A stretch of DNA of 64,000 nucleotides from NCBI GenBank assembly GCA_963804995.1, contig CAWDSK010000006.1:1856001-1920000 (forward strand). The letters are read 5' to 3'. The DNA is from an uncultured Acidobacteriota bacterium (GTDB lineage Bacteria; Acidobacteriota; Terriglobia; UBA7540). The notes below the pieces were generated by a model. It had not been told where the DNA came from, did not search any database, and saw nothing but the letters and a program-made list of their open reading frames with translations. Position 1 is the first letter of the stretch; every line of letters starts with the position of its first letter. The translations under genes were made by a program, and so were the position numbers. Of the stretch, positions 1 to 64,000 are shown in pieces.

Positions 1-84
1 AAGGGGCTTTCAATCGATGACCCGATTCATCTTGGTAATCCAGAGAAACTCTGAAGTTTCACTTGGCACAAAGGAGGATTTGAA

Positions 85-1365
85 ATGACCGATCAATCCA
101 AGAAGCAGCTTGGCCGCAGGGAATTCCTGGGTGCAGCCGCGGCCGCAAGCTTTATGATCATGAAGCCGCAGTTGGTGCGCGGGACGCAGGCGAACTCCCA
201 GGTTCGTTTTGGAATTATGGGCTGCGGAGGCCGCGGCCACGCCGTAGGCACGGGCTTCGTGCAGGATGCCGGCGCGCGGGTCACCGCCCTGGCCGATCTC
301 TTCGGCGACAGGCTCGATGCCGCGCACAAGCACTACGACGAAATCCAGCAATCCAAGGGCTACGCGGCCATCGACCCGGCGCAACTCTTCAAAGGGCCGA
401 ATGCTTACAAAGATATTGCCGCCTCAAAGGAAGTTGACTTCATCCTTATTACTACGCCTCCCTACTTCCACACGCACCATCTGGAAACGGTGGTCGACGC
501 CGGCAAGCACGTCTATTGCGAAAAGCCCATCGCCGTGGATGTGCCGGGCGCCCACCACGCCATCCAAATCGGCGAAAAGGCGAAGGGCAAGCTGAGTCTC
601 GAGGTGGGATTCCAGATTCGCATGGCGCCCCCCATGGTGGAACTGACCCGCCGCATTCACGAGGGCGCGCTCGGCAAGATCGGGAGCGGGCTGGCTTACT
701 ATTACTGCTCGCACATCGACCTCAAAGATTGGCCCAATGCTTCGCCGGAAGAGAAGCGGCTGCGCAATTGGGTTTGGGACCGCAAGCTTTCCGGCGACAT
801 CATCGTGGAGCAGAACATCCACGTGATTGACATGTGCAACTGGATGCTCCAAGGGCACCCCTTGAAGGCCGTGGGTACGGGTGGCCGCAAGCTTCGTACC
901 GACCCAGGCGATTGCTGGGATAACTACAACGTGCTCTTTACTTATCCGGGCGACGTGCAAATCAGTTTTGGTTCCTGCCAAGTCGGCCATCCTACTTTTG
1001 ACGCTGCGGTCAGCTTGTTCGGAACGGAGGGCAGTTCCGAGGCGCATTACGATTGGCGCGTCAGCATTGCCGGTGACCACAAATGGGATGCGGGATTGGG
1101 CGCGGCACGTGAAACAGAACAATTCTCCGTCACGGGTAAGTTCAAGGGTTCGCTCGATCAAGCCGACGCCGAAAAGCAAAAGGGGTTCGTCGCCAGCATC
1201 ACCAGCGGGCAGTTCCACAACCAGGCCGCGCTGGGCGCGGAGTCAGCCATGAGCGCCATGCTGGGCCGTAATGCGGCATTGAAGGGCCACCCCCTTACCT
1301 GGGAGGAGCTGCAAAAGTCGAAGGAAGTGTACGATCCGAAGATCGATATCAGCAAGTTTGCGTGA
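85..1365 (+). CDS. Tat-exported Gfo/Idh/MocA family oxidoreductase
   Basis: RREFL twin-Arg signal, GIMGCGGRG Rossmann motif, HVYCEKP motif, IVEQNIH. Confidence 0.9.
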   Translation: MTDQSKKQLGRREFLGAAAAASFMIMKPQLVRGTQANSQVRFGIMGCGGRGHAVGTGFVQDAGARVTALADLFGDRLDAAHKHYDEIQQSKGYAAIDPAQLFKGPNAYKDIAASKEVDFILITTPPYFHTHHLETVVDAGKHVYCEKPIAVDVPGAHHAIQIGEKAKGKLSLEVGFQIRMAPPMVELTRRIHEGALGKIGSGLAYYYCSHIDLKDWPNASPEEKRLRNWVWDRKLSGDIIVEQNIHVIDMCNWMLQGHPLKAVGTGGRKLRTDPGDCWDNYNVLFTYPGDVQISFGSCQVGHPTFDAAVSLFGTEGSSEAHYDWRVSIAGDHKWDAGLGAARETEQFSVTGKFKGSLDQADAEKQKGFVASITSGQFHNQAALGAESAMSAMLGRNAALKGHPLTWEELQKSKEVYDPKIDISKFA

Positions 1366-1496
1366 TCGTTGCGAGGTGTCAGGTCTCAGCGGCTAGCGGC
1401 TGGGTACTGGGGGCTGGGGGCAAGGTGTAGTCTTCTCCCGCTAGCCTCCCGAACCTGACACCTCGCACCCGGCACCTTGTTCTCAAGGAGGTCATC

Positions 1497-2429
1497 ATGA
1501 AGCTGAATTCATCGCGTCGAGATTTCTTAAAGGTTTCCGTGGGAGCTGCAGTTGCGTCTCCCCTGGCATCGCTCCAGCCTGCCGCGGCAGGCCCCGCTGG
1601 TAGTGCTCCTGCGGCCGCTCCTGCCGGTGGAGGCATCAAGAAGGCCGTACAGATTTACATGTTACCCAAACAGTTGAGCTACGCTGACCGCTTCAAAATG
1701 GCCCGCGACGTGGGCTTTGAGGGCGTGGAAGGCCAAACCGTCACGGACCCGAAGATGGCCGAGGAAATCAAGAAGGCCGCGGAAGACGCCAAGATCCGCA
1801 TTCACTCTGTCATGAACATGGCGCATTGGGACAACCCGCTCTCCTCCAGCGATCCCGCCGTGGTGGAGAAATCCCTGGAGGGCATGCGGACTTCTCTGCA
1901 CAACGCCGCACTGTGGGGAGCGGACACCGTGCTGCTGGTCCCGGCCGTCGTCAATCCCCAGACGGGTTACCACGACGCCTGGACCCGCTCGCAGCGGCAG
2001 ATTCGCAAGCTCATCCCGCTGGCCGCGGAACTCAAGGTCGTCATCGCCATCGAGGAAGTCTGGAACAAGTTCCTGCTCAGCCCGCTTGAAATGCAGGCTT
2101 ACGTGACGGAGTTCCAGAGCCCCTGGATCAAAACCTACTTCGACGTCGGCAATGTGGTGCTATACGGTTATCCCCAGGACTGGATTCGCACCGTCGGAAG
2201 GATAATCGCCAAAGTTCACTTGAAGGACTTCAAGATGGGGAAAGGCTGGAGCCCTGTCACCGCGCAATTCGTGAACCTCGGCGAGGGTGACATTGACTGG
2301 GCAGAAGTGCGCAAAGCTTTCGCAGAGGTGGGTTACACGGGCTGGGCGACAACGGAGCTGGAGGCCGGCGACGAGGCCTACCTGCGCGACGTGAGCCAGC
2401 GCGTGGACAAGCTGGTGCTGGGATTGTGA
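1497..2429 (+). CDS. Tat-exported sugar phosphate isomerase/epimerase (xylose-isomerase-like TIM barrel)
   Basis: SRRDFLK signal; IEEVWNKFL, FDVGN, HLKD and TTE metal-ligand motifs. Confidence 0.85.
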   Translation: MKLNSSRRDFLKVSVGAAVASPLASLQPAAAGPAGSAPAAAPAGGGIKKAVQIYMLPKQLSYADRFKMARDVGFEGVEGQTVTDPKMAEEIKKAAEDAKIRIHSVMNMAHWDNPLSSSDPAVVEKSLEGMRTSLHNAALWGADTVLLVPAVVNPQTGYHDAWTRSQRQIRKLIPLAAELKVVIAIEEVWNKFLLSPLEMQAYVTEFQSPWIKTYFDVGNVVLYGYPQDWIRTVGRIIAKVHLKDFKMGKGWSPVTAQFVNLGEGDIDWAEVRKAFAEVGYTGWATTELEAGDEAYLRDVSQRVDKLVLGL

Positions 2430-2496
2430 CGGCGAATTCTGCGGGGAATTTCCCAGCACGCGGGATACTTGGTTCGAGCGGCGAGAAGCGTGAGGC

Positions 2497-4730
2497 CTAC
2501 CTCTCCGGCCTCAGGTAGACCACGCCCAGCGGCGGCAGGGTCAATTCCACGTGGCAAGGCTGGTTATGCCAGGGAAGCGGAATCGCCCTGGCGGCCGGTC
2601 CCATTGGTCACCCCGCTACCGCCAAACCTTGCATCGTCGGTATTCAATATCTCACGGTAGAAGCATGCCTCCGGCACGCCGACGCGATAGCCCGGGCGCG
2701 GCACAGGAGTGAAGTTGCACACCACCACCACATGCTCACCCGGGGTTTTGCCCTTCCGCAGGAAGGAGATCACGGAACTGTCGGCATCGTGAAAATCGAT
2801 CCATTGAAAGCCTGTGTGTCGAAGTCGATTTCGTGCAGCGACGGCTCCGCGCGGTAAATGTGGTTGAGTTCCGCCACCAGTTCCTGAAGCTTGCGGTGCG
2901 GTTCGTAGTCGAGCAGGTTCCAGTCCAGGCTCATGCGCAGGGTTCCATTCGCTCCATTGCCCGAATTCCACCCCCATGAAGAGCATTTTCTTTCCCGGGT
3001 GCGCGTAGAGAAAGGCGTAAAGCGCCCGCAGATTCGCAAACTTCTGCCAAGTGTCTCCCGGCATCTTGGCGAGCAATGAGCCCTTGCCGTGCACCACTTC
3101 GTCATGCGAAAGCGCCAGCACAAAATTCTCGCTGAAGGCGTAGAGCAGCGAGAAGGTCAGGCTGTTGTGGTGGTACTTGCGGTGGATGGGATCCATGGAG
3201 AAATATTGCAGCGTGTCGTGCATCCAGCCCATGTTCCACTTCAGGCTGAAGCCCAGCCCGCCGACGTAAGTCGGCCGCGAGACCATGGCCCAGGCGGTGG
3301 ACTCCTCCGCGATGGTCAGGATGCCGGGATGGTACTGGTAAGCCAGCTCGTTAAAGCGCTTGATGAAATCGATCGCCTCCAGGTTTTCGTTGCCCCCGTA
3401 ACGATTGGGAACCCACTCCCCAGGCTTGCGCGAATAGTCCAGGTAGAGCATGGACGCCACCGCATCGACGCGCAGGCCGTCGACGTGATATTTCTCCAGC
3501 CAAAACAGCGCGCTCGCCCAAAGGAAGTTGCGCACCTCGTTGCGGCCGTAGTTGAAGATGCGCGTGCCCCAATCGGGATGCTCGCGCAGGCGGGGATCCT
3601 CGTGCTCGTAAAGGTGCGTGCCGTCGAAAAACGCCAGGCCGTGGGCATCGGAGGGAAAATGCGCCGGCACCCAGTCCAGAATCACGCCGATCCCGTGCTG
3701 GTGCAAATGATCGACAAAGTACATGAAGTCTTCCGGCGTGCCGTAGCGGCTGGTGGGCGCGAAATAGCCGGTGGTCTGGTAACCCCAGGATTCGTCCAGG
3801 GGATGCTCCATCACCGGCATCAGCTCCACGTGCGTGAAGCCCATCTTCTCGACATAGTCCGCCAATTGCCCGGCGAGCTCGCGATAATTCAACACGCGAT
3901 GGTTTTCTTCCACGGCGCGCCGCCACGAACCCAGGTGGACTTCGTAAATCGCCAGCGGCGCGTCCAAGCTCTGGCGCATGGTGCGCTCGGCCATCCAGTC
4001 TTGGTCATTCCAGGCATAGCGATTGAGGTCGTAGACAATGGAAGCCGTCTTGGGCCGCTTCTCCGCTGTAGAACCCATAAGGGTCGGTCTTCAGCCCCAG
4101 GTAGTTGCGATGTCGCGCCCTTGATTTCATACTTGTAAATCTCACCCTCGCGCAATCCCGGGACGAAAAGTTCCCACACGCCGGTGGCGCCGCGCACGCG
4201 CAGAGGGTGGCGCCGGCCGTCCCAATGATTGAAGTCACCCACCACGCTCACACGTTGGGCGTTGGGGGCCCATACCGCAAAGGCCACGCCTTTCACGCCG
4301 GAGACTTCCGTCAGGTGTGCGCCCAGCTTTTCGTAGGTGTTGTCGTGCGTGCCCTCCGCCAGCAGGTAGAGATCGAAATCCGAGAGTACGGGGGAAAGCG
4401 GTAGGGATCCTCGAACTCCTGTTGTCCGGCGTAATCCGTGCGCAGGCGATAGGGAAACATGGCCTGCTCGCCCGGGAAGACCGCCTCAAAGAATCCATCG
4501 GCGTGAATCCGCTCGAGCGGCACCACGTCCGCCTCCGCCGGCCCGCGCACCACCCAGGCGCTATGGGCCCGCGGCAGAAACGCTCGGATCGCTACGGCCG
4601 CCTTGCCGTCTAACTCAACCAGGTGCATCCCCAGGATGTGGAAAGGGTCACCATGCTCGGCGTTGAGAATGAGCCCGATCTCCTCGATCGACGCCGTGGT
4701 CTTGGCCAGGAGTTTAATCTGCGTTGCCAT
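2497..4730 (-). CDS. glgB: 1,4-alpha-glucan branching enzyme, split by about 6 frameshifts (probable sequencing errors; pseudogene not excluded)
   Basis: [38 protein letters not shown] and [10 protein letters not shown] motifs spread over several frames; C-terminus [25 protein letters not shown] ends at the TAG at 2497. Confidence 0.93.
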
Positions 4731-4978
4731 CTCTTACATTGTACATGAAGGGAGCGCTGGGTGGGGGCATTCAGGTTGCGGAAGAACATTTCTCCGATGC
4801 CACCCCTAACGGGGCGTGAGAAACACTCACCTTTTTCCCCACGGCTTGCGCCGTGGGCCAAATGATGACGCCCGCTACGCGGGCGCGGGACTGGGCTGAG
4901 GATCTTCAAAGGTGGGGCAGGGGCAGTAGCGGGCTGAGTTGAGGCGCCGACCGACTGCCCCTGTTTGTGAGGTGAGCT

Positions 4979-6943
4979 TTAGCGTTTTCCTCCGTGCGAA
5001 CCGCCACCGCCTCCGCCGCCGTGGTTACCACCCCCACCGCCACCGCCGTGGCTTTCACCACCACCGCCGCGGGGAGTGGAGGAAGTGTGACCGCCTGCAG
5101 GCGCGGAGTTGGTCTTGCCGCCACCATAACTGCCGCCCCCGGCTGGGCGTTCACGCATGATGGGCCGGTTTAATTGCAGGGGTTGGCGGCCGGCGCCGTA
5201 GTACGATCCCCCTGAACGAGGGGCAGGCGCATTCCATCCGCCCGGGCCACCCGAGCGCGATTCATAAGCGCGGCTGGCCCCTCCCATCGGAACTTGCGAC
5301 GGCCGGCCGTAACCTTGCCAACTGCTCGTGCGGCCCTGCGGCGCTGGATTGCTTCTCTCGGAGCCCGGCATATTCACGGCCGCAGGCCAACGGTAGGTTT
5401 GGCTCGAGCCAGCAAACCTCTGCCAGTTTGGCGACTGAGATGAATTCGGAACCCCGCCGCGCCCGGTCACTTGGCCTTCGGCGCGAGGAGCGACCGCTCC
5501 AAACCGTCCTTGCTGAGTCGAGAAGTTACTTATGCGTCCTGCACCCACGGAGCTTCTGCTAAAGAAATGCTGGCCATTGGCCGAGGGCGAGGAGAAGCCC
5601 GCACGGTTCCCAACTCTTGCTCCGAAGTTGCCGCGGTTGGGCGCCACTGGCAACGCGCCGTGCATCATACTCGCGCCGTGCAGCATATTCTCACTCACGG
5701 GCTGGTAGTTGTTCCTGATGCGCCCGTTCACGAAATTCTGTGTGGAGACACTGGTGATGGCTCCTCGTATGCGCCCATTCGTCATCACGTTTTCCAGGTT
5801 CGATCCGTAGGGCCTGCCCCCAACATGTGTGAAGCCCCGGCCGTTAAGGTTCGAGAAATTCGTGGCGTTAAAGCCGCGGCCAGCTCCCCACCAGGGATGG
5901 AAGTTGTCACGCGGGCCGAGTGGCAACCAGCCAACCGAGCCAAAGCCGACGCCCACTCCAATGCCCCTACCACCGAAGCCAAAGAAGGAGACATAACCCG
6001 GTCCCCAACCCCCACGTCCACCATACATTCCCCGGCCCGGCCACCAGCGCCACCGGTCTCCATACATGAACCACCGGCCATAGTGGTAAGGCGCCCAACC
6101 CCAGGGTTCAAACCCGATCCAGGTCGATCCCCAGTAAGGCTCATCGACCCAAACGCCGTCGCGGTAGGGTACCCAACCCATATCCACTTGGGGAGTCCAG
6201 CACCAATCGTAGCCTGGCACTTCACTCCACTGGCCGTAAGCATCCAAGTCGCCCGCGCCCGTCACAGACGGATCGGTATGCCGGTAAGCCTGCGCTGAGG
6301 CAATCTGTTTGTCGCGGTCGAACGCCCACTTGTCGAAATCATCCCCAGCCGCCGCCTGGTCAACGCGATACTCCGGATTGTCGGCGCCATGGATGAAAAT
6401 GACTTGCCCGGCCTCTACCTTGGTGCTGCCCTGATTGGTAAGAACTTCCGCTTCGCCCCGGCGCACGATCAATTCCGTCTCCGTGGGGGAATCTACCTGA
6501 ATGCGAAAAACACCGTCCGATAAGGGGTGGACACCCATGTTAGGAGTATCAATCTCCATGTCGGCTTGCGTGCCTTTGAAAACGCTGAGTTCCGCCAGGC
6601 CCGACGCCATCTGAATTTGGATCTTGTTGGGGCTCAAGGTGGCAAGCTGCGCTTCCGTGCTCTGGTCGAAGCGCAGGATGTTGGCGAAGTCGAGCTGGAT
6701 TTCGGCGCGCGATCTGGCCGCTGTGGCCACCCGGTCGCCCGCCATCACCGGAGTGTTGACGGTAGCCGCCGCGCCTTCAGTGGAATCTCCGTGCATCAGG
6801 GAAACATCACCGTGCACGACGCTGATGCGAGCCACGGCGGGCTCAGGCCCCGCTCCGGGGTCGGGCCCGTCCTGGGCCGGAAGGCTAGCTGAGAATCCAA
6901 AGGTAAGAACTGCAAGCGTGATTAAAAGCAATCGGTTTTTCAT
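4979..6943 (-). CDS. Exported FecR-domain / DUF6600-type protein with Trp-rich repeats and Gly-rich disordered tail
   Basis: Signal peptide from MKNRLLL; FecR-like beta region; WVPYRDGVW and PWGWAPYHYGRW motifs. Confidence 0.8.
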   Translation of the reverse strand: MKNRLLLITLAVLTFGFSASLPAQDGPDPGAGPEPAVARISVVHGDVSLMHGDSTEGAAATVNTPVMAGDRVATAARSRAEIQLDFANILRFDQSTEAQLATLSPNKIQIQMASGLAELSVFKGTQADMEIDTPNMGVHPLSDGVFRIQVDSPTETELIVRRGEAEVLTNQGSTKVEAGQVIFIHGADNPEYRVDQAAAGDDFDKWAFDRDKQIASAQAYRHTDPSVTGAGDLDAYGQWSEVPGYDWCWTPQVDMGWVPYRDGVWVDEPYWGSTWIGFEPWGWAPYHYGRWFMYGDRWRWWPGRGMYGGRGGWGPGYVSFFGFGGRGIGVGVGFGSVGWLPLGPRDNFHPWWGAGRGFNATNFSNLNGRGFTHVGGRPYGSNLENVMTNGRIRGAITSVSTQNFVNGRIRNNYQPVSENMLHGASMMHGALPVAPNRGNFGARVGNRAGFSSPSANGQHFFSRSSVGAGRISNFSTQQGRFGAVAPRAEGQVTGRGGVPNSSQSPNWQRFAGSSQTYRWPAAVNMPGSERSNPAPQGRTSSWQGYGRPSQVPMGGASRAYESRSGGPGGWNAPAPRSGGSYYGAGRQPLQLNRPIMRERPAGGGSYGGGKTNSAPAGGHTSSTPRGGGGESHGGGGGGGNHGGGGGGGSHGGKR

Positions 6944-7210
6944 GGCCCACCTCGAACGAACTTGCCTGGTCGTACTCCAAATAACGTCCGGCCTGTATAG
7001 GGCACGCCCCATGCCAAACTTAGGAATTACAAATGCCGCCCATCTTATTGACGGACAATAGGTTAGGCAAAGCCCCTGGGATGGCCGGGATTACAAGGCC
7101 GCAACGCCCTGCCTAAATTCAGCCGCTCGGTGGCCCTTTTCAGCCAGCGGGGCGGGGTGACTGGACTGAAGGGAATAACCACCCCGGCGCTCGGAGCCCC
7201 GCCTACTGTA

Positions 7211-7316
7211 ACCACCCCGGCGCTCCGCGCGCCACCCCTCCTAAATCAGGAGGGGAGTTCTTCAAAGACTCCCCGCCTCAGATGAGGAGGGGTGGCGCGT
7301 TGGGCGCCGGGGTGGT
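7211..7316. repeat. Long palindromic REP-like element
   Basis: accaccccggcgc...ccacccctcct ... aggaggggtggcgcg...gcgccggggtggt inverted arms; partial extra arm at ~7178. Confidence 0.75.
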
Positions 7317-7356
7317 GCTGACAAGGGAATAATGGAACAATAATAAAAAAACCCGC

Positions 7357-8067
7357 CTACTCCCACGCGAGCTCTATCAGGTTCTTCAGCAGCGTGCAGT
7401 CTTTGCATCCCGCGCTTGACTTAGGGGGGCGTTTGAGATCGTAGATCTCTCGAACCTTGGCGAGCAGCGGGGGAATGGTCTTCGGCTTAAGCTCCACCGG
7501 CACGATATGCGCGCTGAATTCCATCACAAATCCCGCCTCAGTCAGGTGCGATTCGTTCACCACTGCAGCGCTGTCCGTGACGGGCTCAGTGTAGACAAGC
7601 GCCAGACCCGACACAGGAGAGAATCCGTAGGGCTCAGCGATGAACGCATAGGCGTTCAACTGCGTGTCGTACATCGGTAATAGTACATCCTGATGAGCAG
7701 TGAACTTGGCGGTCTTGTAATCGACAATCAGGTACGATCCGTCGCGCCTCACCAGGATTCCATCCGGCGTACCGCGCAGAACGATGTTGGTCTCGCGGCT
7801 CTCGACGCGGAACTTGGAGTAATGCGGGGGCTCGCGGTAACCCTGGAGGTCTCCGAGTGCAGCGAGCCACGGAGGCGCGCACTGGTGACGGTCAAACCAC
7901 CCGTGTACGAGCCGCTTGCCATAGGAATCAATCGAACTGAAGATCCCGGGGAAGATCTGGTAAGGGAGTCCTTCCGCGTGCATCTCAATCCAGAAGCAGC
8001 GCGGGCAGAAGTCCGGCATGGCCACCGCGCCCAAGGTCTTCGCGGAAATAGTGAGAGGTTCTGGCAC
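7357..8067 (-). CDS. PD-(D/E)xK nuclease, RecB/Cas4-like, stand-alone
   Basis: GTPDG...IVDYKT catalytic motif, QLNAY (QxxxY), N-terminal CPRC and C-terminal CKDC. Confidence 0.8.
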   Translation of the reverse strand: MPEPLTISAKTLGAVAMPDFCPRCFWIEMHAEGLPYQIFPGIFSSIDSYGKRLVHGWFDRHQCAPPWLAALGDLQGYREPPHYSKFRVESRETNIVLRGTPDGILVRRDGSYLIVDYKTAKFTAHQDVLLPMYDTQLNAYAFIAEPYGFSPVSGLALVYTEPVTDSAAVVNESHLTEAGFVMEFSAHIVPVELKPKTIPPLLAKVREIYDLKRPPKSSAGCKDCTLLKNLIELAWE

Positions 8068-8303
8068 AGCTTTCTCCGGCGTCGACGAGAATTCGCTGCA
8101 ACCATTCTACGCCACCCGGGCGCGCTTGCGCAGGCAATTGAAGGAAATTTTGAATCTTGAATTTTGAATTATGAATGTGAGGAATGACCCGGTGGCCCGA
8201 TTTCAAGTAGTGACTCAGTTAAACGCCAATCTACTCCGCCATAATCCACGCGCTTGACCGTTCTCCTGCCATGAGGACGCGGGATTTATGCGATACGCGC
8301 CCT

Positions 8304-9875
8304 CTAGTCGGCATAGGTCAGGCGGATAAGGGCTACACCGTGCGGACCGACCTCGGTGGAGAATTCCTCAGCGGCATCCCCGATATCCTTTTGCCGCCAG
8401 ACATCGTGCAGATGGAATCGCCCGTTCAGGCCGAGTTCTGACCACTTCACCGTCAGCTTTCCCTTCGTCCCTGCCAGGTTGAATAGCCCAACGGCAAGCG
8501 TGCCATCTTCGAGCGGTTTCGATAGAACAAATTCATTGGCGATGTGCCTTACGATCCTCGCCTGCTTCCCCAACGCATCCTGGTCAATGTCGATGACTTC
8601 TGAGTTGCAGAGAACGTTCAGGGTAAAGGCATCCAGGCGGGTCATAACGCCAGAGTAAAATAACGGCGAGGCCATCAGCGACCACATCGACATGTAGCTG
8701 TACTGCTCGTTGGGGGTCAGAGCTGTCCGCTGGGGCGGGTCCTGTTCATGCAAAGCGTTTCCGACGTAGCCGATCAAAATGTAATCCGGATCATTCCAGT
8801 GACCTGGGCCCGCGGCAGCAGAATGCTCAGCGTTGGCAAAACCAATCTCGTAGAACCCTGGCAACTGATGGCCTTTTGCCACGCCGAGATCGCCCGTGGT
8901 ACGCCAAAGGTTGCCCTTGACCGCCGCTCCCCAGTTCCACACGTCGGCCAAGCCGTATTGGCACATATTGAAGACGATGTCGCGGTTGAGCTGGCTGAGG
9001 ATTCCCCCCATCAGCCGGTAGGGCCGCTGGTGATCTTCCAATATCTTGGCCGGAAAGGCCCGGCCGTAAGAGCACAAATCGTACTTCAGAAAATCAAATC
9101 CCCAATCGGCAAACTGCTGGGCATCCACCTGCTCATGGCCGTAACTGGCGGTGAAGCCGCCGCAAGTCAAGGGACCTGGGCCGGTGTAAATCCCCGCCTT
9201 CAGGCCACGTTCATGGATATGGGCGGTAAGGCCGTGCATGTCGGGAAATCGGTCATTGGGCAGAATTGCCCCCGCCGGGCCACGCTGTGTTCCACCTAAT
9301 AATGGGTCCTTGGATCCGGGTTTCCTCATCCAGCAATCATCGATATCCACGTACTGATAGCCGAAGTCCGCCATTCCTGAAGTAATCATGGAGTCGGCCG
9401 CCTCGCGGATTACCTTGTCGGTGATTCGATCGTAGTACGTGTACCAATCGTTCCACCCCATGGGGGGCGTCAGAGCCAGGGAGTCGCCGACGACAAGCTT
9501 GAAAGGACGCGAACTGCTCCCTGCACGGTTGGCGGCGTGAAGGGTGATCGCGTAATTGCCTCGATGCTCGGGAACTTTGCCAGTGATGATGCCGGTGCTA
9601 TCGTCCAGGCGAAGCGAAGGGGGCAGACTTTCCGCGGAGAAGCGGATGGGCCGGGCGCCCGTACACGGAATGCGGTACACAAAGGTGTGGCCAGGCCGAG
9701 CACCGTAGATTTTTGGCCCGTTGATTTTAGCCGCCGGGCCGGGCGAGGGCGTCAGGATCGGCCCGGTAGCTTCCTCAACCCCTGGAAGCCCCATCACCAT
9801 GGAGACAATCATCAAAAGGGCAGCCGTACAAAGCAAGAGCTTATAATTCCACTTTGACAATTCTGGAGCCTTCAT
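8304..9875 (-). CDS. GH27 alpha-galactosidase with N-terminal putative Ig domain, exported
   Basis: ALTPPMGWNDW, YVDIDDCW, FLKYDLC, WRTTGD, GHWNDPD. Confidence 0.9.
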   Translation of the reverse strand: MKAPELSKWNYKLLLCTAALLMIVSMVMGLPGVEEATGPILTPSPGPAAKINGPKIYGARPGHTFVYRIPCTGARPIRFSAESLPPSLRLDDSTGIITGKVPEHRGNYAITLHAANRAGSSSRPFKLVVGDSLALTPPMGWNDWYTYYDRITDKVIREAADSMITSGMADFGYQYVDIDDCWMRKPGSKDPLLGGTQRGPAGAILPNDRFPDMHGLTAHIHERGLKAGIYTGPGPLTCGGFTASYGHEQVDAQQFADWGFDFLKYDLCSYGRAFPAKILEDHQRPYRLMGGILSQLNRDIVFNMCQYGLADVWNWGAAVKGNLWRTTGDLGVAKGHQLPGFYEIGFANAEHSAAAGPGHWNDPDYILIGYVGNALHEQDPPQRTALTPNEQYSYMSMWSLMASPLFYSGVMTRLDAFTLNVLCNSEVIDIDQDALGKQARIVRHIANEFVLSKPLEDGTLAVGLFNLAGTKGKLTVKWSELGLNGRFHLHDVWRQKDIGDAAEEFSTEVGPHGVALIRLTYAD

Positions 9876-9894
9876 AGCTTCACTCCTTTTCAGT

Positions 9895-10079
9895 CCAATT
9901 TACTCCACCTTGATCAAATTCACGCGCTTGACCGTTCTCCTGCGCTGAGGTGGAATCGCCCGTTCAGGCCGAATTCTGCCGACTTTACCGTCAGCCTTCC
10001 CTTCGTCTCTGCCAGGTTGAAGAGCCCGACGGCAAGCGCGCCAGCTTCGAGCGGTTTCGATGGAAGCAATTCATTAGCG
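9895..10079 (-). pseudogene. Relic copy of the 3' part and downstream flank of the alpha-galactosidase gene
   Basis: 9951-10079 aligns with 8413-8541; 9895-9950 aligns with ~8226-8276. Confidence 0.75.
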
Positions 10080-10258
10080 GCGTGCCGGGAGTGACTCATT
10101 TTGAATTCATGCAGGCTGGCCGTCGTAACGGCTCTCAAGTAGTAGGTCAACTCCTGCCATTATGGCACGCCCCTTTGAGGTGTCCAGCCGAAACCTGCCG
10201 CCTCAAATTTCAAATTGAGTCACTACCCGATTCTCGGTGGTGGGTCAGTGCGGATTGT

Positions 10259-10326
10259 TGTAGCGGCGGTCTCCGACCGCCGGCTTTGGATTCAATAGAT
10301 TCCGGCGCTCAGAGACCGCCGCTACA
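10259..10326. repeat. GTAG-type REP doublet (REPIN-like)
   Basis: tgtagcggcggtctc ... gagaccgccgctaca inverted arms. Confidence 0.8.
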
Positions 10327-10457
10327 GCAAATTGACCCACTACCGGATTTCCGCCGAGGTTGTCATTTGACGGCACTTGGGGGAGAATGCGAGGCGCGTT
10401 CGCTTCGTGCATTGCGGATCGACCGTGGAAATGCTCTGATGCGACCCTGAGGCCTTC

Positions 10458-11423
10458 ATGCCCGGATTTGATCTGAAATTTTATCTCGACCGTTTCCCGG
10501 AAGTCTGCAAGCAGAAGTTTGGGCGCACCTATACGTTCCGCACCCTGGAGAAGAAATTCGAGCCGCTCTGCACGGGCAACCGCTGGCTGGCGGCCAAAGA
10601 CGTCCTCAACATTTTCGATCCTACCGCCACACCCTTTGGGCGTTATTGGCCCAAGCCCAATGAGAAGGAACTCGATCAAACCTTGAAGAAAGCGCGCCTG
10701 GTACTGGGTCCCGCGCCCCCTGACCCCCGCCACCTGGTGCGCAGCGCACTCGAGGTGCTGCACGGTATCGGCATTGTTTCACTCGTCCTGCGCTTCGTCC
10801 ATCCGGACCGCTTCGGCATCTTTTCCACCCCCATCATGAACCTGCTGCAGGTCCACCGCCCGCGCACCGTCGAGCTCTACATGGCCTATTGCGATGAGCT
10901 GCGCGCCTGGAAGGAACACTTTCGTCTGGAGTCCGTCGCCGACACGGAAACCGCCTTGTGGACGTACCACTCCCTGGTGTCAGATGAGACCCGCGCCAGC
11001 GAAGGTTCAAACTCGCTCGGTGGGTTTGACGCCGACGTGTGGGTCCAGCGCCGCCGCGCCGCCCAGGTCCTGCGCCCCTTCCTGCGCAACTACGGTCCGC
11101 TGGAACTGGCGCGCATCCTGGTGGAGGAAGAACCCAAGCTGGCCGGTAAGATTGCCGGGGAGGAATACGAGCGGCTGCTGCGCGTCGCGGCGCGCGAACT
11201 CTGCGGTGGCATGAACCTGAATGTGCGCGGCGCCATTGAAATCCTCTTCGACCGCCTGGAGGAGGATGGCTTCATTTCACTTGAAGACAAAACCCAGCTC
11301 GATAAAGCCTGGCGAATCCGCAACGCCGCCGTCCATGCCGGGCGCCCCCCTGACCCGGAACAAGTCGACAACATGATCGATACCATCGAGCGCATCTGCC
11401 GCCCCTGGGAAAAGGCCCGTTAA
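10458..11423 (+). CDS. Hypothetical protein: HhH-glycosylase-like N-terminal domain plus C-terminal HEPN (DUF4145-like) domain
   Basis: LHGIGIVSLVLRFVHPDRFGIF...Y..Y...LR...ETALW pattern; C-terminal helical domain with RNAAVH (Rx4H). Confidence 0.6.
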   Translation: MPGFDLKFYLDRFPEVCKQKFGRTYTFRTLEKKFEPLCTGNRWLAAKDVLNIFDPTATPFGRYWPKPNEKELDQTLKKARLVLGPAPPDPRHLVRSALEVLHGIGIVSLVLRFVHPDRFGIFSTPIMNLLQVHRPRTVELYMAYCDELRAWKEHFRLESVADTETALWTYHSLVSDETRASEGSNSLGGFDADVWVQRRRAAQVLRPFLRNYGPLELARILVEEEPKLAGKIAGEEYERLLRVAARELCGGMNLNVRGAIEILFDRLEEDGFISLEDKTQLDKAWRIRNAAVHAGRPPDPEQVDNMIDTIERICRPWEKAR

Positions 11424-11455
11424 GCGGCGCTCGGCGGGTGGGAAGGCGTGAGCCC

Positions 11456-11496
11456 GTAGCGCAGAGGTGGGCGTAGTTTGTCCTCCTCTGCGCTAC
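11456..11496. repeat. GTAG REP-like hairpin between convergent genes
   Basis: gtagcgcagagg ... cctctgcgctac. Confidence 0.7.
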
Positions 11497-11518
11497 CCCG
11501 CTGCCAAACAGGTCCACG

Positions 11519-11854
11519 CTACGCTGGCTGGTCGCCGCTCGCGACTTGCTCAAGGCGTTCGAGCGTGTCGGGATATCGGCGAACAAGGAGCACCAGCGCG
11601 GCAGCTTGGGGGTTGGGTTTGGCGCGGCCCTGCTCCCACTTTTCGAGGGTTCTCAGGTTGATGCGAAGTTGTCGGGCAAACACGGCTCGTGAGCAACCGA
11701 GTTTCTGCCGCGTGCCTCGAATGAGTTTTGCGTCAACTTTCGGAAGCGGCGCCGGTTCTGCTTTGAAGCTGCGCAGGGTCAGCTTGCCTTGGCGATGGCC
11801 CTTCATTGCCGTCATGCCTTCCATCAACTCGCCAAAAAGGTCTCGCTTGGTCAT
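11519..11854 (-). CDS. higA: HigA-type HTH (Xre) antitoxin
   Basis: SRAVFARQLRINLRTLEKWEQGRAKP HTH; overlaps the toxin stop codon. Confidence 0.85.
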   Translation of the reverse strand: MTKRDLFGELMEGMTAMKGHRQGKLTLRSFKAEPAPLPKVDAKLIRGTRQKLGCSRAVFARQLRINLRTLEKWEQGRAKPNPQAAALVLLVRRYPDTLERLEQVASGDQPA

Positions 11855-12228
11855 TGTCGTATTCTCCTCGTTCTTCGATTTCCCTCTTTCCGACTGGTTT
11901 CCCGTGCCTCCAGCTCAGCTTCAATGGCAGCCTTCAAAGCTTTCTTCTCTTTCGGCAAGAGGTCTGAGGCCTCGTTCTTGTCGAATAACGTCATCAACCA
12001 GATCTGATGGTCTCGCGCGAACCGGTAATAGATAATCCGCAAGCCACCCCGGCGGCCTTTGCCACGCCTCGGGTCGGCCCAACGCATTTTTCGGAACCCG
12101 CCAGTGCCCGGCATCGCATCCCCCGCCTGGGGATTGCGGGCAAGCTCGTTTTGCAATGCCTCGTACCCCTCATCGTTGAGGTATTGCGAAAAATGACGGG
12201 TGAATGCCGGGCTTTCGATAAATTCCAT
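11851..12228 (-). CDS. higB: RelE/HigB2-type toxin
   Basis: FIESPAF, NPQAGDAMPGTGGFRKMRW, GKGRRGGLRIIYY. Confidence 0.88.
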   Translation of the reverse strand: MEFIESPAFTRHFSQYLNDEGYEALQNELARNPQAGDAMPGTGGFRKMRWADPRRGKGRRGGLRIIYYRFARDHQIWLMTLFDKNEASDLLPKEKKALKAAIEAELEARETSRKEGNRRTRRIRQ

Positions 12229-12239
12229 TCCTCACTATC

Positions 12240-12256
12240 ATACGCCATTGGCGTAT
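12240..12256. promoter_or_regulatory. Palindromic operator upstream of higBA
   Basis: atacgcca-t-tggcgtat inverted repeat 12 nt upstream of the toxin start. Confidence 0.6.
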
Positions 12257-12309
12257 ACATGTACAGAGGGGGGCGCCCCCCCTTGGCTATTGGCTTTCAG
12301 CCCATGTCG

Positions 12310-12325
12310 TGATATCGTGATATCA
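12310..12325. promoter_or_regulatory. Putative FitA/VapB operator
   Basis: tgatatcg-tgatatca tandem palindromic boxes just before the AGGAGG RBS. Confidence 0.5.
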
Positions 12326-12338
12326 GGAGGCAGGTTCC

Positions 12339-12584
12339 GTGGCGCAATTTGTAGTTCGCAACATCGAGTTAGAGGTCAAGCGACGATTACAGCGCCGTGC
12401 CCAGCGGCAGGGCCGAAGCATGGAAGAAGAAGTCCGCGACATTCTGCGCGATGCTGCCAAGGAAGAAGCCCCTCGCGCCCGCGGACTGGGAACCGAAATC
12501 GCCTCCTTGTTTAGGAAGGTCGGTCTGGACGCGGATATTCCTGAACTTCGTGGACATGGGATCAAACCCGCCTCCTTTGATTGA
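12339..12584 (+). CDS. vapB: Ribbon-helix-helix (FitA/VapB-like) antitoxin
   Basis: AQFVVRNIE...LQRRAQRQGRSMEEEVRDIL. Confidence 0.85.
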   Translation: MAQFVVRNIELEVKRRLQRRAQRQGRSMEEEVRDILRDAAKEEAPRARGLGTEIASLFRKVGLDADIPELRGHGIKPASFD

Positions 12585-13006
12585 TGATTATCCTCGACAC
12601 CAACGTGCTTTCGGCGCTGATGAGCCGAACACCCGACAAACAGGTAATCGCTTGGCTGGACAGACAGCCGAGGACATCCGTTTGGACAACCTCTGTGACT
12701 GTTCTTGAAATTCGGTTTGGATTGCAGACGATGACGGTGGGAAAGCGACGCGCAGTCTTGATGGAAGCCTTTGAAACCGTCCTGGCCGACAAGATCGATC
12801 GGCGGATTGCTCCCTTCGATGCGGCGGCTGCTCAACAAGCCGGCGACCTCATGGCTACCCGTTGCAAAAAAGGACGCCCCGGCGATCTAAGGGATACGAT
12901 GATCGCAGGTATCGTACTTGCCTGCCAGGCTACGCTCGCCACGCGCAATACATCGCACTTTGAAGACCTCTCCGTTCCCATCATCAATCCCTGGGCAAGT
13001 GCGTAA
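12584..13006 (+). CDS. vapC: PIN-domain toxin (VapC/FitB)
   Basis: IILDTNVLS, EIRFG, DTMIAG, LATRNTSHF. Confidence 0.9.
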   Translation: MIILDTNVLSALMSRTPDKQVIAWLDRQPRTSVWTTSVTVLEIRFGLQTMTVGKRRAVLMEAFETVLADKIDRRIAPFDAAAAQQAGDLMATRCKKGRPGDLRDTMIAGIVLACQATLATRNTSHFEDLSVPIINPWASA

Positions 13007-13077
13007 CGCAGGCTTTTTCTTCGGCTCTGGGGCCGGTAACCCAGAGCGGCAGAGCCGCAACCAAACGGGAATCATAG

Positions 13078-13149
13078 CCCTCTCCTCAGGGGAGAGGGTG
13101 GACCGCCGCCGGTGTCTTCGTCAGCCGGGGCGGGACGGGTGAGGGGTCA
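13078..13149. repeat. CCCTCTCC..GGGAGAGGG..GGGTGAGGGG palindromic repeat family (further copies ~22400-22471, 42470-42540; partial near 41620 and 41815)
   Basis: Near-identical copies seen directly. Confidence 0.8.
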
Positions 13150-13227
13150 ATTCGCCACCTGACGAGCGGACCTCCTGCCACTTATGGAACCGGCAACACC
13201 CTCTTTCGTTGGGTTACGGCCGCGCCC

Positions 13228-13327
13228 CCTACTTTTCTTCCTCATCCGGCACGCCCAGCTTCGACAGGCGGTAGCGCAGGGCGTTGCGCGAAAGCCCCAG
13301 CAGGCGGGCCGCCTGGCTCTTGTTGCC
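13228..13327 (-). repeat. Exact 100-bp copy of the 3' end of the NtrC-type regulator gene (13933-14032)
   Basis: cctacttttcttcctcatcc...ggctcttgttgcc is identical in both places. Confidence 0.95.
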
Positions 13328-13353
13328 GCCGGCGCGTGGCATGACGTTGCATC

Positions 13354-13593
13354 CTAGATCAGGTCTGCAAATTCCTGTTCTGTCAGGCCCGCCTGTTTCA
13401 GGATCCGGCGAAGCAGCAACGGAGGGATGTCTTTGGAGTGAATCGGAACCGTAACACGCAATTCAGGTTTGGTCCGATGAAGCAATCGCGCATGGCTGCC
13501 CACCTGATGGTGAATATAGAAACCAGCGTGCTGCAAGGCACGCACTACTTCTTTGGCTTTGAGGACGGGAAGCTTATAGGGCATGCGGCTCAC
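13354..13593 (-). CDS. hicA: HicA family toxin
   Basis: GFYIHHQVGSHARL, VTVPIH, ILKQAGL. Confidence 0.9.
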   Translation of the reverse strand: MSRMPYKLPVLKAKEVVRALQHAGFYIHHQVGSHARLLHRTKPELRVTVPIHSKDIPPLLLRRILKQAGLTEQEFADLI

Positions 13594-13868
13594 GCCACCG
13601 AAACTGCGATGTGTTCGGTAGCCGCTTCGACATCTTCAGGGATGGGTTCGCCAGTCTTGAGGGCACTCTCCAGAAAGCAGCGCAGGGCGTCCTTCGCCAT
13701 GCGCCGCGCCTCCAAGAGGGTTTCGCCAAACGTGCAGATCTCGGGAATCGCAGGAACTACGACGTTGTAACCGCCTTCCGGCATGCGTTGATATATGACG
13801 GTGTAACCGTACTCTTTCCCGCCGTGCTTCTTGCGAGTTGTGAGTGAACCGGCGGAACTCATCCGCAT
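13590..13868 (-). CDS. hicB: HicB family antitoxin (short, no DNA-binding domain)
   Basis: YTVIY...EGGYNVVVPAIPEICTFGETLLEARRMAKDAL. Confidence 0.88.
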   Translation of the reverse strand: MRMSSAGSLTTRKKHGGKEYGYTVIYQRMPEGGYNVVVPAIPEICTFGETLLEARRMAKDALRCFLESALKTGEPIPEDVEAATEHIAVSVA

Positions 13869-13933
13869 AGTATATCACCTCCCCGCCTATCCTGACTCTG
13901 CGGGGATTCGCACCAGCGCTCGCAGCTCTCCAC

Positions 13934-15310
13934 CTACTTTTCTTCCTCATCCGGCACGCCCAGCTTCGACAGGCGGTAGCGCAGGGCGTTGCGCGAAAGC
14001 CCCAGCAGGCGGGCCGCCTGGCTCTTGTTGCCTGCCGCGCGATGCAGGGCTTCGCGGATGATTTCATCTTCGAATTGCTCGAGCGTCATGCCTTCCGGCG
14101 GGAACGGTACGGACCCGCCCACAGGAGCGCCCGCTGCACCCGGGGCGGAACTATCCAGACGGATATCCACAACATCGATAACCGTACCGGTGGAAAGGGC
14201 CACGGCGCGCTCGATGATATTTTCAAGCTCGCGCACGTTGCCGGGCCAGTGGAAGTCTGTGAGCAGTTTGAGAGCCGCCGGAGTGATGCTGGTCAGGGGC
14301 TTGCCGGCCTCCTTCGCGAAGCGCGCAATGAAATAATCCACAAGATATGGAATCTCTTCTTTGCGCTCGCGCAGGGGCGGAATGTTGATAGGCACCACGT
14401 TCAGCCGGTAGTAAAGGTCCTGGCGAAACGTTCCCTGCTCGAGCGCCGCGCGCAGGTCCTGATTGGTCGCAGCGATGACCCGCACATCCACCTTGAGGGT
14501 CTTGGTCCCGCCCAGGCGCTCGAACTCGCGGTCCTGAAGCACGTGCAGCAGTTTGACCTGGATCGGCCCCGGCACATCGCCAATTTCATCGAGAAAGATC
14601 GTGCCCTTGTCGGCAAGTTCAAACCGGCCCGGTTTCGAAGTGTTCGCCCCCGTGAAGGCGCCCCTCTCGTAACCGAACAATTCGCTTTCCAGCAGATTCT
14701 CCGGAATCGCCGTGCAATTGATCTTGATGAAAGGCCCCGCCGCGCGCCGGGAGTGCTCGTGGATGGCGCGAGCGATCAGGTCCTTGCCCACGCCGCTCTC
14801 ACCGCCCAGCAGCACGGTGGAATTGGTGGGCGCCACCTGCTCGACCGTGGCCAGAACTTCCTGCATCTTGGGGTTGCGCGCCACGATGTTTCGAAACTGG
14901 TAGCGCTGGCCCAGCGCCTCGCGCAGCGAGCGATTCTCCTCGCGCAGACTCCGGACATCCAATTCCTTCCGGATGATGAGTTTCATCTCCTCCATCGAGA
15001 AGGGTTTCAGCACGTAGTCACTGGCGCCGGCCTTCATGGCCTCAACCGCGGTTTCGACCGTGCCGAACGCCGTCATCAAGACGATGGGAATCGTCGCGTT
15101 CGCGCGCTTCACGGCCTGTAGGAATTCCAGACCATTCATGCCCGGCAGTTTCAGGTCAGTGACAATCAGATCGATCTTTTCCTGGCGCAGCGTGCTGAGG
15201 CCGGCTTCGGCGTTGGCGGCCGTGTGAATCGTGTAGCCATCCTCGGCAAGATTCAGCTCCAGCAGGCGCCGCATCTTTGCTTCGTCTTCAACAATCAGTA
15301 GATTGGGCAT
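13934..15310 (-). CDS. Sigma54-dependent response regulator (NtrC/AtoC family)
   Basis: REC domain, [22 protein letters not shown], Fis-type HTH. Confidence 0.95.
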
Positions 15311-15358
15311 GAGTTAGGGGCCGGGATTAGGGATTAGGGGCTGGGGATTAGGGCCTAG

Positions 15359-15478
15359 CAGGCTGCTGAAAAAACCTTCCCGTGCGACGTAGCGGCGGGT
15401 TTACCCCGCCATTTCTCGAACGATCTCAACAGCGGATGGCGGGGTAAACCCGCCGCTACGTCATTTTTCATCAGCCTG
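15359..15478. mobile_element. MITE with IS-like terminal inverted repeats, flanked by CTAG, enclosing a GTAG REP doublet
   Basis: ctag|caggctgctgaaaaa ... tttttcatcagcctg|ctag; internal gtagcggcgggtttaccccgccat / atggcggggtaaacccgccgctac. Confidence 0.75.
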
Positions 15479-15544
15479 CTAGGAATTAGGGCTGGCACGA
15501 GGCACTGTCGCCAGCGCCCCACGCCTAATCCCAAACCCCAATCT

Positions 15545-16519
15545 TTAAGCCAATTCGCCTGCGTAAATCTTCATGATCGTCTCCAGGAACCTGAGCGCGT
15601 GTTCCTTGGGACGTTGGAAAGAGTTGCGGCCGATGATCGACCCGAACCCGCCGCCGTCGCGGATGGCACGGGCTTCGTCGAACACGCCCTCGTCGTTTTC
15701 CTTCTTGGGTCCGCCGGAGAAGATCACAATGCGATGGCCGTCAAAGGCGGCCTGCACCACGTGCTTGACGCGCTCGGCCAGCGTCGCGCGCGGAACGTTA
15801 ACGCTCTCGTACACTTTCTTGGCGGCGCTCTGCTCCAGGAAATCCGTGGGCAGCTTCACCTTGATCACGTGCGCGCCCAGCTCCGCCGCAATGTGCGCGG
15901 CGTAAGCGGCCACGTCAAGCGCCGTCTCGCCCTCCTTCGAAAGGCTCGTGCCGCGCGGATACGACCACACTACCACGGCCAGCCCGCAAGCCTTCGCTTC
16001 TTCGGCGGCCTCGCGCAGTTGTTCGTACATGGTCTGGGCGTGCGCCGAACCCGGATAAATCGTGAACCCGACGGCCACACAACCCAGGCGCAGCGCGTCG
16101 CCCACACTGGCAGTCACGGCGGGAATGGGATCCTTCTCGTCGTGCAACGTGTCGTGGTTGTTCATCTTCAGGATCAGCGGGATTTCACCAGCATGCCGGG
16201 CGGCGGCAGCTTCAATAAATCCCAGGGGCGCCGCATACGCATTGCAGCCTGCGGCCAACGCCAGCTCGAAATGATAATTGGGATCATAACCGGCGGGGTT
16301 GACGGCAAAGCTGCGCGCCGGGCCGTGCTCAAAACCCTGGTCGACCGGCAGAATCACGAACTTCCCCGTGCCCGCCAATCGGCCTGAGTTCATCAGACGC
16401 GCCAGGTTGGTCTTGACTCCGGGGTTATCACTTTCATACCAGCTTAAGATTTCCCGAACGCGGTCGGTATTGCGCCGGGCTTGCTCTCCCACGGTTGCTA
16501 CGGTCTTCACAACTGCCAT
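15545..16519 (-). CDS. fbaB: Class I fructose-bisphosphate aldolase (DhnA/FbaB type)
   Basis: ILPVDQGFEHGP, VVWSYPRG, AHVIKVK, GSIIGRN. Confidence 0.9.
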   Translation of the reverse strand: MAVVKTVATVGEQARRNTDRVREILSWYESDNPGVKTNLARLMNSGRLAGTGKFVILPVDQGFEHGPARSFAVNPAGYDPNYHFELALAAGCNAYAAPLGFIEAAAARHAGEIPLILKMNNHDTLHDEKDPIPAVTASVGDALRLGCVAVGFTIYPGSAHAQTMYEQLREAAEEAKACGLAVVVWSYPRGTSLSKEGETALDVAAYAAHIAAELGAHVIKVKLPTDFLEQSAAKKVYESVNVPRATLAERVKHVVQAAFDGHRIVIFSGGPKKENDEGVFDEARAIRDGGGFGSIIGRNSFQRPKEHALRFLETIMKIYAGELA

Positions 16520-16613
16520 ATTCACTGCCTCCAGCTTGATACCCAAATATTTGAGCCCGGGTATTAATTATCGGTTGGGGGAAAGAGTCACGCAAGGATA
16601 AATTTGATTGGGC

Positions 16614-16725
16614 CACCTTGGAGTGCGGTCGCAGCAGCTACCGCCTTCCGCCTTGGGCTCATACGGCAAATGCGCAACTTGCCAAGGAAGAATAGCGGTA
16701 GCTGCTGCGACCGCACTCCAAGGTG
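16614..16725. repeat. Long palindromic REP-like element
   Basis: caccttggagtgcggtcgcagcagctaccgc ... gcggtagctgctgcgaccgcactccaaggtg. Confidence 0.8.
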
Positions 16726-16737
16726 CCACGGGCGTCT

Positions 16738-16886
16738 GAAGCTGTGAAGAAATCCCTGAACGAGCCAAAGCATCTCGCGCAGAGACGCAGAGGCGCGGAG
16801 GCCACATAGAAAACAGATCAGTTATTTGCTTAAAATCTCTGCGCCTCAGCGGCTCTGCGCGAGATTGCCTATTTCTTCACAGCTTC
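16738..16886. mobile_element. MITE-like element; related copy in opposite orientation at 34707-34861
   Basis: gaagctgtgaagaaat ... atttcttcacagcttc terminal repeats; internal cgcagagacgcagag/ctctgcg palindrome. Confidence 0.7.
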
Positions 16887-17104
16887 TCCCGCCCGCGTCC
16901 CGTCACGGCCAAGACCCCGATGGATCGGGGCAGGTCGGCCGTGGCACATCAGAATGAGTCACTGCCAATTGGCGGGGTAATAGCGCTACCCCGGATTTCT
17001 CACGACTGGTATGGAAGGGCCGCCCCCCATGCCCTCTGTGCAGGGCTGTTCCTCCGCAATATCAAATGGCCAGCGCCGCTGGCCCTTACACCTGACGCGG
17101 CGCC

Positions 17105-17449
17105 TCAGGCGGCGCTGCGGCGGAAGACGGGATGGCCTTGGTGAATCTGGGGGTGCGCGGGGGTGGTTTTCCGGTAAATGAAGACGATTTTGCCGGGTTC
17201 GGGGGCGTCTTCGAGATCGAGTTCGAGGCCGCAGTCATTTACAAAGTGGTCGCGAATGGCTTGGGCGGCGCCGGGGGTGAAGGCTTCGCGGTAGATAAGG
17301 CCGTCACCCAGGTCAGCGACAAGGTGGTTTTGGAAGAACGGTCCGCGAGGGTCTTTGGCTGTGCCTATGCACCACTCGCCCAACCCGCCGCCGAATTTCT
17401 GAATGTGTCCTTTGATCTCCGCAATGATTTCGTCGCGATTCGTGGGCAT
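17105..17449 (-). CDS. Small hypothetical protein
   Basis: MPTNRDEIIAEIKGHIQKFGG...WCIGTAKDPR...VFIYRK; GGAGG-like RBS upstream. Confidence 0.6.
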   Translation of the reverse strand: MPTNRDEIIAEIKGHIQKFGGGLGEWCIGTAKDPRGPFFQNHLVADLGDGLIYREAFTPGAAQAIRDHFVNDCGLELDLEDAPEPGKIVFIYRKTTPAHPQIHQGHPVFRRSAA

Positions 17450-17616
17450 GGTTGCAGTCCTCCTCTCTTCCCTGTTCCCTATCCCCCGTTCCCTATTCCC
17501 TGTCTCCTGTTCCCTATATTGCCGCCTCAGGTGGCAAAGCCGTCTGTTAATAATACAGTGGATGTTTATCATATTAAGAACCGCGGAGTCTGAAAGCCAG
17601 AGGCTCTGCGCTGCTG

Positions 17617-18069
17617 CTAGGCATGAGACCCACGCGGTGCCTTCGCCCCCATCCATGCAAAGAGGGGCTCAATATCGATTCCGAACGTATTCTTGACATC
17701 ATGTCTGAGGGTGAAATAGAAGCTGTCCAAAGCAGCCTGGATTTCGAATAGGTTGAGGGCACCGGAACTCTCCTCCTTTCGCCATGCGGACCCCACGACC
17801 CAGCCAGCTTCCGCGCGCTTTATCCAGACAAGACCCTTTTGTTCGGCTTCCATGCTCGTGTACATGAAGTCGTGTTGAGTAAACCGAACAGATGATGACC
17901 AGATCTGCGCATCAACCGCGAATTCAACCACAGGGAAATATGGCTGCGAGAAGATCTCGCGCCCGGAGACTTCTATGAGGAAATCCGCCTCTATCCCCAG
18001 ACAAATCTCCCAAGGTTCAGTGAGGCTCGGGCGCCCACGCGAGAGATTGCTATAACTAAAGGCTATCAT
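17617..18069 (-). CDS. Putative immunity protein of the Rhs toxin
   Basis: ATGA overlap with the Rhs stop codon; small acidic/aromatic protein. Confidence 0.65.
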   Translation of the reverse strand: MIAFSYSNLSRGRPSLTEPWEICLGIEADFLIEVSGREIFSQPYFPVVEFAVDAQIWSSSVRFTQHDFMYTSMEAEQKGLVWIKRAEAGWVVGSAWRKEESSGALNLFEIQAALDSFYFTLRHDVKNTFGIDIEPLFAWMGAKAPRGSHA

Positions 18070-19793
18070 TTCACTGGGTATGCTGTCCATATCTGCCCAT
18101 TGTTACCAACAACAACTTTGACGGCGGTCTCGCCCGCAGTTCCGATTTGCTTTCCTAGGTCGGTAACCACTACAAATGAGTTTGGCTTATTGTTGGGGAG
18201 AAAAGCTGCGTCCGGGGATGTGAGAGCTTGCCGAATGGCTTGCTGGATGTCAACGCCACTGGCAAACTTGGCGTAGCCCCCTGCAGCGCCGGGGAAATGC
18301 TTTGCACTGACAACAAAATTAGAAGCGTTGTCTGCGGCCTCGAACGCCGTGGCGGAGGCATTCTCAAGCGCGCTAGAACCAGGGCCAATCAGGTTGCGTC
18401 CTACATTCAATGCTGCCCCGAATACCAAGCCGAATGCAGCGTTTTTGAAATAAGCAGCCCCCATTTGTCCAGCCCCTGACAGGTTGCCGTTGACCATAAA
18501 ATTGCTAAAGCCCACGAACCACTGACCTGCGAAGTCCCAGAAGCCGACCTGCGTGTTGGGAACACTTGCGGTCACGGTGATCGAGGGCGTATTGTTTTGC
18601 TCAGGTGAAAATGCCTCCTCGCAGGTCTGGCCACCGCTATTATCGTCGAACCAATCCCCCTTGCTGCCCTGCACGCAGGCCAAGCCGTCAGGGTCGACAT
18701 TTGTCGTCGGATTATTCCGGACATATGCGTACCCATTCCAGGCCCGCGGGTCGCTCGGGTCGGCGCCGGCGTTGTCCGGGTCGGGGGTCATAAAGCGTCC
18801 GATGCTGGAGGCGTTGTACCGTGCTCCGAAGTAGCCGAGGCTGGTTTCGGCGTCACGTTCTTTGCCAGTGAATTTATAGTTGTTGCCGCTGCCGGAGGCG
18901 ACACAATTGTCCCAGCCAAACGGGTAGTAGTCGCAATCGTCCAGCACGTTCCCAGCCGAGTTGGTGACCACTCGTGAAGAGCCAAGCTGGTCAGCAAGGT
19001 AGTAATCTACATTCCCCGCCGCATCCCGCCGCGCTACGCGCTTGCCGCCAAAGAAAACATACTCGTCCGTAATGTTCCCGGAAGCGTCGCTTTCCGCCAG
19101 CACGTCGCCGTTCGCCCCGTACCAGTAGAGTTTGCCGTTGGATTTCTGGACGCGCTTGCCGTCGCCATCGTAGGTGTAAGTGTAAGCGCCCGCCAAGGCC
19201 GAAACTATTTGGCCCTCGGCGTTGTAAACGTAGCTGTGGGGATTGTTGCAAGTGCCGGGATCGAGCAGGTTGCCCGCCGCATCGTAGCAGTAGCCCACAA
19301 TCCGATTCTGGGCGTTGGCGGTCAGGCTGAAGCTCGGCGCGGCCCCCTGCGTCAAGTTGGTGTTAAGTAGATTGCCCCAGGGGTCGTAGCCAAACGCCTG
19401 ACCCCAGGCCGTCTGCCCCGTGGTCGCTTGCGTCCTGGCCAGCGTGATGCGGTTCAGGGCATCGTAGGCGAAAAACTGCGACCGAGTACTGTCCCGCCCA
19501 TTGAGAATGGCCATCACGTTACCATTATCCGCCGTCCCCAGGCCAAAGTCATAGTCAAGATCCAGCAGGTCCGTCCCCCCGGCCGAGGCGGCTTGAATCC
19601 TTGCCGGCTGCAAGCGGGAGTTGTAGGCTTGGCTCAGAACGACGTTGCCTCCTCCGAACGCCAGTCCCGTCAACGCCCCCTGGGGAGCATAGGTGGCGCT
19701 AGCCGCGTAGGTGGTGGCGCCGTCCGTGACGGACAGAGGAAGCTCCGCGCCTCCGATCTGATAGGTCATCACTCGGCCGCTGGGATAAGTCAG
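18066..19793 (-). CDS. 5'-truncated Rhs/YD-repeat protein with Rhs core and C-terminal toxin domain
   Basis: YD repeats, YKFTGKERDAET..YFGARY, NPTTNVDPDG cleavage motif, toxin-like tail ending GQIWTAYPVK; N-terminus missing at the intron boundary. Confidence 0.88.
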   Translation of the reverse strand: MTYPSGRVMTYQIGGAELPLSVTDGATTYAASATYAPQGALTGLAFGGGNVVLSQAYNSRLQPARIQAASAGGTDLLDLDYDFGLGTADNGNVMAILNGRDSTRSQFFAYDALNRITLARTQATTGQTAWGQAFGYDPWGNLLNTNLTQGAAPSFSLTANAQNRIVGYCYDAAGNLLDPGTCNNPHSYVYNAEGQIVSALAGAYTYTYDGDGKRVQKSNGKLYWYGANGDVLAESDASGNITDEYVFFGGKRVARRDAAGNVDYYLADQLGSSRVVTNSAGNVLDDCDYYPFGWDNCVASGSGNNYKFTGKERDAETSLGYFGARYNASSIGRFMTPDPDNAGADPSDPRAWNGYAYVRNNPTTNVDPDGLACVQGSKGDWFDDNSGGQTCEEAFSPEQNNTPSITVTASVPNTQVGFWDFAGQWFVGFSNFMVNGNLSGAGQMGAAYFKNAAFGLVFGAALNVGRNLIGPGSSALENASATAFEAADNASNFVVSAKHFPGAAGGYAKFASGVDIQQAIRQALTSPDAAFLPNNKPNSFVVVTDLGKQIGTAGETAVKVVVGNNGQIWTAYPVK

Positions 19794-20421
19794 ATCGGGA
19801 TAGGGGGAGCGGTTGCCCGCCCACCCCTCCCACACCACCGTACGTACGGAGCGCGTATACGGCGGTTCCGTGACTTAAGCCCGCGGGGGCCGGAGTTTCG
19901 ATACGCGTTTCGCCGATGGAGGCTTCGCCGCTCCCAAGGTCCTTTCGGGCTTCACCCTATCCGCCCCTGGCAAGCTCAGCCGAAGCTGATTGGCTGGCGC
20001 ATGGCCATCCATGAGAACCGCGCACTACTCTTCACGATCACGGTTCGGGCCTTCGTCCCGATAGGTCGGGACTAATCTGCCCTATGCTGACTTCTGCCTG
20101 GAGTCCAGAACACCTTACGATGTCCTCAGTCACGAAGCCGTGACACCAGGCAGATCTCCCGAGGTAAGTTCGACCGCCTTCCGTGCATCGCCGCCGAATC
20201 TACGTTTTGCGCTCTTGATGGATAGGGGCTTCGCGAAACCTGGCCCGCTCGCCCAACGCTCACGCCTTCTATCCGGTTTTTGTCCATCGGCTCGCACGTT
20301 TGTTCCACGCTTCCTTCAGACCCCGCCTCGCGACGACGCCCTTGCGCTTCGCTAACCCTTCACCTCCATCAGGTTGGGTAGGGGACTTTCACCCCCAAGC
20401 TGTCGAACATGCTCGGCACAC
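19794..20421 (-). mobile_element. Group II intron, class IIC-like, ORF-less (RT gene deleted)
   Basis: Minus strand starts GTGTGCCGAGCATG; DV GAACCGCCGTATACG...CGTACGTACGGTGGTGTGGGAGG; DVI ends CCCCCTATCCCGAT; 628 nt with no RT ORF. Confidence 0.9.
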
Positions 20422-20424
20422 CAA

Positions 20425-20942
20425 GTAGCGCAGAGTCTCCCGCACTCCGAGACTCTGCGGCTCGTCCTCAGTTCTCCCGCCCTCACCGGCACAACGTTAA
20501 ATCCCATGTTTATCAAACTAAGAGCCGCAGAGTGTGAAAGGGCCACACTCTGCGCTACCCCATCTTTCCCGCTTGTTTCCGTTTAGGCAAATTCATCCTC
20601 ACATGACCATTCGAGGGTAGCGCAGAGTCTCACGCTCTTCGAGACTCTGCGGCTCGTCCTCAGATGCATTATGATCGCCGATATGATGTTACTACGCATG
20701 TTTATCAATTCACGAACCGCAGAGTGTGAAAGGCACACACTCTGCGCTACCCCATCTTTCCCGCTTCTATCCGTCCAGGCAAATTCATTCCCAGGTGACC
20801 AATCGAGGGTAGCGCAGAGACTCGCGCTCTTTGAGACTCTGCGGCCCTTCCTCAGTTCTCCCGCCCTCACCGGCACAACGTTACATCCCATGTTTATCAA
20901 ACTAAGAGCCGCAGAGTGTGAAAGAACCACACTCTGCGCTAC
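20425..20942. repeat. Tandem array of three 192-bp REPIN/BIME-like units
   Basis: Units start at 20425, 20617, 20809 with gtagcgcagag..ctc..gagactctgcgg and carry the inverted ccgcagagtgtgaaag..cacactctgcgctacc; related copies near 17550-17610, 47960-48090 and 58660-58841. Confidence 0.9.
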
Positions 20943-21481
20943 CGGCTTACGACCTCCAGAGAAATCGGGCTACCACGTCACATGTCCTCACACTGTATTA
21001 CTATTACCCCGCGTGCTAATTAAACTAAGGACCGCACAGCAGAAACCCCAGCCGCCGCGATGCCTCCAGAACATCGATGATCGATGCGTATTCCGACTCG
21101 TTGAATCGCCGAAAGCGCCGGCGAAGGTTTACACTGAGAAAGAAGATCACGTCAGTCTGGAGGAGGCCATGGACGTTCGACACGCCCGCAGGTTACCACC
21201 ACGCCCCAAGGCCCACAAGCACCCACGTCAAGCGCCACAATTGCGGCGATAATCAACGGAGGTTTTCGCATCAAGGGAAAAGCCCACGGACAGAAAAGCG
21301 CTGTCCGTGGCAACCCGCTTAAGTGCGGGGTTGGTTCTTTGGCCGAATGGTTGGCGATGGCTTGGCGGTCGTGGTAAAGACGGTAATGGCGCTGACAGCT
21401 TGAAGCCTGCTCCCAGAGGCGGTAAAATCCCGCCACAAAAAGCCCATACGGCCCATACGGCCAGAACGGGAGGATGGTCAC

Positions 21482-22051
21482 ATGACCACTAAGAAGTCGA
21501 CCCCCAAGAAACGAAAAGCCACCCAGCGCGCGCCGCAGCGGTCGAAGCACCCTTCGGCGCGCGACTTCTCGCGAGCGGACAAGGCCTTGCGCGAGCATGT
21601 TCTTTACCTGCTGAAAGGCGGGGGGGCGCACCTTGCGTTTGAGCAGGCTGTCGCTGACCTGCCGGCTGAGTTGCGCACCCGCAAGCCATCTGGAGTTGCC
21701 CACTCCGTCTGGGAACTGCTGGAACACCTGCGCATAGGGCAATGGGATATTTTGGAATTCAGCCGCAACCCGCAGCACGTCTCTCCGGAATGGCCGTCCG
21801 GCTACTGGCCGCCCCCCGGATTTGAGCCCGACCAGAAAGCTTGGGATGCCAGCCTCGAAACCTTCCGCCGCGACCTGCACGCGATGGAGAAGCTGGTAGC
21901 CGCTCCTTCCACCAATCTGTTCGCCAGGATTCCACACGGCGACGGGCAGACAATCTTGCGGGAGGCCCTGCTGGTGGCTGACCACAACGCCTACCACCTG
22001 GGGCAGATCGTGCAACTGCGCCGCCTGCTTGACGCCTGGCCTGGAAATTAG
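21482..22051 (+). CDS. DinB/YfiT-like family protein
   Basis: [28 protein letters not shown]is-triad pattern. Confidence 0.85.
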
Positions 22052-22056
22052 GGCGG

Positions 22057-22235
22057 ACGTAGGGCCGAACGGCGTTCGGCCTTGGGCCAGCGCCGCCCCG
22101 GCGTCCGAAGCCGACTCTGGGCGTAGGACGCCCCGGCTGGAAAGTCCGCCGATCCTAAATGGTGGACGCCAGAAGCCGGCTCTGGGGCGCAGGACGCCCC
22201 GGCGTCCGAAGCCAACTCTGGGGCGCAGGACGCTG
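22057..22235. repeat. REP hairpin followed by short tandem repeats (acgccccggcgtccgaagcc..ctctggggcgcagg)
   Basis: gtagggccgaacggcgttcggcc hairpin then 3-4 imperfect repeats. Confidence 0.6.
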
Positions 22236-22741
22236 GTCCCTACACCTTTGGTTGTGCCCCTACCGCGCTGCGCTGCTGTCAGACGCTGCGGCTCTTAACT
22301 TGGCGAGGGCTGGGTTGAGTCCTACAGACGGGCAGGCCGTACGTCCAACTCGACGAGCAGCGCGGCGCGGCGAAGCCGCAACCAAAAAGAGAATCATAGC
22401 CCTCTCCGCAGGGGAGAGGGTGGACCGAGGCCAGCGTTTTTACGAGCTGGCGCGGGACGGGTGAGGGGTCACTTTCGGGAAGTAGCACAATATTCTTGCT
22501 AAAAAAATTTACGGTATTGCATTGCGGAGGGGGGCACGGCATGGCGCACCCTCCGATTTTACTCTTGAAGGCCAGCGACTTTTTGTCAAAGTGCGACTGT
22601 CCCAGAAGTTGCTCTCCGCGGGGCATAGCGAGCGAGGTCCCACTTAATTCCTCAAAGACATGCGTTATTGACATGCGTTTTACGCAAGGACTTTTTGTTT
22701 GCGGCTCCGCCCTGCCCCACTTCATTTTATGGCAGTGATAA

Positions 22742-23038
22742 ATCGAAGTAAACCGCCGCGACGGTTTCACGATTGCCGTCTCGCAGGGGCGGCACATCGC
22801 CCCTATCGCCAAGCGCACCGTGTTGAGCGACGACGCGCTCAGCATCCTGGTTCCCATTCTCGAGGAAATTGCCGGCTGGGATACCACGCGCATCCGCACC
22901 TTCTTCGAGGCGCAAGGCCTCCTCATCCAGGAGTGGGACCGAGTCCGCGCGGACTGGCTCACCATCACCCCACAGCCCCCGCAGCCGCCGTCCGACCCAA
23001 GCGATAAAGGCGAATCAGCACCAGCGCGGGCTTCGTAG
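22742..23038 (+). pseudogene. Probable C-terminal gene fragment of unknown function
   Basis: Open frame [42 protein letters not shown]... with host-like codon bias but no convincing start. Confidence 0.35.
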
Positions 23039-23470
23039 AAATCCACGTCATTTCTATCAACTGAGCCCTCGGTCCTGCCGATACCGATGTGGGGGAGTGT
23101 GGGCCGCGCGGGGGTGGGGTTGGATGGTCCCCCATGCTTGGTATTCCGCCGAGCTCGCCGATCCAATGTCCAGAATCACAAATCCAAAGTTCCAGGGCAG
23201 TCGGCGCCGCATTTTCCTCCTCCGCATCGTCGGTCCTGCCGATACCGATTTGGGGGAGTGTGGGCCGCCGGGTGGAGATGTTTTGGATGTTCGCTGATGC
23301 TCGGCTATACGGCTGCCCGGCAATCCGCGAATCCGGAGAGGCAAGTCCGCAGTAGCTCTGCCGCTGGGTGGTGTGGGTTGGGATGTTTTCCCATGCTCGG
23401 TGTTCCGCCTTTTTCCCCGTTCCGAGGATCCGGAGTAACAGACGTGAGCAATCCTGTCGCCGCCCTCCGT

Positions 23471-24790
23471 CTATTGCTTGTATCGTTTTTGATAAAACTC
23501 CAGGATCTGCTTCAGCTCTTCGGGTTTCATCCCGGCCTTCCAGCGGTGCCAGTCGGTTGCGAGAACGCTTTGGGTAATGCCCGGTTCGAGCTGTTCGGCC
23601 TCTGGCAGGAACTCGTTATAAAAGTTCTTCGAGACCTCGTAGAAGCCGTGCCACTGGGTATAGTCGGGACCCATCATGGCCGTCCCCATACGGGCGCGTC
23701 GACCCTGATGATGCCACAACTCGTAATACGTCCACTCGATTTTCTCGTCGAAAGGCGTGCGCGTCAGCTTGCCGTCCGCGTAGAGCTTCTCCATGATGGC
23801 GCGCGCGGGCTTGCCGAATTTCTCGTTGTAGAGGTCCACGGTCAGGTCGTACTGTTTGTAGAAGTTCTCCACCCACCCTGTGGCATGGCAATTGGCGCAG
23901 ACATCCTTCATGGCCGCGCGCCGCTTTTCCCAATTCTCAAGTTTGATTGAGACGGCCGGGCGCAGCGTCCAACTGATGCGGTCGCCGGTGTCGTGCGTCA
24001 CGGCTTGAGTCGATGTGGCGCTCATGTGGCAGGTGGCGCAGGTGGGTGCGGAATAATAATCTGTGCCCACCACCCAGCTCTTGGAATCCAGATTCATCTT
24101 GGCAATATTGGCGCGGAACTGGATGCCGTGCTTCGACTCGTTGTAAATCTCGATCTGGGGATGGTCCGGCCCCATGTGGCACTTGCCGCAATTTTCGGGT
24201 TGGCGGGCCTGGGCAGCGGAAAACGCATGCCGGCCGTGGCACGCCGCGCACGACCCCTTTGATCCGTCAGGATTGATGCGGCCAATGCCGCTGTTGGGCC
24301 AGGTGGCGGGATCAAACTTCCCTTCCCCGCGGTACGCCACCGTGCTTCCATGGCATTGCATGCACCCGTTGATGACGGCCGGGCCGCCTTCCACGACTTC
24401 GCCCAGCACGTTGTCAAGCGAGCCGATGAACTTGGCGGCGTCCGCGTGGTGGCTTGCCTCAAATTGCCTGGTCTCCTTGGCGTGGCAGCGCGCGCAGTAG
24501 TTCGGCGTGACGATTACGGCAATCTGCTGGCCGTAATGGTCAAACGCCGCGGGATCGCCGGGATTCGCCTGGTGGCAGGAGTAGCAGTCTACCCGCGCCG
24601 CCGCGTGGCGACTCTGCCGCCACTGCTCCACCGCCCCGGGCGTCGTGGATTCGTGGCAGTCCAGGCATTTCTGCCCCGCTGGTGAAACCTGCGGTGATGC
24701 TTCCGTGCCCGTCAGTAGACCTTGAAAACCAGTTATCAATACCAGAAGAAGGAAAGCCCGGAAGGATGCAACTTGCGGGGTAAGTCTCAT
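23471..24790 (-). CDS. Octaheme cytochrome c, hydroxylamine oxidoreductase (HAO)-like
   Basis: Signal peptide; eight CxxCH motifs (CLDCH, CYSCH, CARCH, CMQCH, CAACH, CGKCH, CATCH, CANCH); GPDHPQ and WHHQGRRARMG..MMGPDY. Confidence 0.88.
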   Translation of the reverse strand: MRLTPQVASFRAFLLLVLITGFQGLLTGTEASPQVSPAGQKCLDCHESTTPGAVEQWRQSRHAAARVDCYSCHQANPGDPAAFDHYGQQIAVIVTPNYCARCHAKETRQFEASHHADAAKFIGSLDNVLGEVVEGGPAVINGCMQCHGSTVAYRGEGKFDPATWPNSGIGRINPDGSKGSCAACHGRHAFSAAQARQPENCGKCHMGPDHPQIEIYNESKHGIQFRANIAKMNLDSKSWVVGTDYYSAPTCATCHMSATSTQAVTHDTGDRISWTLRPAVSIKLENWEKRRAAMKDVCANCHATGWVENFYKQYDLTVDLYNEKFGKPARAIMEKLYADGKLTRTPFDEKIEWTYYELWHHQGRRARMGTAMMGPDYTQWHGFYEVSKNFYNEFLPEAEQLEPGITQSVLATDWHRWKAGMKPEELKQILEFYQKRYKQ

Positions 24791-25036
24791 CAGAATCCCC
24801 CCTGAAATTAAAAGTCGGCAAGACTGCGGCAGGCACTCCGCGGAAGCATGGTGTCGAACCTAAATTCCGCAAGCCACCGAGTCCTGGCGAGGGAGACTCT
24901 CGGGTGTGGAGGGTATTGTAAACGATATTGGGCGGCCGACAGTGACCTAAGTCACGGGCCGGGGTCAGCAGGCCATCGGCCCCCGGGGCGGGTTGACGAT
25001 CCCAAGGTTGGGGGGCCGGATCCGGTTCGTCCCCAA

Positions 25037-26020
25037 CTACTTTCCCGTAGGCGGAAGGCGGTCTTTCTCCGCCTTGACGCGAATCAGGCTATAAGGCTTC
25101 TGCTTGAGAGTGTCAGAAAGCTCTTTGAGATTCTCGCTCGTGATGCGAATGTTCTCCAGCGTCTCGTCCAGGTTGCCCCGATTCCCATCCAGCGTATCGT
25201 CCAGATTGACGATCAGCCGCTGCGCATCGGCGAGGGAGCTATCGAGGCGAAGAAGCGTGTCATGAATCTCCTTGCGATTTTCAACCAACATGGCGTCCAG
25301 GTGATCGGCCAGCTTGTTGGTCTTGCCGAGGGTGACGTTGACATTGTCGACCGTAGGCGGCAGTTTGGCGCTGGTGGTTTCGATGTTGCCGAGGGTCTTC
25401 TCGATGTGGGGACGCATGTCCTTCAGCATCCCATCGCTATTGGCGAGCACGGAACTGAAATGTTCGCGGTTTTCCGGGTTCACAACCTCGTTCATGTTCT
25501 TGATCAACTCGGTGGCATTATCAGAAAGCGTAAGCACGCGCTCGTCGAGATCACCCACCAGTTTATTGGCATTCACCGTAATGTTGTTGACGTTGTTAAA
25601 CACATCCGCCAACTGCACGATCTCCATAGCCTGAAGCTCGCTGCCACCTGGAAGGAGCGGAGCATCCCGAGTGCCGGCGGAGACCTCCAGGTAGTTCTCT
25701 CCCAAAAAACCCAGCGAGGAGATGCGGGCCTTGGAATTGGTCCGGAAGGGTGTGCCGGCGTCCACCTGGAGCTTGACGAGGATGCGAGTTGAATCCTTCG
25801 GGTCAATTCTGGCTGATTCGATCGTGCCCACCTTGAGGCCGCCGAAGCGGACCAGGCTGCCGGGATCAAGCCCGCCCGCGAACTTAAAGTAAGTGGTGTA
25901 TTCAACTTTCTTCTTGCGAAACAGGTTGACCCCGCCCACGAAGACCAGCGCGGTCAGAAACACCACCACCGCTATCGCTACCACGACTCCGACCTTAATC
26001 TCCTCGTTTTTGCGCGCCAT
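25037..26020 (-). CDS. mlaD: MCE/MlaD family protein
   Basis: N-terminal TM, GGLDPGSLVRFGGLKVGTI, LGENYLEV, long helical tail. Confidence 0.9.
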   Translation of the reverse strand: MARKNEEIKVGVVVAIAVVVFLTALVFVGGVNLFRKKKVEYTTYFKFAGGLDPGSLVRFGGLKVGTIESARIDPKDSTRILVKLQVDAGTPFRTNSKARISSLGFLGENYLEVSAGTRDAPLLPGGSELQAMEIVQLADVFNNVNNITVNANKLVGDLDERVLTLSDNATELIKNMNEVVNPENREHFSSVLANSDGMLKDMRPHIEKTLGNIETTSAKLPPTVDNVNVTLGKTNKLADHLDAMLVENRKEIHDTLLRLDSSLADAQRLIVNLDDTLDGNRGNLDETLENIRITSENLKELSDTLKQKPYSLIRVKAEKDRLPPTGK

Positions 26021-26163
26021 ATGTCCTTCCTCGTAGCAGATGTCAGGTTCCAGGTATCAGGCGGCAGGGGTCGAAAATCGAAACTCGATGCAGCTTTCAC
26101 GAGTTTCGAATTTCGATTTTCGAGTTTCGGTCCTTCCTGACCCCTGATACCTGACACCTGTCC

Positions 26164-26964
26164 CTACGTCTGTGTGATCGTACGCAAATATTCCTGAGCG
26201 TCTATCTGGTCGCCCTCGGGAATCCGGTTCATGAATTGCACCACGCGCGGGTGCTGGTTGTTGCGAATCTCTTCCGGCGTTCCGATGGCAATCACCTCGC
26301 CGCGGTCCATCACGGTAATGCGGTCGGCAATCATAAAGGCGCTGGCCATCTCATGCGTGACCACGATGATGGTCATCCGGAAAGCAAGCTTCAGCTTCAG
26401 GATCAGCGAATCGATTCCCGCCGCGGTGATGGGATCCAGTCCGGCCGAGGGCTCATCGAACAGCAGGATCTCCGGGTCCATGGCCAGGGCCCGCGCCAGG
26501 CCCGCCCGCTTCTTCATGCCGCCGCTCAGTTGCGCGGGCATGTAGTTTTCAAACCCGCTCAGCCCCACCAGGTCCAGCTTGATGCGGGTCATGATGCGGA
26601 TCGTGGATTCTTCGAGGTGGGTCAGCTCGCGCAAGGGCAGCGCCACGTTTTCCTCAATGGTCATCGAATTGAAAAGCGCCGCGCTCTGGAACAGCATGCC
26701 GATTTTGCGCCGGAGCTGGTTGAAACGCTCCTCCGAAATGGAGCAGATATCGTGGCCGCGGATCAGGATCCGGCCCGAAGAGGGAAGCTCCAGGCGCATG
26801 ATATGGCGCAGCAAGGTGCTCTTTCCGGTTCCGCTGCCCCCCAGAATCACCATGGTCTCGCCCGTGGGAAAGTCCAGGTTGACGTGGTTCAGGATGCGCC
26901 GCTCACCGTAGTGGGTGACCAGGTCCTCCACGCGAATCATAGGGCCTTCGAATTCATTCGGCAT
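26164..26964 (-). CDS. mlaF: ABC transporter ATP-binding protein, MlaF/Mkl type
   Basis: GGSGTGKS, LFQSAALF, LSGGMKKR, FDEPSAGLD, VTHE. Confidence 0.92.
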   Translation of the reverse strand: MPNEFEGPMIRVEDLVTHYGERRILNHVNLDFPTGETMVILGGSGTGKSTLLRHIMRLELPSSGRILIRGHDICSISEERFNQLRRKIGMLFQSAALFNSMTIEENVALPLRELTHLEESTIRIMTRIKLDLVGLSGFENYMPAQLSGGMKKRAGLARALAMDPEILLFDEPSAGLDPITAAGIDSLILKLKLAFRMTIIVVTHEMASAFMIADRITVMDRGEVIAIGTPEEIRNNQHPRVVQFMNRIPEGDQIDAQEYLRTITQT

Positions 26965-26966
26965 AA

Positions 26967-27762
26967 TCAACCCGTGTAGTAGAAAATCCCCGTAAAAATC
27001 ACATCCGCAAAGATAATCAGGAAAATCGAAACCACGACCGAGGAGGTCGTTGCCTTGCCCACACCCTCGGCCCCACCCTTCACGGCGAAACCTTCGTAGC
27101 AACCCACCCCGGTGATGATGAGGCCAAACACCAGGCTTTTCACCAGGCCCGTAGTGATGTCACGCATCACCAGCGCCTCTTGCGTCGCGCTCAAAAAGAT
27201 CAGGAACGACTGATGGAGTTGCAGGACCTCAAAGAGGGCGCCGCCCAAAATCCCGGAAAGATCGGAAAGTATCGTGAGGCAGGGCATCATGACCAGCAGC
27301 GCGAGATACTTGGGAACCACCAGGTAGCGCACGCTGTTCGAGCCCCATAGCCTCCAGGGCATCGATTTCTTCCGATACTTTCATCGTGCCGAGTTCGGCT
27401 GCGAAGGCCGAACCGGACCGCCCCGCGATGACGATAGCCGTAATCAGCGGCCCCAGTTCGCGCGTCATGGAAACGCCCACCAGCGCCGTGACGAAGTAGG
27501 ACGCTCCAAACTTCTGAAGCTGGTACGCGCCCTGCAAGGCCATTACGATTCCGATAAAAAGGGAGATCAGGCAAACGATGGGGATGGAATTCACCCCGGC
27601 CATCACCATCTGGTGGATGGCGTTACGCCACTTCACGTTCAGGCCCTTGAACGGCGCCACGAAGGTCCAGTAGGCGGCCTTCCGACTGAGCTCGTAGAGG
27701 CCGCTCACATAGCGGATGAAATCCAGCGTATTGCGTCCAAGGAAAGCGAGAACGCCAGTCAT
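26967..27762 (-). CDS. mlaE: MlaE family ABC permease, frameshifted near 27340
   Basis: RELGPLITAIVIAGRSGSAFAAELGTMKVSEEIDAL continues in another frame to GGAEGVGKATTSSVV. Confidence 0.88.
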
Positions 27763-27796
27763 TTTCTGCCCTTGTTAGATCTCAGAATTCGCCCGC

Positions 27797-28156
27797 TCAG
27801 ATCCCACCGAAAGGTTGAACCGAACCGATCTTTTCCACGGCTTCCGCCTCGTCTTCAAAAATCGTGAAGACCTTGTGAAGCCGCGCCAACTCCAGCACCG
27901 AACGCGCATTCTTCCGCAGAGCAAAAAGGCCGAAGCGTGATTTGGTCTGCCGGGAGAGCTGCAGGCCCTCGACCAGCGTGGCGATGCCGGAACTGTCGAT
28001 GTAGGGCACTTCAGACATGTTAACCAGAACGCTGGGACCGCCCGGCTTAATCTCCGCCAATAAGGCTTCGCGCAAACGTGGCGAAGAATAGAGATCGACG
28101 TCGCCTGTGCAGTCGAGAATCGAGATACTATCCAGATTGCGAACTTGAACCTTCAT
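27797..28156 (-). CDS. STAS-domain anti-anti-sigma factor (RsbV/SpoIIAA-like)
   Basis: GDVDLYSSPRLRE, YIDSSGIATLV with phosphorylatable Ser. Confidence 0.88.
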   Translation of the reverse strand: MKVQVRNLDSISILDCTGDVDLYSSPRLREALLAEIKPGGPSVLVNMSEVPYIDSSGIATLVEGLQLSRQTKSRFGLFALRKNARSVLELARLHKVFTIFEDEAEAVEKIGSVQPFGGI

Positions 28157-28569
28157 GGCGAGAGGAGCCCTTTCTTGACAGATACTTGACCAACCTCAGG
28201 CGATTACCTTCCTTAAAATCCTGGTCGAAACTGCATTCATCCATAAAGCTGGTGATAAAGAAAGTGCCGAGTCCCCCCGGCCGGAACGTCATCCAGTTTG
28301 CGGGGACGGATCAGGTCCTCGCGAACCTTCGGACCCCAATCCTCCAGGATGAACTCCAGCCGATCTGAAAAAGGGCGAACCTCCAACACCAGGCGCGCCT
28401 GGGGGCGGCCGCCATACGTATGCCGGATAATGTTGGCGGCAGCCTCGTCAATGGCCATGGCAAGGCAATCTGCGTCACACTCGGAAAAGCCCGCTTCCTG
28501 CGCGCGGAATCTTACCACACCCCGCAGAATATTCAGAAGGCGCGGCTCACTACCAATGGCAATTCTCAT
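28128..28569 (-). CDS. RsbW-like anti-sigma factor/Ser kinase, frameshifted near 28285
   Basis: AIDEAAANIIRHTY, LEDWG; alternative frame restores GGLGTFFITSFMD...GNRLRLVKY. Confidence 0.82.
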
Positions 28570-30140
28570 GAAGTCGCAACCCCCGACTGCGGGGGATTCC
28601 ACATGACCGCCAGTACGGTCAAGTCATCTTCCGGAGGTTCGGGAGAAATCCTGCCAATTTCTTTGAAGATTCCCTCCACAACCTGATCAACGCCGGAACT
28701 CTCCTTACTGAAAACCTCTGCCAGCTTGTCCAGTTTGAAAACCGCCCGGTCACCGCACAGAGCTTCCACCACTCCATCCGTCACCAGGAGCAACGTATCG
28801 CCCGGCGCGAGCTGAAGTTTGCGATCAGCCAGCAGCGGACGATCCTCGATGCCGAGGGGAAACCCCTCGTCGCCGTATAGTATCTCCACCTCACGGGTTG
28901 GCCCGTGGCGGAGGAGGATTGGAAGGTGACCCCCATTAGCATACCAGAGTTCGCCCGATTGTGCGTCAAGTGCCATGAAAGTCATGGTGACGAATAACCC
29001 CCGGGTGGAGCGCTTCAAAAGTTGCTGATTGAGCCGCTCCAGGGCTTCACGAGGGCTGGAGGTGCGTGCCGCGGCAGAGCGAAAATCGCTGACCAGGCGG
29101 GCCAGGTAAAGCGCCGCGGCAATGCCTCGGCCGGCCACATCGCCGATTACGATGCCTTGACGACCGTCTGCGAGGTCCACAAAATCGTAGAAGTCACCGC
29201 CCACCACCGCGGCCGGTACGGTACGGGCGCGCGTGCAGAACCAGGGTGAGCAGGGAAATCCCACGGGTTGGAAGCTGCGCTGGATCTCCGCGGCCAGGCT
29301 CAGCTCCTGCTCCATTTTCCGTCTTTCCAGCAGTTCATTCTGCAAACGGCCCCGCTCTTCCGCCGCCACCGCTAATCTGTCCACCATCCGGTTGAAAGAG
29401 CGGGCCAGATCGCCCACCTCATCGTGAGAGCGAATATTGAGGCAGATATTGAGATTCCCCGCAGCAATCTCGGAAGTGCTTTCTGCCATCAGCTTCAAAG
29501 GACGGGTCACGCTGCGGGCGAGGAAGAAACTCAGAATCACCGCCACGCCCGCCGCCGCCAGTCCCGAAAGGAGCGTGGATTTCAGCCGCTCCCGCGCCTC
29601 CACCTGCAGCTCAGAGGCGCGCAGATCCGCCCCCAACACCGCCACCACTCACCCCTGACGATCTCGCAGGGGGTGAAAGGCGGAGAGCCATTGGTCATCG
29701 GATGAGTCCTCATAGATCTCAGTGGTGATAGGATACCCGCCCTCCAGGCATTTTCGCACACTGGCGGTGACGGCCGACCCCGGATCGGCTTCCGTCACCA
29801 CCCCTTGCCACAACAAAACGCGCGGGGCGCCATCAGATCCGGAGATCAACACGTAAATACGGGCTACCGTGGGGTTGTCAATCGATAACGAGCGCAGAAC
29901 CTGCACCGTGGTGGTGGCATCGGTAAAGCTACCCTGACCACTCAGTCCCTCCGCCTTTTCACCGTCAATCAGCAGCGCCCCGCTGGTCACGACCTGCAAC
30001 AGTTCCTGCCGCAGCGTCGTGGCAAGGATCCGCCGTTCTTTGCGATACTGGAGCACCCCCGCCAGAAGGACGGCGAAAACTGCAAGTAGGATGTTGGCCG
30101 TAGCAATCTTCCAGGCCAGCGACGTGCGGGCCGCAGACAT
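28566..30140 (-). CDS. Membrane sensor HAMP-SpoIIE/PP2C phosphatase (RsbU-like) with in-frame TGA at 29649-29651
   Basis: Two same-frame ORFs joined at DRQG*VVAVLG; HAMP DEVGDLARSFN; VGGDFYD, IGDVAGRG, TDGVVE, DDLT. Confidence 0.85.
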
Positions 30141-30225
30141 ACGTTTGATGGTACAGGGGTATCTTTATAAAATCAATGCATCACCCGTTAATATGGGCTT
30201 GGGTTGGGTGTAGGCAGGGACTCAC

Positions 30226-30402
30226 CTAGACCTGGTCTTGAGTCTTGTAATCACAAGCCTCTCGGCAGTCCTGGCAGTAGTATTGACCATCTTCAGTGAG
30301 TCGGAGGGTGTAGTCGGTTTGGCACAGAGCACAGTATTTGTGGCACTTGCAGAGGTCCTCTTGTTTGTCGCAGACAATGCACTTAAATATCTTGTATGCC
30401 AT
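30226..30402 (-). CDS. Small Cys-rich (putative zinc-binding) protein
   Basis: CIVC..CKC..YCALC..YYCQDC..AC in 58 aa. Confidence 0.65.
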   Translation of the reverse strand: MAYKIFKCIVCDKQEDLCKCHKYCALCQTDYTLRLTEDGQYYCQDCREACDYKTQDQV

Positions 30403-30443
30403 AACGCGCAAGCCTCACTTTCACGAATTCAAAACCTGCCAGA

Positions 30444-30476
30444 CTATTCTGCTGCTTTGGACGCACAAAATCAAAC
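30444..30476 (-). promoter_or_regulatory. Putative sigma70 promoter, duplicated at ~34613-34645
   Basis: Minus strand TTGATT-N17-CAGAAT upstream of the Cys-rich gene. Confidence 0.5.
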
Positions 30477-30614
30477 CAGGGAGGTGTGTTGAGCAAGCCC
30501 TCCGGTGGTGGGGTCTTATTACTTGAAATAGTGTATTGCTCAAGTTGACGTCCGCCGATACTATAGTTAATGCTGGAACAAATGGAGCTACGTTTATCGG
30601 CGCTCACTGACCCC

Positions 30615-31298
30615 ATGGGAACTATACCTATAAAGGACAAAACCCCCTCAACATATACGCCGCTTAGCAGCGTTTGGCAGGGAAGCGATGGAGATCTGCT
30701 CGAAGCAATGTTTAAGTTCTACGCGACCATTCCGCCTGAACCGATTTTGGACGCAACTTACAACGCGGGACGATTCTGGAAAGGCTCTAAACGGCGCATC
30801 GTTTCGATGGATATTGACCCGAAATACAGACCGATGATCGTCGATGACAATCGCAAAATGACCAAAGTTCCGTCTGCAAAATATGGCGTGGTCGTTTACG
30901 ACCCGCCACACGTGGGACCACAAGGGCGGGACAAGAGCAAGAAGCGATTCGATGTGGACTTTGGGGCGACGGTAGAGTGTGGTAAGGACCAAAATTGGAA
31001 CCTGAGTTACCTTTATCCGCCATTTTTGAAGCAGGCTAAGCGAGTGTTAAAGCCTGATGGTTTGCTGCTGGCGAAGATTACGGATATGGTGAATAACCAC
31101 AAGTCGAAATGGCCGCACTGTGACTTCATGCGAATGGCGGAAGAAGCGGGGTTTACTGTCTGCGATCTTATAATCAAAATCCGCAATGGCCCGATGGTTT
31201 CAAACAAGTGGAAAGAAGCCCATCACGCACGAAAGCGCCATTGCTTTTGGATTGTGTGCCGCAACGGGGACGCCTGCGAACGAGAGGTCAAGGCATGA
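30615..31298 (+). CDS. Putative amino (N4C/N6A) DNA methyltransferase
   Basis: ILDATYNAGRFW SAM-binding motif, VVYDPPH catalytic-type motif, RVLKPDG; start uncertain (30570 or 30615). Confidence 0.7.
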   Translation: MGTIPIKDKTPSTYTPLSSVWQGSDGDLLEAMFKFYATIPPEPILDATYNAGRFWKGSKRRIVSMDIDPKYRPMIVDDNRKMTKVPSAKYGVVVYDPPHVGPQGRDKSKKRFDVDFGATVECGKDQNWNLSYLYPPFLKQAKRVLKPDGLLLAKITDMVNNHKSKWPHCDFMRMAEEAGFTVCDLIIKIRNGPMVSNKWKEAHHARKRHCFWIVCRNGDACEREVKA

Positions 31299-31591
31299 AA
31301 CTTTCATTCTTTCCGGGTCAGCTTTTCCTCGACTCTGCGGACGACGGCACCCTGCGAGTGACGCTAAATGGGGAAGAAGTGCTTTGCACGCGGTCTAAGC
31401 GAGCAGCGGTAGCGAGATTCAATGCCCTTCGCGAAGAAATGGAGCGCCGCTTTCCACCCCACGAACTTACGCAAGAGGAGAAAGCTGAGGCGTTCAAAAG
31501 GGCAGTCGCCGATTCCCTAGTTCGGCACAACAGCCTTGGCGGCAGAAAGAAGAAGACGACGGCAGGGTCCACTAGGACATTCGGGGGTTAG
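31295..31591 (+). CDS. Small hypothetical protein coupled to the methyltransferase
   Basis: ATGA overlap with the MTase stop; 98 aa. Confidence 0.6.
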   Translation: MKLSFFPGQLFLDSADDGTLRVTLNGEEVLCTRSKRAAVARFNALREEMERRFPPHELTQEEKAEAFKRAVADSLVRHNSLGGRKKKTTAGSTRTFGG

Positions 31592-31794
31592 GGCTTCCTC
31601 AACGTCAAGCCAGCCTGTATTTTCCCCGCAGTCATCGCGTTTCCAGCCAGCGCGCCAATATTTCCATGTGTTGTCGGACATTGTTGTTTGGGCCGATCCG
31701 GTGTACTGTACCCTTGAAAACGTGTCCCACGCTCCGGGGCTGGGCGCGAGCTGGTCGCACAACTCTCGTGTGACCCACAAGGGGACAATGCGGA

Positions 31795-32625
31795 ATGACA
31801 CCCGAGAATTTGGAACAAGTTGCCGCTGAGCTCAAGAAGCTCTCCGACAATCTCTCGCAGGAAACTCCTCCGGTCCTAAGGAGGGCACGTGCGACAAAAA
31901 TCCGCCGATCTATAATTGAAACCTGCGCAAAACTCCATAAGGTTGTGGAGGATCTCGACCCCGTTAAGTCGGCGGAATTTGTCTTCGACCCCTCAAATCC
32001 CAATGTTGTCGGCAGGATTGTGGGCATCACGATGATTGCGCAGCAGCGGAGACCACTGGCACGCGTTCAGCGGTTCTATGGGTCGGGCATCTACGCAATC
32101 TATTACAAGGGTGACTTTGCGGCTTACAAAGCGATTTCGAACCGCGAGCACCCCATCTATGTTGGAAAAGCTGACCCTGCTGCCCCATCGGCCAAGACGC
32201 CCATCGAGCAGGGCGAGCGCTTGTCCAACCGGTTAAAAGACCACCGAAGAACCATCACCAAGGCCGCGACCCTACGCTTGGAGGATTTCGAATACCGCGC
32301 GCTCGTAGTACAAAGCGGATGGCAGGATGCCGCGGAGAAGTATCTCATTGACCTTTTCAAGCCGATATGGAACAAGGAGATCGGCATTTTGTATGGTATC
32401 GGCAAGCACGGGGATGCTCCGGAGACGCGCGCGAATCTTCGCTCCCCCTGGGACACTCTGCATCCGGGGCGTGATTGGGCGCACCGCGACGAGAGTATGA
32501 AGGATGCAAAGCCGCGCGCGCAGATCGTCAAGGAGATTTCGAGTCACCTCGCGGAAAACCCGCCTTTTGAAACGGTCGACCAGATTCTGCGCCGATTCCT
32601 CGATGAAATGCGTACCCGGTCTTAG
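31795..32625 (+). CDS. Eco29kI-family GIY-YIG restriction endonuclease
   Basis: FYGSGIYAIYYKG, PIYVGKA, RLKDH, AEKYLIDLFKPIWN, GIGKHGD, SPWDTLHPGR. Confidence 0.88.
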   Translation: MTPENLEQVAAELKKLSDNLSQETPPVLRRARATKIRRSIIETCAKLHKVVEDLDPVKSAEFVFDPSNPNVVGRIVGITMIAQQRRPLARVQRFYGSGIYAIYYKGDFAAYKAISNREHPIYVGKADPAAPSAKTPIEQGERLSNRLKDHRRTITKAATLRLEDFEYRALVVQSGWQDAAEKYLIDLFKPIWNKEIGILYGIGKHGDAPETRANLRSPWDTLHPGRDWAHRDESMKDAKPRAQIVKEISSHLAENPPFETVDQILRRFLDEMRTRS

Positions 32626-32645
32626 TAAGAGGGTATTTTTAGGCG

Positions 32646-32737
32646 GGTTGGCGCAGAGCGAAGCTCTGCGTTGTTGTGCGCAAGGTGGGCAGGCTCAGAG
32701 ACGTGAGTCGCAGAGCTGTGCTCTGCGCCCGCCGGCC
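32646..32737. repeat. ~92-bp palindromic repeat, copy 1 of 3
   Basis: ggttggcgcagagcgaagctctgcgttgttgtgcgcaaggtggg...cgcagagctgtgctctgcgcccgccggcc. Confidence 0.92.
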
Positions 32738-32847
32738 CCTTACGCCGGACAAACACAAACGGGCAGTGGCGGCGACGCTTCCGAAAAATAATCCAAAGCA
32801 AGGCAAGACAGTAAATCGCTATAGACGAAACGCGAGAGGATAAAACC

Positions 32848-33510
32848 GTGGACGATAATACGCTTCTCCTCTGGATCGATAGGGGAAAGAATCTTGCTGC
32901 TCTTTTAGTTGTAATTGGCGTCGCAGGCGAATTACTTGGAGACTTCCTTGCAGGACCTGCTAGGAAAAGGCAAGAAGAATCGCGAAAACTAGAAATTGCA
33001 GGCCTTACCAAAAAGGCTGGCGAAGCAGACCAGAAGGCTGAAGGTTTCCGACTCCAAATAGCCCAGGCGAATGAGCGGGCGGCGAATGCTGAAAAAGAAA
33101 CGGCGCGGCTAAAAAGGACTGCTGAGGATGAGAGGATCGCGCGCGTTAGGATCGAAGAACGAATGGCACCGCGCAGAATTACATCCAAGCAGCATGATGA
33201 ATTTGTCTCAGTTCTGATACCGTATAGCGGTTCAGTCGTGGGGCTTGAACAGCTTGGGGAAAAGGAAGCGACAACTTTTGCTGAAGACATTCTAAACGTG
33301 CTCAGCGACTCAGGCTGGAACGTCCTAAAAAGTTTTTCTGGAATAGTTTCGCCACCTCCATACGGACTTATTTGCATCGTTGATGACAGCACACCAGCAG
33401 GTAAGGCCCTTGGTGCTTTGCTGAAGACACTTCCTACTGCAAACGTTAGATTCTCTCCAGTGAAGGGTGGAGTCGCCTCCATTCTTGTTGGCCTCAAGCC
33501 ACCGCCATAA
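32848..33510 (+). CDS. Hypothetical membrane-anchored coiled-coil protein (lower GC)
   Basis: N-terminal TM LAALLVVIGVAGELLG, coiled coil, C-terminal alpha/beta region; GAGG RBS. Confidence 0.7.
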   Translation: MDDNTLLLWIDRGKNLAALLVVIGVAGELLGDFLAGPARKRQEESRKLEIAGLTKKAGEADQKAEGFRLQIAQANERAANAEKETARLKRTAEDERIARVRIEERMAPRRITSKQHDEFVSVLIPYSGSVVGLEQLGEKEATTFAEDILNVLSDSGWNVLKSFSGIVSPPPYGLICIVDDSTPAGKALGALLKTLPTANVRFSPVKGGVASILVGLKPPP

Positions 33511-33533
33511 GCTAAAATGACGGGCAATAGGCC

Positions 33534-33625
33534 GGTTGGCGCAGAGCGAAACTCTGCGTTGTTGTGCGCAAGGTGGGCACGCTCAGAGACGTGAGTCGCA
33601 GAGCTGTGCTCTGCGACAGCCGGCC
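33534..33625. repeat. ~92-bp palindromic repeat, copy 2 of 3
   Basis: Near-identical to 32646-32737. Confidence 0.92.
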
Positions 33626-33657
33626 TGTTGAAGTTAGGCGGGGAGTATAATGCAATT

Positions 33658-34440
33658 TTATGGGCTTTGCTTGGCGATATCGCCATTATTTTTCCTCAGT
33701 GTACCGCAATAGCGTTCGAGATATTGAGGAACCGAAAACTTGACTCGCTTAAGGTTCTCAGGAAGCATAGCGGGGTTACTCTTGATGGTCTTCCCGTTAC
33801 CTTCTTCTGCTCCAAGTACTTGGAATGTGGCACCAAACACGTAATCGAAAAAATCATTCGCATTCGGCACCTTAAACAGAGCGTATCCTTCTCCCGGCAG
33901 AACAGAGCGAATAGGCATGGCCGTTAGTGGTAGAGGCTCAGGTCGAGGCGTGTTCTGTGGGTCGAGGATGAAAACCAACTCGCCCTTAAATTTTACCTGC
34001 ATAGATTGTCTCCAAATGTCCGTGCTACCACGCATTAGCTTTAAATGCCAATCTGATATTCGGACATGGCGGCTTCCGGCCACCTTTACCTCCAAAAGAA
34101 TAGCCATTGCGTTTTGATCCTGTGGGTCTCGGCCAAAGAACCCTTGCAAGATTAAGACATCAAACTCTGGCTTAGGATAATCGAGATTCTTGTCTTTCCT
34201 GTTTACCAGTGATTTCCAGATGCCTATCAAGGCAGGAAGCGCCATCGAAATCCCGAGGGCGGCCAGACCGACTATAATCCACACGGAGAGATTCATTTGT
34301 GTCCCTCCGCTCGCCTGGGGCACCCTTGGCTCTCTCGGAAAGAAATAGGCGATTGTTGCGATAATGGCGCAGTATGCCCCAGACACCGCTTGAATGACCT
34401 GTAAGATAAATGAGGACCCCAGCTTTTGAGCCATATACAC
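33658..34440 (-). CDS. Hypothetical protein with two N-terminal TM segments (lower GC)
   Basis: 260-aa ORF filling the space between repeats 2 and 3. Confidence 0.65.
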   Translation of the reverse strand: MYMAQKLGSSFILQVIQAVSGAYCAIIATIAYFFPREPRVPQASGGTQMNLSVWIIVGLAALGISMALPALIGIWKSLVNRKDKNLDYPKPEFDVLILQGFFGRDPQDQNAMAILLEVKVAGSRHVRISDWHLKLMRGSTDIWRQSMQVKFKGELVFILDPQNTPRPEPLPLTAMPIRSVLPGEGYALFKVPNANDFFDYVFGATFQVLGAEEGNGKTIKSNPAMLPENLKRVKFSVPQYLERYCGTLRKNNGDIAKQSP

Positions 34441-34522
34441 CTCGATAGAGGAAATGTTTGCCTATCATCCTCTGCCGATCGAGGTGATTCAAGTTGTTTG
34501 TGGAAACCTACGGATTTTGGCA

Positions 34523-34609
34523 GGTTGGCGCAGAGCGAAGCTCTGCGTTGTTGTGCGTAAGGTGGGCAGGCTCAGAGATGTGAGGCGCAGAGCTGTGCGC
34601 CAGCCGGCC
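34523..34609. repeat. Palindromic repeat, copy 3 of 3 (5-nt deletion)
   Basis: Near-identical to copies 1 and 2. Confidence 0.9.
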
Positions 34610-34706
34610 AGTCTATTCTGCTGCTTTGGAAGAACAAAATCAAACTATGACGGTGTGTTACGCGACGCCTCCGGCAGTGACTCATGCTGAGGCGCCACGG
34701 CCATCT

Positions 34707-34861
34707 GAAGGTGTGAAAAATCGTCTAAAACCTTCTTACCGCAGAGACGCTGAGGCGCAGAGATCTAAAACAATTAACTGATCTGTATTCTTTGGGGCCT
34801 CCGCGCCTCTGCGTCTCTGCGCGAGATGCTTTGGCTCGTTCAGGGATTTTTTCACGACTTC
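34707..34861. mobile_element. MITE-like element, inverted relative of 16738-16886
   Basis: ctccgcgcctctgcgtctctgcgcgagatgctttggctcgttcagggattt matches the reverse complement of the 16.75-16.80 kb segment. Confidence 0.7.
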
Positions 34862-35476
34862 GGATGGCCACGCCAATTTTTTCGGACAATTCGCTGCCCA
34901 CCTTGCATTTTTGGGCTACCGGTAGCCCAAACGCTCGTTTATCCTATTGACATAAACCACTCGATTAAGAGCACAATAGAGGTGAAGAGGCGTAGCGCCA
35001 TGATGCGTCTAGGCAGCACTCGAACAACCACGGCCCCAAAAACGGGGGTCTGCCATGCCTCACGAACCCTCCGACAAACGTCCGGGAAGGGGCCGGTGAC
35101 CCATAGAGATGTTAAAAATGAAGGTCGATCCGGCGATGTGTATGAAAACACAGGAGAGTTCGACAAAATGTCAGGCTATTGTTCGAGTTTTTTGCAGAAA
35201 ATTCCGGGATTTTGCGAAAATAAACGGCATTCGATCAGGATTGTTGGCCGAAAATGCACAGGTTATGCGGAAATTCGGGGCGAATCAGCGACGAAGCCGA
35301 GTAGGTGCCATGCCGGATTGGGAATCAATGCGTCCGAACTGAAATTAGCCATAGTGCACCGCTACCTGCCCCCTCCGTGCCTTGACCGGTTTGGAGAGTC
35401 TGTGCTAGGTTGGTTGTTTTCCTTGATTAGGATTTCTGGGGTGGGGGATTCAGTTTTGGCTGGGCCGACAGAAGCG

Positions 35477-36574
35477 ATGCTGAAACAAACGGCGCTGAAC
35501 GCTGTGCATCGGGCCGCCGGCGCCAGGATGGTGGATTTTTGCGGCTGGGACATGCCGGTCGAGTATTCCGGCATCACCCGCGAACATCTGGCCGTGCGCA
35601 CAGCAGCGGGACTCTTCGATGTGAGTCACATGGGGGAAATCGAAGTCTACGGCGCCCCGGCCTGCAGCCTTCTCCAGTTCGTCACGTCCAACAACGTCTC
35701 CCGCTTAGTCGACAATCAAGCTCAGTACAGCGCGCTGATGATGCCTAACGGCGCCGCCATCGATGATTGCATCGTCCACCGCTTTTCGGAGGACCATTAC
35801 TTTATCTGCGTGAACGCCGCCAATACGGACCGGGATTACGACTGGATCACCAAGCACAATTCCTTTGGCGCTGGGGTACGCAACGTTTCCGCGCACTACT
35901 CTCAGGTGGCCCTGCAAGGGCCGCGTGCGGTTGAGATCATGGCTAAAGTCACGGCGCCCGCTCCAGGGGATTTGAAGTATTACTGGTTCCGAGCGGCCCG
36001 TTGTTGCGGTGTGGAAGGGATGCTGGCGCGGACCGGATATACCGGCGAGGATGGCTTCGAGTTCTATTTCCCACCGGATCAGTCTGTCGAGGTGTGGAAC
36101 GGACTTTTGGAAGCGGGCAAGACCGAGGGCCTGATTCCGGTCGGCCTGGGGGCTCGCAACACGCTGCGGCTCGAGGCGGCATACCCTCTCTACGGACACG
36201 AACTGGACGAAGAGACCACGCTTCTGGAAGCCAACCTCGGCTGGATCACGAGGCTTGAGAAGGGGGATTTCCTGGGGCGCCAGGCGCTCCTTCGGCAGCG
36301 CGAGCGGGGTGTCTCGAAGAAGCTGGTGGGATTTGAAATGACCGACCGGCCCATTGCGCGCGATGGGTATCCCGTCTGGGTGGACGGAGGGGCCGTGGGG
36401 AAAGTCACCAGTGGCTCGCCCGCCCCCTTCCTTAAGAAGAATATCGGATTAGCTTATGTGCCCTCCTCTTCGACCGAGGTGGGGCGCGAGATTGATATTG
36501 AAATTCGCGGGAAACTCGCACCCGCGCGGATTGTTTCACTACCTTTCTACAAGCGTCCGAAGTTAGGAAACTAG
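35477..36574 (+). CDS. gcvT: Glycine cleavage system T protein
   Basis: GWDMPVEY, EHLAVR, LFDVSHMG, RTGYTGEDGFE, GLGARNTLRLEA; start may be TTG 35456. Confidence 0.95.
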   Translation: MLKQTALNAVHRAAGARMVDFCGWDMPVEYSGITREHLAVRTAAGLFDVSHMGEIEVYGAPACSLLQFVTSNNVSRLVDNQAQYSALMMPNGAAIDDCIVHRFSEDHYFICVNAANTDRDYDWITKHNSFGAGVRNVSAHYSQVALQGPRAVEIMAKVTAPAPGDLKYYWFRAARCCGVEGMLARTGYTGEDGFEFYFPPDQSVEVWNGLLEAGKTEGLIPVGLGARNTLRLEAAYPLYGHELDEETTLLEANLGWITRLEKGDFLGRQALLRQRERGVSKKLVGFEMTDRPIARDGYPVWVDGGAVGKVTSGSPAPFLKKNIGLAYVPSSSTEVGREIDIEIRGKLAPARIVSLPFYKRPKLGN

Positions 36575-36666
36575 GCCCGGGTTTCCTTCGGCCCGCCGAC
36601 CCTGCCAAAGTGGCGCCGGAAGCCACGAAGTAGCGGCGGCGTAATCAAAACGGAGAAGAGTTCCCC

Positions 36667-37056
36667 ATGTACCCACCAGAATTCCTTTACACCAAAGACC
36701 ACGAGTGGATCCGAGTGGACGAGTCCGTGGGAACGATCGGCATCACCGATTACGCCCAGAAAGAATTGGGCGATGTCGTCTTCGTGGAACTGCCCAAGCC
36801 CGGCGACCACGTGACGGCAGCGGAGTCCTTCGGCACCATCGAGTCGGTCAAAGCAGTATCCGAGATCTATTCCCCGGTAAATGGCGAGGTGACCGCCGTC
36901 AACGGCAAGCTTCAGAACAACCCGGAGATCGTCAACACCGACCCACATGGTGACGCCTGGTTGATTAAAGTTCGGCTGGCCGACCGCACCGAAATCGACA
37001 AGCTGATGACTGCGGATGAATACGAGGCGTACATCCAACAGGAAAAGGCCCATTGA
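36667..37056 (+). CDS. gcvH: Glycine cleavage system H protein
   Basis: YTKDHEW, GITDYAQKELGDVVFVELP, ESVKAVS lipoyl Lys. Confidence 0.96.
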   Translation: MYPPEFLYTKDHEWIRVDESVGTIGITDYAQKELGDVVFVELPKPGDHVTAAESFGTIESVKAVSEIYSPVNGEVTAVNGKLQNNPEIVNTDPHGDAWLIKVRLADRTEIDKLMTADEYEAYIQQEKAH

Positions 37057-38420
37057 TGCGCTATTTGCCGAACTCGCCGGCTGACCGGCAAGCCATGCTC
37101 CGGGCCACGGGAAATACCTCGATCGCCGAACTCTTCCGGCAGATTCCCGCTGAGCTCAGATTCCGTGGAGACCTGAATCTTCCCGGGCCGCTCTCGGAGG
37201 CCGAAATCCTCACGTTCTTCGAGCAGGCCGCCGGCGCCACCAGCCGCGAGTACGTTTCCCTGCTCGGGGCGGGGACCTATTCGCACTATCGCCCGGTCGT
37301 AGTGGATGCCCTGCTCTCACGCGGCGAGTTCTTCACCGCTTACACACCATACCAGGCTGAAATCTCTCAGGGAACCCTTCAGGCGATGTTCGAGTTTCAG
37401 ACCTTAATGGCGCAGCTCACGGGCCAGGAGGTCTCGAACGCTTCCCTCTACGACGGGTCGACCGCGACTACCGAAGCCGTGCTGATGGCCTTGCGCGTCA
37501 CTCGCCGCCGCCGTGTCGTGCTGGCGCGAACCCTGCACCCGGAATACCGCCAGGTGCTGAAGACTTTTGTGCGCCAACAGGACGTCACGCTGGCGGACGT
37601 ACCCTGCACCGCCACTGGCCAGATCGACATGGCGCAACTCGAAGCCACGCTCGACTCGGAAACGGCCGCCGTGGTGATCCAGTCACCGAATTTCTTCGGG
37701 ACGCTGGAGCACACCTCCGAGGTTGCGTCCCTCGTGCACCGCCATGGCGCATTGTTGATTGTCGCCATCACGGAGCCGCTGTCCCTGGCCATCGTCAAGC
37801 CTCCCAGCTCTGCCGACATCGTTTGCGGTGAGGCGCAGTCCTTCGGAGTGCCAGTTTCCTACGGTGGGCCTTACGTGGGCTTCCTGACCACGCAGGAAAA
37901 ATTCCTTCGCCAGATGCCCGGGCGCCTGGTTGGCCAGACCGTCGACACGGAGGGCCGGCGTGGCTTTTGCCTGACCCTGGCAACGCGCGAACAACACATC
38001 CGGCGGGAGAAGGCCACCTCGAACATCTGCACCAATCAGTCACTGTGCGCGCTGGCGGCGACGATTTATCTCTGCCTGCTGGGCAAAACGGGGCTGAAGA
38101 TGCTCGCGGAGCAGAACCTTGCCAAGACTCATTACGCCGCCACCCGGTTGCGGGAAATCCCCGGTGTCGCAACGCCGTTTAGTGGCGCTTGCTTCAATGA
38201 ATTTGTGATTCGGGTTCCGGGTGATGCCGGGCACCTGCTGGAAGAGTTGCGCCGGGATAAGATTATTGGCGGCCTGCAACTGGAGCGGTTCTACCCGGAA
38301 CTCAAGAACCACCTGCTGATCTGTGTCACCGAAATGGTCAGCAAGGCTGCTATCGACCGCTTGGTGGCCGCGTGCCGTCAATTTGCCGTGAGCCCCCGGC
38401 TTGCGGCTCAAACCACTTAG
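37056..38420 (+). CDS. gcvPA: Glycine dehydrogenase subunit 1
   Basis: FTAYTPYQAEISQG, NASLYDG, TREQHIRREKATSNICTNQ. Confidence 0.95.
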   Translation: MRYLPNSPADRQAMLRATGNTSIAELFRQIPAELRFRGDLNLPGPLSEAEILTFFEQAAGATSREYVSLLGAGTYSHYRPVVVDALLSRGEFFTAYTPYQAEISQGTLQAMFEFQTLMAQLTGQEVSNASLYDGSTATTEAVLMALRVTRRRRVVLARTLHPEYRQVLKTFVRQQDVTLADVPCTATGQIDMAQLEATLDSETAAVVIQSPNFFGTLEHTSEVASLVHRHGALLIVAITEPLSLAIVKPPSSADIVCGEAQSFGVPVSYGGPYVGFLTTQEKFLRQMPGRLVGQTVDTEGRRGFCLTLATREQHIRREKATSNICTNQSLCALAATIYLCLLGKTGLKMLAEQNLAKTHYAATRLREIPGVATPFSGACFNEFVIRVPGDAGHLLEELRRDKIIGGLQLERFYPELKNHLLICVTEMVSKAAIDRLVAACRQFAVSPRLAAQTT

Positions 38421-38488
38421 GCCGGATTTTTCACGATGGAGGGGAAGGGCTAGGCTGGAGGCGTTCGTAGGGACTGTGGTTACAACCG

Positions 38489-39988
38489 ATGGCAATGGAA
38501 AATCGCATACACGAAGCGCGTGTTCACGTCACCCGCAATGAAGGACTGATCTTCGAGCGGAGTTCGCCGGGCAAAGTCGGCGCCGAACTCTCTCCCCTGG
38601 ACGTCCCCGCCGTGTCGCCCGCCGAATGGCTGGGTGCGGATCTGGTGCGCGCGGAAATTGACGGCTTCCCGGAAGTCTCCGAACTCGAGGTCATCCGCCA
38701 CTTCACGCGCCTTTCCACCTGGAATTATGGCGTGGACACCGGCCTCTATCCGCTGGGCTCCTGCACGATGAAATACAACGCCGCGCATCAATGAAGTGGT
38801 GGCGCGGTTGGAGGGCCTGGCGACCGACCATCCCTATACTCCCGAGGAATTGGCGCAAGGTTGTTTGCGGATTCTGCATGAGACGGCTCGCTGCCTGCGC
38901 GAAATCACCGGGATGGACGCCATTTCGCTGCAACCCTCCGCCGGCGCCCAGGGAGAACTGACGGGCATCCTGATGATGCGCGCCTGCCTTGCGGAGCGCG
39001 GCAATCCCCGCAAGTACATCCTGATTCCTGACTCCGCGCATGGCACCAACCCGGCCAGCGTCACGATTTCCGGCTACCAGGTCCGGAACATCAAATCGAA
39101 CGAGCTCGGCTGCGTTGACCCTCGTGACGTGGTTCGTGCCATGGATGCGGACGTGGCCGGATTGATGCTGACCAATCCCAACACGCTGGGGATTTTCGAG
39201 TCGGAAATTCATAAGATCGCGGAGATAGTCCATGCGAAGGGCGGCCTCGTTTACATGGACGGCGCCAATATGAATGCGCTGGTGGGCATTGCGCGCCCCG
39301 CGGATTTTGGCGTGGACGTGATGCACCTGAACCTGCACAAGACTTTCTCCACCCCGCACGGCGGCGGCGGTCCGGGCTCAGGTCCGGTGGCCGTAAAGAA
39401 AATCCTGGAGCCCTACTTGCCCTCGCCTAGCGTGGAAGAATCAGCAGACGGAAACTCCACCTCAACTATGATCGCCCCAAGAGCATCGGCCGCGTGCGGG
39501 CTTTTTATGGGAACTTCGGAATGGCGGTGCGGGCACTGGCGTACATTCTGGCGAATGGACCGGAGGGTCTGCGGCAAACCACCGAAGATGCCGTGCTGAA
39601 CGCCAACTATGTGCGCAGCCAGTTGCGCGGCCATTACGATCTGCCCTACGACCTGCCCTGCATGCACGAATGCGTTTTCTCGGATCGTCGCCAGGCCGCG
39701 AAGGGTGTGCACACGGGCGATATTGCGAAGCGCCTGATTGATTATGGATTCCATCCCTACACCACGGCGTTTCCTCTGATCGTGGCGGGTGCGCTGATGA
39801 TCGAACCAACGGAAAGCGCCGGTAAGGAAGAAATGGATGCCTTCATCGACGCGCTGAAGTCGATTGCGGAGGAAGTGGAGCGCGATCCCGAATTTGTTCT
39901 GAAGGCTCCCTACTCAACGCGTGTGACTCGCCTTGACGAAGTCACTGCCGCCCGCAGACCCATTCTGCGCTGGAAACCGCAACCCTAG
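38489..39988 (+). CDS. gcvPB: Glycine dehydrogenase subunit 2, frameshifted near 38780 and 39455
   Basis: YPLGSCTMKYN, SAHGTNPAS, HLNLHKTFSTPHGGGGPG, IAKRLIDYGFH, MIEPTE over three frames. Confidence 0.92.
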
Positions 39989-40512
39989 GCCGTTCTCATT
40001 CACTACACCAGCGGTGAGCCGGCGTAGCGAAGTGCGGCCGAGCCGCTAGTGAAAAGCCATAGGAAGAAAACGCATGAGCTTGGGAAAAGTAGTGGGACCT
40101 CGCTCGCTATGCCCCGCGGAGCGCAACAAGTGGGACATGTCCCACTTTGACGAATAGTCGCTGACCTGCACGAACCGAATCGCAGTTCACGCAATGCCGA
40201 GCCCAATTTCCTCGCCCCTCGTCGACCCGGGTGTGCTGCTTCTCCGCTGCTGGGTCTCACGCCAACTCTGGCCAGATTAAGAACCGCAGGCATCATGCTA
40301 ACTGGACTCCTGTCACCTGGTACAAGCAGGAATGCACCTTTTTGCACCCTTCCGGGGGTGTTGTAAAGCAAAGCTGATGGCACCTAGCCAAATTATGGGA
40401 ATTCGAAAGTTCTTCACGAAGTGAAGGGCATTAGGTAAAGTGGATTCGACGCGCTGCTCCACCCGGCGCGCGACGAAGAACGCCTTCACGATTAGCGTTT
40501 CGCGGAGTCTTC

Positions 40513-41562
40513 ATGCCATCATCTTACCGGCGAGATTTTCTGAAGCAATCTGCCGCCCTGCTGGCTTTAGGAGGGACGTTGCCCATGTCCGCTGAGCCTC
40601 ATCTGGAAAGATCCGCCCCGGATTTTGCCGCTCACCAGGCCCAACGCCGCAAGGATTTGTGGAGCCTGCTAGGTGATCTTCCCTGGCAGCACAAGCCTGG
40701 ACCCGCCAAGGTGCTGTCGACGGAGAAGCGTGACGGCTATACGCTCGAGCGATTGGTGCTGGACCTCAATGGTCTCGAGCCCGTCCCCGCCTTGCTGCTG
40801 ATTCCCGACCGCCGCGCCGCGCGAGCTCCGGGCCTGCTCTACATCCACTGGCATGGAGGCATGTACGACCTGGGCAAGGAGCAGCTCCTGGTGGGAGTTG
40901 ACGCCCAGCCCGCCTATGCTCCGGTCGCGGCCGAGAAGGGTCTGGTGACTCTGGCCATTGACAGTTGGTGTTTCGGCGAGCGCAAGCACGATGAAAATGG
41001 CAGCCGCGGCGAGGCGGACGCCTTCAAGCAAATGCTCTGGTACGGCCGGGTTTTGTGGGGAATGATGATGTTCGACGAGTTCCGCGCCTTCGATTATCTG
41101 GCCGGCCGCCCGGAGGTTGACCCAAACCGCATCGGGGTTCTGGGAATGTCCATGGGATCAACCAAGGCGTGGTGGCTGGCGGCGCTGGAGCCTCGGGTGC
41201 GGGCGTGTATGGACGTCTGCTGCCTCACGGATTTCGAAGAGCTCATGCGGATTCACAACCTGAGCGGGCATGGGGTTTATTATTTCGTGCCCTCTTTGCT
41301 CAAGCATTTCCAGACGCCCCAAATCAATGAGCTGATTGTGCCCCGCGCGCGGCTGAGCGTAAACGGCAGCCAGGATGACTTGACCCCGCCGCCGGGGGTG
41401 GAGCGGATCCGCGACTACCTGCTGCCCCTCTACCAGAAATTCGGCAAGCCCGAGGATTGCCACATCGAGCTCTTCGATTGTCCGCACGTGGAACTTCCCC
41501 AGATGCGCCAACTCATTCTGGCCTGGATGGACAAGTATCTGCGCGCCCCGCAAGCCACTTAA
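40513..41562 (+). CDS. Tat-exported alpha/beta hydrolase (dienelactone hydrolase/acetylesterase-like)
   Basis: RRDFLK signal, GMSMG nucleophile elbow, C-terminal His. Confidence 0.85.
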   Translation: MPSSYRRDFLKQSAALLALGGTLPMSAEPHLERSAPDFAAHQAQRRKDLWSLLGDLPWQHKPGPAKVLSTEKRDGYTLERLVLDLNGLEPVPALLLIPDRRAARAPGLLYIHWHGGMYDLGKEQLLVGVDAQPAYAPVAAEKGLVTLAIDSWCFGERKHDENGSRGEADAFKQMLWYGRVLWGMMMFDEFRAFDYLAGRPEVDPNRIGVLGMSMGSTKAWWLAALEPRVRACMDVCCLTDFEELMRIHNLSGHGVYYFVPSLLKHFQTPQINELIVPRARLSVNGSQDDLTPPPGVERIRDYLLPLYQKFGKPEDCHIELFDCPHVELPQMRQLILAWMDKYLRAPQAT

Positions 41563-41609
41563 CATGCCTTAACATTCAGCCTGACCCGCTGCACGCTGCA
41601 CCAATACCC

Positions 41610-42545
41610 GGCGCTTTCATCAGCCGGAGCGGGAAGGGGGCCCCACGTTTTGCGCGGTGAGGGGTCAAGTTCCTTGTCACGGCCCACTGAATTAGCCTCA
41701 TCCTGGGCGTCGATTCCACCGATAACCGATGCGGGGTAGTGTGTCACGGCGGGGTTGGGGGTCGCTGGGGGGATTGGGCCGTCGGTTTATCAGCACAAAA
41801 CAAGATTGCATAGCCTTTTCCGAGGGGTCGCAGATCCGCCGTGGCGAAAGAGGGTGGCGCGCTGTCCCGATGCACTTCATCGGGAAGCGCGAAGGGGGCC
41901 CCACGTTTTGCGCGGTGGGGGTGAGGGGTTAAGTTCCTTGTCACGGCCCACTAAATTGGCCTCATCCTTGGTGTCGATCCCACCGATAACCGATACGGGG
42001 TAGTGTGTCACGGCGGGGGGAGGATATCGGGAGATCCGGTGATCGGGAGATCGGGCGAACAAGGGATCGGACCATCTGGGTATCGTGCCGTCGGGTCATT
42101 TGAAAACCGCACAATTTCCCGTCGATTGCCGACCTCATACTCCGAGCCCAACCCGCCGATAACCGATAGGGGGAGTGTTCACGGCGGGGTCAGATAATCG
42201 GGAGATCGGGCGATCTGGGGATCGGGAGATCGGCTGAGTTGCGATTCGTAATTTGCGATTTTCGAAGTTACATCTTCTCGCCTGACACCCCCGATAATCG
42301 ATGTCGGGAAGTGTGTGTCTGCGGCGGGGGTTGGTTGGGGGAAGGTCGAATTCCCCTAATCCCTAATCCCCACTCCCTAACCCCTGCCTTTCCCGTGGCA
42401 CGGCGGGGGCTGGGGTCGGTGGGGGGGGGTTGGGCCATCGGTTTATCAGCACAAAACAAAATTGCATAGCCCTCTCCGAGGGGAGAGGGTGGCGCGCTGC
42501 CGGCGTACTCACCAGCCGGAGCGCGACGGGTGAGGGGTCACTTCG
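41610..42545. repeat. Mosaic non-coding repeat region
   Basis: 41636-41755 repeated at ~41893-42018; four ccgataa(c/t)cgat..ggg..gtgt..cggcgggg units; octamer and heptamer runs. Confidence 0.8.
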
Positions 42546-42638
42546 CAACCGATGCTTATGGACCGAATGTTGTGGCCACATACATGCCAAAAGACGGCAC
42601 GTATGCGCCACCCGCGGGCCTTAACACTCACCCCGGTA

Positions 42639-42698
42639 GTAGCACAGCCACTCCTGGCTGTGAAGGAGAACCATCACAGGCATGAGTGCCTGTGCCAC
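42639..42698. repeat. GTAG REP doublet family (copies 47579-47638, 56266-56325)
   Basis: gtagcacagccactcctggctgtg ... cacaggca..agtgcctgtgc(c/t)ac. Confidence 0.85.
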
Positions 42699-42778
42699 AA
42701 ACTGTTGCGAAGGTCACTTCTCCATGTGGCGGGCGAATCGTTGAGTGTCTATTTGCTTTCAAAGCTTAGGCGCTGGAA

Positions 42779-45700
42779 TTACTGCAACTTTGCGTATTCC
42801 GCCTTGGCTTCCTTCAGGATGGGAATGTCGGGGTCGGCGTCTTTCCAGATGGTGAGGAAGTCCTGATACGCGGCGCGGGCTTTGGCCGTGTTGCCCTGCA
42901 GGGCGTAAGCACGCGCCAATCCGAGGCGAGCCAGCGCGCCCCAAGGAAAGTTCGCCACCAGTCCCCGGTGGTCGATGAATTGCTGAAACTCTGCTGCTGC
43001 TCGGTTGCCGTCGTGCAGCATGAGATAGGCTTCTCCACGCAAATAAGCGGGGCACATTGGTATGCCGGGTTCTATCAGGTTCGCCCCCGTCAATAGTTCG
43101 ATTGCCCGCTTTGGGTCTTTGCGTTCCAGGGCGACCCCCGCCCGGATAGTGGGCAGCCAATACCTCTGGACCACCGTGTCCAGCGGGAAGGCCCTGTCGA
43201 GTTCGGCAGCCAACTTCTCCGCCCCTGCGCTATCGCCTGCCCGCGCCAGGGCCAGCGCCGCCATCGTCCCCGCACGGCGGTTCGGGGACAACTTCACCGC
43301 CGCATGGGCCTCGGCTCGCACCTGGTCCCGGTTTCCCGCTTCCACCTCGCACAGCGCCCCCTCTGCCTGATAAGCTGTAGCTCTCTCTTTGGCGTCATTG
43401 CACTGGGCTGAATCCATCGCCCGCCGGGTCAGCTCGTTCGCGTTCTTCAGCTTGCCGTACCAACCTTCCGTTCTCCCTTGCAAGAACAGCAACCCTCCTT
43501 CAAGGCCCGGCTTTCCCATGGCAGCTGAGACCAATTGTGCCATCTGCGCCGCATTGCCCTTCAGAAATGCCAAAACGTAGCGGTTGCCGAAGAGAAGCTC
43601 GTTCTCCAGCTTGCGCTCCTCCGCCTGCTTGTACACCGCCTCCGCTTCGTCCAGCTGATTGAGGGCTGTGTAGGCGAAGCCGAGGTTAAGATAGCTGGAC
43701 GCAGCATTTGGCTCCAGGCGCAGCGCCTCCCGCCATTCCTCCATTGCCTTTTCCAAGTTTCCAAGGGCACCGGAAATAAATCCCAGCAGTCTGAAAGGCA
43801 CTTCGTCTCTTGGGTAGGCCTGCTGCCACAGTTCCTCGGTCTGCGCCGCCTTCTCCAGCTCTCCCGTCGCGTAAAGGTAGTAGTTCCCCTCGATGTTGAA
43901 CCGTTCCCGTTCGCTTACTTTCTCTCGAAGGTCGTAAGCCTTGCGTGCCATCTCAGCCCCCCGCCCCGGTTGGCCGCGGTAGAAGTAAATCCCCGCCATG
44001 GTCGCGTACGGCATGGCAAAATTCGGGTCAAGGTCCACCGCGCGTTTGAAGAAGGGCAGCGCGGGGATGCCCCCTTTCGTATGGGCCGTCTTTAGCCCCA
44101 GGCTGTAAGCTTTCAGCGCCTCCAGGGATGGCGTGGTCGCTTCCTCCACCGGCGTAGCGTATTTCTGCACGGAGCTGAGCGACTCGCCCAGCTTGCCGCG
44201 CAAGCTGATCGCCGCATTGTCCAGAGCCTTGAGCACCGCTTCCTTGCCCGCTGCCTGCTCCTGCGCTTCTGCCAGCACGTCCCCCGTGTTGCAGTCCACT
44301 GCCTTCAGGCCAATCACGTACTGGCTGCCAAGCCCCGCAATCGAGCCGATCACCGTGGCCTTGCTGCCCGTGCGTTGGCAGACCTCGTGGGTGAGCTCCG
44401 GTGTCAACCGATCACCGGCGGGACGCCCCATCAGTTTCAAAGTGTCATTTACCCTGTGCTCGGAAATCAGGGCGAGAAAGGGGGATTGCTCAAGCTGCAC
44501 CGAAAGCCCCTGTTTGAGCGTGTCGTCAAATACGCTGTCACCGGTCTTGTTGTCGAAATCGGAAAGAACTATGGTGTCCTTGTCGGTCAGGCGAGTCGTG
44601 GCCTGGTGCGAGCGGAAGTAGAACGTTCCCCCGATGGCAGCCACTATAAGGATTACGGCGGCGGGAATAAGAACCTTCCAGCGTTTCCTCCCCGCTCCAG
44701 GAACTTGGGTTGCGCTCACCTCGCTCGACGGCGAAGGTCGCCCGGATTCGCCTTGGCGGGGTAAACCCGCCGCTACACGTTCGGATTCTGTATCCCGCAA
44801 CAGGCGCTTCAGGTCTGTTCGTAACTCGGATGCGCTCTGATAGCGCATGTCCCGGTCTTTCTCCAGCGCTTTACGGATGATCTCTTCCAGCTTCGACGGT
44901 AGGTCGGGATTGACGCTCTTCGGTGAAGCTGGCTGCAGCGTCAAGATCGCTTGCTGAACCTCGGATGACGTCCCGCCAGGAAAAGCCTGCCGTCCCGTGG
45001 CCATCTCGTAGAGCACCGCACCAAAACTGAAGATGTCCGTGCGCCCATCGAGCGCTTCACCTCGGGCTTGTTCGGGCGACATGTAAGCCGCTGTGCCAAT
45101 GGGGGAGCCCTGCTGGGTGAGGGTGTCGTCCGTCGTGCGCGTCGCCCCCGCCGTAGCATGGTCACCATGCTTGGGTTCACTCAGCGCCACGGGCGAGACG
45201 CCTGTACTACGAATCAATTTCGCTACCCCGAAGTCCAGAATCTTGGCTTGGCCATATGTGGTCAGGAAGATATTCGCCGGCTTGATGTCGCGGTGAATGA
45301 TGCCCTTGCCATGTGCCGCCTCGAGCCCTGCCGTAATCTGGATGGCGAGGTCGAGCAACGTGTCGATCTGTAGGGGCGTCCCTCGTGGGCGCCCTTGGGC
45401 AGGCACAAGGCCTGCCCCTACAGACAGTCGCTCCTTCAGCGTCTCGCCCACCAGCAGTTCCATGGCGATGAACGGCTGGCCCTCGTACTCGTCGATGTCA
45501 TGAACGGTGCAGATGTTGGGATGGTTCAGGGTGCTTGCGGCTCGGGCTTCACGCTGGAAACGAGCGAGTGCCTGCCGGTCATTCGCCAATTCCGCGGGGA
45601 GAAACTTCAGCGCGACTGTCCGGCCCAGCCGCGTGTCCTCCGCTTTATAGATCACCCCCATCGCGCCACGCCCCAGCATCCCGGTAACCCGGTAGTGCGA

Positions 45701-46147
45701 GACTTCCTTGCCCAACAAGCTGTCGCACAGCGTCAGATCCGGGGCGATCGACTCCGCCTCAGCCGGCTCCGCCGCAGCCGCCACCGGGTGACCGGAGCCC
45801 GCGGGGTTTACCTCCTCCCATTCCGCCGGGACCAGCAGACGGTAGCCGCGGCGGGCGACCGTCTCCACATATTTCGGCTCCTCGGCTGTGTCACCCAGTG
45901 CGTCCCGCAACCTCTTGATGGCGGCGTTGATGCTGTGGTCGAACTCCACGATAGTGTCATTCGGCCAGAGTCTCTTCTGCAGCTCATCGCGCGCCACCAC
46001 CTCTCCTGGGCGGTCCACCAGCATTTGGAGAATCCGGAAGGGTTGTTCCTGAAGGCGCAGTCTGCGCCCGTCTTTGTGCAGTTCCCCGGCTTTAAGGTCC
46101 AACTTGAAGGGCCCCAGGCGCACAACGTTGGAGCGCGGCGCTGACAT
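42779..46147 (-). CDS. wHTH (OmpR/CadC-like) - Ser/Thr protein kinase - TM - TPR protein
   Basis: LQEQPFRIL..YVETVARRGY; GRGAMG, VALK, HRDIKPAN, DFG, YMSPEQ; TM segment; TPR repeats. Confidence 0.93.
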   Translation of the reverse strand: MSAPRSNVVRLGPFKLDLKAGELHKDGRRLRLQEQPFRILQMLVDRPGEVVARDELQKRLWPNDTIVEFDHSINAAIKRLRDALGDTAEEPKYVETVARRGYRLLVPAEWEEVNPAGSGHPVAAAAEPAEAESIAPDLTLCDSLLGKEVSHYRVTGMLGRGAMGVIYKAEDTRLGRTVALKFLPAELANDRQALARFQREARAASTLNHPNICTVHDIDEYEGQPFIAMELLVGETLKERLSVGAGLVPAQGRPRGTPLQIDTLLDLAIQITAGLEAAHGKGIIHRDIKPANIFLTTYGQAKILDFGVAKLIRSTGVSPVALSEPKHGDHATAGATRTTDDTLTQQGSPIGTAAYMSPEQARGEALDGRTDIFSFGAVLYEMATGRQAFPGGTSSEVQQAILTLQPASPKSVNPDLPSKLEEIIRKALEKDRDMRYQSASELRTDLKRLLRDTESERVAAGLPRQGESGRPSPSSEVSATQVPGAGRKRWKVLIPAAVILIVAAIGGTFYFRSHQATTRLTDKDTIVLSDFDNKTGDSVFDDTLKQGLSVQLEQSPFLALISEHRVNDTLKLMGRPAGDRLTPELTHEVCQRTGSKATVIGSIAGLGSQYVIGLKAVDCNTGDVLAEAQEQAAGKEAVLKALDNAAISLRGKLGESLSSVQKYATPVEEATTPSLEALKAYSLGLKTAHTKGGIPALPFFKRAVDLDPNFAMPYATMAGIYFYRGQPGRGAEMARKAYDLREKVSERERFNIEGNYYLYATGELEKAAQTEELWQQAYPRDEVPFRLLGFISGALGNLEKAMEEWREALRLEPNAASSYLNLGFAYTALNQLDEAEAVYKQAEERKLENELLFGNRYVLAFLKGNAAQMAQLVSAAMGKPGLEGGLLFLQGRTEGWYGKLKNANELTRRAMDSAQCNDAKERATAYQAEGALCEVEAGNRDQVRAEAHAAVKLSPNRRAGTMAALALARAGDSAGAEKLAAELDRAFPLDTVVQRYWLPTIRAGVALERKDPKRAIELLTGANLIEPGIPMCPAYLRGEAYLMLHDGNRAAAEFQQFIDHRGLVANFPWGALARLGLARAYALQGNTAKARAAYQDFLTIWKDADPDIPILKEAKAEYAKLQ

Positions 46148-46457
46148 GGGAGCTCCAGAGGCTTATTGGGGCGGACTTTACCACTAGATTACTGGTAAAT
46201 CAAGGAATTCGCCGTGCCCAGCCGTTCGAGCCTGAGAGCGAACCCTCAGCACCCGTCCAGGTTCGCGGGTCCCCGGAACCCTTTCACGGATGCCGCATTG
46301 GCCCTGCACCGCTTCTAAGACATCGGCAAGTACCATTCCTACCAATCCGTTAGCTCGTCGCCCACATGTAATCCACGCGTAAGCGCTGTTGCATTGAGGT
46401 ACCCGCTCGCCCAGCCCAAAGTCGCCCTCACCACGCAAGTTCGTGGAGGAGGGCGAC

Positions 46458-47198
46458 ATGGGATCGAAAGGCAAGACTCAGAAGGTAGCGCGATGGAAAT
46501 CGTGGATTCTGGTGGGATGGATGGCGGTTCTGGGGGTTCCGGGGCCGCTGGCTCGCACCCTAGCCCAGACCCCTGACGGCGGCTCGGAATCTCACGGCCA
46601 GCCCACGGGCAATGGCGAATCCGGCCTGCGGATTACCCTGCGCATCTTCAACTATGCTCACGTCACGCCCCCCGAACTGACCCGGGCGGAGCAAGTGGCA
46701 GCAGCTATCTTCCGCAAGGCAGGAATCGAAACGATGTGGATCGATTGCCCGGTCTCAAGGGAGGAGGTTGACCGCTTCCCCGCCTGCCAGCGACCCTGGG
46801 CGACCTCGGACTTCGCCCTTCGCTTCGTATCCCAGCCCTTTGGGGAGAGACCCGGCTCCCACCACGACCTGGGGTGGGCTCTCCCTTGCGTGGACGGCCA
46901 ACAAGGATGCTATACCTATGTCTTCTACCAACTGGCGAGGCAGTGGGCAGAGCGTTGTGACACTACGACCGATCAGATCCTCGGCCACGCAATAGCGCAT
47001 GAAGTGGGGCACCTGCTATTGGGACCGGACTCGCACTCGCAGACTGGCGTCATGCGCGGAGATTGGTCTATGGATGACTTAGCAGCGATGGCGCGGACGT
47101 TTCTCTGCTTCACCCCAACGCAATGCGAACGGCTCCAGAGTGACGTGTCAGCAAGAATGCGGGATCACGCGGATACGCTGGCGAGCCGAGGACTATGA
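46458..47198 (+). CDS. Exported hypothetical protein with HExxH motif (putative Zn metallopeptidase)
   Basis: Signal-like N-terminus; LGHAIAHEVGHLLLGPDSHS..GVM. Confidence 0.7.
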   Translation: MGSKGKTQKVARWKSWILVGWMAVLGVPGPLARTLAQTPDGGSESHGQPTGNGESGLRITLRIFNYAHVTPPELTRAEQVAAAIFRKAGIETMWIDCPVSREEVDRFPACQRPWATSDFALRFVSQPFGERPGSHHDLGWALPCVDGQQGCYTYVFYQLARQWAERCDTTTDQILGHAIAHEVGHLLLGPDSHSQTGVMRGDWSMDDLAAMARTFLCFTPTQCERLQSDVSARMRDHADTLASRGL

Positions 47199-47446
47199 AG
47201 CCCCCCTGAGTACCTTCAAGTTTACCGCCGAGTAGACTGAGCAGATGCGCGCCAAGGTGAGGGAACGCGAGCGACAGCAGGCGGCAGAGGCCCCCACTCT
47301 CCGTATATCTTTAGACAGATCCCTGGGGTTAGCTCCCTAACGCCACAGGGTAGGGCGAAGTCGCTCAATTCCTAAATCGTTGCCGATTCGGAAACTGGTG
47401 AACCCGCCTCAATCCGCCGGCGCCGGTTCGACGATGACTGGGGCTC

Positions 47447-47461
47447 AGGTTAACGCCTATG
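47447..47461. mobile_element. Solo terminal repeat of the IS4-type element, abutting a REP half
   Basis: aggttaacgcctatg followed by cccctcgggggtgccctgaagtcggccctgccgac, as at the IS right junction at 53782. Confidence 0.65.
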
Positions 47462-47644
47462 CCCCTCGGGGGTGCCCTGAAGTCGGCCCTGCCGACCGTG
47501 GGGGCACGCGATCCCGATCAAGACCATCGGGACAGTTGGCGCGCCCATACGACCCAGTGGCCCTCACGGGCCCCGGTAGTAGCACAGCCACTGCTGGCTG
47601 TGACAGAAAAACATCACAGGCAGGAGTGCCTGTGCTACAAAAGC

Positions 47645-47796
47645 GGTAGCCACGGAGTCGCCGCGGCTGAAAGTCCGCCGATCTTAATGGCGGGCGACCT
47701 TTCCTGTCCGTGGGCTTTTCCCAAACCCCAGGTCAAATGTGGCTGCGGTATCGCGCCTGAGAAAAGCCCACGGTCAGAAAAACGCTGACCGCTACC
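47645..47796. repeat. GGTAGCCACGG REP family (copies 53824-53950, 54797-54834, 60229-60350; partial ~21280-21315)
   Basis: ggtagccacgg ... ctgtccgtgggcttttcc ... cccacggtcag..gctgaccg(tg)ctacc. Confidence 0.8.
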
Positions 47797-48317
47797 AGCT
47801 CGTCACTGCTTTGACGCCCACCTTGTCGCGCCTGCGTCGCTTCTGATCCCGGCATGTGTATCTGGGGCAGTTCGACGAGAGGAGAATTGCGGATGAAGAG
47901 CCGCTGAGGAGCGCAAAAGACGCGCACCTCATCGCTACCCCAAACCCCACCTCCGCGGTACCCGGTTTATGGCCTCCAGGGGAACAGGATTAGCACCACA
48001 GGTGTCAAAGCCATGTGTTGATAAGAAAGTGCATGTTTATCATATTACGAACCGCAGAGTCTGAAAGGCACAGACTCTGATGCGCTACCCGCTACGGACA
48101 AAATGTTCTCTATGGGATATTGACGATAATCAGATTAAATGTATTGACAAGGGACTTGCGGAGAGGTAGGGTCTGCGCGTTAGCGGCGTAGTGTTTTTCC
48201 GAGAAAAATTACTCTGCGCTACGCCTCGAATGCGCCGCGACTCACGGCAATAACGGAACGGGCCCGCCGTACACTGTGACACACGCGCTTCAAATTCCCT
48301 TCTAGGAGGGCGATTCC

Positions 48318-51300
48318 ATGACACCAGAAGCATTAGCCCCCTTTATTCGTGAACGGGAGACGAGACTCATATTTAAAACGCCTCGCGTCCTTATTATTAA
48401 CAACGCCAATCTTGGGAAACTAAGATGCTATAACTTCCTTGCCGCGCTTTTGGGCATTTGCCTAACTGCCGGTATGGGGATGTCCCAAATCAGGTCAAGT
48501 GTCATCACGGGCATCGTAACCGATGTCAGCGGAGCTCTTGTCCCGAACGCAACCGTGATGGTCAGGGACCAGCTGACCAACCTCACGTATCCGAGTAAAA
48601 CCAATGGCGCGGGTCAATACACCGTGCCTTATCTTCCTGAAGGCCGGTACTCAGTGACGGTCACGGCGGAAGGCTTCCAAACCTACGTCAAGACTGACAT
48701 TGTCCTGGAGACTGCCACCACCATGCGCGTCGATGCCGCGCTGACGGTCGGAGCTGTCAGTACGACCGTCGAGGTCAAAGCAAATGCCGCAGCTCTTCAG
48801 ACCGAAAACGGCACGGTCCACGGAACGGTCAACGCGCAGTTTATCGACGCTATTCCCAACACCAACCGGAATCCTCTCTTGTATGCCGGGCTGGTGGCTG
48901 GCGTGGTACCCGATGCCGAGGCCAAGGACGCCGTTTTCCTGGGGATCGGCCACGGTAATCGCCAAGCCCTGTCTGCCATCCACATGAACGGCTCTATCGA
49001 GGGTTCCAATGACATAACCATGGATGGAGTTTCAGTGCAGGGCGCGGGTTGGCACGAAATGGCCGTCATGCCCGATACAGACGCGCTCCAGGAAGTCCGC
49101 GTTACGACCAACACCTTTACCGCCGATACCGGCTCCGCCCAGGGAGTCATCGCGATGGGCACCAAGAGCGGCACCAATACGCTCCACGGAGACCTTTACT
49201 ATTATTTGCGGAACGAGGCCCTGGATGCCGCCGGGATGTATAACAACCTTTATGGGTTCAAGAAACCCGCGTATCGCCTCAACCAGGGTGGCGGCTCTAT
49301 CGGCGGCCCGGTGATTATCCCCCACTTGTACAACGGAAAAGACAAGATGTTCTTTTTTGTTAACTTCATGCGGCTGACGCACTCCGACCCACTTAGACTC
49401 GTCGCTACCGTTCCGACCGATTTGCAACGCAAGGGGGACTTCAGCCAGACGATGATTCCCGGCGTCAGTGGCCAGCCCGAGCACGTAAACCTGTACAATC
49501 CGTTTCTCGCCACGCCGTACAACGGCAGCACCACGGTTGTCCAGAGGCCGATCTATGCGGGCGCGCTAATTCCCGCGGCAGGCTCGGGCCCGGGCAGCAT
49601 GAACCCATACGGTCAAAAAATCCTGCAGGCCTACCCGGAGCCAAACGCTACTCCCGACGCGTTCGGGAACAATAATTACCATTTTAATGGTACAACGCCG
49701 GAATTTCGCAACGCTCTTTCGGCACGTTGGGATTACAGGCTGGGCCAAAAGAACTCCCTCTACGCCACCGGTGGCTTCTCGATTGCCGCGTCCACGCCAC
49801 CCAATGCGTGGGGGCCATCGAACCAGTTCAGCAACAATAATGGCAACGTCACAAACAGCGTGGGTATCGTCTCCGACCACAACCCGTACGGCTCGCTAGG
49901 CGATGTCATAACCCTGAACCCGACCACGGTCATTGACGTCCACTATGGCTTTACCCGCATCTCCAGCCTTTCAGGCACCCCGAATCGCGGTTGGACCGAT
50001 TACACCCAATGGGGCATGCCCGCCGATTTACTACCCCTGATCTCTGCTTATGGCGAGGCAATGTCTGTCGGGAGCTGGGGCTGGGGCGGACCCATTACTC
50101 AGCTCAACTTTGACTCGTGGACGCACAAGAATGAACACCAGAACAACCATGACATCGTCGGCAACCTGACGAAGGTCGCCGGGCGATGGACCTTTAAGGC
50201 CGGTGCTGAATACCGCGTTTACCTGAGCAATTGGCAGGATCTTGAGCAGTCCACTCCGCTGCTGAACACTGCGGATGTGGGCAACGCCAGCACAGCGCAG
50301 TACGCGAATATTGACGGCACGGGTTCCAGTCTGAACATTGACCCGGCCCAACAGGGACTTCCCTTCGTTGATCTACTCACCGGGGTGGCCGGCTTTTCTT
50401 TGGATCCAGGCTGCGGTACCATCCTCGCTTTAGCCGCCAAGTACTTCGCGCTCTATTCCCAGAATGAGTGGAAGGTGACGAACAAGCTGACCCTCAATCT
50501 GGGGTTGCGCTGGGAGGTGCAGCCCGGCCCCACCGAACGTTTCAACCGCTTAGCCAACATCGACCTGAATGCGCCCAGTCCCTACCAGGCGGCGAGCTAC
50601 CTGAATCCGCAGGGCGGGTTGGGATTGGTTGGTTTCGCCGCCACAAGCGGCCACCCACGCAACATGTGGAACACGCAATGGGGCAACGTTTCGCCACGCC
50701 TCGGAGCGGCTTATCAGTTAAACAATGAAACAGTGCTGCGGGGCGGCTTCGGCCGGTCATATTACAACAGCAACACAGGGTTCAATGCCAATGGATTGAT
50801 TTACGGCCAGGTACCCTTCTCGGGTGGAGTAGAATCCATACCCTATGGCTTAACTCCTAACGGGTTGCCGATCGGCACCTTCGATCAGCCACAGAACTCG
50901 CTGGCGTTCGGAGGACTGGGGGCGGTTCAAACACCTTACATTTACGGGAACGCCCAGGGCTCGTGCTGCGGCTGGTTCCCCCAGAACCACCCGAACTCCT
51001 ATGTTGACCAGTGGAACTTCTTTGTCGAGCGCAGCTTCGGCAGAGCTTGGACGCTTTCGGCGGGATACGTGGGGTCGCACGGTTCCAACTTAATTTGGCG
51101 GGGTTTCCACCTCAATGGGACTTATCAAGTCCCCCAATCGACCCTGATGGACTACCGCGCTGGTTGGATCGCTTCCAACGGTACTGACGACCCCGCGCAG
51201 GCCCAGGTTCCCAACCCGCTTCCGGCTCTGATCGGCAAGACCCCAGGCCCTATTGGGAACACCACCATCCCCGCGATCGATCTTCATCTCCCCTGGCTTG

Positions 51301-52232
51301 CGCTCCTCGGAGATACCATCATTGGGGCTGGGGGGAGCACGAATTACAACGCCCTGCAGGTTTCCCTTAAGCATCCGTTCTCGAACGGGTTGACGCTGCT
51401 GGCTAACTACACGTGGTCCAAAGCAACCGGCCTCAACGGTGGCCCCGCGGGAACCTCCTTCGCGGAATCAGAGTTGTCAGACTATGGTGGTGTGGCGACA
51501 TGGGGCGGAGTTGACTACGGTAACCTAAATAACAACCGTGGCTTGCAATCATTCGATATCACGCACCGCTTCGTAGCCGCGGTAGTCTATGAATTGCCCT
51601 TTAACAAGGGCCAGGCGCTCGCACCCGGCAACAGCTTCGCCCGTGCCCTGGTCAGCGGGTGGCAACTTGCCCCTGTGGTGACTTTGCAAAGCGGAATGCC
51701 CTGGGGACCCAATTGCGGCGGCATGAGCGGGCGCTGTAACATTGTGGCCGGCGAACCGGTGACTGTGCCGAAGAACCTTCAACACTGGTACGACGGCAAT
51801 ACGTCCGTCACGCTTCCTGATGGGCGCTCCATCACACCAGCGGCGAATACTTACCTCCTGTATAACCCGGACCGTTACACCGCTCCGATCGTCCAGTTTC
51901 CAAATGGCACGTACGCGGTGGATCAATATTGGTACGGGCAGACGGCGAAGTACCAGCCGGGGTTGCGCACCCCCTGGTACGCCAATGTGGACCTTTCTAT
52001 CCAACGCGAAATCCCCATCCGGGAAAGGCTGCGGCTGCTGGTGAGGGCGGACGCCACCAATGTCTTCAACCGGACCAGCTTCTACCCCGGTGCGATGATC
52101 GGCGGCGGCGGCGCCGTGACCGACTCGGGCTCCTCTGCCTTGGGCCTGAACTCGAATATCTCTACCGGCAGCTTGAACCCCCAACTCTACGACCCTAGAA
52201 TAATCACCTTCTCGGCCTATCTGAAGTTCTAA
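48318..52232 (+). CDS. TonB-dependent receptor, Oar-like, with carboxypeptidase regulatory-like N-terminal domain
   Basis: ITGIVTDVSGALVPNATV, TKSGTN, YSQNEWKVTNKLTLNLGLRWE, C-terminal YLKF; start uncertain. Confidence 0.92.
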   Translation: MTPEALAPFIRERETRLIFKTPRVLIINNANLGKLRCYNFLAALLGICLTAGMGMSQIRSSVITGIVTDVSGALVPNATVMVRDQLTNLTYPSKTNGAGQYTVPYLPEGRYSVTVTAEGFQTYVKTDIVLETATTMRVDAALTVGAVSTTVEVKANAAALQTENGTVHGTVNAQFIDAIPNTNRNPLLYAGLVAGVVPDAEAKDAVFLGIGHGNRQALSAIHMNGSIEGSNDITMDGVSVQGAGWHEMAVMPDTDALQEVRVTTNTFTADTGSAQGVIAMGTKSGTNTLHGDLYYYLRNEALDAAGMYNNLYGFKKPAYRLNQGGGSIGGPVIIPHLYNGKDKMFFFVNFMRLTHSDPLRLVATVPTDLQRKGDFSQTMIPGVSGQPEHVNLYNPFLATPYNGSTTVVQRPIYAGALIPAAGSGPGSMNPYGQKILQAYPEPNATPDAFGNNNYHFNGTTPEFRNALSARWDYRLGQKNSLYATGGFSIAASTPPNAWGPSNQFSNNNGNVTNSVGIVSDHNPYGSLGDVITLNPTTVIDVHYGFTRISSLSGTPNRGWTDYTQWGMPADLLPLISAYGEAMSVGSWGWGGPITQLNFDSWTHKNEHQNNHDIVGNLTKVAGRWTFKAGAEYRVYLSNWQDLEQSTPLLNTADVGNASTAQYANIDGTGSSLNIDPAQQGLPFVDLLTGVAGFSLDPGCGTILALAAKYFALYSQNEWKVTNKLTLNLGLRWEVQPGPTERFNRLANIDLNAPSPYQAASYLNPQGGLGLVGFAATSGHPRNMWNTQWGNVSPRLGAAYQLNNETVLRGGFGRSYYNSNTGFNANGLIYGQVPFSGGVESIPYGLTPNGLPIGTFDQPQNSLAFGGLGAVQTPYIYGNAQGSCCGWFPQNHPNSYVDQWNFFVERSFGRAWTLSAGYVGSHGSNLIWRGFHLNGTYQVPQSTLMDYRAGWIASNGTDDPAQAQVPNPLPALIGKTPGPIGNTTIPAIDLHLPWLALLGDTIIGAGGSTNYNALQVSLKHPFSNGLTLLANYTWSKATGLNGGPAGTSFAESELSDYGGVATWGGVDYGNLNNNRGLQSFDITHRFVAAVVYELPFNKGQALAPGNSFARALVSGWQLAPVVTLQSGMPWGPNCGGMSGRCNIVAGEPVTVPKNLQHWYDGNTSVTLPDGRSITPAANTYLLYNPDRYTAPIVQFPNGTYAVDQYWYGQTAKYQPGLRTPWYANVDLSIQREIPIRERLRLLVRADATNVFNRTSFYPGAMIGGGGAVTDSGSSALGLNSNISTGSLNPQLYDPRIITFSAYLKF

Positions 52233-52452
52233 CAGTCTGGCGTGTCGCTTTGCGACACCCGGGGCTGGCGCAGACTCCCGATTTTGGGAGTCTGCGCCAC
52301 CCGCTGATCACCTCCGATAACGGGCCGCAGTTTATCGCGCGTGTCCAAAATAATGAATACGGGGCGAGCAGGTAGCGCGTCTATAACGGCATCGGCGTTG
52401 TCAAGGGCTTTTTGGGCAACACGACTCCTCCGCTAGGGGCACCCCTGGTGGG

Positions 52453-53782
52453 CATAAGCGTTAACCTAAGAGAATCGGATACCGGCTCCTGGTGCGCGGG
52501 GTGTCCGCCATCAGGCAGGTGATGGCGTGCCAGCGACGCAGGACCGTGGCGAGACTTCGGGGCAGCAGTAGCGCCGTGCGCACTTGCCGGTACATGAATT
52601 CAACCTCGCGCCAACGGCTCCGGCGCGGCTGCCAAGGAGTACCCCCAGGGGGAAAATGCACTCGCCGTGTCCACCCTGTGTTCGATCAGCAGTCCGACGA
52701 AGAGCTTGCCCTCCCGCCACGCCTGAGAACTGAGCGGATCGGTTTTGGGCAAATGACCGAGGCCCAAGATGGATTTCATCCGCTTAAACACCCGTTCAAT
52801 CTGCCAGCGCAGCCGATACATCTCCAGGATCAATCGGGCCTCGGGATCGGTGCGCAGCGTCGTCCAAACCAGGAAATAGTGGGTGAATTCCCGCGCCTCC
52901 TCCGCCAGGGTGCGGTGTTTGTGCTGCGCTTCTCGTTGCTGCCGCCGGAATTGGGCATCGGCCGCTTCCGCACTTTGCCGTAGCGCGACCAAGCGTCCCG
53001 CCGTCCATCCGCCCTGCGGGTTTTGAACCTGGGCCTCCCACTGGCGCGGCGATTTACCCTTGAGCGAGCGCAGTAGTGGCAACAAAGCCAGTCGCCGTCC
53101 GGCGTGATCAAACAGCGGCAACGTGCCGCGGTTCACTCGCACCAGCACATCGGCACCCGCGCCCACCACGTGCGCGATGCCAGGAGGGCTGGCATACACC
53201 CGGTCCCCCATCAGAATGTCCCCGGCCACCACGGGTACGCGCCGGAAGGTTTCTCCCCCCTGCCGGATGTCCGTCAAGGCGAAAAAGTCGCACTGCAGGT
53301 CGGCCACATTCACCGCGTAATGAACCTTCCAGTCGGCCCCCCTGGCCCCCGGCTCGCAAACCGTGGTCGCGTCCACCGCGCGCCACCTTCGACCCCGCGC
53401 GGGCAGCGGCAGCAGCGCCCCTCCCCGCATTTGTTGCGCCAGCCAACGCAGCCAGGGCTCGGCGGCCCGCAACCGCTTGAATACTCCCACCGCACTGATC
53501 TGTGCCAGGCCCGCCGTCGAGGCGCGCGCCGCCGTCTCCGCCAACGAACAACCGCTGGCCAAGTGCAGCAGCAAGATGCGCAGCACGGTGGCCGGCTCCT
53601 GGATGTAACGTGCCCGCCGCAGCGCCCCCAACTTCCGCGCCTGTTCATCCCATCCCACCGGCAAAAAACTAGTCAGTACTTCCCAATCCTCGAACTCCCC
53701 CAGCGATGCTTTCGTCTGCCTCATGAGCCCCAAGCATACAGCCCTTGCCACGAAAACTCAAATTCTTAGGTTAACGCTTATG
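52453..53782 (-). mobile_element. IS4-family insertion sequence
   Basis: Inverted termini cataagcgttaacctaaga / tcttaggttaacgcttatg enclosing a DDE transposase. Confidence 0.88.
52600..53724 (-). CDS. IS4-family DDE transposase
   Basis: AVDAT, MGDRVY, YRLRWQIERVFKRMKS (Y-R-E-K motif). Confidence 0.88.
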   Translation of the reverse strand: MRQTKASLGEFEDWEVLTSFLPVGWDEQARKLGALRRARYIQEPATVLRILLLHLASGCSLAETAARASTAGLAQISAVGVFKRLRAAEPWLRWLAQQMRGGALLPLPARGRRWRAVDATTVCEPGARGADWKVHYAVNVADLQCDFFALTDIRQGGETFRRVPVVAGDILMGDRVYASPPGIAHVVGAGADVLVRVNRGTLPLFDHAGRRLALLPLLRSLKGKSPRQWEAQVQNPQGGWTAGRLVALRQSAEAADAQFRRQQREAQHKHRTLAEEAREFTHYFLVWTTLRTDPEARLILEMYRLRWQIERVFKRMKSILGLGHLPKTDPLSSQAWREGKLFVGLLIEHRVDTASAFSPWGYSLAAAPEPLARG

Positions 53783-53975
53783 CCTATAAGGGGTGCCCTG
53801 AAGTCGGCCCTGCCGACGGGGGGGGTAGCCACGGACAATGCATCTCTGTCCGTGGGCTTTTCCTTTGATACCAAAACCCCTGGTCAATTGTGGCTGTGGT
53901 ATTGCGCGTGAGAAAGGCCCACGGTCAAGAATGCGCTGACCGTGGCTACCAGAGCGTAGGGGCACCGAAGATTAG

Positions 53976-53996
53976 ACATGACCAACATGGTCATGT
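53976..53996. promoter_or_regulatory. Palindromic operator upstream of the phd-vapC pair
   Basis: acatgacca-aca-tggtcatgt. Confidence 0.6.
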
Positions 53997-54013
53997 TGGG
54001 TTATCATGGCGGT

Positions 54014-54302
54014 ATGCGTAGAGTAAATATTGGTGACCTGAAAGCTCGAACTCAGCGCCCATATCCAGCGCGTACGGCGGGGGGAGGAGGTGCTGGTGTG
54101 CGAGCGCAACAAACCCGTTGCAAGAATCGTACCGATTCGCCTCGAAGACCTTTCCGAGCAGGAACGGCGGCTGGTGGCGCGTGGCATTCTGACGCCTCCG
54201 CTAAAAAAACGGTCCGGACCCGTGGCGTGGCCGGAGCCTCCGGGCAATGTTCCCGGTAAGGTCATGGAGCGGTTATGGCGGGAAGAACGCGACAGCCGGT
54301 AA
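54014..54302 (+). CDS. Phd/YefM family antitoxin, frameshifted near 54050
   Basis: MRRVNIGDLKAR + LSAHIQRVRRGEEVLVCERNKPVARIVP. Confidence 0.8.
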
Positions 54303-54734
54303 CGCGGGTTTCGGCCTTTTGGGATGCGAGCGCGCTGGTCCCTCTCGCAGTGCGCCAGGCCATCACGCCTCGGGCCATTGCCTTGTACAAAAGTCACGGC
54401 GTGGTGGTCTGGTGGGCAACTCCGGTCGAGATCGCGAGCGCTCTGGCGCGCCTGGTGCGAATTAAGCAACTCAACTCCGGCGACTGGGTGACGGCTCGCA
54501 AGCTGGCGAAAAACCTCGCGGACTCGTGGTCAGTGGTCCAGCCGTCAGACAGCCTTCGCACCAAGGCGGCACAACTTCTGGAGCGCTATGACTTGCGGGC
54601 AGCAGACTCCTTGCAGTTGGCGGCGGCGCTCGAAGTGGTGCGAGGATGCGCCCCACGGCCGTGTCTTTCTGACCGCCGATCAGAGGCTACGAGAAGCGGC
54701 ATTGCTCATCGGCTTCGATGTAAGTCGGATGTAG
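54299..54734 (+). CDS. vapC: PIN-domain toxin (VapC), frameshifted near 54633; start uncertain
   Basis: FWDASALVPL, VEIASAL, LRAADSLQLAAAL + WCE..FLTADQRLREAA..GF. Confidence 0.8.
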
Positions 54735-54839
54735 TAACGACCCACCAGCCGCGGCGAATCCGCTTATGGCTCCCCACTGACTGCTAAACACCCCCAGGTA
54801 GCCACGGAGTCGCCGCGGCGACACCGTGGCTACCATCTC

Positions 54840-54946
54840 GTAGGGGCGCCCCTCGTGGGTGCCCTGTGGTCGGCCCTGCCGACGGTGAGGGCAGGCACGA
54901 CCCGTCGCCCGAAGGCTCTGGGCCGCAGGGCGAGGCCTGCCCCTAC
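54840..54946. repeat. GTAGGGGC REP doublet; empty IS4 target family (related copy ~56046-56100)
   Basis: gtaggggcgcccctcgtgggtgccct ... ggcctgcccctac. Confidence 0.8.
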
Positions 54947-55022
54947 GAGCGGGCAGCGGGTAGTCACCGGCGTGATATAGTTGGCCGCGGTAGTTTGAAC
55001 TCATATTGGAAAAGGTGAACAC

Positions 55023-56015
55023 ATGGACAGTAAGAAACCCAGTAGCGACGAGAACTCCTTTTCGGAAAGCAGCCGGCGTGATTTCTTAAAGACTGCCACC
55101 ACCGTGGCGGCAGGCCTGGCGGTGCCGAAGGTGCTTGAGGCCGAAGCCGATGGCGCGCTGCCCACGGTGAGCCTGGGGCCCCACCGCGTTACGCGGTTGA
55201 TTGTCGGCAGCAATCCCATCCGCGGGTATTCGCACTTCAACCCGATAACGAACCAGCAGATGGTGGAGTGGTATACGGATGAGCGCGCCGCGCAACTGCT
55301 GCTCAACTGCCAGAAGGCAGGCATCAACACCTTTCAAGCGAGCTACTTTCAGGATCGCTGGGAACGGATCTGGGACCTCTTTCACAAGAAAGGCGGTCAC
55401 CTTCAGTGGATCTACCTGACCTCGGCCGCCGACCTCAACCCGCAAGCACGATACACCACTCCCGAAGCGATTCGCGATGGCCAAATCACCGCCATCAAGA
55501 CGCTCGTGAAACACAAGCCCATCGCCATGGTCCACCACGGCGGGCACACGGATTCTCTCTGGAGGGCCGGCAAGCTCGAGTACCTCAAAACCTATATCGA
55601 TAAGGTGCACGATCTTGGATGCCTGGCGGGAGTTTCCACCTCCAACCCCAAAATTCTGACCACGCTTGAGGAAGAGGGATTCGAGAACGACTTCTATATG
55701 GCGGGGCTGCATTTTGTCGACCGCCGCCCCGAAGAGTGGATGAAGGAAATCGGCACTGTTCCCGTGGATGAGGGCTGGATTGCCTCCGACCCTCCGCGCA
55801 TGGCCGAAGCCGTCCGCCAGGTCAAGAAACCGGCTCTGGTCTATAAGGTTTTGGCAGCCGGCCGCAAATGCCAGTCTGAAGAGCAGAAACGCGAGGCGAT
55901 CGCCTGGGCCTACAAGAACATCAAGCCAACCGACGCGGCCATCATCGGCCTTTACCCGCGGTATTCCGACCAAGTCACGGAAACCGTCAAGATGATGCAA
56001 CAGGCCCTGGCGTGA
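55023..56015 (+). CDS. Tat-exported hypothetical protein, aldo/keto-reductase-like fold
   Basis: SRRDFLK; LPTVSLGPHRVTRLIVGSNP; YKVLAAGR. Confidence 0.72.
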   Translation: MDSKKPSSDENSFSESSRRDFLKTATTVAAGLAVPKVLEAEADGALPTVSLGPHRVTRLIVGSNPIRGYSHFNPITNQQMVEWYTDERAAQLLLNCQKAGINTFQASYFQDRWERIWDLFHKKGGHLQWIYLTSAADLNPQARYTTPEAIRDGQITAIKTLVKHKPIAMVHHGGHTDSLWRAGKLEYLKTYIDKVHDLGCLAGVSTSNPKILTTLEEEGFENDFYMAGLHFVDRRPEEWMKEIGTVPVDEGWIASDPPRMAEAVRQVKKPALVYKVLAAGRKCQSEEQKREAIAWAYKNIKPTDAAIIGLYPRYSDQVTETVKMMQQALA

Positions 56016-56556
56016 AGACGCTTCTCTTGAGCCGGTAGCCATCTCGTAAGGGCAATCCTCGTGGGTGCCCTGAAGTCGCCCTGCCGACGGTGAGGGCACC
56101 CACGCCCCGTCGCCCGAAGGCTTGGGCCTGCCACCCGAAGGCTTTGCGCCGTAGGGTGGGCCGCGCTTTTGCCACAATACATTTGCTCACAGGCACACGA
56201 AGAACCGCAGACCTCAACGGCGGAGGTCTGCGCTACGCCGCGGGTGGCCCTCACGGGCCCCGGTGGTAGCACAGCCACTCCTGGCTCTGACAGACAAACA
56301 TCACAGGCAGGAGTGCCTGTGCTACAAAAGCGGGAAGCGCAAAGTCTGATGCTTTCGTGTGTGTTGACCTTGACACTGTGCGGTACTAGCATAGAACTGT
56401 TCGGGCTTAATCCATCCAGCTCGGGAGGCCGCTTATAGACGCAGACCAGCAGCCCGAACCCCGACGATTCGAACGCGTACCGAGCAGAATCTCCGTCACG
56501 CTGGCCCTGCAAAGCTAGAGTTGGAATCGGAAATTGCAGTTGAATGAAGTTGGGCA

Positions 56557-58248
56557 TTACGTAACACTCCCCCCGTAGCCCCCTGAGCCGAAGGATGGTC
56601 CGAACGTTCCCGCTGGCTGTTCGGCTGTGAGTCTCCGCGATTCGGCCTCTAACTCGTTTGCGACATCCTGCGCGTATTTTATGAAGTGATGTCCTGAAAG
56701 CAGAATTGCAAATCCCATGCCCAACTTCGGAGGGTTCCGGAACCAGCGCGTGAGGATCTGCAGCAGGAACTTCCAGTACTGTCTCCGATAGGACGAGAGG
56801 ATGCCTTGGTGGAAGACGGAGCGAACTAGAATGCCAAGCATGAGCGAGAACGAAGAGGAAGAGGACGTCGCTTTCTGCTCCGCCAGTGTTTCCCACTGGA
56901 GAAGCGAACGATAACCCCGATTGTAGAATGCTGACGGAGAATAAAGGGAAAGGAGCGTATCGCGCAAACCCCGCAAGAGGACAGGGAGCGGGAGGAGGGT
57001 TTGAAAATTGGGCGGGTTGAAGTTGTTGCCCGTGTTTTCCACCAGTAATCGTCCCTGTTCCAACATTCGATCGTGGAGGGGAGTTGTGGTCAGCGCTTGC
57101 AGGAAGCCGAGCATGGCCCAGGGAAGGGCTGCGCTCTCAATGAATTCTCTTTGCCGTTCGAAGATGTCCTCCGTATCCGAATCGAAACCGATAATGAAGC
57201 CTCCCGTCACCCAAAGGCCTTGACTCTGGATGGAGCGGATCGAATCGAGCTGATTACCCCGCAGATTTTGGTATTTCTTGGCTTCCGTCAGGGACTCTTC
57301 GGAGGGACTCTCGATCCCGACGAAGACATAATAAAAGTTCGCCCTGACCATGGCTTTGATCAACTCCGGCCTCTCGGCGAGATCGATCGAGGCTTCGGTG
57401 TAAAACAAGAATGGAAAATCGTGAGATTTCTGCCACTCTTCCAGGCTCTGGGCCAATTCGAGAGCGCGCTTATGGTTGCCGATAAAATTGTCGTCCACGA
57501 TAAAGACTAAGTCGCGCCAACCCAGCTCAAACAGGGCATCGAGCTCCGCCAGCAACTGACGCGGAGACTTCGTTCGCGGCTTCCTTCCATAGAGGGTGAT
57601 GATGTCGCAGAAGTCACACTGGAATGGACAGCCCCGCGAGAACTGAACCGCCAGGGAGGCGTACTTGCTGATTTGGAGCAGATCAAACCGCGGGACCGGC
57701 GTCTTGCTGATATCGGGCTTGTCCTTAATAACGTAAAGCCGCTTCGCGGAGCCCCGCTCCAGATCAGTAGCGATTCCATCGAAAATCTCATCGGGCTCGC
57801 CGACAACTACATGGTCCGCCAGTCGAAGCAGAACTTGCGGTTCACTACTTGCGTAAGGTCCCCCAATCATCGTTCGCTTGCCAAGGGCCCGGGCCCGGAG
57901 GAGCGTCTCACGAATGTCCTCTTTCTGGACGGCCATGCCGCTGACCATAACGAGGTCGGCCCAAAGAAGGTCCCTGTCCAGCAGATCTTCAAAGCTTCGA
58001 TTAACCAGCTTCAACTTCCAGTTCTTCGGACAGAGCGCGGCTACGGTGAGCAGACCCAGAGGGGGATGGATGGTTTTTTCCGGAATGAGATCCAGCATTG
58101 CTTCAAAGCCCCAGAAAGAAGGCGGAAAGCGTGGCCATACCATAAGAGCTTTGATCGCTGCACCGAGAGGAGGAAAGCTGAGCGGATCGCCGCGGTCCTC
58201 GGTTAGCACCGAGGGGGGTGGCTCCTGGAAGTCCGCCGCCTGAAACAT
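56557..58248 (-). CDS. B12-binding radical SAM protein (HpnP/DUF4070-like)
   Basis: PPLGLLTVAA, GGPYAS, SRGCPFQCDFC, VDDNFIG, FIIGFDSD. Confidence 0.9.
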   Translation of the reverse strand: MFQAADFQEPPPSVLTEDRGDPLSFPPLGAAIKALMVWPRFPPSFWGFEAMLDLIPEKTIHPPLGLLTVAALCPKNWKLKLVNRSFEDLLDRDLLWADLVMVSGMAVQKEDIRETLLRARALGKRTMIGGPYASSEPQVLLRLADHVVVGEPDEIFDGIATDLERGSAKRLYVIKDKPDISKTPVPRFDLLQISKYASLAVQFSRGCPFQCDFCDIITLYGRKPRTKSPRQLLAELDALFELGWRDLVFIVDDNFIGNHKRALELAQSLEEWQKSHDFPFLFYTEASIDLAERPELIKAMVRANFYYVFVGIESPSEESLTEAKKYQNLRGNQLDSIRSIQSQGLWVTGGFIIGFDSDTEDIFERQREFIESAALPWAMLGFLQALTTTPLHDRMLEQGRLLVENTGNNFNPPNFQTLLPLPVLLRGLRDTLLSLYSPSAFYNRGYRSLLQWETLAEQKATSSSSSFSLMLGILVRSVFHQGILSSYRRQYWKFLLQILTRWFRNPPKLGMGFAILLSGHHFIKYAQDVANELEAESRRLTAEQPAGTFGPSFGSGGYGGSVT

Positions 58249-59131
58249 ATCGCCCTTCCCACGTGTATCCCGCGGCTTTCACATTATGGGTGCGCGGTCA
58301 TTTGAGCGGGGTCGAATACCATTAGCCGGAATTTGCATTTTGATTTCCCCGCCCAATCGGTAACATACACCCGGCCGCCTCTGAATGGAAGGTCCCGAGT
58401 TTCCAGTGCTGGGTGCTTCCACCGACCACGGAAGGGATCAGTTTCATATCGAAGGTTCGTTGGAAAGAGTACATCTCGGAAATCTGGGCTTATGGGGGAA
58501 CCCATTTCCATTATGCAGCAGCGAACGGGAAAGTAGACCTGACAGTGAAGAATATCCGGACTCGATCAGCCCGCCATGGCCTGACGGGCAGGCTCGGATG
58601 CGATGTCAATGTGGGGGGAGCGTGCATCGAAAGTGTTGCGATGGATTAACCAGCGAGCGGGTAGCGCAAAGTCTCGTGCGTTCCGAAACTCTGCGGCTCT
58701 TCGTTTGTTGGGTGCGACCGCCGATCATCGCTTTATGGCCTCCAGGGAAACAAGATTAGCACTTCAGGTGTCAAAGCCATGTGCTAATAATACAGTGCAT
58801 GTTTATCATAATATTAAGAACCGCACGGCACTGCGCTACCCGCTGCCTGTGCTACAAGAGGCTAGCCAGCGACATGAATCGCATAGCTGAGCTCGCTATG
58901 CGCCAGCCGGCTCGATATTCCCGTGACCGCATACATGCCAAAATGCGGCACGTATGCGCCCCCCGCGAAAACTGAAGTCAGGAATTCTGATTGAAGCGCG
59001 AACAGAACCTTGATAGGGTGGCGGGGACTGGTCGGGAGTTGATTGCGGAACGGACGCAATTGATTCGCCGTGGCGAGTACTGCGGGCTTTCTTTGCGCTT
59101 CTCCTTCACCCCGACTCATGGGAGGCTTACT

Positions 59132-60151
59132 ATGTCTGATCTTCATAATCGTCGCGACTTCCTGAAAAACTCGGCGCTGGCCGCCCTGGGCGGTGCCGCC
59201 GCGCTGAATAGCGGAGAAAAGCCGGTCCTGGCAGCGCCGGCCGGGGACACAACCATCACCATGCCCAAGACCTTTCATAAGGGTCTTCCCACGGGCAAGC
59301 TCGGAACTCTCGATGTGACGCGCTTGTTCCTGGGGTGTAACCAAGTGAGCGGTTATTCGCATTCCCGCGATTTGAATTATGTGGGGCGCCTGATGAAGGA
59401 ATATCAGACGGACGACCGGGTCCTGAACACCTGGCAATTATGCGAAGAACAAGGCATCAACACTATACTTTCCGACCCCTTCGAGAAACCGGTGCGGCTC
59501 ATGAAGCGGTATCGCAAGGAACGGGGCGGGAAGATTCAATGGATCTCGGAGGTCCATCCCGAAAAGTATTACTACGATATCCGCCTGGCCGACATGAAGG
59601 AACACCTCAAGCAGGTCCTCGACAATGAACCCAACGCTCTTTACGTGCAAGGCGGGGTTTGCGATTCCTTTGTCCACCGGGGCCTGCTGGATGAGCTGGG
59701 TGAAGCCCTGGAACTGATGAAAAAGTCAGGCCTGCCTTCCGGCCTGGGGGCTCATTCTGTGGAGAACCCCAGGGCTTGCCTGAAGGCGGGTATGCAGCCC
59801 GATTTTTTCATGAAGACTTACCACGCGGAGGATTACTGGTCCGCCACCCCTCGAGCCCAGCGCGTTGAGTACCTCGTGGACGCACGCAGTCCCGACAATC
59901 ACGACAACATCTGGGATATCAGGCCCGAAGCAACCCGGGAGCTGATGGCTGGCGTCCAGAAGCCCTGGATTGCTTTTAAGGTGATGGCGGCGGGAGCCAT
60001 TCCCCCGGAAAAGGGTTTCCGGTTTGCCTACCAGGGTGGAGCCGACTTCATCTGCGCGGGCATGTTTGATTTCCAGATTGCCCAAGATGTGGCGATTGCC
60101 AAGAAGATCCTGGCTGAAAACTTGGACCGAACGCGCCCCTGGCTGGCCTAG
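59132..60151 (+). CDS. Tat-exported hypothetical protein, paralogue of 55023-56015
   Basis: NRRDFLK; LPTGKLGTLDVTRLFLGCN; FKVMAAG; GGAGG RBS. Confidence 0.72.
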   Translation: MSDLHNRRDFLKNSALAALGGAAALNSGEKPVLAAPAGDTTITMPKTFHKGLPTGKLGTLDVTRLFLGCNQVSGYSHSRDLNYVGRLMKEYQTDDRVLNTWQLCEEQGINTILSDPFEKPVRLMKRYRKERGGKIQWISEVHPEKYYYDIRLADMKEHLKQVLDNEPNALYVQGGVCDSFVHRGLLDELGEALELMKKSGLPSGLGAHSVENPRACLKAGMQPDFFMKTYHAEDYWSATPRAQRVEYLVDARSPDNHDNIWDIRPEATRELMAGVQKPWIAFKVMAAGAIPPEKGFRFAYQGGADFICAGMFDFQIAQDVAIAKKILAENLDRTRPWLA

Positions 60152-60847
60152 CTTCCGCCAGTCAACGTTGGGATTGCTGGTGTCGGGCGGCGGTGCTGGG
60201 CGGTTCGAGCTTCGCCGAGTAAGGAGCTGGTAGCCACGGACAGTGCTCTTCTGTCCGTGGGTTCTTCCTTTGATACCAAAACCCCTGGTCAATTGTGGCT
60301 GCGATATCGCGCAGGAGAAAAGCCCACGGTAAGGAGGGCTGACCGCTACCAGATAGCCGACAGCCACCCCCCGCAGAGACTTTTTACTTTTGCCTTTTGC
60401 ATTTTGCCTTTTGCCTTGCCCTTGCGGCTCTGCCGCGCTGCGCTGCCCAGATCCCCAATTACACAAACTCATTTTTGGCCTGGGTGGACAAGCCCTTGCG
60501 GGCCGGGCAAGCCATTTAGCCTCTACCAGATGTGGGGGCTCCCCCCCGCTTGAACCCGTCATGTTGTGGTTTTCCCTTTACAAGGCCCATCCGGTATGCT
60601 AATTATGCAGCGAACTCTTCGGGGGGCCTCGCGCCAGGTTTTTTGTACGCGCCAAAGCGGATGATTGTGTCCAGGTGGCACGAGCTCGCGTTGGGATGCC
60701 TTGGTTGGCCTGAACGCGCCAGCCGCAAGGGCGTTGACTCGCGCTTTGTCGCCGGCTTTACTCAGGTGCCCACGATGCCTCAGGCTTTCAGAAAGAGACA
60801 ACCTCAGGACCTCAAGCCTCCGATAGCTTGGGCAGCAGGAGTGCAAT

Positions 60848-63800
60848 TTGTATAAGCTAAAAAAACTCGAACTGCTCGGCTTCAAGTCATTCGCAGACCG
60901 CACCCGACTCGAGTTCGCGGACGGCATCGCGGGCGTGGTGGGACCGAATGGCTGCGGAAAGTCCAATCTTTCGGACGCCATCACCTGGGTGCTCGGCGAA
61001 CAGAGCGCGCGCCTGCTGCGTGGCGAGCGCATGGCCGATGTGATCTTCAATGGCACCGGCACGCGCCCCCCCACTGGCATGTCGGAAGTCAGCATGACGC
61101 TCGTCGATCCGGAATATGAAGGGCTGCCGGATGAAGAAGAGGAACTTCCGCAAGAAAGCGACTCTCTCGAAGCAGAGCCCGCGAGCTTCACGCCGGATGC
61201 CTCTGAACCTGGGAACGGAAACGGGAATGGGAATGGCAACGGGACGGGGGCAAAAGCGCGAACCTTCCGCCATCGCGCCGGCGAAATCACCGTAACGCGG
61301 CGGCTCTTTCGCTCCGGGGAGAGTGAGTACCTGATCAACGGCGACGTTTGCCGGTTGCGCGATATTCAGGACCTGTTCATGGGAACCGGCCTCGGCCCGG
61401 AATCCTACGCCATCATTGAGCAAGGCCGCATCGGGCAGATCCTCAGCTCCAAGCCCTCCGATCGCCGTCTGATCCTGGAAGAAGCCGCCGGCGTTTCAAA
61501 ATTCAAGACTCGCAAACGGCTGGCGGAAGCGAAGCTGGAATCGTCACGGCTGAACCTCTCGCGAATCTCTGACATCCTGGAAGAAGTCTCGAAGCAGGTA
61601 AACTCGCTGAAGCGCCAGGCTTCCAAAGCGCGCCGCTACCGGGAACTTCACGACGAACTGCGCGGCCGCTTGAAGACCGTGCTGACTTCACGCCTCAAAG
61701 CGCTGGAAGCGGAATTTCTGCGCCTGCGCGCCGAACTCGCCCAGGTGCAGGAAGAGTGCCTCGCTGCCGCTCAAGAACTCGAAACGATTGAGCAGGAGCA
61801 GAAGACCACAACGCAGCGGTATGAGGAGCTGGAAACCCACCTCACCCAATTGCGCGAGCAGTTAGCGCAGGGCGACCTGGAGCACGAACGATTGCTCTCC
61901 CGCCTGGAACAGGTCAAGCAGCAGACGGCGAACCTGGACACGCGCGGGGAGGAAGCGGCGCGGGAAAGCCTGGAACTCCGCACCCAACTTGCTGCGCTTG
62001 AAGCCCAAACCCTCGAGCGCAACCAGCAGGTGGAGCAGCTCCAGCAGGAGTGGGCCGCGGCGAAAGACTCCCTGGCGGGAATCCTGATGCGCCAGGAGGA
62101 TTTGAACTTCCAGCTCGGCGTGGCTGAGCAGGACGTTGACTCCTGTCGCCAGTCGCTGCTCGAGGCGGTCAGCCATGGGGCGGAGCTTCGCAACCAGATG
62201 GTGCAAGCGGAAGAGGCGGGTTTGGCGCTGGAGCGCCAAACGGCCCGCACCGGTTCTGAGAAGTCCGTCGTGCAGGCTGAGTATCTTCGACTCGCGGAGG
62301 AACTCGAAGCATACATCTCCGATCATCAGCGCGGCGCTACGGCCCTGGCGGAGCTGGTGCAGTCCGTGGCGCGTACCACCCGGGAACTTGAGCAAGCGCG
62401 CAGTGAGGAAGCCTCCTTGCGCTCGCAAGTGGAGGCTCTGCGGCGGGAGTATTCCGGCAGCGTGGCGCGCAAGGAAGCTCTGGAGCAATCCCTGGCGCGT
62501 CATGCCTACAGCACGGAAAGCGTGCGCCGCCTGCTCTCGGGCGAGATTCCCGTTAACGGTCATCACTTCCAACCCCTGGGACTGCTGGCGGATTTTGTGG
62601 AAGTGTCGGCGGGTTACGAGGAAGTGGTGGAGGAATTCCTGAAGCAGGAACTTGAGTGTGTCGTGGTTGAGCAACATGCCGAGGCGCGCTCGGGAATCGC
62701 TTTGCTGCAGAGTTCAGGCACGGGCCGCTCCACCTTTTTTGTCACGCATCTGCCCTCCCATGGACACTCGCACGCGAATGGCGATTCAGGGGTCCGGAGC
62801 GAGCGCGGGGTCGTGGCTGCCGTGCGGGAACTGGTGCGGTTTGAATCCAAGCTGGGCTTGAATGGTGATATCGCTTTGCCGGCCCTCGGCAATGCCTATT
62901 TGGTGGAAGACGATGGGACAGCGGAACGCTTGGCCGGAGCTTATCCTGACTGCCACTTCCTGACCGTGACGGGCGCCCACTATCATCATCGCCTGGTGTC
63001 GGGCGGCAAGGGCTCAAACGCGGGGCCACTGGCGTTACGGCGGGACTTCCGGGAGTTGGAGCGGCGGACGTCGGAATTGGAAGGGCTGATCAAGGCCAAG
63101 GAAATTGCTCTGACGGAAGCCGAAGAGCGCGCCAGGCGGTTGGATGTCGAGCTCAAGGGCCTGGTGAGCAGCGAACTCGAGGCGGAGAAGAAAGCCGTCG
63201 TGGCCGATGAGAAGCTGCGTCAAACCCGCGGGGCCTACGATCGCGCGCAGCGGCAACTGGAGAATCTCCTCGCCGAAGCCAGAGCGCTCGAGCAAGAACA
63301 TGCCCTGGTGGAAGAACGGCAGGCGATCCTGCGCACGGACCTGGAGGCCGCCGGAACCGCCAAGGCACAGGGCGAAGAGGCAATCGCCGCGGCTACGCAG
63401 CGGGCGCGCGAGCTGCGGGCGGCCCTGGACCGGGTGGCGCTGGAAATCGCAGACGCACAGTCCGCGGCGCGCGCCTTGGAAGAGAGAACCCGCGCGGCGG
63501 AAGCAGAGGCCGTAAGACTTCAGGCTGCCCGGGAAGATCTGTGGAACCGCATCGCGCGTCTCGACCAGCAGGCGGAAACCTGGAGGCAGGAGCGCGTGCG
63601 CCTGGCAGAGGAGAGCTCAACAAATCAGCTCCGCCTGGAACAGCTTCAGGTTGAATTGGAGGCCGTCCGCCTCGAACTGCATAGCCGCGCCGAGGAATGC
63701 CGGACGCTCAAAGTCGAGCGGGACACCCTTGGCCCGCGCGTGGATGCGGCGCGGGCGGAGCTGGAGGCACGGCGCGAGAAACGCTCCGAGGCTGAAGTGG

Positions 63801-64000
63801 CGCTGGCGCGCGCGGAATCCGACTACGCGCACCATTCGCAGCAGTGTCGCGACGAATTGAACGCCGACCCCGTGACCTTGCTCGCGGAACTCGCGCCCGA
63901 AGCAGTACTGGCGGGAGAGACGCTGCACCTGGCGGAAGAGGAGATGCGGCAGCTCAAGACGCGGATTGAGAATCTGGGTCCCGTCAACATGATGGCACTG
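60848..64000 (+). CDS. smc: Chromosome segregation protein Smc, runs off the window end
   Basis: TTG start, KLELLGFKSFADRT, VGPNGCGKSN, IIEQGRI, EEAAGVSKF, coiled coils, hinge, LGPVNMMAL at the window edge in the same frame. Confidence 0.95.
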   Translation, partial: MYKLKKLELLGFKSFADRTRLEFADGIAGVVGPNGCGKSNLSDAITWVLGEQSARLLRGERMADVIFNGTGTRPPTGMSEVSMTLVDPEYEGLPDEEEELPQESDSLEAEPASFTPDASEPGNGNGNGNGNGTGAKARTFRHRAGEITVTRRLFRSGESEYLINGDVCRLRDIQDLFMGTGLGPESYAIIEQGRIGQILSSKPSDRRLILEEAAGVSKFKTRKRLAEAKLESSRLNLSRISDILEEVSKQVNSLKRQASKARRYRELHDELRGRLKTVLTSRLKALEAEFLRLRAELAQVQEECLAAAQELETIEQEQKTTTQRYEELETHLTQLREQLAQGDLEHERLLSRLEQVKQQTANLDTRGEEAARESLELRTQLAALEAQTLERNQQVEQLQQEWAAAKDSLAGILMRQEDLNFQLGVAEQDVDSCRQSLLEAVSHGAELRNQMVQAEEAGLALERQTARTGSEKSVVQAEYLRLAEELEAYISDHQRGATALAELVQSVARTTRELEQARSEEASLRSQVEALRREYSGSVARKEALEQSLARHAYSTESVRRLLSGEIPVNGHHFQPLGLLADFVEVSAGYEEVVEEFLKQELECVVVEQHAEARSGIALLQSSGTGRSTFFVTHLPSHGHSHANGDSGVRSERGVVAAVRELVRFESKLGLNGDIALPALGNAYLVEDDGTAERLAGAYPDCHFLTVTGAHYHHRLVSGGKGSNAGPLALRRDFRELERRTSELEGLIKAKEIALTEAEERARRLDVELKGLVSSELEAEKKAVVADEKLRQTRGAYDRAQRQLENLLAEARALEQEHALVEERQAILRTDLEAAGTAKAQGEEAIAAATQRARELRAALDRVALEIADAQSAARALEERTRAAEAEAVRLQAAREDLWNRIARLDQQAETWRQERVRLAEESSTNQLRLEQLQVELEAVRLELHSRAEECRTLKVERDTLGPRVDAARAELEARREKRSEAEVALARAESDYAHHSQQCRDELNADPVTLLAELAPEAVLAGETLHLAEEEMRQLKTRIENLGPVNMMAL

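Follow-up and report, generated by a model that had tools for sequence, protein, structure and literature searches.

The window, a stretch of 64,000 nucleotides from the genome of an uncultured Acidobacteriota bacterium (G000; 7.55 Mb, 9 contigs, 92% complete), carries a 628-nt ORF-less group IIC intron 7 nt behind the hairpin of a REP element. We consider it likely, at a probability of roughly 0.7, that this intron is a non-autonomous IIC element which follows the hairpin rule with a REP-tuned guide, was spread by a cognate reverse transcriptase (RT) acting in trans, and is now probably stranded.

Structure and class of the intron

The intron lies on the minus strand at 20421-19794, beginning with GTGTGCC (20421) and ending with CCCGAT (19794). 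A first-pass annotation of the same DNA had given the range 19794..20460, which is the intron plus the hairpin, the intron alone being 19794-20421. Rfam searches matched group-II-D1D4-3 at 118.3 bits and D1D4-1 at 50.3 bits, each above its gathering score. The annotation had reported a GTGTG 5' end, domain V (DV) and domain VI (DVI) within 628 nt. Of the two Rfam scans that it had proposed, the D1D4 scan was positive, while Intron_gpII (DV-DVI) gave 36 bits (E 5.4e-5) and did not reach its gathering score of 40. The whole intron folded with z = -2.7 and none of 20 shuffles was equally stable. It showed the hallmarks of group II, namely a GUGYG 5' end, an AY 3' end, a six-domain fold, and DV and DVI with a bulged A.

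Helices defined on the window copy were scored for pairing in 55 de-duplicated relatives out of 75 full-length ones. In DI, DII, DIII, DIV, DV and DVI most of them were 82-100% paired, compared with 9-75% for slid partners, and most showed compensatory changes, so the fold into domains I-VI that the annotation had predicted held; helix IA, set off-register, was uninformative (74% paired vs 64-95% for slid partners). A helix defined from a single member will tend to do better than slid controls, and compensatory counts are therefore stronger evidence than pairing percentages. Domain I (intron nt 6-264; 20158..20416, minus strand, as are all the domains), matched by D1D4-3, had a basal helix 98% paired with 16 compensatory cells. 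The three helices of domain II (20094..20153) were 95-98% paired with 21-68 compensatory cells, and domain III (20047..20082) was supported by D1D4-1 and by the pairing in the relatives. Domain IV (19868..20043), which has no ORF, had a basal helix 98% paired and contained a UUCG hairpin (19976..19989) that was 100% paired with 12 compensatory cells; this hairpin lies partly in the 24-nt pattern used below to search for relatives, and its conservation therefore partly reflects the selection of matches. The Rfam alignment placed the short domain V at 19832..19868, and domain VI, placed by Rfam and by folding at 19796..19831, had a bulged A at 19801, 8 nt from the 3' end, as the putative branch point.

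The available part of PMC1702495 lists as group IIC features a CGC triad, an AGGAA bulge, a short EBS1, EBS3, and a hairpin instead of IBS2. We found the CGC triad (DV reads GAAC-CGC-CG at 19868 in the Rfam alignment), a short DV, an AGGAA bulge in DI (intron nt 107-111, read from the sequence), a short EBS1, EBS3 and an upstream stem-loop. The size was likewise abbreviated (628 nt in total, about 450 without DIV), and the absence of EBS2 was read off the compact DI and the Rfam model. EBS1-IBS1 was 4-5 bp in the clade of REP-targeting introns described below, compared with 3-4 bp in the group IIC definition. The 5' exon lacked the U-tract of an intrinsic terminator, the target hairpin lying outside the two terminator-like sites found, and of a class C RT/maturase ORF only a stub was present. 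Since the same part of PMC1702495 admits 'similar stem-loop motifs' besides terminators as IIC targets, the missing U-tract marks a variant and membership in IIC is kept. The intron is an intact-looking member of group IIC by its RNA, and a variant in target and autonomy.

Four RNA runs searched for splicing at 85% likeness yielded only short contigs of relatives, in which neither joined exons nor an end-to-start joint appeared. Of the 24 RNA runs listed, none contained more than 16% of the intron's words. No sigma-70-like promoter was found within 19600-21300.

REP targets and guide pairing

On the minus strand the 5' exon reads CGCAGAGTCTC, a 9-nt loop and GAGACTCTGCG (20459-20429, an 11-bp stem), followed by the 7-nt tail CTACTTG (20428-20422) and then by the intron, which confirmed the hairpin and tail seen in the first pass. 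The tail consists of the REP tail CTAC (GTAG on the plus strand, 20425-20428) and TTG, with IBS1 at 20426-20422. As DNA the hairpin had z = -3.6, and none of 200 shuffles was equally stable. It is the last of six GTAG-REP palindromes of alternating orientation (20425-20942). Sequence related to this array occurred at 56 loci of the genome, among them both flanks of a RAYT gene, which scored 112.6 bits with NF047646 (REP-associated tyrosine transposase; cut-off 80), and about 230 nt of the array matched the RAYT gene flank at 84-86% identity. In the available part of PMC3733652, GTAG-REPs are defined as multicopy palindromes with a terminal GTAG that lie beside a RAYT gene. The target is a true REP, being a palindrome that ends in GTAG, is multicopy and flanks a RAYT gene. 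Genome-wide, CGC-Y-A-S motifs ended a hairpin of at least 9 bp in 319 of 26,292 cases, compared with 13 of 12,710 sampled control motifs, and of 400 random sites 7 satisfied the hairpin rule. Elsewhere in the window, at 11456-11496 and at 48212, there are more REP-type motifs of the array's family, without an intron copy.

Three full copies of the intron were found in the genome, together with a 36-nt stub of its 5' end and two remnants of DV-VI. The comparison of 5' exons for which the first-pass annotation had called showed a REP hairpin upstream in all four cases: each 5' end stood 7-8 nt past a hairpin whose tail was CTAC, CCAC or CCAG, and the other flanking sequence was unrelated. REP tails account for 396 of the 2754 strong hairpin ends of the genome, and if any hairpin were used, four out of four would have p of about 4e-4. 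Between the other two full copies identity was 97%, and they shared 90% with the window copy; the latter was slightly closer (91%) to a copy in G026. As judged from these identities, the genome holds two old intron sub-lineages and has had no recent burst. The G-rich strand carried 3 of the 4 IIC 5' ends, too few to use.

A scan of GTDB genomes with a 24-nt pattern from the DIV stub gave at least 82 matches at no fewer than 80 loci, nearly all in Acidobacteriota by record title, with at least 12 matches in a single assembly. With 9 unreadable exons and 1 duplicate set aside, the 72 5' exons among the matches listed comprised 47 U-tailed terminators, 7 other hairpins, 4 REPs, 3 that immediately followed another intron, and 11 without a class, of which some are mis-mapped ends. 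REP targeting fell mainly within one clade, which had support 100/100 under midpoint rooting and included one long-branch row. Of the REP-clade introns of the genus whose 5' exon was readable, 13 out of 14 had a REP tail. In metagenomes 48 loci matched the REP-clade pattern; 17 had no readable 5' exon, 4 were duplicates, and the 27 kept showed a REP hairpin with tail (20), another hairpin (2), a tail without hairpin (1) or neither (4). The genome, genus and metagenome sets overlap and their counts are not to be summed. RT-encoding sister introns with readable exons lay behind REPs in 10 of 10 cases. The proposal of the first-pass annotation that GTAG-REP hairpins serve as the homing signal thus stood for one clade (4/4, 13/14 and 20/27). 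It did not stand for the wider family, where 47 of the 72 exons listed were terminators, nor for GTAG alone, as REP-clade tails also included GTGG- and CTGG-type REPs. REP is a preferred hairpin under the ordinary IIC rule with a retuned guide, not a new signal.

Several side observations were made on the wider family. The DV loop, which is the 5-nt CGCUC typical of the REP clade in the window copy (19854-19850, minus strand), was NGCUC or GCUC in most REP-clade stub introns and GACC in most terminator-type members. Five RT-encoding IIC introns (L026, L048-L051) sat immediately after the DVI hairpin that closes the 3' end of another group II intron, and their 5-nt EBS1 matched perfectly. Among the matches listed, 12 of 72 stub introns, in other genomes, lay nested within a second IIC intron, just after its first base, behind a terminator (L078, L084, L087, L091, L095, L116, L119, L123, L126, L128, L131 and L133); the hosts were RT-type by their DIV start in 9 cases (three translated), ORF-less in 2 and unreadable in 1.

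We first placed EBS1 and EBS3 by analogy with the O.i.I1 structure. In the window copy EBS1 is CAGGU (20238..20242, minus strand), which pairs with IBS1 ACTTG through 4 Watson-Crick pairs and 1 G-T, and EBS3 is G (20200, minus strand), whose partner is the C that opens the 3' exon (19793). In the three full copies the EBS1/IBS1 pairs are CAGGU/ACTTG, CGGGU/ACCCG and CCGGU/GCCGG. In a set of 39 introns (49 rows minus 10 partial or duplicate ones; the L014 row is from the unpublished G045, and no conclusion depends on that row by itself) the first three EBS1-IBS1 positions were Watson-Crick in 103 of 117 cases, compared with a shuffle mean of 33 and a maximum of 58; for unique pairs the count was 64/78 vs 23. 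EBS3 gave 15 Watson-Crick pairs and 1 G-T out of 20. The REP clade alone gave 71/81 for EBS1-IBS1 (shuffle mean 63, maximum 70). At EBS1 position 2 all four bases occurred in this clade, each with its complement in at least one copy; the metagenome pattern fixed C-N-GGT and left only this position free. In the stub family, among the matches listed, EBS1 paired with its target in 175 of 207 cases (shuffle mean 92), and EBS3 was mostly A, before T (50 rows). Some REP-clade copies, e.g., L012, L015 and L164, paired poorly. On the evidence of this covariation, the REP tail is the pairing partner of EBS1, whose sequence shifts along with the target from one copy to the next.

To place these guides on the genome, we counted the hairpin ends that each fits. 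Among REP hairpin ends, 146 of 849 fitted the guide CGGGU/G, compared with 28 of 625 among U-tailed ends and 271 of 5532 among all other ends; for the terminator-type guide CAAUG/A the counts were 1 of 849, 12 of 625 and 19 of 5532, respectively. The REP-clade guide enriched REP ends about 3.5-fold. The guide and the hairpin rule alone predict about a third REP sites (146/445), below what was observed, so that hairpin shape or selection must supply the remainder.

The 3' exon is not a further REP: it opens, in frame, partway through an RHS/YD-repeat gene fragment truncated at its N-terminus (18066..19793, minus strand; PF05593, TIGR03696). RHS homologues extend upstream without REP or intron, and in 5 of 9 homologues aligned from the first residue a serine codon (4 TCG, 1 TCA) stood just before the insertion point. 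One possibility is that the last three bases of the 5' exon belong to the RHS gene as one of its codons, and that the gene had already been cut short by the REP array; the junction might also stem from recombination involving two copies of the intron, or from a deletion. A search for an uninterrupted allele of the site found none: RHS homologues were present in 26 of 120 other genomes, with REP or intron at the point in none of the 11 inspected. DV-DVI reads from a GTG in frame into the RHS fragment as a 590-aa ORF (19838-18066, minus strand), and the intron might supply the start for it. A DUF7878 gene (17617-18090), a candidate immunity gene, follows the fragment.

The domain IV stub and proposed spread in trans

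Intron nt 392-533 (19889..20030, minus strand) aligned with the leader and the first ~45 RT codons of two RT-encoding sisters. The local DNA alignments scored 56 and 60, compared with a mean of 26 and maxima of 38 and 48 in 200 shuffles each. The remnant is frameshifted: it reads MDGHAPANQLRLSLPGADR and then, in another frame, GEARKDLGSGEASIGETRIETPA, the counterpart in L185 being MSDRRPKNQMKLAFSGERKGEARKPIGEGTESLTAKRPAESPA. A peptide profile of RT N-termini gave weak colinear matches in two frames (E 0.026 and 0.029), and a DNA profile of RT N-termini gave no match in the sense strand of the stub. The alignment to the 5' end of the sisters' DIV bore out the first-pass reading that DIV holds just a stub of the RT ORF. 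The start codon was present in only 25 of 55 members while DIV was 83% conserved, which indicates that the stub was kept as RNA. By analogy with DIVa we regard it as the putative RT-binding arm.

The stub was 81-97% identical in the pairs compared. Since it occurs at no fewer than 80 loci, in many genomes, at different sites and with compensatory pairing, the ORF-less form itself appears to have moved. A tree of DI-DIII rejected the stub carriers as one clade (p-AU 8e-6; 11 rows vs 17), in a test whose group was defined by the stub, yet after the first tree had been seen. The window copy was 87-90% identical to L017, L018 and L043 in DIV, compared with 75-76% in DV-VI. These comparisons support an exchange of the stub, or of the domains around it, between lineages.

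The first-pass annotation had also asked for an RT-encoding parent. Close sisters were found elsewhere: three full-length RT-encoding introns were 94-96% identical in DI and 91-93% in DV-VI, and their RT had a YADD motif and 459 aa (450 in one). One sister RT scored 423.7 bits with TIGR04416; the sisters are assigned to class C on the basis of their RNA. In this assembly we found no cognate class C RT among 49 Pfam RT matches or by tblastn, the best identity being 37-38%, and the only tblastn stretch of at least 50% covered 21 residues (E 6.9). Likewise, no class C RT above 40% was found in G026 (98% complete, 7 contigs) or G020 (93%). G013 had an interrupted class C RT only, and G001 and G022 had partial ones. 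The stub had no match in G002, G021, G028 or G003, which all carry non-stub REP-clade copies. The two remnants in the present genome end like RT-type IIC introns, the DV-VI of one being 96% identical to the window copy, and they indicate a former helper. The lack of a cognate RT in three carriers, and of the stub in those four genomes, speaks against present-day borrowing and fits an earlier spread followed by helper loss, or an unassembled repeat. We infer that the RT was borrowed in trans.

The proposed mechanism is as follows. The REP-clade IIC RT of a closely related intron would bind the ORF-less RNA in trans through the DIV stub, and the RNA would reverse-splice into single-stranded DNA behind the hairpin and be reverse-transcribed there, as with other endonuclease-less IIC introns. 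The observed insertions stand 7-8 nt behind REP hairpins, at sites where EBS1 (C-N-GGU) matches the REP tail and EBS3 (G) the base after it. The REP preference would come from the hairpin rule and a guide able to pair with the conserved REP tail, and selection in favour of harmless intergenic sites has probably sharpened it. The copies here look like survivors of an earlier spread, whose cognate helper is either lost or unassembled.

Other introns of this genome also lie at REP hairpins. A family of 39 copies of an RT-encoding intron (about 1913 nt; e.g., L001 at C2:581151 and C6:1709837), presumably of class E, is inserted at the REP hairpin foot, between the stem and a CGCTAC/CGCCAG/CGCCA tail, in all 37 readable 5' flanks, and 33 of the 39 copies are on the G-rich strand. 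At C3:1331349-1331493 an IIC 3' remnant lies antisense to a short 5' piece of the type of this family, beside a REP tail. A third lineage has two ORF-less copies (DV-VI at C3:45923-46001 and C3:98983-99061), preceded at their 5' ends by hairpin-like sequence that terminates in CGCTAG, and two damaged RT-bearing relatives (C6:2113751 and C9:153945), one of which reads YADN. Three intron lineages thus appear to use REP-like hairpins in one genome. At C6:294142-296742 two copies of another RT-encoding intron family stand head to tail, one of them starting at the last base of the other.

Several alternatives to a trans-mobilised, REP-tuned element were weighed. It is unlikely that there is no real preference and that any hairpin is taken, REPs being abundant and intergenic and insertions elsewhere being purged. 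REP tails do outnumber U-tailed ends among the strong hairpins of this genome by 396 to 78, and the shortfall of the guide rule, which predicts REPs at only about a third of sites, means that selection probably contributes. However, terminator-type members of the same genus and phylum mostly avoid REP tails (4 of the 72 exons listed) and have other guides, and the REP-clade guide is complementary to the REP tail and enriches for it. It is most improbable that the copies are dead relics, each inserted at full length and deprived of its ORF later without trans movement. This would fit the lack of a helper RT, the identity of only 90-97% between the genome copies, and L030 (in G086), where an independent in-frame deletion has a similar end point, but one and the same frameshifted stub stands at dozens of unrelated sites with guides fitting each.

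The absence of a cognate RT in three well-assembled carriers would also be explained if a non-cognate RT moved the intron, e.g., that of the 39-copy family, an abundant RT that acts at REP hairpins, 7-8 nt upstream of the position used by the IIC intron. We judge this very unlikely: that RT is about 31% identical to the class C RT, blastn showed no RNA similarity between the two introns, the stub comes from a class C leader, and there was no recent IIC burst although the RT of the 39-copy family is evidently active. Intron-encoded proteins (IEPs) are generally intron-specific. A bolder version, to which we give only slight credence, would make the DIV stub a portable adaptor swapped between IIC backbones with different guides, which founded a phylum-wide SINE-like family without a cognate helper and was moved here by the non-cognate RT of the 39-copy family; if true, REP hairpins would be a shared niche where three intron lineages and RAYT meet. 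Of this version, the swapping is the part that the DI-DIII tree supports. Finally, the RAYT transposase might have moved REP units with the intron as cargo, as the same repeats flank RAYT in the genome. This is extremely improbable, since copies lie behind different REP families with unrelated flanks, homology ends exactly at the intron ends, and EBS1 tracks each site.

Comparison with known systems

The element as we read it, mobilised in trans by a cognate RT, represents one ORF-less IIC lineage at no fewer than 80 loci by a single exact-pattern scan, persisting in well-assembled genomes in which no cognate RT was detected. The available part of a 2015 review (PMC4424553) describes ORF-less bacterial group II introns as rare and nearly always accompanied by a related IEP, and gives three target types (homing sites, terminators and attC). 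Class C insertion after terminators is confirmed in the available part of PMC8919778, where 'palindrom' is absent. In Pseudomonas putida, 2 of 9 group II introns are tabulated as REP-associated, with no comment found in the available text (PMC1525189). Our literature search, which covered mostly open-access papers, found no description of IIC introns in REPs. EBS1 has been judged too short to matter much for IIC target choice (PMC4748821, available part). The family described here, directed to terminators or to REP tails by a guide of 3-5 nt and one base, amounts to a natural retargeting experiment that bears on the role of EBS1. The conserved ~140-nt stub points to a minimal putative RT-binding arm and may aid compact retargetable IIC integration tools.

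Among the systems known to us from the available parts of the cited papers, the class C introns behind terminators, B.h.I1 and O.i.I1, share the same small ribozyme, CGC triad, AGGAA bulge, short EBS1 and EBS3 (PMC1702495). In contrast to them, the present intron has no RT ORF, the REP-clade target is RAYT-associated and without a U-tract, and the REP clade has an EBS1 of C-N-GGU that often forms 5 bp, an EBS3 of G and a DV loop of 5 nt. Group IIC-attC introns are likewise a IIC lineage specialised on a non-terminator stem-loop of another mobile system (PMC4424553, PMC3001079), but here the target is a REP and not an integron attC, and the element is non-autonomous. ORF-less introns are mobilised in trans by another intron's RT in Thermosynechococcus elongatus (PMC8643678); those are IIB1 introns with the helper in the same genome, whereas here one IIC stub lineage occurs in many species and no helper was found in three carriers of the stub intron. 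C.te.I1 of Clostridium tetani, ORF-less in a genome without a related IEP and the sole known exception as of 2015 (PMC4424553), is a splicing element in a host gene region, while the present intron is multi-copy and intergenic and apparently was mobile. ISPpu9, ISPpu10, ISPa11 and ISPsy8 also land on REPs (PMC1525189). However, these are DNA transposons that recognise the REP through protein and break it, whereas the intron described here would find its site by RNA-DNA pairing behind a hairpin that stays intact.
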